Source of the DNA: Crocosphaera subtropica ATCC 51142
GTDB lineage: Bacteria > Cyanobacteriota > Cyanobacteriia > Cyanobacteriales > Microcystaceae
NCBI RefSeq assembly: GCF_000017845.1
Contig: NC_010546.1
Span: forward strand, 3,300,001 to 3,332,000
Length of the DNA stretch: 32,000 nucleotides
Direction of reading: 5' to 3'
Below the pieces are notes generated by a model that saw only the letters and a program-made list of their open reading frames with translations, made no database searches and had not been told where the DNA came from. The translations under genes and the position numbers were made by a program. This document shows, one piece after another, positions 1 to 32,000 of this stretch (position 1 is the first letter of the stretch; every line of letters begins with the position of its first letter).

Positions 1-255
1 TTATTTACCACTTTAGTGAGATTTGATCCGGTTTATGTGGGACATTTTAAATGTAATAAAAAGCGTATTGCTGACTATCCTAATTTATGGGGATATGTCA
101 GAGAATTATATCAATTCCCCAAAGTAGCAGAAACGGTTAATTTTAAGCATATTAAAGGACATTATTATCAGAGTCATAAAACCATTAATCCCACAGGGGT
201 TGTTCCTGTGGGACCCGATATTGATTTTAACTATCCTCATGGAAGGGCAGTTTAA
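1..255 (+). CDS. Xi-class glutathione S-transferase / glutathionyl-hydroquinone reductase (YqjG/ECM4-like), C-terminal fragment; 5' end lies outside the window
   Basis: The frame is open from nt 1 (LFTTLVRFDPVYVGHFKCNKKRIADYPNLWGYVRELYQ...IKGHYYQSHKTINPTGVVPVGP). The GTG at 16 in the ORF track is internal. The motif pattern is recalled from the C-terminal domain of YqjG-type GSTs. Confidence 0.7.
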   Translation, partial: LFTTLVRFDPVYVGHFKCNKKRIADYPNLWGYVRELYQFPKVAETVNFKHIKGHYYQSHKTINPTGVVPVGPDIDFNYPHGRAV

Positions 256-412
256 TACCAAATCCGCTTATCATCGTAGAGTAATCTTCTTTCTCCCTCT
301 GCCTTCTCAAGATGATTATTTACTGTCTAAAGCGGATCTAGCATAACTCATATCTTGCACCTTAGTCATCAGCTATATTTCTATAATACTGAACGCTAAA
401 TAACGTTTGATT

Positions 413-1330
413 TTAATGCCATTGCTTTAATAAATATTGATGAAACTCATGGGTATCAACTTCACTCATGGCTAAAATTTTTCGTCCTTGTTCCACTACT
501 TTAATTCTTCCTTGAGAACGTCCTGTTGTTATTACTTTTGTTTCCCATTCTTGGAGAGAAAATAAATCAGGACGATGTAGATAAGATGTGGCTAAAACAT
601 CCCAACAATAATAGTCTTGGGGTATGGCTAAAGCATAGCAAAGTCCGGCTAAATCTGAGAGTTGATAATGTCTTTGTTTCGCTAATTTTCGTATGAACTC
701 AGGGGTTACAGGAACTTGATTAGTAATATCTAAAGAACAAACAATCAGAGGAATATTTGTTTGCCAAACCCTCTCAACGGCGATCGCATCCCAATAAGCA
801 TTCCATTCTGCGCTACCATCATGTTCAGGGGCAAATTCTTTCTCAACGTTCCCTGGAACATTTAATGCGCCGCCCATCCAGACAATTTCTTTAATTTTTT
901 CTTCAATGGAAGGATCGATGGCTAAAGCTGCAGCAACAGTCGTTAACGGTCCTGTTACCATTAAGGTAACAGGTTGAGAAACCCTCTGCAATGTTTCCAC
1001 CATAAACTGTTGTCCTGTTTGGGAAACTAAAGGGGTTTTGATAGTGTCTTCTTGATTAAGAATAGGAAAATTATCCATAATCAAAGAATCACGACGATAT
1101 AAGGCTGGAAAGGGATGGATGCCTCTTACGGTACTTTCTGCAACTGGAATATGATGACATCCCATCAAATCAAGTAGTTTTCGAGTTACATTCAAGGCTG
1201 CGTTAATATAACAATCAGCAGGGGTGACAATAATGCCTAAAACCTCAACATCGGGCATTGTCATCAATAAAAGAGTAGCTAAAATATCATCGATTGCCCC
1301 ATCGTGATCTAATAAAACTAATTTAGACAT
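413..1330 (-). CDS. inosine/uridine-preferring nucleoside hydrolase family protein
   Basis: 305-aa ORF with an ATG start. N-terminal LLDHDGAIDDILA matches the IUNH aspartate cluster (DxDxxxDD). Length is typical for the family. Confidence 0.85.
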   Translation of the reverse strand: MSKLVLLDHDGAIDDILATLLLMTMPDVEVLGIIVTPADCYINAALNVTRKLLDLMGCHHIPVAESTVRGIHPFPALYRRDSLIMDNFPILNQEDTIKTPLVSQTGQQFMVETLQRVSQPVTLMVTGPLTTVAAALAIDPSIEEKIKEIVWMGGALNVPGNVEKEFAPEHDGSAEWNAYWDAIAVERVWQTNIPLIVCSLDITNQVPVTPEFIRKLAKQRHYQLSDLAGLCYALAIPQDYYCWDVLATSYLHRPDLFSLQEWETKVITTGRSQGRIKVVEQGRKILAMSEVDTHEFHQYLLKQWH

Positions 1331-1354
1331 GATTCGGTTGAATTCATTAATTAG

Positions 1355-1385
1355 AAAAGCGGGTTAGATTTAGATTCCCGCTTTT
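1355..1385 (-). terminator. rho-independent terminator candidate downstream of the DUF2949-like gene
   Basis: AAAAGCGGG (1355-1363) pairs with CCCGCTTTT (1377-1385), giving a 9-bp stem and 13-nt loop. Read on the minus strand, the stem is followed by TTTTCT. It lies 77 nt past the stop at 1462. Confidence 0.5.
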
Positions 1386-1461
1386 ACTAAAGAGTATTGT
1401 AGATAATTGGTTCGGACTATGAATAGTGAATTTGATGAATAACATAGTGAGGTAAAGTAAA

Positions 1462-1659
1462 TTACACTGATGTTTTTTCTAGCCAATCGTAAATTTTATC
1501 CAACTCGTTTAAATCAATTAGACCATATTGCCATAAAAGCATGGGTAACGGACCTCGGGTTTGTTCCATAGACCGTTGGGCAATGGCAATGGAATCATGA
1601 GATAAAGAAAGTTCTTCGTGTAAAAAACGTAAAAACTGTTTATATGTAGTGTGTGACAT
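1462..1659 (-). CDS. small conserved cyanobacterial protein (DUF2949-like)
   Basis: The ORF track starts at GTG 1686 (74 aa). The ATG at 1659, preceded by AAGG, gives 65 aa and looks more plausible. The GPLPMLLWQYGLIDL core is recalled from the DUF2949 family and needs an HMM check. Confidence 0.55.
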   Translation of the reverse strand: MSHTTYKQFLRFLHEELSLSHDSIAIAQRSMEQTRGPLPMLLWQYGLIDLNELDKIYDWLEKTSV

Positions 1660-2064
1660 AGTTATTTTACCTTGTGAATTCGTCACTGATCACGATCTTG
1701 ATTTCGTCTTAATTAAGGGATTATTTAATTAATTTGGGTAGACGAAAGTCTCCCTTAGAAAAGTAATCTTTTAATCTCCAGGTTTCTAGGAGATGTTTAT
1801 CTCTCTACCCTGTATTTCTTTCTAAGGGGTTTAAGTCATCAGAATAACAACTATTTGACCGAAATCATCCAGTTCTTTTCCTTTTTTTTCTTCACACCAC
1901 TCATCATGACACTGATTGATCTCCGTCAATCAAGTATAGAACTTTCTAGCTTTTGCTATAGAAGTTAGTTCTTCCTTCTATACTATGGGTAGATCGTATT
2001 ATAAATAATTTAGAAAATCTATAGATATTGGCCCAAGGATAAGTTTATAAAACTTATTGTTTTC

Positions 2065-2577
2065 TTAAGAATTGGAGGATGTATTTTCTATAAACTCAAT
2101 TTCTAGTTGATCTCCTGGTTCAATCCCTAATTCTTCAGCCCGTCCTCCTGGTAGTTCAATCACTTGGTTAATTAAGTTTTCTGGTCCGTAAGTAGGGCAG
2201 GGATCAACGCTACAAGGAGGAACATTAGGGAAAACGGCTTTAACTCTGCCATCGACTAAAAAAATCATATCTAAAGAAATATTAACATTTTTCATCCAAA
2301 ATTTAACAGGTCGTAGCTGTTCAAATAAAAAAATCATCCCCCTATTTTTATCTAAAGATTGACGATACATTAAGCCGATTTGCTGTTGTTGAGGGGTTTT
2401 TGCCACTTCTAATTCTATGAGGCTATCTTTGATGGTCACGATGGCTTCAATGGGAAGTTTTTGACCATTTTCTTGGATTTTTTGGCTTAAATCTTTACTA
2501 TATTTGGCTTGTGTTGAAGGAGAACACCCGATTAATAAAATACTAATTAAAACCACTGAACTAATTGTTTTTAACAT
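2065..2577 (-). CDS. DUF192 (COG1430) family lipoprotein
   Basis: Signal peptide with lipobox LLIGC (Cys18). The core GLMYR...GMIFLF...FWMKN...LDMIF is typical of DUF192. Confidence 0.7.
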   Translation of the reverse strand: MLKTISSVVLISILLIGCSPSTQAKYSKDLSQKIQENGQKLPIEAIVTIKDSLIELEVAKTPQQQQIGLMYRQSLDKNRGMIFLFEQLRPVKFWMKNVNISLDMIFLVDGRVKAVFPNVPPCSVDPCPTYGPENLINQVIELPGGRAEELGIEPGDQLEIEFIENTSSNS

Positions 2578-2644
2578 AATTTTTTTTAGATACTTAATAA
2601 GTTATTGACTAAATTTCGCCCCATCTCTCCGTTAACATTCAAGC

Positions 2645-3325
2645 TTACCCTTCTCGTAGAACATAACCTACGCCTCGAACTGTATGAATTAACCGTTTAT
2701 GATCTTCATTTTCTATTTTGATGCGTAAGTAACGGATATAAACCTCAATGACATTAGATTCTCCTTGAAATTCTTCTCCCCAAACATTGTCTAAAATCTT
2801 CTCTCGACTCAAAACTTCTTGGGGATGGGACATGAGGTATTTAAGCAACTCAAATTCTTTCATTGTTAAAGCAATTGGGTTATTGTTAACAAACAGTTTT
2901 CGAGTGGTCAAGTCTAGAACAACATCACTATATTGCAGTTGTTCTTTCACAATTTGTGGGGGCGTTAAATAAAAACTAACTAATTTTAATAAAGCGGGAC
3001 TATAATCAGTTTTTAAGAGATAATCATCAGCACCGGCTTCTAGACAAGCAACCCTTTCTTCGACGGTTTCTGTATTAATCATCATAATTAAAATCAGAGA
3101 CTTATCCAGTTTTCTCAACTGAGTGCAGAGGGCAAAACCGGCGTTATCATGAGGATGACGATTAATAACCACCATCGCAGGTTGATGAATGTTTACGTTT
3201 TCGAGGGTTTGACGGATATTATTGATGATAATGGGTGTATAACCTGCTTCTCTTAACTCAGGACAAACACGCTGGGTAAAAGCTTCATCAAGTTCTACTA
3301 AAAAAATACAGGGGTTTAAGCTCAT
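2645..3325 (-). CDS. OmpR/PhoB-family response regulator with degenerate (pseudo-)receiver domain
   Basis: The C-terminal winged-helix region (LTMKEFELLKYLMSHPQEVLSREKILDNVWG...VIEVYIRYLRIKIE...IHTVRGVGYVL) is canonical. In the receiver domain, the acidic pair reads ELDE and the phospho-acceptor position is Asn55 (MVVINR; codon at nt 3161-3163). The conserved Lys is retained (DDYLLK). Confidence 0.85.
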   Translation of the reverse strand: MSLNPCIFLVELDEAFTQRVCPELREAGYTPIIINNIRQTLENVNIHQPAMVVINRHPHDNAGFALCTQLRKLDKSLILIMMINTETVEERVACLEAGADDYLLKTDYSPALLKLVSFYLTPPQIVKEQLQYSDVVLDLTTRKLFVNNNPIALTMKEFELLKYLMSHPQEVLSREKILDNVWGEEFQGESNVIEVYIRYLRIKIENEDHKRLIHTVRGVGYVLREG

Positions 3326-3326
3326 T

Positions 3327-4496
3327 TTACTCAGGGAAAATTTCGGTTACCACACGTTCTTGGCGATCGCTATTGGTGACAACAATATTATTATCAACTA
3401 ACGTGCCGACAGCTTTTTCTCCCGTCAAATTAAATTTAGGGTTTTGATTTTGTTCATAGATGACATTTCCATCAGCTTCAATGGTTTGGGCTAGGATATT
3501 CCAAGTTAAATTATTGGAGTATAATTTACTATCATTGGTTTGATTTATGCCCTTAACCCCTCCTTTGAGATAAGCCATATTTTCTGCTAAGTTCACATGA
3601 GCTTGATTTCCGGTGACAGTAATATTTTGTGCGTATTGAATCAATTGAACCGGTTGACTCGAATAAACTTGACGGGTTTGATAATGCCAAATAATCTCAT
3701 TGGTGGCAATTTGTAACGGGGGTTTAATGGATTTATATTCAATATTTTCTTTGACGATCACTTGTTTTTTATCTAGCAGAACCCTAGCTCGGTTGGCGAC
3801 TAAGCGATCGGTGATAGTTTTATCTTGGAATTTGATCATGGTTAAGAGGCGATCGCCAATGATGGTTTGTTTAGGAACTTCCCAGATTAAATGTTCTGTC
3901 TTTAACTGTAACTGTTTTTTTTCGGCGGTGGCTTCAATTTTGCCAGTTAATTCTAGTTTTTCTTCACGGGTGTTATATTTGCCTTCTTCGGCAGAAGCTT
4001 CGAGTTGAGGATGGGAACCTCGTACATTTTTGCGAATCGTTAACACTGATGCTTTAGGTTGCCATTCTACTTCTTCACTGCGAAGAACCGCCTCATTACG
4101 AGGATCAACCGCTACCACATTGTCTCTGAGAAAAATTTCAGCCCCGTCTCGGTTAATTACACCATAATCAGATTTAACTCGTAATACGATTTCCCCATCT
4201 TGCCAAATATTGCCTTTAACTGCTTTTAAATCAGCTTTTTTGCGATCTGGGCTATATTTTGCCTCATCAACCTGTATTTTCCAGAGAATTTCTCCTTCAG
4301 CATTCGATTGTTCTAAGGTGGCATTTTGTAGTGTTAAATTGGTTTCCTCTCTGGTTTCTCCCGAAGTTTCTAGGTTTTCGGAACTTTGTTTATCTGACTG
4401 ACAAGCAACTAAGGTCAATAGTAGCAGCAACATCACTCCTTGAACCCATTTTAGGGGTAAATAATGCTCTTGTTTTAATTTATGCTGTTGGTTCAT
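3327..4496 (-). CDS. LptC/OstA-like periplasmic lipoprotein (long cyanobacterial LptC-type)
   Basis: Lipobox LTLVAC (Cys32). It contains repeated beta-rich segments of the LptC/OstA type (e.g. LTLQNATLEQSNAEGEILWKIQVDEAKYSPDRKKADLKAVKGNIW). The stop lies 1 nt from the start of the response regulator gene. The family call is from memory only. Confidence 0.5.
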   Translation of the reverse strand: MNQQHKLKQEHYLPLKWVQGVMLLLLLTLVACQSDKQSSENLETSGETREETNLTLQNATLEQSNAEGEILWKIQVDEAKYSPDRKKADLKAVKGNIWQDGEIVLRVKSDYGVINRDGAEIFLRDNVVAVDPRNEAVLRSEEVEWQPKASVLTIRKNVRGSHPQLEASAEEGKYNTREEKLELTGKIEATAEKKQLQLKTEHLIWEVPKQTIIGDRLLTMIKFQDKTITDRLVANRARVLLDKKQVIVKENIEYKSIKPPLQIATNEIIWHYQTRQVYSSQPVQLIQYAQNITVTGNQAHVNLAENMAYLKGGVKGINQTNDSKLYSNNLTWNILAQTIEADGNVIYEQNQNPKFNLTGEKAVGTLVDNNIVVTNSDRQERVVTEIFPE

Positions 4497-4617
4497 TCCC
4501 TTTCAATGATAGTTTGATGTTTCTTAGGCTAATGGGGATAATTGTAACGCTTCCTTATGACTCATGACTACTAATTCCTGCTCTCTCAAACATGATCATC
4601 AACCTGTTTTCTAAGTC

Positions 4618-6045
4618 TTATTTACTCCATTTTCTGCGCCAAAAGAGTAAGGTTTCTAAACAGTTATTTAATAAGTTATTTTCTCTATTTTTTTGCTCTT
4701 GCCATTGTTTAGCAATTTGAAATAATATTTCTGCTGTTGTTCCCTGGGGAGGAAAGACTTTAGAAATATGATGAATTTTGATTTTATTTTTAATAGCTAA
4801 AGCAATAATATTAATAATCTCATCACTATCATTGCCGATAATCTGACACCCTAAAATCAATCCATTACGACGAGTAATCAACTTACAAAATCCAGTTGTT
4901 TCGTCCAAAATCCTAGCTTTCACTAAAGTTTTATAGTTTTGTTTGATAATAATTAAATCATTTTCATATTTTTCTTTAGCTTGAGTTTCTGTTAATCCTA
5001 CTTTTGAGAAAATAGGATTAATTAAAATCCGAACAGGATGATGATCATAATTAACTTTTAAAAAAGGATAAAAAATAGTATTCTTAACGGCAATACTCAC
5101 TTCGTATTTAGCTAGATTAGATAAATTGTATGTTCCTATTCTATTACCACAGGCATAAATTTTAGGGTTGGTGGTTTGTAATTTATGGTTAGTTTTTATT
5201 TTATTGTTTTCTATCTCTACTTTGACTCCTTCTAAATTTAATTCTTTTGTATTGAGTCTTCTTTGATTAATCATAATAATTTCATCGGTTTCTATAGCTT
5301 CATTTCCTGCTTGAATCCATTTTTTACCTTCTATCCTTCTAACTTGAGTAATTGGAGAATTAATGAATAAATTGATTCCTTCTGCTTCTAATATGGCTTG
5401 AATTAGTTGAACAATGTCTTTATCTTCTTGGGGCAAAATATTAGAAGTCTCAACGATCAGAGTAATTTCTTTGCCTAAACGGTTTAATTGTTGTGCGAGT
5501 TCAATTCCTAGGGAGGTTTGAGATACAATCACGATTTGTTGAGGTAGTTTATCTACATCCAATGTTTCAGGAATGATATAGCCCACTGCTGCTACTCCTG
5601 GAATTTTTGGAATAATAGCAATAGAATTCATCGCTAATAAATAACGACGAGATCGTAAGGTTCTATTTTTCAGAACAAAACCCAACTTAGGAAGACGGCA
5701 GAATTCTCCGGGTTCGGCAATAATATCTACTCCTAAATTGGCTAGTTTTTCAAGATAATTTAACTCTTTTATCCCTTGTTTGACTTCATTTTTCCACTGT
5801 TCAGCTTGATAGTAATTTAAGGGAGAAACTGAATTTAACTCTAAGTTCCATTGGTTTAAATTATGCCAATGGCGATGAAGATAAGTCAAATAATTAAAGA
5901 TCAGACTATCCGTTTCGAGACAATGATAATCAGTGCTTTCTCCCAAAACTAAAGCAACTCTGGCATTAAATTTGATGGCTTCTGAAGCAGCAAAAAAAGC
6001 TTCTGGCGTATTACCAATAATAACGAGATCATAATCTAAACTCAT
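4618..6045 (-). CDS. pyridine nucleotide-disulfide oxidoreductase family protein with degenerate cofactor and active-site motifs
   Basis: 475 aa with class-I flavoprotein disulfide reductase architecture (YDLVIIG... / ...IYACGN... / C-terminal dimerisation domain). The GxGxxG motif is GNTPEA and the NAD motif is SQTSLG. I see no CxxxxC and no C-terminal HPT.SE box. Confidence 0.7.
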   Translation of the reverse strand: MSLDYDLVIIGNTPEAFFAASEAIKFNARVALVLGESTDYHCLETDSLIFNYLTYLHRHWHNLNQWNLELNSVSPLNYYQAEQWKNEVKQGIKELNYLEKLANLGVDIIAEPGEFCRLPKLGFVLKNRTLRSRRYLLAMNSIAIIPKIPGVAAVGYIIPETLDVDKLPQQIVIVSQTSLGIELAQQLNRLGKEITLIVETSNILPQEDKDIVQLIQAILEAEGINLFINSPITQVRRIEGKKWIQAGNEAIETDEIIMINQRRLNTKELNLEGVKVEIENNKIKTNHKLQTTNPKIYACGNRIGTYNLSNLAKYEVSIAVKNTIFYPFLKVNYDHHPVRILINPIFSKVGLTETQAKEKYENDLIIIKQNYKTLVKARILDETTGFCKLITRRNGLILGCQIIGNDSDEIINIIALAIKNKIKIHHISKVFPPQGTTAEILFQIAKQWQEQKNRENNLLNNCLETLLFWRRKWSK

Positions 6046-6091
6046 TGGTCAATCATTATAGAACTTTACAATATACAGTAATAATAAATTA

Positions 6092-7264
6092 TTAATTATT
6101 AATTGATAAAACCCATCCCATCAAGCCGCCTCCTAACACCACCCAGGCTGCATTTATTGTATACTTAAAAATGGCTACTCCTGCGACGATAATAATAAGT
6201 ATTGCCTCCCAATTAAAAAGAAAGCCATCTTTAGGAATTAAAAGGGTCTGATAGAGTAAATTAAATGTGACCCATCCCATGATTGCCACTGCGCTAACAT
6301 TAACCGCATCTAAAAAGGATGCAGTCCATTTTGACTGACGCAATTTTCCGATAATAGGATTAACGGCTAAAACAAAGACGAAAGACGGCAAAAATATGCC
6401 TAACGTCGCTATAATAGCCCCTGGTATCCCTAAAATCACATATCCAATAAAAGTTGCTGTTGAAAGAACTGGCCCGGGGGTAAACTGTCCAATAGCGATC
6501 GCATCTAGCAGTTGTTGTTGGGTCAACCAACCATATTGATTAACTAACTCCCCTTCTAAAAAGGCAATTAATACATAACCGCTACCAAATAAAACAGTGC
6601 CAATTTTCAAGAAAAATAGTCCTAACTGCCATAAAGAGGGGTTAAGACTCTCTTGATTAGCTGCTTGGTCAATATTACTACTAACAAGAAAGGCAACGAG
6701 AGGGATAGTCATGGTGTTACTTTCTGTTAAAGTTAACCAAAACATTCCTAACAGTCCCCCTAACAGTAGGGAAACCACTTCATTGAGTCCTAGCAAAAGC
6801 AAAATTGCTACTAATAAAATAATTAACCAGAATTTGCGCTTTTTAATTGCTTTTTTTGCCAATCGATATAATGCGCCAAAAATAACTACAATGACAGCCG
6901 GTTTAATGCCAGACAATAAAGGGGCAATCTGGGGTAAAGAACCGAATTGCGTGTAAATAATGGCTAAAATAGCAGTGATAGTAACGGCAGGGAAGATGAA
7001 GCTTATTCCTGCTACGATAAGTCCCCAGACCCCCCCATAAACATAACCCACATGAATCGCCATTTCCGTTGAATTAGGCCCAGGAATTAAATTAGTCGCC
7101 CCCAAAAGATCGAGAAACTGCGATCGCTGTAGCCATTGACGATCCCTAACCACTTCCGCTTCCATCATGGCAATATGGGCAGCCGGTCCTCCAAAACCGA
7201 TCACTCCCAGTTTGAGAAAGACAGATGCCAAAGATACTAAACGCTGCTTTAAATCCCCTGTCAT
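6092..7264 (-). CDS. chrA: chromate ion transporter (CHR family)
   Basis: 390 aa and polytopic. Both halves show duplicated CHR motifs (GFGGPAAHIAMMEAEVV... and GSGYVLIAFLEGELV...GQFTPGP). Confidence 0.85.
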   Translation of the reverse strand: MTGDLKQRLVSLASVFLKLGVIGFGGPAAHIAMMEAEVVRDRQWLQRSQFLDLLGATNLIPGPNSTEMAIHVGYVYGGVWGLIVAGISFIFPAVTITAILAIIYTQFGSLPQIAPLLSGIKPAVIVVIFGALYRLAKKAIKKRKFWLIILLVAILLLLGLNEVVSLLLGGLLGMFWLTLTESNTMTIPLVAFLVSSNIDQAANQESLNPSLWQLGLFFLKIGTVLFGSGYVLIAFLEGELVNQYGWLTQQQLLDAIAIGQFTPGPVLSTATFIGYVILGIPGAIIATLGIFLPSFVFVLAVNPIIGKLRQSKWTASFLDAVNVSAVAIMGWVTFNLLYQTLLIPKDGFLFNWEAILIIIVAGVAIFKYTINAAWVVLGGGLMGWVLSINN

Positions 7265-7270
7265 TTTTCA

Positions 7271-9253
7271 CTAATAAGAAGGCTCATTAATTTTAGCCCA
7301 AACCCTTAACACTTCGCCCACACTCCAAGCTTGGGCAAAACACCCTCTAGGGATCATTGGGGCATCTCCGTCAAAAATCTCGCTAATACTGCCCACACAA
7401 CCATCATTGAGATGATTAGCCATCGGTTCAAGAAAACTATTAGCTAAGGTGCGATCGCCATAAACTCGCCAATGGGCTTCCACAAACGGTCCAATTAACC
7501 AAGCCCAGACGGTTCCTTGATGGTAACTTCCATCCCTCGACACTTGATCGCCTCCGTACCGTCCCCGATATTGGTGATGGGTGGTACATAGCGATCGCAG
7601 GCCATGGGAAGTAATTAACATTTTAGCCACCGTATCCACCACTGACTTTTGTTGTTCGGGTTTAAGTAAGGGTTGAGTGGTTTTATTTTGGGGTAAGGAA
7701 ACGGCAAAAATTTGATTGGGTCGCATGGACTTATCGTGGCCGTTGGGACTGTCTAAAACATCGTGACAGTATTTTAAGGAAGGATGCCAATACCGTTGAA
7801 ACCCTGCATGGGTATCACGGGCCATGGTTTTATATTCTCCTGTGGCTTGTCCTAGAATATCCCCAATTTCAATCATAATGGTCAAGGCATTGTACCAAAG
7901 GACATTAACTTCGATAGGTTTACCGTGACGAGGGGTTACCACCCAGTCTCCGACTTTGGCATCCATCCAGGTTAACTGAGTCCCTTCTTGACCGGCGTAG
8001 ATTAAATGATCGCTATCGAGATGGATATTGTAACGGGTTCCTTGACGGTAAGAGTCAATAACCTCTTGTAGAAGGGGATAAAGGTATTTTAATAAGGTAA
8101 TATCTTTGGTCAGACTATAATAGGTGCGAATAGCTTCAAAATACCAAAGAATGGCATCGACGGTGTTGTATTGGGGGGTTCGATCATCATCGGGGAACAC
8201 ATTGGGTAACATTCCCCCGTCTAGGTATTTAGAAAAGGTACTAAGAATATCGTGGGCAATATCGGGACGGTTTGTGGTCAAGGTTAACCCAGGTAAAGCA
8301 ATCATGGTATCCCGTCCCCAGTCTGCAAACCAAGGATAACCCGCAATAATAGTTTTGCCGTCGGGGTTATGGGTTGAGGGACGATCAACAATAAATTGAT
8401 CGGCCGCCAAGACTAATTGTTGTATCCAAGGAACCGAAAAATGAGAACAGCGTTTTAGTAACCCGTCTTCGTATTCGTAGCGTTCTTGTAACGCTTGTTT
8501 TCCATCTAAATAAGATTGGGGGTTGGTACTAGCGACGATGGTTAAGGAGTCTCCTGGCTGCAGGGTTTTGTTAAAGGTGGCTGCATTATAATGATCGTCT
8601 CGATCCCATAATCCCCGATACCGTTCCATGGCCAAATCGTAACCTAAATGCCAATGATAGTTTAAAGTTACTTCTGCCCCTTGCGCCCAAAGATAAAAGG
8701 GGGTTGCTTCGGGATAAGCACTAACACATAAGCCTTTTGGTACTTCTTCAACTAACATTTTCCACTGTCCTGACTGAGTGGTACCATGATGGTCACGGTA
8801 ATTTACCAGGGCTTTAATGGATAATTGTAGTGATTTACTGCCTCGTTTGAAGGTATAACGAGTATAGGTGGTATTTTCCCCTTGTTGCATCCAAATTCTT
8901 TTTTCAATCAGTGCATCTCCGCAAGCAAAAGTCCAGACAGGAATTGTCCCTTCTAACCGAAAACTTTCAATATTCAAATAGCCTTGGGGAGAGATAGTCC
9001 CATCAAACCAACGATTGGTAAAGCAAGAATAAGTTTGATAATCATATTGGATAGTTTCGTCGAGTTTTGACAGCAGTAAAGTTCGTTTCAGAGGAGGGTT
9101 CAAAGCAGCGATTAATAACCCATGATAACAACGGGTTATGACCCCTGAAATTGTGCCACAACCATAGCCCCCAATACCGTTAGTAATTAACCATTCCCTT
9201 GATTGGGCTGTGCTTAAATTACCGCAAATTTCCCGTCCATAGTTTAAGGTCAT
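7271..9253 (-). CDS. glycogen debranching enzyme family protein (GDE N-terminal domain + amylo-alpha-1,6-glucosidase domain)
   Basis: 660 aa. N-terminal REWLITNGIGGYG and the central IIAGYPWFADWGRDTMI are characteristic of bacterial/archaeal GDE proteins. Confidence 0.85.
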   Translation of the reverse strand: MTLNYGREICGNLSTAQSREWLITNGIGGYGCGTISGVITRCYHGLLIAALNPPLKRTLLLSKLDETIQYDYQTYSCFTNRWFDGTISPQGYLNIESFRLEGTIPVWTFACGDALIEKRIWMQQGENTTYTRYTFKRGSKSLQLSIKALVNYRDHHGTTQSGQWKMLVEEVPKGLCVSAYPEATPFYLWAQGAEVTLNYHWHLGYDLAMERYRGLWDRDDHYNAATFNKTLQPGDSLTIVASTNPQSYLDGKQALQERYEYEDGLLKRCSHFSVPWIQQLVLAADQFIVDRPSTHNPDGKTIIAGYPWFADWGRDTMIALPGLTLTTNRPDIAHDILSTFSKYLDGGMLPNVFPDDDRTPQYNTVDAILWYFEAIRTYYSLTKDITLLKYLYPLLQEVIDSYRQGTRYNIHLDSDHLIYAGQEGTQLTWMDAKVGDWVVTPRHGKPIEVNVLWYNALTIMIEIGDILGQATGEYKTMARDTHAGFQRYWHPSLKYCHDVLDSPNGHDKSMRPNQIFAVSLPQNKTTQPLLKPEQQKSVVDTVAKMLITSHGLRSLCTTHHQYRGRYGGDQVSRDGSYHQGTVWAWLIGPFVEAHWRVYGDRTLANSFLEPMANHLNDGCVGSISEIFDGDAPMIPRGCFAQAWSVGEVLRVWAKINEPSY

Positions 9254-9906
9254 GAATACTCAATGGGTTTAACTCTCCTGATTAGGAAAATTGTATAAAC
9301 TTTTTTGGTAAATGTTCTATTATTTAACTATGTTTTCTTATTGTGTAAATCGATCTCCTTAACCCAGTCACAAGTCAGAACTCAGAAGTTAAAAGTACCA
9401 TAGCGAAGTCCGATGACATTGCATAGAAGTTATTTTTATAACCAGGATTTAAGCCTCATTACAAAAAATATTCCCTTTGAAAGACAATGTTTTACTGCCA
9501 ATTATCCTGATCCCCATAACTTGAGGATAGTTGAATAAACCTTCAGTTTATGCTTCTTATATAGAAATACAACTATAGATTTTATAGAAGACGCAGAGGT
9601 TAAATCAATTGAGCTATTTTTAGTTTTTGAAATTAATCATCTTAAACCTAATCATTAATTGAAAATACATTGACTTGGATAGTTTAACCAAAATTAAAAA
9701 GTTTTCAATCCACAGTAATTATAATGATATATTGATAATAATAAAAAACGAAAAGCTTAGGCTAACGATTAATAGATTAATCAGACTCTGAAGGCAACAA
9801 GATTTTAAAATTTACAGTTGAGAAAAGGTAAAAAACATTCATTTAGCTTCTGATTTTGATATGCTATAAAAGAATCTATTAATCTTTCAGGATTTTTCTT
9901 ATCTCT

Positions 9907-11460
9907 ATGGTCATTAAGTTCTTTAAATTATCTCGTTTCATTCGTTACGGTATTAGCCTTCTTTGCCTTGCCTTGCTTCTGGGGGGAAATATTCCAGCAT
10001 TAGCGCAAACCTCATCGGCTGATGGTTCTTCTTCTATTACTCCTTATTTGAATCGTGCGATTGAACGAGTTACAGAATTCACTTTAGATAATGGCATGAA
10101 ATTTATTATCATGGAAAATCATGATGCGCCGGTGGTTTCTTTTGTGACTTATGCTGACGTGGGAGGAGTAAATGAACCCGATGGAAAAACGGGAGTCGCT
10201 CATTTTTTAGAACATTTAGCCTTTAAAGGAACGACACAAATTGGAACCAGTAACTATGAAAAAGAACAAGAAACTTTAATTCGCTTAGATCAAGTTTTTG
10301 AACAACTGAAAGCTACTAAAAAAACAGGAAATGAAGAGAAAGTAAAAGAATTAACAGAAACTTTTGAAAAAGTACAAGCAGAAGCAGCCGAATATGTACA
10401 ACAAAATGCTTTCGGACGAATTGTAGAAACTGCTGGAGGGGTTAATATTAATGCTCAAACCACTCCTGATGCAACCCTTTACTTTTATAGTTTTCCCTCT
10501 AATAAAGTAGAATTATGGATGTCTTTAGAATCAGAAAGATTTTTAGATCCTGTTTTTCGGGAATTTTATAAAGAGCAAAATATCATCTTAGAAGAACGAC
10601 GGTTACGGACAGAAAATAACCCTATTGGGACGATGGTAGAAGCGTTTTTAGATACTGCTTTTACGGAACATCCCTATAAGCGTCCTACCATTGGTTATAA
10701 CGAAGATATTCGCAATTTAACCCGTGAGGATGTTCGAGACTTTTTCAATATTTATTATGGACCCAATAACTTAACCATTTCCATTGTAGGGGATGTTCAA
10801 CCGGAACAAGTTAAACAATTAGCCGAAGTTTATTTTGGTCGCTACGGGGAAAAACCACAACCGCCTAAAGTGACAAAAGTAGAACCAAAACAAGAAGAAA
10901 CCAGAGAAGTTACCTTAAAATTAGCGTCTCAACCTTGGTATTTAGAAGGGTATCATGTTCCTGCTTTAAGTCATCCGGATAGTGCTATTTATCAGGTGAT
11001 TTCGACTTTATTAAGTTCGGGAAGAACTTCTCGTTTATATAAGTCTTTAGTCGAAGACAAACAAGTGGCATTAGTTGCCCAAGGCTTTAATGGTTTTCCA
11101 GCGGAAAAATACCCCAACTTGATGTTATTTTATGCTCAAACGGCTCCTAACGCATCGATAGAAGATGTAGCAACAGCCTTATCTTTAGAAATTGACAAAT
11201 TGAAAACTCAACCCGTTTTTGAACAAGAATTACAACGGGTTAAAAATCAATTACGGGCAGGTTTATTACGTTCCCTTGATTCTAATTTGGGTATGGGTAA
11301 AGCCTTAGTTGAATATGAGGTAAAAACAGGCAGTTGGCGCAATTTATTCGATCAACTACAAGCCATTGAAGCCGTAACGTCTGCGGATATTCAACGGGTT
11401 GCAAGAGCAACTTTTATCCCCGAAAATTTGACCATTGGAAAGATTTTACCGAAGTCTTAA
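9907..11460 (+). CDS. M16 (pitrilysin/insulinase) family zinc peptidase, secreted
   Basis: N-terminal signal peptide. It has an inverted zinc motif HxxEH (GVAHFLEHLAFKG). The 517-aa length fits a two-domain M16 protein. Confidence 0.85.
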   Translation: MVIKFFKLSRFIRYGISLLCLALLLGGNIPALAQTSSADGSSSITPYLNRAIERVTEFTLDNGMKFIIMENHDAPVVSFVTYADVGGVNEPDGKTGVAHFLEHLAFKGTTQIGTSNYEKEQETLIRLDQVFEQLKATKKTGNEEKVKELTETFEKVQAEAAEYVQQNAFGRIVETAGGVNINAQTTPDATLYFYSFPSNKVELWMSLESERFLDPVFREFYKEQNIILEERRLRTENNPIGTMVEAFLDTAFTEHPYKRPTIGYNEDIRNLTREDVRDFFNIYYGPNNLTISIVGDVQPEQVKQLAEVYFGRYGEKPQPPKVTKVEPKQEETREVTLKLASQPWYLEGYHVPALSHPDSAIYQVISTLLSSGRTSRLYKSLVEDKQVALVAQGFNGFPAEKYPNLMLFYAQTAPNASIEDVATALSLEIDKLKTQPVFEQELQRVKNQLRAGLLRSLDSNLGMGKALVEYEVKTGSWRNLFDQLQAIEAVTSADIQRVARATFIPENLTIGKILPKS

Positions 11461-11523
11461 TATTTCTTATCAGGTGGGTAAAATCCACCTTGATACACCT
11501 TAATTGATTATCTGAAACTTTGT

Positions 11524-12558
11524 ATGCTATTTAAAAGTCAATTAAAACAGACAAATTCAAACTTACAGTTAAAATATATTGATCTCTTTTGTGGAATTGG
11601 AGGCTTTCGGATTGCTTTAGAATCAGTTTGCTCTCAGTATAGACTGAAAGATAAAAAAATAGAATCTATTTGTGTCTTTTCTTCGGACATTGATCCCGAT
11701 GCTAAAAAAAATTATGAAGCGAATTTTAAGGAAAAACCTCAAGGAGATATTACAAAAATTCCTATAGAATCAATCCCTAAACATGATCTTTTATTAGCCG
11801 GTTTTCCTTGTCAACCTTTTAGTATTTGTGGGAAACTTGAAGGTTTTGAAGATACAAGAGGGACGCTATTTTTTGAAATTGCGAGAATTCTCGATTACCA
11901 TAAACCCTATGCTTTTATACTAGAAAATGTTAAACAATTAGTCGGACATAATAAAGGCAAAACATTAAAAACTATTTTAAAAATTTTATCTGATTTAGGT
12001 TATTATACAGACTATAAGGTTTTAAATGCTTTGAACTTTGGATTACCCCAGAAACGAGAGCGAGTTTTTATTGTTGGTTTTCGAGATCCCCTAGCTTTTA
12101 TTTGGAAACAACCCAATATATTGATGAAACCATTATCAGAAATAATCGAAAAATCTGTCTCAGAATTTTATTATGCTTCTGAACAAATTCAACGAAATAG
12201 GTTAGCTAAATATCAGGGAAATCATCAGCATAAAATTACGATTTGGCATGAAAATAAAGCAGGTCATATTAGTGCTTATCCTTACTCTTGTGCCATGAGG
12301 GCCGGAGCATCTTATAATTATCTTTTAGTCAATGGTAAACGTCGTTTAACCGAACGAGAAATGCTACGTTTACAAGGTTTTCCTGATTGGTTTCAATTGA
12401 TTGGTTCCTATTCATCAGCTAGAAAATTAGTGGGAAACTCAGTGGCAGTTCCTTGTGTTGTTTCTATTATTAACTCTATATTTGATGCAGTTGATAAAAA
12501 TAAATTCAAGGTGGATCAAAGAAAAGAACAATTTATTCAAACTACTCTATTTGATTGA
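11524..12558 (+). CDS. DNA (cytosine-5)-methyltransferase (type II R-M methylase)
   Basis: All diagnostic m5C motifs are present: I DLFCGIGGF, IV GFPCQPFS, VI ILENVKQL, VIII QKRERVFIVG, X GNSVAVP. The stop lies 3 nt before the ATG of the endonuclease gene. Confidence 0.9.
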   Translation: MLFKSQLKQTNSNLQLKYIDLFCGIGGFRIALESVCSQYRLKDKKIESICVFSSDIDPDAKKNYEANFKEKPQGDITKIPIESIPKHDLLLAGFPCQPFSICGKLEGFEDTRGTLFFEIARILDYHKPYAFILENVKQLVGHNKGKTLKTILKILSDLGYYTDYKVLNALNFGLPQKRERVFIVGFRDPLAFIWKQPNILMKPLSEIIEKSVSEFYYASEQIQRNRLAKYQGNHQHKITIWHENKAGHISAYPYSCAMRAGASYNYLLVNGKRRLTEREMLRLQGFPDWFQLIGSYSSARKLVGNSVAVPCVVSIINSIFDAVDKNKFKVDQRKEQFIQTTLFD

Positions 12559-12632
12559 ATTATGAATACAGAGATTGAACAAGCAAAAATAAAATTAGAT
12601 AGAATTATTAATAAATCTCGAACTCGTTTTTA

Positions 12633-13773
12633 TAGCTAGTCTAACTGAATCGTGAAAAAGCCTCGTAGTTTTTAAAATTAGGAAGATTGAATAGTTTCAA
12701 CTCAACAAAAAGTTGAAAAAGACGTTTAACAATTTTAAAATTTTTCCCAAATCTATAAAATCTTCTCAGTAAAGTTTTGAGTTGTAACCAAATTGCTTCT
12801 ACGGGATTTTCTTGAGGGGAATAAGGAGCAAAAAGACAACAGGTTACTCGCCATTCTTCTGGTGACAAATCTTGATTTTCTCTAGCTAAAAACTTTTGCA
12901 TTTCTTTTCCTCTATGATAACTGGCTCCATCCCAAATCCATAAGGTTTTAGCTTCGGGATTTTTTTTCTGTAATTGTTGGACAAAATCTACCGTGTTTTT
13001 TCCATTTCCTTTTTGATAAGGAAGCAAAATAAATTCTTGAGTTAATAAATTTAATGCCCCATAATATGTCTGTCTTTCTTTAGGATTTAAAAGAGGAATT
13101 TTTAAGGGTTCTTTTATTAAGTTCCATAGATATCCGCAAATATCCTCCCAGTGAAGATGACATTCATCAACTATATACACTATCAGCTTTCCTGAATCTA
13201 TTTCCTCTCGTCTATTTTCCAGAATTTGCGCTATTTCTTGGTTTTTTTTTGAGTGACTTCTTCATGATATCTAGGATTAATTTGTTGCCCCTTTTGCCAA
13301 GAAATTTTCGCCTCTTTTAAAATCTTATAATAACTTTGAAGAGATTGATAAACCACATCATATTTCTCAATTAGATAAACTTCTAGTTCAGAAATATCCC
13401 AGGTTTTTTGTTCAATTAGCCACTCAATTATCTCGGTACGTTCTTGATTTGTTAAGTAACTTTTACTTCCTTTGTATCCTTATTTTAAACCATTTATACC
13501 CCCAAAATTAAAAGCATTAACCCATTTACTAATAAATCCTAGTGACACAGATAAAATTTCTGAGACTCTTTCATAACGATAGCCTTCTAGCACTAACTTT
13601 ACCGCTAAAGCTCTTTGAGTCTCTCTCCCGTTTGATGAATTTTCAAGAAACTCTTTAATTAGCTCAATTTTCTCCTTATTGTCTGTTATCATGAGTTTGT
13701 TTCTTTTTGAAATTACTCTTTTAATTTTACCTAAACAGAGCTTTTTTTATTCACGACTCATTTAGAAACGCTA
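12633..13773 (-). mobile_element. IS630-family insertion sequence (1141 bp)
   Basis: Terminal inverted repeats are TAGCTAGTCTAACTGAATCGTGAA (12633-12656) and the reverse complement of 13750-13773, TAGCGTTTCTAAATGAGTCGTGAA (19/24 identical). TA target-site duplications sit at 12631-12632 and 13774-13775. It carries an internal DDE transposase. Confidence 0.85.
12641..13692 (-). pseudogene. IS630-family DDE transposase, disrupted (in-frame TAA plus a -1 frameshift at an A9 run)
   Basis: There are three segments. The HTH part is 13692-13483, then an in-frame TAA at 13480-13482. The same frame continues (GYKGSKSYLTNQERTEIIEWL...TQKK) to a TAG at 13231-13233. The catalytic part is in the -1 frame (IVYIVDECH...LWIWDGASYH...YSPQENPVEAIW). 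The frames overlap at the T9 run at 13242-13250 (A9 on the coding strand). Confidence 0.8.
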
Positions 13774-14910
13774 TATAAACCGATTCAAATTGCTGAAGTT
13801 TTATATCATTCGCGTGTTGATAATAATATTGACACCTCTAATAAAGAAGATTATAGAATTAAATCAAAACTATGGAGAGATCAAGTAACCAATAGACTAC
13901 TACATCAATCTTCTACCTCATCTAGTCGATTTCAAGATGATATTTGGAATGATAATGCAATGCCTCCAGAAATATTAAAAGTCCTAGATGATTTTAATAA
14001 GAAGAATTTGGGAATTGTTGAAAAATATATTTATGATAAGTTTAAGGAAAAATTGGGTATCATATCTTCGATTATACAGATTGTTCTTGTTGGGGTATCA
14101 TGTCCAAACAATTTTCAACTAGACAATTTATTATCTTTATTTAGACAAGAAGCTGGTATTAAACGGAGTATTGATAAATGTTATGAAATTATTACTTATA
14201 GTCTATTGGAAACTGTTGTTAATCAATTAGAAGCAGAGATTACAGTTAAAATTCCTGAAAAAAATTATCTACTACTACAAGAATTTTCTGACTTATCAAA
14301 AGTTCTGCTTAATGTTAATCCTGACAAACCAGAATGGACTGAACTTGCACATATTTATCGAGTCGGTGTTACTAATGCAGCAGATAGAGGATTAGATATG
14401 TGGGCTAACTTTGGGCCTGTAATTCAAGTTAAACATCTTACCCTAAATTCTGCACAAGTAGAAACCATTGTTGATCAAATTGAAAGTGATCATATTATTA
14501 TTGTTTGTCGTGATGCTGATGCTTCAGTCATTTCTATTTTAATGAAACAAATTGGATGGGGAAAGCGTGTCAGAGGAATCGTTAAAGAAAGTCAATTAAT
14601 TGAATGGTACAATCGCTGTTTAAGAGGTAAGTTTTCTCATCAAATATCTCAACCTTTAATGAATTTATTACAAAAAAGTTTTGAAGAAGAGTTTCCTGAA
14701 GTTACAGAAATTATAGAATTTTATCAAGAACGTCAATATACCAAGATTCAACTTTCTCAAATGTGGCAATAAATCAGAACGAGAGAAGTGTTTACTAAAC
14801 TTAATGATACTTTTGACCCAGTAAGCCTTAGATTGATCATAAGTGTAACTTGGTTAATGCGATCGACAAGTTACCATTGAACTTTTGATTAAAGTCTTAG
14901 TTAATTAGAT

Positions 14911-15942
14911 ATGACCCCAATAACAACAGACGCTACTACTCCTCAACAAACTTCTTTGCCCCCCGAAGATGCCCAAAAACGGGTCAGTCAGTTCATGAAA
15001 ACCCTTCAAGACGAAATTTGCCAAGGACTTGAAAAAGCAGACGGTGAGGGCAAATTTCATGAAGATAGTTGGCAGCGAGAAGAGGGAGGCGGTGGCCGTT
15101 CTCGTGTCCTCAGAGACGGTAACTTATTAGAACAAGGTGGGGTAAACTTCTCTGAAGTGTGGGGCAAACAGTTACCCCCTTCCATCTTAAAACAGCGTCC
15201 CGAAGCAGAAGGTCACGGTTTTTATGCCACAGGAACCTCTATGGTTCTCCATCCTCGTAACCCCTATGTTCCCACAGTTCACCTCAATTATCGCTATTTT
15301 GAAGCCGGTCCAGTGTGGTGGTTTGGGGGTGGTATTGACTTAACTCCCTATTATCCTTTTGCTGAAGATGCAGCCCAGTTTCATCGAACCTTAAAGGAAA
15401 CTTGCGATAAACATCACCGTGAATATTATCCCGTGTTTAAACACTGGTGTGATGAATATTTCTATCTCAAACACCGTCAAGAAACCCGTGGGGTTGGGGG
15501 TATTTTCTTTGACTATCAAGATGGAACTGACCCCTTATATCGGGGTCCCCATGCTGATAAAGCAGCAGCAAAATACAGTAATCAATTACCTCCTCAAGAC
15601 AACCGTAGCTGGGAAGATTTATTTGCTTTTGTCAATGACTGCGGACGAACCTTTTTACCGGCTTATCTTCCTATTGTCGAAAAGCGTCGGAATACGGAAT
15701 ATGGAGATAGAGAAAGACAGTTTCAATTGTATCGTCGAGGACGATATGTTGAGTTTAATTTAGTGTACGATCGCGGGACAATTTTTGGTCTACAAACCAA
15801 TGGTCGTACGGAGTCTATTTTGATGTCTTTACCGCCTTTAGTTCGTTGGGAATACTGCTATGAACCTGAACCCAACACCCCCGAAGCTGAATTATACAAC
15901 ACCTTCTTAAAGCCTCAAGATTGGGCGAATTGGAACCCTTAA
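14911..15942 (+). CDS. hemF: oxygen-dependent coproporphyrinogen III oxidase
   Basis: 343 aa. Conserved HemF blocks are present ([10 protein letters not shown]...[11 protein letters not shown]; [18 protein letters not shown]; [11 protein letters not shown]; [18 protein letters not shown]). Confidence 0.9.
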
Positions 15943-16049
15943 AAGACAACGAACTCAAATGTCACGACAGCTTTATATAGACTGATGCAGTCCTATTGAG
16001 TAGTCAGCAACTAAAAAATTTCTGAGGTACTTTACGACTTAACCGTTAC

Positions 16050-16083
16050 CCTCCCATGATATTATGGGAGGTTTGCTTTTGTT
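16050..16083 (+). terminator. rho-independent terminator of hemF
   Basis: CCTCCCAT (16050-16057) pairs with ATGGGAGG (16064-16071), with a 6-nt loop. It is followed by TTTGCTTTTGTT. Confidence 0.65.
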
Positions 16084-16184
16084 CAAAGTTTGATGTTGAT
16101 ATAGAGAAATTTCCTTAAGAGATGGGGGAGTTGAACCGTTTGGGGAGTGTAATAAAAAAACAACCTTTGATTATTGATCATTTT

Positions 16185-17612
16185 ATGTACGAGAAACTGA
16201 CACCCCCAACCACTGGTTCTAAAATTACCTTTAAAGACGGTAAACCTATTGTTCCTAATGATCCCATTGTTCCTTTTATTCGTGGGGACGGAACAGGAGT
16301 GGATATTTGGCCAGCAACGGAAAAAGTCATTGATGCTGCGGTGAAAACAGCTTACGGAGACAGCAAAAAAATCAACTGGTTTAAGGTCTATGCAGGGGAT
16401 GAAGCGTGTGATAAGTACGGAACCTATCAATATTTACCGGAAGATACTTTAACCGCTATCAGGGAGTATGGTATCGCCATCAAAGGACCTCTCACAACCC
16501 CTGTAGGTGGCGGTATTCGCTCCCTTAACGTGGCATTACGACAAATTTTTGAATTATACGCTTGTGTTCGTCCCTGTCGCTATTATCCGGGGACTCCTTC
16601 CCCTCATAAGTCCCCTGAAAAGTTAGATGTGATTGTCTATCGGGAAAATACCGAAGATATTTATTTAGGCATTGAATGGAAAGAAGGGACAGAACTTGCT
16701 CAAAAGTTGATCAATTATTTGAATAATGAACTCATACCCGCAACCCCAGAACATGGTAAAAAACAGATTCGTTTAGACTCAGGAATTGGAGTCAAACCTA
16801 TCAGTAAAACGGGTTCGCAAAGATTAGTTCGTCGGGCTATTGAACACGCTTTACGGTTACCTAAAGCCAAACAAATGGTTACTTTAGTGCATAAAGGTAA
16901 CATCATGAAATACACTGAAGGATCATTTAGAGATTGGGGGTATGAATTAGCAACCTCAGAATTTAGAGAGGTTTGTGTGACTGAAAGAGAATCATGGATT
17001 TTGAGCAATAAAGAAGGTAATGCCGATATTTCGATTGAAGATAATGCCCGAAAAGTTGAACCGGGTTACGATGGTTTAACCCTTGACAAAAAAGAAGAAA
17101 TCTGTGGGGAAGTCAAAGGAGTTCTTGACGCTATTTGGGACAGTCATGGGGATGGAAAATGGAAAGATAAAATTATGGTCAACGATCGCATTGCTGATAG
17201 TATTTTCCAACAAATTCAAACCCGTCCCGATGAATATTCTATCTTGGCAACCATGAATTTAAACGGAGATTATTTATCCGATGCTGCTGCTGCGGTTGTC
17301 GGTGGTTTAGGCATGGGACCAGGGGCAAATATTGGGGATACTTGTGCTATTTTTGAAGCCACTCATGGTACCGCTCCCAAACACGCAGGACTTGATAGAA
17401 TTAATCCAGGATCAGTTATTCTTTCTGGGGTGATGATGTTAGAATATATGGGCTGGAAAGAAGCAGCAGAGTTGATTAAAAAAGGCATTGGGAATGCGAT
17501 CGCTAATCGCCAAGTAACCTATGATCTCGCCCGTTTAATGGAACCTAAAGTTGATCCCCCTTTGAAATGTTCAGAGTTTGCTCAGGCAATTATTGATCAT
17601 TTTAATGATTAA
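16185..17612 (+). CDS. icd: NADP-dependent isocitrate dehydrogenase
   Basis: Strong Icd blocks are present ([54 protein letters not shown]). I place the start at ATG 16185 (MYEKLTPP..., 475 aa), as in other cyanobacterial Icd proteins, not at the track start 16122. Confidence 0.9.
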
Positions 17613-17625
17613 TTTATCATGAGAG

Positions 17626-17651
17626 TAGAGACAATTTATAAATTGTCTCTA
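17626..17651. terminator. hairpin between convergent icd and PEP-CTERM genes (terminator candidate)
   Basis: TAGAGACAATT (17626-17636) pairs with AATTGTCTCTA (17641-17651), giving an 11-bp perfect stem. The A-rich tract downstream gives a U-tract for the minus-strand transcript. Confidence 0.5.
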
Positions 17652-17672
17652 TAACAAAAAAGGGAAAAAGGT

Positions 17673-18281
17673 TTAAACAGTTTTCTTCTTAATTAAAGAA
17701 CGAATCCCTAAACCACCTAATAGTAATAATCCTAAGCCAGAAGCAGGTTCAGGAACAGACTCAGGTGTTGCAGATACTGTACCAGCAAAGTTACCAAAAA
17801 AGTTGCCTGCAGGAGTATTAGAAAAGTACAAAGTACCCCCAGAAGGTTGAAAGCTAAGCTGGTTGGAATCATCAACAAAATCAAGAGATCCCCCAAAAGT
17901 ACCACTGTTATCACTGCTAAAAGTAACGGAGCGATCGCTACCAATGGTATTAATAATAATATTAATAGCGGACAGGGTGGTAGTGATATTACTATTACCG
18001 AAAGTATTACCCCCAAAATCAAAGGAAAAGTTGAAGTTAGGGAGAGAAGTTAAAGCAAAGGTTCCATCTCCAGGATCACCATCAAAGCTAAAACTTCCAG
18101 TTCCCACGATAGGAGGATCAACAGGAAGTCCATTTCCAACACTATCAAACTCGAAGCCAAAGGTTAAAGCTTGAGATACGGAGGGGAAAGCTGTAACGGT
18201 AACAGAAGCAACTAAAGCAGCAACTAAGGAAGTGCTTAAACTTGGCTATGCCAAGTTTAAAAATTTTTGGGTATTAATCAT
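17673..18281 (-). pseudogene. PEP-CTERM sorting-domain secreted protein with an in-frame TAG in the signal peptide
   Basis: The C-terminus VPEPASGLGLLLLGGLGIRSLIKKK is a PEP-CTERM anchor. Reading upstream of the track's GTG start stays in frame to ATG 18281: MINTQKFLNLA*PSLSTSLVAALVASVTVTAFPSVSQA. This is a good Sec signal interrupted by a TAG at 18246-18248. Confidence 0.65.
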
Positions 18282-18372
18282 ATCTTAACAAATGTCTAAA
18301 TTAATGACGAAATTAAGATAACACAAGAATATTGTTATTGGCGAGGTCATTTATAGTATTTAGAAAGTAATT

Positions 18373-18976
18373 ATGCAAACTGTAATATAACCATCATGAG
18401 ACATGGGAAGATTATCAAAGATTGCTTAATTTACGTCAAGATAAAACCCTTCCAAAACTATATTTTAATAGCAAGACCCAAGAAGTTCGGCTTATGTCCC
18501 CTTTACCCAGTCATGGAAAACGGATTGATCTCCTCAAAGATTTAGTGAAAATTCTCTTACGTCGACAAGGAAAAGATTGGGAATGTTTTGATCCTATTAC
18601 CTTAAAAATACCTGATCAAGCCGGTTTAGAACCAGATACTTGTTTTTATATTGAGAATAGACAAGCTATTTTAGAAAAAGATTAAATTGATTTAACCCTT
18701 GATCTACTCCCTGATTTAGCCATAGAAGTTAATTTTACCTCAATTACTGATATAGGGGCTTATGAACTGGTTAAAATTCCTGAGTTATGGATTTATCGTC
18801 AAGAAAGTTTAAATATTTATCTTTTACAAGGAAATAATTATCAAGATAGTGAAAACAGTAGCCTATTTCCAGATATAGACATCAAAAAACTTTTACCCTA
18901 TTATATTGAATTAGGATGGACTAAAGGAGCAAGTATAGCATTACGTCAATTTGAAAGTGTGGACAATTTTAGTTAA
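18373..18976 (+). pseudogene. Uma2 (DUF820) family endonuclease, decayed copy
   Basis: Track ORF 18422-18685 ends at a TAA (18683-18685). The same frame continues with the Uma2 catalytic half (PDLAIEVNFTS...IPELWIY...) to 18976. The N-terminus (MQTVI at 18373, then ..NHHETWEDYQRLL in the +1 frame) suggests a further frameshift near 18386-18390. Confidence 0.6.
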
Positions 18977-19428
18977 TTAATTGCTTCTTTTTGTAATAAT
19001 AAAGTGACTGGACCATCATTATTAATGCTTACGTCCATCATCGCCCCAAAAATTCCAGTTTCTACTTTTAAACCACTCTTTTTTAATTCATCAACAAACA
19101 AATTATATAATTTTTCTGCTTCATCAGGAGCAGCAGAATTGCTAAAAGAAGGACGACGACCTTTTCGACAATCTCCATATAAAGTAAACTGACTAATAAC
19201 TAATAATTCTCCTTGAATATCTTGCACTGATTTTGTCCATTTTTCTTCATTATCTTCCTCTGCAAATAGTCGTAATTCTAAACATTTTCGCACCATCCAA
19301 TTAATTTCATTGAGAGTATCATTAACAGCAATTCCGACTAATAAATTTAATCCTTTTCCTATTTTTCCAATAACTTCCCCATTAACCGTTACTTGAGATT
19401 CTGTGACTCGCTGAATAATTATACGCAT
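18973..19428 (-). CDS. dtd: D-aminoacyl-tRNA deacylase
   Basis: MRIIIQRV... at the N-terminus, SQFTLYGD...KGRRPSF, and C-terminal NDGPVT are Dtd hallmarks. ATG at 19428; the track start at 19434 is a TTG two codons upstream. Confidence 0.85.
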
Positions 19429-19744
19429 AAGCAATTGATCATCGTTAGTTCAATTATTAATTAATTATCGATCATCCATTGTCTATTAATTACAAAATTG
19501 TCAAACCATTCAATAAGTCATTATACCTAGCTATTAAGGAATATAATTAATACAAGATTAAACCCTTATTTTGCCAATTTTATTAAGAAAATCGCCAATT
19601 TATGATAGGCTAAAGGAAAGCAATTGATTGTCCTTAATATGATTTTTTTACAAAAATTTACAAAAAGCAACCAAAGTGGCCAATAAAATCAACTTAAATA
19701 AACGTCAATTTTGTACCAGTATGTGTCCTGCTATTTGAATCAAT

Positions 19745-20203
19745 ATGGCCGCTAATAATGATAAAAATAATCGTGTATTTCTTTATGAAGTAGTGATTAA
19801 CCCTAAGATGGGTAAACTGAGTCAAATTGACGGTTTATTTCAACGGAGGGGAAAATTTTACTTAAAAGTGCCTCATGAACGAATGAGCCAAGAAATGCAA
19901 AAGATTAGCCGATTAGGAGGAAAAATTGTTAATATTATTCCTATCAATACTCTGAATGATCTTTTTATTGAAGAGGAGGAAGAGTTATCCTGGTGGGTGG
20001 AAATTACCACAACTCACCCTCATTGTATCTATTATTTTGGACCTTTTGATAGTTTTGTTGAAGCTTACGAACATCAAGGGGGTTATGTGGAAGATTTGCA
20101 AGAAGAAGGGGCTAAAGGGATTATCATACATATAAAACAATGCCAACCTTTAGTGTTGACCCAAGAATTAGAAGAAGAAACTTCACCCGTATACAAGTAT
20201 TAG
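19745..20203 (+). CDS. CpcD-like phycobilisome linker domain fused to a DUF1816-like domain
   Basis: The N-terminal half (RVFLYEVV...YLKVPHERMSQEMQKISRLGGKIVNIIP) matches the CpcD/small-linker domain. The C-terminal half (WWVEITTTHPHCIYYFGPFDSFVEAYEHQGGYVEDLQEEGAKGI) matches my recollection of DUF1816. Confidence 0.65.
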   Translation: MAANNDKNNRVFLYEVVINPKMGKLSQIDGLFQRRGKFYLKVPHERMSQEMQKISRLGGKIVNIIPINTLNDLFIEEEEELSWWVEITTTHPHCIYYFGPFDSFVEAYEHQGGYVEDLQEEGAKGIIIHIKQCQPLVLTQELEEETSPVYKY

Positions 20204-20213
20204 GAATCACCCT

Positions 20214-20810
20214 ATGATGGATGCACTAAAATTTTTTCAGAATAGTTCAGGAAAATGGCGATCGCAACGGACAACCCACCATTTAGCCTTCAGACGGGCT
20301 GAAATTGGCAATTCTGAGATTTATGTAGAGGCGTTAGAGTCTGATAACCCCAAAATCGTCGAAATTTGTCAAATGCACGACGTTGATCCTAGTTTAGCCG
20401 TTGGGGGTGCTTTTGTTAGTTGGGATGGTTCGATGGCCTGGGATAAAGAAGATGAAAACCATACCGGCAACACTATTTTTGCGCTTATTCCCGAACAAGA
20501 TAACCCCAGAGAAGGGGTTTTACTTCGAGAAAGAGGTTATGCTGAAATTGTCCCCATTGCCGGTCGTTATTATATCGATGCTGATGATGCACTGGTATTA
20601 ATTACCGAATATGACACCATGAGTACCATTGAGCGGTTTTGGTTTGTTAACCCTAACCTGCGCTTAAGAACCAGTACCGTACAAAGGTTTGGGGGGTTTA
20701 ATACCGCTACCTTTTGCGCTGAAATGCGTCAAGCAGATGATCTTGAGTCAAATAAGGAAACCAACCATATTGCACCTCTGAGTGTAGGTTATTCTATTAC
20801 AGGATGGTAA
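20214..20810 (+). CDS. cpcS: phycobiliprotein lyase, CpcS/CpeS (S/U) family
   Basis: FFQNSSGKWRSQRTTHHLAFRRAEIGNSEI...GGAFVSWDGSMAWD is the conserved CpcS/CpeS lipocalin-like lyase N-terminus. 198 aa. I cannot assign the subfamily (S versus U). Confidence 0.8.
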   Translation: MMDALKFFQNSSGKWRSQRTTHHLAFRRAEIGNSEIYVEALESDNPKIVEICQMHDVDPSLAVGGAFVSWDGSMAWDKEDENHTGNTIFALIPEQDNPREGVLLRERGYAEIVPIAGRYYIDADDALVLITEYDTMSTIERFWFVNPNLRLRTSTVQRFGGFNTATFCAEMRQADDLESNKETNHIAPLSVGYSITGW

Positions 20811-20875
20811 GTTAGCAGTTCTCAGCGATCAGTCATCAGTTATCAGTTTTTCACTCTAAAACCCTGATCATTTTC

Positions 20876-20903
20876 AACTCCGAACTCCGAACTCCGAACT
20901 CCG
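20876..20903. repeat. heptamer tandem repeat (AACTCCG)x4, STRR-like
   Basis: Four perfect head-to-tail units lie in the cpcS-cpcG intergenic region. Confidence 0.9.
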
Positions 20904-21013
20904 AATTCATTTTTCTTGTAACAATTGTTAATATTTGACGACCTAGCGTCCCCAACTCGCTTATGATTAGGATTACAGTTTTTAAGACTTTGTAAAATAA
21001 CGGAGGTTCAAAC

Positions 21014-21766
21014 TTGGCTCTTCCTCTTATAAATTACGCGCCCAAATCCCAAAATGCGCGAGTTGAAGGATACATCGTACCAGGAGACGAGCAACCGACC
21101 ATCTTTACGACCGAGAATGTTCTCTCTCCTGGGGACATGGACGTTTTAATCAACGCAGCTTATCGTCAAATCTTTTTCCATGCGTTTAAATGGGATCGTG
21201 AACCCTTTTTAGAGTCTCAACTCCGTAATGGACAAATTACCGTACGGGACTTTATCCGTGGGTTACTGCTTTCTAATACTTTTGTGACCAGCTTCTACGA
21301 AAAAAATAGTAACTATCGCTATGTTGAACAATGCGTTCAACGGGTATTAGGACGGGACGTTTACAGCGAACAGGAAAAAATCGCTTGGTCTATTGTGGTT
21401 GCCACCAAAGGATACGGTGGTTTCATTGATGAGTTACTCAATAGCGATGAGTATCTAGACAACTTTGGCTATGATACCGTACCCTATCAGCGTCGTCGTA
21501 ACCTTCCTGGACGGGATCAAGGAGAATTACCCTTTAACATTAAATCTCCCCGTTACGATAGCTACTATCGCGGTATTTTAGGCTTTCCTCAAATTGTATG
21601 GCAAAACGAAATCCGTCGTTTTATTCCCCAAGACAAAAAGCCCAAAGCTGGCGATCCTGCTAACTACTTAGCGACAGCTCGTAGTATTGCTAGCGCACAA
21701 GGTAAGACAACCCCCAGAGTTTCTACTGGAAGTCTTGATTATTTAGCGAAGGTTCCCCGTCGTTAA
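21014..21766 (+). CDS. cpcG: phycobilisome rod-core linker polypeptide
   Basis: [20 protein letters not shown]...[15 protein letters not shown]...[18 protein letters not shown] is the CpcG PBS-linker domain. TTG start, with GGAGG at 21003-21007. Confidence 0.9.
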
Positions 21767-21974
21767 TGTTTAACCCTGTTTAATTTTACAGCAAGGTTCG
21801 GGAAAGTTGCGGATCAATAGAATGATTAAGTCGTCTAGACAAGGTTATTTTATAGTTCTGTGACTTTCCCTAGTTTTTGAGTAAGGATTCAGTTAGTAGA
21901 GTAAAGTTAAAACGGTTAAATATTTTTTAAAACAAGAACTCGATATAAATGTTCAACTCAAGGAAAATATAAAC

Positions 21975-21999
21975 AACTCCCAACCCCGAACCCCGAACT
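21975..21999. repeat. degenerate heptamer repeat (AACTCCC AACCCCG AACCCCG AACT)
   Basis: Read directly from the sequence. It is related to the AACTCCG unit at 20876. Confidence 0.7.
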
Positions 22000-22071
22000 T
22001 AAATAACCTCTTCCCCAAAGCCCTCAAAATTTGGTAGCCTAATCTAATACTTAGGGAATGGATATAGAAGC

Positions 22072-23235
22072 GTGGATATTATTATTGGTCGTGGTAAAAC
22101 AGCCCGACGTGCTTACGGTATAGACGAAATTGCACTGGTCCCCGGCACTCGTACCTTAGATCCCAGTTTAGCGGATACCCGTTGGACGATTGGAGGTATT
22201 GAGCGCACTATCCCCATTTTAGCCAGTGCAATGGATGGGGTAGTAGACGTGAAAATGGCCGGGTTACTCTCAGAGTTAGGGGCGATCGGCGTTCTCAACT
22301 TAGAAGGGATTCAAACCCGTTACGATGATCCCGAACCCATCCTCGATCGCATTGCATCGGTGGGTAAGTCGGAATTTGTGGGGTTAATGCAGGAACTCTA
22401 TGCAAAACCCATTCAACCGGAATTAGTCAAACAGCGTATCACCGACATCAAAAACAATGGGGGTATTGCTGCAGTCAGTTTAACCCCTGCCGGCGCATCT
22501 CAATACGGTAATATTGTCGCTGAAGCAGGAGCTGATCTATTATTTGTACAAGCCACAGTAGTGTCGACAGCCCATTTATCGCCAGAATCCATTACGCCTC
22601 TGGATTTACAGGGATTTTGCCAAGAAATGCCCATGCCAGTCATTTTCGGTAACTGTGTCACCTACGAAGTGGCGTTAAACCTGATGAAAGCTGGAGCAGC
22701 CGCCGTTTTAGTGGGGATTGGACCCGGTGCTGCTTGTACCTCTCGCGGTGTTCTAGGAGTAGGGGTTCCTCAACCCACAGCGATCGCAGATTGTGCAGCA
22801 GCGAGAAATGATTATCAGCAAGAAACAGGCCGTTATGTTCCCGTGGTTGCTGATGGCGGTATTGTTACCGGCGGAGACATCTGTAAATGTATCGCTTGCG
22901 GTGCCGATGCAGTGATGATCGGTTCTCCTATTGCTCGTGCGGCCGAAGCCCCTGGACGGGGTTATCATTGGGGTATGGCCACCCCTTCCCCTGTGTTACC
23001 GAGGGGGACTCGCATTAATGTAGGAACCACCGGAACCATTGCAGAAATTCTCACCGGTCCGGCTAAATTAGACGATGGAACCCATAATTTACTCGGAGCA
23101 TTAAAAACCAGTATGGGAACCCTAGGAGCAAAGGATCTTAAGGAAATGCAAGAGGTAGAAGTGGTCATCGCCCCTTCGTTGTTGACAGAAGGAAAAGTTT
23201 ACCAAAAAGCTCAACAGTTAGGTATGGGTAAATAA
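22072..23235 (+). CDS. GuaB3-type IMP dehydrogenase-related protein (no CBS pair)
   Basis: 387 aa with a GTG start. MDIIIGRGKTARRAYGIDEIALVPG... and the TIM-barrel blocks (GIGPGAACTSR, VADGGI..GGDI.K.IA.GADAVM.GS) resemble IMPDH. The protein is short and lacks the Bateman insert. Confidence 0.85.
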   Translation: MDIIIGRGKTARRAYGIDEIALVPGTRTLDPSLADTRWTIGGIERTIPILASAMDGVVDVKMAGLLSELGAIGVLNLEGIQTRYDDPEPILDRIASVGKSEFVGLMQELYAKPIQPELVKQRITDIKNNGGIAAVSLTPAGASQYGNIVAEAGADLLFVQATVVSTAHLSPESITPLDLQGFCQEMPMPVIFGNCVTYEVALNLMKAGAAAVLVGIGPGAACTSRGVLGVGVPQPTAIADCAAARNDYQQETGRYVPVVADGGIVTGGDICKCIACGADAVMIGSPIARAAEAPGRGYHWGMATPSPVLPRGTRINVGTTGTIAEILTGPAKLDDGTHNLLGALKTSMGTLGAKDLKEMQEVEVVIAPSLLTEGKVYQKAQQLGMGK

Positions 23236-23247
23236 GAACCCTTAATT

Positions 23248-23287
23248 GCCCCCAATTAGCTTTATAGAGTTAGTTGGGGCTTTTTTT
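23248..23287 (+). terminator. rho-independent terminator of the GuaB3-like gene
   Basis: GCCCCCAATTA pairs with TAGTTGGGGC (one bulge) and is followed by T7 (23281-23287). Confidence 0.7.
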
Positions 23288-23321
23288 ATCAATGAATAAA
23301 TGAATAATTAAAATAATCTAT

Positions 23322-23342
23322 CCTGTTCCCTGTTCCCTGTTC
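23322..23342. repeat. heptamer tandem repeat (CCTGTTC)x3, STRR-like
   Basis: Three perfect units. Nearby, 23370-23391 carries two GAGTTCGG copies; AGTTCGG is the reverse complement of CCGAACT, the repeating sequence of the tandem array at 20876. Confidence 0.85.
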
Positions 23343-23811
23343 AGAAAAGCATTCACCGTTTAGCAACCTGAGTTCGGTGTTATGAGTTCGGAGTGGGACT
23401 ACGTCGTGCTACGCAACGGAGTTAGAATTTTTTTAACGAGGGAATCAGGATTTGAGACTTCTTGTTAGTTTTCAGGTTTCCATAGATTCTCTTCCATCAA
23501 ACTCAGGTTAGCAGTCAGTGTTATAAGAATATAGCTGATAGCTGAACGCTTACGAACTAGCTAGTTTGAGCCAAGGTGTAAGATAGAAGCATTACCTAAA
23601 TATATCATCACGATTCAATATTTCAATGAAACTATCCTAACGATTCCAAGGAAGTTTGTGTTATCTTAAAAAGCCTTCGGAAAGCAAGGGAACTAATTTT
23701 TGTTATTTTAGTTCTTTTCTATCTAGGGATTGACAAATTCCAGTCAATGACGGCAATCTGAAAAAAAGTTAAAATTATTAACTCTGTTTTAAAATTGCTG
23801 GTTATATATTT

Positions 23812-25218
23812 ATGCTTTCTTTACTATCATCACTACTCATCGCACAAACCGCATCCTATCCCTTAACCTATCGGGAAAGGAACCCTCAATTTATCACTCA
23901 ACCTCAAGAGATCAGGCCATTACCTGGCCAGCTCAATGATGTTTTAGTTTTCAATAGTAATAGCCCTGAAGTCGTATCCAGGGAAGGGGTTTTATTATCG
24001 ACGTTTCCTCCCAATGGCAAAAGTCGTCCTAATGCCCATCTCAATTATCCTATAGAGGGTCGTTTTGATGTTTTCACCCATCACATCTCTCGACCAGCTC
24101 AAGGCAATAAAACCCTTTATCAAGGTCTTTTGGTTCATAATCCCACATCCGAGACAGTAGTAGTTAGGGTGTTACAAGGAGCGAGTTATCTCAACTCTTC
24201 TGATGCACCGTTTATTAATCTTCCGCCTATTGTTGAAGATCCATCAGGACAAGTTTTTTCTGGTCCGGGTTCCCGTTTAATGGGAGATATTTTACGAGGG
24301 GTTAACCAAGACGAATTATCCCGTCGTATTGTGATCCCACCCCATCAGAGTCGGATGCTGTTTACCCTTCCTATTAAACCCAGTAGCGCGCGCTCGACGT
24401 TTTTACGGGTGTACAGCGATGGTCCTTTGTACATGGCTAATTTAGCCCTTTATGAAGTGGCAGAACAAATTAAATACAAAGAAGGAGACAAAGAGAAAGT
24501 CAAAATAGCCTATCGAGAACCTAATCTTAATGAGTGGCGACACATTGTGACCAAAGGAGGTTTAATTTATCCAAGAGACTTAGCCCCGACTCCTCCTGAT
24601 GTGGACTATGGGGATAAAACCATTTATGGCCGTGTTGCTGGTATTTCTGTAGGTTCTGAATGGGAAGCAAGACTGAGCGATGGACCAGGAAAACCCTATC
24701 TAAGTATTCCTCAACGGGGTGGGGCGTTTTCTTATCCCCTTAGTACCGTGACAACTGGAACCCACGGGACACAACAAATACAAAGCGCACCGATGTTAGT
24801 GCGTTATCCTGATACCGCTTATAAAGCTCATGGCAACTATGGGGTACATTATAATTTAACCTTACCTTTGGTTAATAAGACCAACGAACCTCAAACGGTG
24901 GCCGTTAGTTTGCAAACCCCTTTCAAGAAAAATCAATACGCTGATCGCCTCATTTTCTCCCGTCGGCCTCAAGGTCAAGTGTTCTTTCGTGGAACTGTAC
25001 AGGTTAATTATGAAAATGGGGAAGGAAAGACTCAAGAACGTTTCTTTCACTTAGTCCAACGACAAGGACAACAAGGGGAACCTTTGGTAAGATTCAATCT
25101 CAAACCAGGGGAACAAAGAATGGTAGAGGTTGATTTTCTCTATCCTCCTGATGCAACGCCTCCCCAAGTGTTGACTGTAGAAACCATGCAGCTTTTCTAC
25201 GGTAATCTTCCTAATTAA
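23812..25218 (+). CDS. conserved cyanobacterial hypothetical protein (DUF3370-like)
   Basis: 468-aa ORF with coding-like composition and a hydrophobic N-terminus. The IRPLPGQLNDVLVFNSNSPE block is recalled from DUF3370. Function unknown. Confidence 0.5.
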   Translation: MLSLLSSLLIAQTASYPLTYRERNPQFITQPQEIRPLPGQLNDVLVFNSNSPEVVSREGVLLSTFPPNGKSRPNAHLNYPIEGRFDVFTHHISRPAQGNKTLYQGLLVHNPTSETVVVRVLQGASYLNSSDAPFINLPPIVEDPSGQVFSGPGSRLMGDILRGVNQDELSRRIVIPPHQSRMLFTLPIKPSSARSTFLRVYSDGPLYMANLALYEVAEQIKYKEGDKEKVKIAYREPNLNEWRHIVTKGGLIYPRDLAPTPPDVDYGDKTIYGRVAGISVGSEWEARLSDGPGKPYLSIPQRGGAFSYPLSTVTTGTHGTQQIQSAPMLVRYPDTAYKAHGNYGVHYNLTLPLVNKTNEPQTVAVSLQTPFKKNQYADRLIFSRRPQGQVFFRGTVQVNYENGEGKTQERFFHLVQRQGQQGEPLVRFNLKPGEQRMVEVDFLYPPDATPPQVLTVETMQLFYGNLPN

Positions 25219-25231
25219 ACGTGTAGGTGTA

Positions 25232-25261
25232 GGGGGTGTGATATGGGTTAATGTCACCCCC
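25232..25261 (+). terminator. hairpin downstream of the DUF3370-like gene (weak terminator candidate)
   Basis: GGGGGTG (25232-25238) pairs with CACCCCC (25255-25261), with a 16-nt loop. It is followed by AATTTTG. Confidence 0.35.
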
Positions 25262-25417
25262 AATTTTGAGATTGATAACAGTACAAAAATTAATTAGGGT
25301 TAGGATATTGTTGTATTTTTTATTGTCATTCCGAGGCAACGAGGAATCTCATTCACTTAATAATCATAATGCGTAGTAATATCATTTCATTTTTTGCTTA
25401 AAAAATAATCAAATTTC

Positions 25418-25975
25418 TTAAAATTTTAACCAATTAAATATGTGTTCAACGGTTAACTGTAAATCAATTTCAGTCAAGATAGGTAATAGTTGATCGCCTC
25501 GAAATAATTGTACTTTTTGTTCAGGAAAAATTACTAGAATTGTTTCTTCTTCAGGATAAATTAACCAACCTAATTCTGTGCCATATTGAGAACAATGTAA
25601 CAGATTTTCTAATACTTTACTTGAACTTTGACCAGGGGATAAAATTTCGATTGACCAATCAGGATATATTTCAAAACGGTTAGCAATTTTCCCTGACGCA
25701 GTGATAGGAATTCTTTGCCAACGGAAAACAGAGACATCAGGGATAATAGAATTACCGCCAAAGGTACAACGCAATTCTGAAAAAGCATAAGCGATTTTAG
25801 CATCTTCTGTTACATTATTGATAACAGAACAGAGCTTAGACTGTAATCTACTATGTTCTCCTTGTGGCATGGGTTTTTGTCTAATTTTTCCTTGAATAAA
25901 TTCGCTTCCTGGTTTTGTTTCGGGAAGGGTTAAAAATTCTTCTAAGGTTAAAGGTTTGGCTGGTGTTTTAACCAT
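25418..25975 (-). CDS. Uma2 (DUF820) family endonuclease
   Basis: 185 aa. It shows LTLEEFLTLPE...EFIQGKI..KPMPQGEHS...PDVSVF...PDWSIEILSPG, the Uma2 PD-(D/E)xK-like layout. Confidence 0.8.
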   Translation of the reverse strand: MVKTPAKPLTLEEFLTLPETKPGSEFIQGKIRQKPMPQGEHSRLQSKLCSVINNVTEDAKIAYAFSELRCTFGGNSIIPDVSVFRWQRIPITASGKIANRFEIYPDWSIEILSPGQSSSKVLENLLHCSQYGTELGWLIYPEEETILVIFPEQKVQLFRGDQLLPILTEIDLQLTVEHIFNWLKF

Positions 25976-26082
25976 TGGTTTATTTATCTGACTTTATTTT
26001 TATTATAGGATAAAATAAAAAAGAGAAATTCCTAATTTAGTGATTTTTGATAATAATTTAAACAAAAGGTGAGGTAAAGTCT

Positions 26083-26262
26083 ATTTTTCCCACGACTAAA
26101 CAATGTGTCAGTTGCGTTGAAGTCTGTCTTGACTTGACAGGCTTTTATATTCCAATTTATTTGATAAGATTAGATGAGAGAAACAATCAACTCATCATCT
26201 TAGCAGGGGATGAAATTGAACTAACAATTGATCCAGATGGAGAATGGAGGTTTTTAACATGA
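26083..26262 (+). CDS. candidate small protein (DUF6888-like), no canonical start codon; absent from the ORF track
   Basis: The frame is open over 26062-26259 (..IFPTTKQCVSCVEVCLDLTGFYIPIYLIRLDERNNQLIILAGDEIELTIDPDGEWRFLT). It has no in-frame ATG or GTG. ATT at 26083 lies 8 nt downstream of AAGGTGAGG (26066-26074). Its TGA (26260-26262) overlaps the ATG (26259) of the next gene. Confidence 0.45.
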   Translation: MFPTTKQCVSCVEVCLDLTGFYIPIYLIRLDERNNQLIILAGDEIELTIDPDGEWRFLT

Positions 26263-26462
26263 AAATTGATTTTTCTGCCATGAGTACCCCAGAATTACGT
26301 CGTTATGTTCTACAAAATAGGGATGATAAACCTGCTTTTTATGCTTTGATGGATCGACTTAATTCTAATACATCAACTACCAGTTATCCTTGTCCCAATA
26401 CTCCAGAGAACATAGAAATTATGAAACAAGCAATTAGGAAAAAACTGAATCAAATTCAATAA
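26259..26462 (+). CDS. small protein, DUF6887-like
   Basis: MKIDFSAMSTPELRRYVLQNRDDKPAFYALMDRLNSN... I prefer ATG 26259 (ATGA overlap with the upstream ORF) over the track start at 26244. Confidence 0.6.
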   Translation: MKIDFSAMSTPELRRYVLQNRDDKPAFYALMDRLNSNTSTTSYPCPNTPENIEIMKQAIRKKLNQIQ

Positions 26463-26479
26463 TCCCTAAAGATAAACAA

Positions 26480-26856
26480 CTAATTATCATTGGAAATAAT
26501 AGGAAGAATTCTTATTTTAGAACGACTAAGATCAATAGTCACTAATGCACCTGATTCTAACTCAGATTGAAAACGAGTTAAAGATTGAATCAAAATTGTT
26601 TCTAAAGATTGGGGAAATAAATCTTGAGTGCGTACTTGAATAACACTAGGAAATTGTGCCTGAGTAGCTGCTAGTAATGCACCAAAATCTAGATCATTAG
26701 TAAATATAATATAGTTATTGTCTAATGCCCATTCCATGATAACTTTATCAGTAGCACTAGGATTTCCTATGCTTGACCAATGTTTTGCTTCTATCTCATA
26801 TTTAGAAAAATATTAACCCAATCTGGTGATAAATTCATATCAATTAAGATTTTCAT
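26480..26856 (-). pseudogene. DUF5615 family PIN-like (Mut7-C-like) putative toxin, frameshifted
   Basis: ATG 26856 gives MKILIDMNLSPDWVNIFLNMR*. The rest (..KYEIEAKHWSSIGNPSATDKVIMEWALDNNYIIFTNDLDFGALLA...) is in another frame. Adding one base to the A5 run at 26806-26810 (T5 on the coding strand) restores ..DWVNIFSKYEIEAKHW.. Confidence 0.7.
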
Positions 26857-27083
26857 ACCATGTTTAGATCAATTTCTCTCTCTTCGACTCGCCATGCTGC
26901 ATAGGTTAATGCTTCATAGATATCAGCTTCTTCTAGATAAGGATAAGCTATTAAAATCTCTTGTATAGAACGTCCAGCAGCCATTAAACCGACGATTGTT
27001 CCAACTGTTACCCTCATCCCTCTAATACAAGGTTTGCCCCCCATAACTTCAGGATTAATTGTTATTCTCGTTAGTGTTTTCAT
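26853..27083 (-). CDS. DUF433 domain protein (putative antitoxin partner of DUF5615)
   Basis: ITINPEVMGGKPCIRGMRVTVGTIVGLMAAG.S..EILIAYPYLEEADIYEAL.YA is the DUF433 core. Its TGA overlaps the ATG of the DUF5615 gene (ATGA). Confidence 0.8.
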   Translation of the reverse strand: MKTLTRITINPEVMGGKPCIRGMRVTVGTIVGLMAAGRSIQEILIAYPYLEEADIYEALTYAAWRVEEREIDLNMV

Positions 27084-27322
27084 TTAATTCAATTCCTAAA
27101 TTTAATCTAAATTGAGTAAGCCTTAACTTCCTAGATTTATAATCCAATATGTTGAGTTTAACGTATTTGAAGTTAAGAAGAAAAAGTTTTAATCATTGAT
27201 GATTTTACGAAATTACACTGATAAGAGATCAAAAATTTATAATTTTTTCTGTAATTATACCAGTTTACGAAATGTATATTTATTGAGCTATACTAATTTC
27301 TAAGAAATTAAAGGATTAATGT

Positions 27323-27493
27323 ATGTCTACTACAAATAACTCAGAATCAATGATTAAAGCTGCTAGTTTAGGCTCAAAAATTGTTAAAGCGGTTGCTCCT
27401 CCTCTTACAGAAGTTCTTATTGATGAGCTAGAAATCAAGCATAAAGAAGAACGTAACAAAACACAAGATAAACAACGTTGGTCTTCTAAATAA
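27323..27493 (+). CDS. candidate 56-aa hydrophilic protein upstream of the LRAT-like gene (absent from the ORF track)
   Basis: The ATG at 27323 is preceded by AAGGA (27311-27315). Translation: MSTTNNSESMIKAASLGSKIVKAVAPPLTEVLIDELEIKHKEERNKTQDKQRWSSK*. It ends 9 nt before the ATG at 27503. The opposite-strand track ORF 27316-27510 is Leu/Ser/Cys-rich and looks like a shadow ORF. Confidence 0.4.
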   Translation: MSTTNNSESMIKAASLGSKIVKAVAPPLTEVLIDELEIKHKEERNKTQDKQRWSSK

Positions 27494-27502
27494 GAAAAGT
27501 AG

Positions 27503-28330
27503 ATGAACACAAACGTTAGAACTAAAAATCCTAATCCTGGAAAAGCTTTTGAGCTACTAGGAGAAATTCACAATCATTTACATAATAAAGTAATTGGTCA
27601 CGAATTATCTCAAATTGCTAGACATACAAAAGACAAAGAAATAAGAGAAATTTGTAAACAAGCAGCTAATTGCTTAGAAATTAGAATTAATACCGATTTT
27701 CATCGTATTGACTATGAACAATGTAAAAAATCTTTGACTACTTTAGTTCGCCATTTAAAACAGGCAAAAGAAAAATTTGATAAAGTAGTAGAGTTGGTTC
27801 CTGACTTAAATCAAAAATGGATAGAAAAACCCTTTAGAGAAACTCAACTGTTGTTATTAGATATTTCCAACTACCTAACACTTTTAGATCGAGAACATGA
27901 TATCTATGATCAAAATGATACAGTAGTAAAAATTGGTGATCTGGTTGCTGTAAATTGTACTGATGAAAATAACAAACCCTATAAGCATTATGGTATTGTA
28001 GTTTCTAGTAGTCGAGGATTTAGGGTTGCTCATTTCTTCACTGGAGAAACTGTAAAAGCACAAAATAGTATCGTTGAAAAAGGGTTTGGATATATTCATG
28101 AAGTTCGTTATTCATCAGATTGGTTAGTTCAAGAACATTTACCTAAATCTATTCCTTACAGCGATGTTGAAGACAGAATAAAAGCCTCCAGAAAAATTGA
28201 GCGAAGAGTGTGGAATAAAGTTAGTTATAATTGTGAACATTGGGCAAGAGAAATGTTTACAGGTCAAGCTGAATGTACACAGCTTAAACAATTAAAAGAA
28301 GAACGGAGAAATAACAGAAATAAATCCTAG
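27503..28330 (+). CDS. uncharacterised protein with a C-terminal LRAT/PLAAT-like (NlpC/P60 superfamily) domain
   Basis: GDLVAV...YKHYGIVV (His162), FRVAHF (His177) and SYNCEHWAREMFTGQAECTQ (Cys244) match the His-His-Cys triad and the NCEH box of LRAT/H-rev107-type acyltransferases/phospholipases. The N-terminal ~135 aa are helical with no motif I recognise. Confidence 0.7.
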   Translation: MNTNVRTKNPNPGKAFELLGEIHNHLHNKVIGHELSQIARHTKDKEIREICKQAANCLEIRINTDFHRIDYEQCKKSLTTLVRHLKQAKEKFDKVVELVPDLNQKWIEKPFRETQLLLLDISNYLTLLDREHDIYDQNDTVVKIGDLVAVNCTDENNKPYKHYGIVVSSSRGFRVAHFFTGETVKAQNSIVEKGFGYIHEVRYSSDWLVQEHLPKSIPYSDVEDRIKASRKIERRVWNKVSYNCEHWAREMFTGQAECTQLKQLKEERRNNRNKS

Positions 28331-28352
28331 GGTGGCATTGCCCACCTTACAA
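28328..28352 (+). repeat. 25-nt GC-hairpin element TAGGGTGGCATTGCCCACCTTACAA (copy 1)
   Basis: It starts at the stop codon of the LRAT-like gene. It is near-identical to the reverse complement of 29359-29384. Confidence 0.8.
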
Positions 28353-28497
28353 TTAAGTATAATAAAAGTTCTGTTATATTTTTGTAGGGATATAATATCA
28401 TTATGCCCACAATTTTATGTGTTGTTTATCAGGGGTTAAATATGATTGATATTTAATGGTATTTATCTTTGATGATGTTGGGTTTAACGGTATGGTG

Positions 28498-28514
28498 AGT
28501 TTAACAGTGTTAAA
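28498..28514. promoter_or_regulatory. palindrome GTTTAAC-AGT-GTTAAAC (candidate operator/-35 region of the UPF0175-DUF3368 cassette)
   Basis: Perfect 7-bp arms. A third GTTTAAC lies at 28481-28487. Tandem TATAAT hexamers at 28532-28543 begin 17 nt downstream, and the ATG is at 28583. Confidence 0.3.
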
Positions 28515-28582
28515 CTCCTACGGGATATATTGTATAATTATAATGATCAGATTCTTTATTTTCTATTACATTTTAAACTATC

Positions 28583-28849
28583 ATGCAAATTACAATTGAA
28601 ATTCCAGATAAACTAAATGCTAAACTGCAAGAGAAATGGGGTAATTTATCAGAAAAACTTTTAATTAACTTGCTATTAGAAGCTTATCAAAATCAATTAA
28701 TTAGTACAGCAGAACTCGGAGAATTATTAAATCTTTCTTCCCGTTTAGAAGTTCACGAATTTCTCAAAAATGCAGGAATTTATCTTAATTATGATCAAGA
28801 AGAACTCGAAAAAGATTTAGACATCCTTGAACAATTAAAACATCAATGA
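28583..28849 (+). CDS. UPF0175 family protein (putative antitoxin)
   Basis: 88 aa. LLINLLLEAYQNQLISTAELGELLNLSSRLEVHEFLKNAGI is typical of UPF0175. Its stop overlaps the downstream ATG (ATGA at 28846-28849). Confidence 0.75.
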   Translation: MQITIEIPDKLNAKLQEKWGNLSEKLLINLLLEAYQNQLISTAELGELLNLSSRLEVHEFLKNAGIYLNYDQEELEKDLDILEQLKHQ

Positions 28850-29325
28850 TTATTATTTCAGATACTTCTCCATTGTGTTATTTAATTTTGATTGATTGTA
28901 TTGATATTTTACCTCAACTTTATGGTAATGTAATTATTACCGAAGCAGTTTATCAAGAACTGCAAGCAGAAGCAACACCAGAAATTGTAAAAAAATGGAT
29001 AAAGAATCCTCCTAATTGGTTAATTATTGAAACCATAAATGATCTCTCTGATACAGAACTCGATAAACTAGATCAAGGAGAAAAAGAAGCTATAATTTTA
29101 GCAGAAGAAATAAAAGCAGATTTAGTAATTTTAGATGATAAAATTGCTCGAAATATTGCAAATAAAAGAGGTCTAAAAATCATTGGTTTATTGGGAATTC
29201 TTGGTAATGCAGCACAAAATAATTTAATTGATTTGTCTACTAAAATTACTGAATTACAACAAACAAGTTTTTTCATTTCACCTAAATTATTAAATCTAGT
29301 GCGTAAAAAATTTAATTTAGAATAA
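28846..29325 (+). CDS. DUF3368 family PIN-like nucleic-acid-binding protein (putative toxin)
   Basis: MIIISDTSPLCYL...GEKEAIILAEE..ADLVILDDKIARNIA...GLKIIGLLGIL shows the acidic PIN-like residues and the DUF3368 layout. It is translationally coupled to the UPF0175 gene. Confidence 0.75.
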   Translation: MIIISDTSPLCYLILIDCIDILPQLYGNVIITEAVYQELQAEATPEIVKKWIKNPPNWLIIETINDLSDTELDKLDQGEKEAIILAEEIKADLVILDDKIARNIANKRGLKIIGLLGILGNAAQNNLIDLSTKITELQQTSFFISPKLLNLVRKKFNLE

Positions 29326-29358
29326 TGAATAACACAGATAAATTAATGAATAATTAAC

Positions 29359-29384
29359 TTGTAAGGTGGGCAATACCCACCCTA
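29359..29384 (-). repeat. 26-nt GC-hairpin element (copy 2, inverted): reverse complement TAGGGTGGGTATTGCCCACCTTACAA
   Basis: It lies 3 nt past the clpB stop codon on the minus strand. The GGTGGG/CCCACC stem is 6 bp. Confidence 0.8.
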
Positions 29385-29387
29385 CGA

Positions 29388-32000
29388 TTAAGAAACGACT
29401 TCAACCTCAACACTGGGAACTTCTTCATTATCTTGCTTCTTATCAAACAGTAATTTATTATCTTTACAATCAATAAAAATCGTATCCCCAGAATCAAAGG
29501 TTAATTCTAATATTTTGGTAGCAATAGGATTTTCTAATTCCCGTTGAATTGCCCGTTTTAAAGGTCTAGCACCATACACAGGATCATAACCAGAATTGAC
29601 GATATAATCAAGGGCAGCATCGCTCAATTCTATGTTAATATTTTGCTCTTTTAGTAACCGTTCAATGCGCTTAAGTTGCAGGGTAACAATACGTCTGAGT
29701 TGTTGTTTCTTGAGGGTATGGAAGATAATTAAATCATCAATACGATTCAAAAATTCAGGGCGAAAATGCTTCCGCAATGCTTGTAAAACTTTCTTACGCA
29801 TAGCCTCATAATTATCATCATCCCCTGCTAAATTTAAAATATATTCGCTACCAATATTACTGGTCATGACGATGATAGCGTTGCGGAAATCGACGACACG
29901 ACCCTGAGAATCGGTAATCCGTCCATCGTCAAGCACTTGTAATAAAATGTTAAAAACGTCAACGTGTGCCTTTTCTACTTCATCTAAAAGCACAACGGAA
30001 TAGGGACGACGGCGTACTGCTTCGGATAACTGTCCCCCTTGATCGTAACCCACATATCCAGGAGGCGCACCAATTAACCGAGAAACGGCGTGTTTTTCCA
30101 TGTATTCGGACATATCAATGCGAATCATGGCATCTTGAGAGTCAAAGAGAAAGGCAGCTAATGCTCTCGCTAATTCTGTCTTTCCTACACCAGTAGGTCC
30201 CATGAATAAAAAGGAACCAATGGGACGAGAGGGGTCTTTCATTCCGGCCCGGGCGCGACGAATAGCTGCGGCAACGGCGGCAACCGCCTCCTCTTGGCCG
30301 ATAACTTGTTGATGTAAATGTCCTTCTAATTCTAATAATTTTTGCCGTTCTGACCCTAATAAACGGTTAACAGGAATACCCGACCATCCTGCTACAATTT
30401 CGGCGATATCGGAGTCGGTAACTTGTTCTCTTAAGAGGGTTTCTCCTTGGGATTGTATTTCAATTAATTTTGTTTCTTTGGCTTCTAAATCCCTTTGTAA
30501 TCCTTCTAATCTACCATACTTTAATTGAGCTGCTTTATTAAGATCATAAGCTCGTTCTGCTTGTTCAATTTGTACTCTTAACTGTTCTTCTTCTTCTTTT
30601 AAAGCATTGATTTCTTCTAGCATCTGTTTTTCAGATTGCCATTGTTGACCTAAAGTTTCATGAATCTCTTCTAATTCTTTAATTTCTTGTTCTATTTTTT
30701 GTAACCGTTCTTTTGAGGCTTTATCAACCATTATTCCGGTTCTGGTTTCTTCTCCTTCTAAGGAAAGTTTTTCCATTTGTAGCTGCATCAAACGACGATC
30801 TACGTCTTCTAATTCGACCGGCTTAGACGTAATTTCCATCTTCAATTTTGCAGCAGCTTCGTCTACAAGATCGATCGCTTTATCGGGTAAAAATCTATCA
30901 GTGATATAACGATGGGACAAAGTGGCCGCAGCGACTAACGCAGAGTCGGTTATTTTCACCCCGTGATGCACTTCATAGCGTTCTTTGAGTCCTCGTAGAA
31001 TAGAAATGGTATCTTCGACCGTAGGCTGTTTGACATAAACCTGCTGAAAACGCCGTTCTAAGGCGGGATCTTTCTCAATATGCTTGCGGTACTCATCGAG
31101 GGTGGTTGCACCGATACAGCGCAATTCTCCCCGTGCTAACATGGGTTTTAAGAGGTTTCCTGCATCCATCGAACTACCTTCCCGTGACCCAGTTCCTACT
31201 ACGGTATGGAGTTCATCGATAAATAGGATAATGTGACCATCGGAGTTGGTAACTTCTCGCATGACAGTTCGTAGGCGTTCTTCAAACTCTCCCCGATATT
31301 TTGCGCCTGCCACTAAGCTACCCATATCTAAGGAAATTAATTGACGATTTTTGAGAGATTCTGGCACATCTCCGTTAATTATGCGTTGTGCCAATCCTTC
31401 GGCGATCGCTGTTTTCCCTACACCGGGTTCCCCTATTAAAACGGGATTATTCTTAGAACGACGGGATAAAACTTGAATAATGCGTCTTATCTCTTCATCT
31501 CTACCAATAACGGGATCTAACTTACCTTCTCTTGCTGCTTCCGTGAGATCCCGACCATATTTGTCCAATGCTTCGTAACGATCTTCTTGATCTTGTTCGG
31601 TAACTTTTTGGCTTCCTCTAACTGATTTTATGGCCTGTTCTAAGTCTTGAGGATCAAGGTTAAAACTGCGTAAACAACGCCGTCCAATGCGTTCATCTTC
31701 TGCAAACCCCACCCATAAATGTTCTACCGAAATAAACTTATCATCCCAACTTTCACGGGAAGCTTCAGCCCGATCCAGTAATACATCTAAACTACGGCCT
31801 AAGTATAGTTGATCGACGGTGACAAATTTCGCTTGTCGGTTGGTAAAGGTTTCAACCTGTTGCAGCAACCGAGGGATATCAATATCTGCACGTTCTAAAA
31901 TCCGCAAAGTTAAGCCTTTTTCTTGTTCTAGAAGGGCTAAGATGACGTGTTCAACTTCTAAATTTTGATTTTTGAAGCGTCGGGCGACTTCTTGCGATTT
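29388..32000 (-). CDS. clpB: ATP-dependent chaperone ClpB (N-terminus outside window)
   Basis: Two AAA+ modules are present ([13 protein letters not shown]; [14 protein letters not shown]). They are separated by a long coiled-coil M-domain, and the C-terminal D2-small domain is present. The frame stays open to nt 32000 (..[36 protein letters not shown]..). The track's 'M' at 31907 is an internal TTG. Confidence 0.9.

Follow-up and report, generated by a model that had tools for sequence, protein, structure and literature searches.

The genes cce_3217 and cce_3218 of Crocosphaera subtropica ATCC 51142 appear to form a self-contained accessory two-gene operon confined to cyanobacteria, in which a small, hydrophilic and basic protein (56 residues, pI 9.2) is paired with a predicted acyl-enzyme of the LRAT/PLAAT type. 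Both genes lie in a 32,000-nucleotide stretch of this genome (the window), and direct reading of its sequence located every feature listed in a preliminary description of the same DNA at the coordinates that it gave (Table 1). The two open reading frames (ORFs) are in one shared frame and separated by 9 nt (TAA GAA AAG TAG between them), with a DUF433/DUF5615 module on one side of the pair and a UPF0175/DUF3368 module on the other. The patch had been called AT rich and free of HIP1 sites, and both statements hold: GC content is 27 to 35% across ∼25.0 to 29.5 kb versus ∼36 to 52% in the flanks, and none of the 12 HIP1 sites of the window lies from 22,788 to 31,401. In the window, the cassette is placed within a low-GC, HIP1-free island of toxin-antitoxin (TA) genes; Rfam and tRNA scans over the window gave no match.

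Table 1. Features of the cassette, in window positions
Feature	Positions	Strand	Remarks
Conserved upstream region (putative promoter with 5' UTR)	27194-27322	+	Homology to L001
Direct repeat TTTACGAAAT	27204-27213 and 27264-27273	+	10 nt, inside the conserved upstream region
TATACT (candidate -10)	27289-27294	+	Inside the conserved upstream region
Shine-Dalgarno AAGGA	27311-27315	+	7 nt ahead of the cce_3217 ATG
Small ORF cce_3217	27323-27493	+	56 aa; open reading frame in the window
Enzyme gene cce_3218	27503-28330	+	275 aa; N-terminal helical bundle and C-terminal LRAT/PLAAT domain (predicted)
Family-specific N-terminal five-helix domain	27536-27886	+	Residues ~12-128; AlphaFold helices
LRAT/PLAAT-type (circularly permuted NlpC/P60) catalytic domain, predicted	27926-28270	+	Residues 142-256; PF04970 match
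His162 codon CAT	27986-27988	+	Direct reading
His177 codon CAT	28031-28033	+	Direct reading
Cys244 codon TGT, in NCEHW	28232-28234	+	Direct reading
Near-palindrome GGGTGGCATTGCCCACC	28330-28346	.	Overlaps the stop codon of cce_3218; 3' edge of the cassette

The predicted LRAT/PLAAT enzyme and its N-terminal domain

Profile comparisons argue that the C-terminal half of cce_3218 is a true LRAT/PLAAT domain with an intact predicted Cys-His-His set, as the preliminary description had proposed for both the fold and the residues. The protein, identical in sequence to UniProt B1WXM5 ("LRAT domain-containing protein"), matches PF04970 at 25.8 bits against a gathering cut-off of 24.3 bits, with residues 142 to 256 covering profile positions 3 to 119 of 120, and the same profile is matched by 23 of 33 family members at an E value of <0.01. 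Alignment to PLAAT-type domains with hhalign gave a probability of 98% (E = 1.6e-13) and lined up the catalytic residues with the His, His, and Cys of PLAAT. All three residues—His162, His177, and Cys244—are invariant in the alignment of 33 homologs and follow the permuted His-His-Cys order, with Cys244 at the start of a helix (residues 244 to 253) in the AlphaFold model (pLDDT 90.1, pTM 0.75); such a CHH triad is the pattern of the LRAT family (PMC10318531). Full-length cyanobacterial homologs fall into 51 clusters. Against the PDB, a profile-based sequence search had PLAAT3 (4dot) as its top match, across the NCEH motif and weak at an E value of 0.029; a single-sequence phmmer search returned no useful match; and Foldseek with the full-length model found no PLAAT chain among the best 50 matches, all of them helical-bundle matches with E values of at least 0.17. 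Searches of NCBIfam, PADLOC, and PHROGs with cce_3218 gave no meaningful match either. The protein is predicted to be soluble: in agreement with the earlier claim that it has neither a signal peptide nor a transmembrane segment, its maximal 19-residue Kyte-Doolittle mean is 0.54 (threshold, ∼1.6), a terminal transmembrane anchor is absent, and the C-terminal helix (residues 259 to 274) is highly charged.

These properties also bear on whether the enzyme might be a papain-like amidase or peptidase that acts not on lipids but in processing the small protein or some other peptide or isopeptide substrate. The NlpC/P60 superfamily holds amidases and deconjugating peptidases (YiiX/C92 and PPPDE/DeSI), and a soluble protein with no membrane anchor would suit such a role. 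However, LRAT/PLAAT is the family specifically matched, NCEH(W/F) motif included, no other NlpC/P60 Pfam family matched, and acyl esters are the substrates of all characterized LRAT/PLAAT members (PMC12994826, PMC10318531). We consider this activity very improbable.

The N-terminal region had been described as ∼135 helical residues with no motif that could be placed, a picture that the model bears out, with five helices (residues 12 to 26, 29 to 40, 45 to 57, 71 to 101, and 104 to 128) and no known relative. Its invariant residues include Asp44, Cys51, and Trp106, and His41, Thr42, and His84 are nearly invariant. The domain has no Pfam match, its PDB structure matches are exclusively nonsignificant four-helix bundles (E of at least 0.17), and among 1.84 billion representative proteins it was found nowhere outside its own family or fragments of that family. 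A ferritin-like reading was dropped because the Foldseek matches in the PDB, to ferritin/Dps/BAG-like helical bundles, were all nonsignificant. A resemblance of helices 4 and 5 to WXG100-like proteins was judged nonsignificant as well (E = 0.12 to 0.15 in the profile-versus-PDB search), and an analogy to LXG/T7SS proteins was abandoned for want of support.

The small partner gene and the mobility of the cassette

The small ORF had been taken to be unannotated; in fact, it is already present in GenBank as cce_3217 (ACB52565.1, exact match), and independent gene callers call the same ORF. Its product carries a core segment, S-x-S-K ... A-P-x-h-(S/T)-E-x-L-h-(D/E) ... E, followed by a Lys-rich tail. 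Within the core, Ser18 is near-invariant among the homologs, and residues 12 to 32 are moderately amphipathic (muH 0.46 to 0.47). The protein has no transmembrane segment (maximal 19-residue Kyte-Doolittle mean of 1.02; threshold, ∼1.6), as had been stated, no match in Pfam, NCBIfam, or PHROG, and no DNA-binding or antitoxin domain recognizable by Pfam, NCBIfam, or PADLOC profiles.

Comparison across loci indicates that the small gene is a genuine partner of the enzyme gene, coupled to it in translation, diverging along with it, and evolving faster. The preliminary description had asked whether the enzyme is always preceded by an ORF of ∼55 codons: among the 33 loci with readable upstream sequence, whose enzymes span ∼35% identity, a homologous small ORF lies directly 5' of the enzyme gene in 32. 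The spacing is +9 to +167 nt in clade I, and the ORFs overlap by 11 to 50 nt in clade II; these two clades are paralogous, each has its own small-protein type, and both are present in one Nostoc genome. Pairwise identities of the small protein and the enzyme co-vary (rho 0.69), with the dN of the small ORF at about twice that of the enzyme. The one exception, L008, encodes an intact enzyme, with the His-His-Cys set, Asp44, and Cys51 all present, next to a membrane-protein gene and has no small ORF anywhere across its 12.8-kb locus.

A skeptical interpretation of these data would be that the small ORF arose by chance or serves only as a leader and that the enzyme functions alone. Its absence from L008, the low conservation of the small proteins (mean pairwise identity of 28%), and a dN/dS of 0.8 among the most closely related pairs of clade I would fit, but (i) the homologous ORF keeps its position in all other loci despite the divergence of the enzymes; (ii) dN/dS is 0.12 to 0.34 in diverged pairs; (iii) an AAGGA/GGAG-type Shine-Dalgarno-like sequence stands ahead of the small ORF in many loci; and (iv) public gene calls contain 40 clusters of small-protein homologs. 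We find this interpretation hardly credible; the substitution rates point instead to purifying selection on a small ORF that evolves faster than the enzyme.

The occurrence of the cassette shows an accessory, mobile, and often-lost module that has moved and been lost as a unit. It is carried by ∼30 of 185,579 species genomes, all of them cyanobacterial, and the family has only 26 matches among the 1.84 billion representative proteins. The cassettes of the window and of Crocosphaera XPORK-15E (L001) occupy different chromosomal sites and have only the stretch 27194 to 28323 in common, the homology starting abruptly at 27194. In a third Crocosphaera (L031), which is syntenic with the window, an internal deletion has removed both genes, and remnants make up 6 of the 32 genome loci. 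Copies occur on two plasmids, one copy beside DISARM drmD, VapC, and GIY-YIG genes, and no phage-borne copy was found in 50,697 phage records or in IMG/VR contigs.

The edges of the module carry few recognizable signals. The upstream block (27194 to 27322) persists in the deleted remnant of L031, where the -10 element reads TATAAT; a promoter scan 5' of cce_3217 flagged nothing, and no promoter was called in this block because the spacer between TTTACG and TATACT is 19 nt. The direct repeat TTTACGAAAT is present as described but does not exceed chance expectation, given that, when the 239-nt AT-rich spacer was shuffled 2,000 times, a repeat of at least 10 nt arose in 386 cases. Its conservation is limited to close Crocosphaera relatives, and the idea that the two copies form an operator was dropped on both grounds. 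At the 3' edge, GGGTGGCATTGCCCACC could fold as a hairpin; it has no U-tract, and a scan of the cassette called no intrinsic terminator. The element is kept after the remnant in L031, and a similar one lies ∼85 nt 3' of the L001 cassette.

An enrichment beside defense or TA genes, for which the preliminary description had suggested looking, did not prove general. Neighbors are mostly housekeeping genes, and the TA-rich setting is therefore local to Crocosphaera. Synteny is stable beside nadC in the Nostoc clade and also in the P0051 lineage. No third gene is conserved across the loci: nadC, ABC transporters, and an ORF of ∼235 aa were considered and rejected as a third component, being part of the Nostoc-clade synteny and persisting where the cassette has decayed. 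Among 129 flanking ORFs at 29 loci, the top 25 Pfam families by frequency include none related to secretion, and no additional tailoring, protease, or export gene of the kind found in a RiPP-type cluster is conserved around the two genes.

Candidate functions of the pair

Our best guess, which we put forward tentatively and largely by analogy, is that the cassette is a new TA-like or abortive-infection-like module with a lipid-directed effector. As in PLAAT, LRAT, Tox-Act1, and LnsA, His162, oriented by His177, would activate Cys244, which would attack the acyl ester of a membrane glycerolipid and form an acyl-thioester, to be either hydrolyzed—amounting to phospholipase A-type damage—or handed to an acceptor. 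Binding through its conserved central segment, the small basic protein, which is largely disordered, would hold the enzyme inactive in the manner of an antitoxin or immunity protein. Once this partner is lost through proteolysis or blocked synthesis under stress or infection, the freed enzyme would damage membranes, and growth would stop.

Precedents for such a toxin are the permuted NlpC/P60 phospholipase Tox-Act1, whose toxicity needs His and Cys (PMC12994826), and LnsA, which is extremely toxic when expressed in Escherichia coli (PMC13559823). The near-universal pairing, the co-variation, and the paralogous cognate pairs are consistent with a TA-like module, as are the sparse occurrence, the remnants, the plasmid copies, and the TA-gene island in the window. 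Several observations argue against it: (i) in a fused-chain AlphaFold2 model of cce_3217 and cce_3218, the small part, whose alignment was shallow and unpaired, had a pLDDT of 30 to 59 and was left undocked; (ii) the small protein has no antitoxin or DNA-binding domain and no significant PADLOC match; (iii) the orphan enzyme of L008 argues, if weakly, against obligate neutralization; (iv) the neighbors are mostly housekeeping genes, with the Nostoc clade stably syntenic beside nadC; (v) the family has stayed within cyanobacteria, in contrast to most TA families; (vi) the enzyme lacks the membrane anchor used by eukaryotic PLAAT and LRAT; and (vii) there are no phage-borne copies. The earlier statement that no described defense or TA system has this composition agrees with PADLOC-DB, in which nothing matched at default significance: the enzyme had no match, and the small protein hit only a homing-endonuclease model at a nonsignificant E value of 0.029. 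Our literature searches found no link between LRAT and phage defense and nothing on cce_3217, cce_3218, or the LRAT domain in cyanobacteria; neither gene is mentioned in the supplements of some Cyanothece omics papers. To our knowledge, next to no work has been done on bacterial proteins that belong to the LRAT family proper.

Some of the same observations would suit an accessory lipid-remodeling enzyme that has no role in conflict and, in certain conditions, alters the acyl chains carried by lipids of the thylakoid or plasma membrane, with the small protein as a regulatory or assembly subunit tuning its activity, stability, or membrane recruitment. Housekeeping neighbors, the stable synteny in Nostoc and the P0051 lineage, and an intact orphan enzyme beside a membrane-protein gene are in line with this function, the amphipathic core of the small protein could provide the membrane contact missing from the enzyme, and LnsA likewise depends on a noncatalytic partner, LnsB (PMC13559823). 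Nevertheless, the patchy and sparse distribution, the frequent pseudogenization, the sites in islands and on plasmids, the fast evolution of the partner, and the paralogous cognate pairs within one genome speak against it, and we regard it as somewhat unlikely.

The small protein could also be a dedicated acyl acceptor, onto which the enzyme would move a lipid acyl chain to yield a lipidated microprotein, the attachment site being either the S-S-K serine, which is near-invariant, or a Lys in the basic tail. We think this quite unlikely, even though enzymes of the LRAT family transfer acyl groups to hydroxyls or amines and the small protein offers both Ser18 and a Lys-rich tail. RID and IcsB, which have a related permuted papain fold, acylate lysines in polybasic tails, and the usual RiPP layout places the precursor gene directly 5' of the modifying enzyme. 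Proteins are N-acylated by LnsA (PMC13559823). On the other hand, the Ser lies within a Ser-rich stretch that is easily misaligned, the neighborhood holds no other conserved gene for a maturase, protease, or exporter, the peptide is not positioned at the active site in the AlphaFold model, L008 encodes the enzyme without any gene for such a substrate, and the tight translational coupling suggests a 1:1 stoichiometry rather than an enzyme-substrate relation. We give only a small chance to the corresponding step beyond membrane damage, namely, a cytoplasmic, ribosomally encoded lipidation pair in which the enzyme would draw on its acyl-thioester to lipidate its microprotein at Ser or Lys.

PLAAT and LRAT enzymes take part in vertebrate lipid signaling and vitamin A storage, in the clearance of organelles, and in the entry of picornaviruses. 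In the cassette, the model cyanobacterium Cyanothece/Crocosphaera 51142 would offer a bacterial counterpart that is compact and amenable to genetics, combining a new N-terminal domain with a small partner of its own. If it is a TA-like or defense module, it would add a lipid-directed acyl-enzyme to the cytoplasmic toxin chemistries and represent a new candidate cyanobacterial defense system; less radically, it would be the first TA or abortive-infection family with a PLAAT-type phospholipase toxin. If the partner is a substrate, the pair would constitute a new protein-lipidation route and, should lipidation prove true, would include the first bacterial enzyme of the LRAT family proper whose substrate is defined. 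Either way, it would be a simple system for how a PLAAT-type active site is restrained.

Comparison with known systems

In its layout, the cassette resembles type II TA systems: two small, co-directional genes are tightly spaced or overlap, the smaller one is upstream, fast evolving, and partly disordered, and the whole is patchy, found in islands and on plasmids, and often lost. Unlike in those systems, the small protein has no DNA-binding domain, TA/defense HMMs do not match, the family is limited to a single phylum, and the effector is a predicted acyl-enzyme, a type of protein with no described example among TA toxins.

Among bacterial permuted NlpC/P60 enzymes, the type VI secretion effectors Tox-Act1 and TseH target lipids and need His and Cys for toxicity (PMC12994826). 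They share with cce_3218 the permuted fold and a cognate partner, an immunity protein in their case and one with a proposed protective role in ours. Tox-Act1 and TseH/DUF6695 nevertheless belong to clades other than LRAT and are secreted, periplasmic, and T6SS/T5SS linked, whereas the cassette proteins are soluble, predicted to be cytoplasmic, and without secretion genes; their immunity protein is membrane associated, whereas the cassette partner is tiny, soluble, and encoded upstream. LnsA/LnsB of Staphylococcus aureus, a lipoprotein N-acyltransferase system (PMC13559823, PMC7387801), provides a second bacterial parallel. LnsA is an LRAT-like permuted NlpC/P60 enzyme, as is cce_3218; its acyl donor is a phospholipid, from which it removes the sn-1 chain, and it requires a second, noncatalytic protein (PMC13559823, PMC7387801). 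In contrast to cce_3218, it is secreted, with a cleaved signal peptide, and its substrate is a lipoprotein N terminus; LnsB, unlike cce_3217, belongs to the polytopic CPBP membrane proteins, and its gene lies at a noncontiguous locus.

In a viral structure library, the best matches were Picornavirales polyproteins (E = 2.6e-5 to 7.4e-4, probability 1.0), matches at the level of the whole polyprotein with poor superpositions (rmsd of 16 to 24 Å) and no biological link to the cassette. An H-rev107-like H-box/NC domain is carried by some picornavirus 2A proteins. A further close likeness is to the eukaryotic PLAAT (H-rev107/HRASLS) and LRAT enzymes, with which cce_3218 shares the PF04970 domain, the permuted His...His...Cys order, the NCEH(F/W) motif, and the GDL(I/V) N-terminal strand. 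It differs from them in having no N- or C-terminal transmembrane anchor, in the family-specific helical bundle of ∼130 aa fused to its N terminus, and in being bacterial, accessory, and mobile, encoded together with a small partner gene that looks obligate.

Domain architecture of the enzyme

In Crocosphaera subtropica (Cyanothece) ATCC 51142, the source of the window, cce_3218 encodes a soluble protein in which a novel N-terminal domain precedes one with an intact LRAT-type triad. Its residues 142 to 256 can be assigned to the LRAT/PLAAT family on solid sequence grounds: they match PF04970 with 25.8 bits (gathering score, 24.3 bits), 23 of 33 homologues also hit this profile, and hhalign aligned the family profile to PLAAT-type domains with 98% probability (E = 1.6e-13, 115 columns), with His162 and His177 opposite the pair of PLAAT histidines and Cys244 opposite the NCEHF cysteine. 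All three residues are invariant in an alignment of 33 sequences, together with Tyr160, Tyr163-Gly164, Gly194, Gly196-Tyr197, Trp237, Tyr242-Asn243, and His246, so that both the domain and the complete His-His-Cys set proposed in the preliminary description hold. For LRAT itself, a Cys-His-His triad has been reported (PMC10318531).

Evidence from structure is weaker than that from sequence. The AlphaFold2 model, itself confident (pLDDT 90.1, pTM 0.75), comprises five N-terminal helices (residues 12 to 128) followed by a beta-rich domain, with Cys244 starting a helix; searched at full length against the PDB with Foldseek, it gave no significant match (only four-helix bundles, E ≥ 0.17), its best matches in a viral library were Picornavirales polyproteins (E = 2.6e-5 to 7.4e-4), and the best solved relative by sequence, PLAAT3 (4dot), reached only an E of 0.029. 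That the domain is instead an amidase or peptidase seems to us quite improbable, and no other NlpC/P60 family matched cce_3218 in the Pfam search.

The N-terminal region had been described as helical and without a placeable motif, which agrees with the five modelled helices and the lack of any Pfam match. Searched for exhaustively among 1.84 billion representatives, this domain turned up only in the cce_3218 family or its fragments; its invariant residues are Asp44, Cys51, and Trp106. Residues 70 to 147 (window positions 27710-27943) form a long helical hairpin with Trp106 at the turn, which aligns with the WXG tryptophan of the WXG100-like proteins SAG1039 and gbs1074 at a nonsignificant profile E of 0.12 to 0.15. 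Separately, the deep-search hits P0055, P0066, and P0075, probably eukaryotic in origin, are built of 3 to 9 PLAAT-like domains in tandem, in some of which the catalytic cysteine is replaced (NSEHF/NSKHF).

A small gene linked to the enzyme gene

The two genes are co-directional and in the same frame, with TAA GAA AAG TAG between them and AAGGA 7 nt ahead of the cce_3217 start codon (see table). The small ORF, described earlier as missing from the ORF track, was already annotated; the coordinates proposed for both ORFs, the triad codons, AAGGA, the 10-nt repeat, and TATACT were correct, and neither protein has a TM-like segment.

Features of the cassette and its borders in the window
Feature	Position	Strand	Basis or remark
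10-nt direct repeat TTTACGAAAT	27204-27213 and 27264-27273		Both copies present
TATACT, candidate -10	27289-27294		Conserved in XPORK-15E (L001); TATAAT in MO_202.B2 (L031)
cce_3217, 56 aa	27323-27493	+	ORF call, annotated gene
cce_3218, 275 aa	27503-28330	+	ORF call; UniProt name "LRAT domain-containing protein"
His162 codon CAT	27986-27988	+	Read from sequence
His177 codon CAT	28031-28033	+	Read from sequence
Cys244 codon TGT	28232-28234	+	Read from sequence
Near-palindrome GGGTGGCATTGCCCACC, 17 nt	28330-28346		Marks 3' edge of cassette
Near-palindrome GGTGGGCAATACCCACC, 17 nt	29365-29381		Reverse complement of the GGGTGGCATTGCCCACC element

Upstream sequence was readable at 33 loci from species genomes, metagenomes, and plasmids; at 32 of these, an ORF of 38 to 101 aa directly precedes the enzyme gene, as the preliminary description had asked of homologues, and at many of the loci a Shine-Dalgarno-like sequence lies ahead of that ORF. 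Conservation among the small proteins is weak but consistent: they begin with MS, followed by a Ser-rich S-S-K with a near-invariant Ser, then by A-P-x-h-S-E-x-L-h-E, a conserved Glu, and a tail rich in Lys. Because dN/dS in diverged pairs is 0.12 to 0.34, the small ORF is a coding gene. A nonfunctional ORF is hardly credible. The loci include exceptions: one (L008) has an intact enzyme gene with no small ORF within 12.8 kb, and at another (L012) the small ORF lacks a canonical start upstream of the conserved core. The small gene evolves at about twice the nonsynonymous rate of the enzyme gene (mean pairwise identity, 28% compared to 49%), and the identities of the two proteins covary (rho = 0.69). 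These data show a real gene linked to the enzyme gene, fast evolving, codiverging, and obligate looking.

The pair falls into two paralogous clades; intergenic spacing is +9 to +167 nt in one, and the genes overlap by 11 to 50 nt in the other. In clade II (461-480 of locus L016 and equivalent sites), the K-S-F-stop ending the small protein and the enzyme's N-terminal P-N-P-S-K share nucleotides in different frames, so part of the C-terminal conservation may reflect overlap constraint; KSF/SSF also ends clade I small proteins without overlap (L037, L007). Nostoc sp. CCY 9925 carries a clade I pair (P0019) and a clade II copy (L023, 1247-2228) that may be decaying, with an in-frame stop after small-gene codon 41 and, in the enzyme, the substitution C51Y at a position that is otherwise invariant.

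Mobility, loss, and genomic setting

The cassette shows accessory, mobile, and frequently lost behavior. It occurs in about 30 of 185,579 species-level genomes, all cyanobacteria from several orders; the enzyme family forms 51 clusters in a set of 5.8 billion proteins and gives 26 hits in one of 1.84 billion representatives. Homology between the window and Crocosphaera XPORK-15E is limited to 27194-28323 plus a short palindrome, with unrelated flanks; a cassette of about 1.15 kb, including 130 nt upstream, therefore occupies different loci in these two members of the genus. Crocosphaera MO_202.B2 shares synteny with the window (DUF3370, Uma2, clpB), but both genes are lost: the upstream block runs straight into the final ∼100 nt of the enzyme gene, the junction lying at an AATTATA microhomology. 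The TA genes around the site also differ. These two comparisons show movement and loss of the cassette as one unit. Remnants of the 3' end occur at 6 of 32 genome loci, a polarity that is not meaningful because the search patterns favor 3' ends. Copies lie on two large plasmids, one adjoining DISARM drmD, a VapC pair, and GIY-YIG nucleases; none was found in phage records or viral contigs.

The AT-rich patch described earlier (∼25.0 to 29.5 kb) has 27 to 35% GC, compared to ∼36 to 52% outside, and the 12 HIP1 sites of the window all lie outside it. The flanking DUF433/DUF5615 and UPF0175/DUF3368 modules are there, with Uma2 and DUF6887 genes farther out. The two near-palindromes bracket UPF0175/DUF3368. 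In MO_202.B2, the element occurs once and the module is missing, and in XPORK-15E one copy follows the cassette, which suggests, on sequence comparison, insertion or excision of this TA module at the element. Between DUF3370/Uma2 and clpB, the same site holds DUF6887 and DUF5615/DUF433 in the window (25300-27190) and a HigB/HigA-like pair and an AAA-ATPase with a 255-aa partner in MO_202.B2 (2606-5866); across these two genomes, it is a hypervariable TA/defense hotspot. The DUF5615 (PIN-like toxin) gene (26480-26851, minus strand) seems to carry a frameshift, with the stretch for its N terminus, ILIDMNLSPDWVNIFLNMR*, and the rest (ORF 26480-26737, covering only profile positions 41 to 109 of 110) in different frames; it is a pseudogene, unless the sequence is in error.

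Of the regulatory elements put forward earlier, the repeat is present, but it arises in 19% of shuffles and is kept only in close relatives (10/10 and 8/10 in XPORK-15E, in part in the MO_202.B2 remnant), and it lends an operator no support. TATACT, with its counterparts in these two relatives, is compatible with a -10 box, with TTTACG as -35 19 nt upstream, but the promoter scan did not call the pair. Scans found no Rfam family and no intrinsic terminator.

The enrichment in defense or TA genes proposed earlier is not general: over 29 loci, the flanks are heterogeneous and mostly housekeeping, with no conserved third gene, and the mobile-type families that recur are limited to Uma2 (7 of the 129 flanking ORFs) plus a small number of TA genes. 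A lipid-remodeling enzyme outside conflict, with the small protein as regulatory subunit, is a conceivable if somewhat unlikely reading. In one Calothrix-type genome, a gene for an RPE65-family carotenoid oxygenase (L046, 401-1903) is found ∼4 kb upstream of the cassette; LRAT and RPE65 act consecutively in the vertebrate visual cycle, and this single-lineage neighborhood is probably coincidence.

Proposed function and comparison with known systems

By the family chemistry of PLAAT, LRAT, Tox-Act1, and LnsA, Cys244 would take an acyl group from a glycerolipid ester to give an acyl-thioester, which would then be hydrolyzed or transferred. The arrangement of the pair most resembles a toxin-antitoxin or immunity logic, in which the small protein would restrain the enzyme; we put this forward tentatively. 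Alternatively, the small protein could be the acyl acceptor, which we regard as unlikely; a fused-chain AlphaFold model aimed at telling inhibitor from substrate left the partner unplaced (pLDDT 30 to 59). As anticipated, no match to a described defense or TA system emerged: PADLOC has no model for the cassette, and the literature searched gave no LRAT-phage defense link and no mention of cce_3217/cce_3218. The cassette is well supported as a conserved system that is easy to test experimentally, and its function as proposed here is inferred.

The catalytic domain is of a known family; the N-terminal domain, the fixed microprotein pairing, and the cytoplasmic, anchorless mobile-cassette format appear undescribed so far. 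The closest functional analogues, Tox-Act1 and LnsA/LnsB, differ from the cassette in clade, location, and partner type: Tox-Act1 is secreted and acts in the periplasm, with an immunity protein that associates with the membrane, and LnsA is extracellular, with the polytopic partner LnsB.
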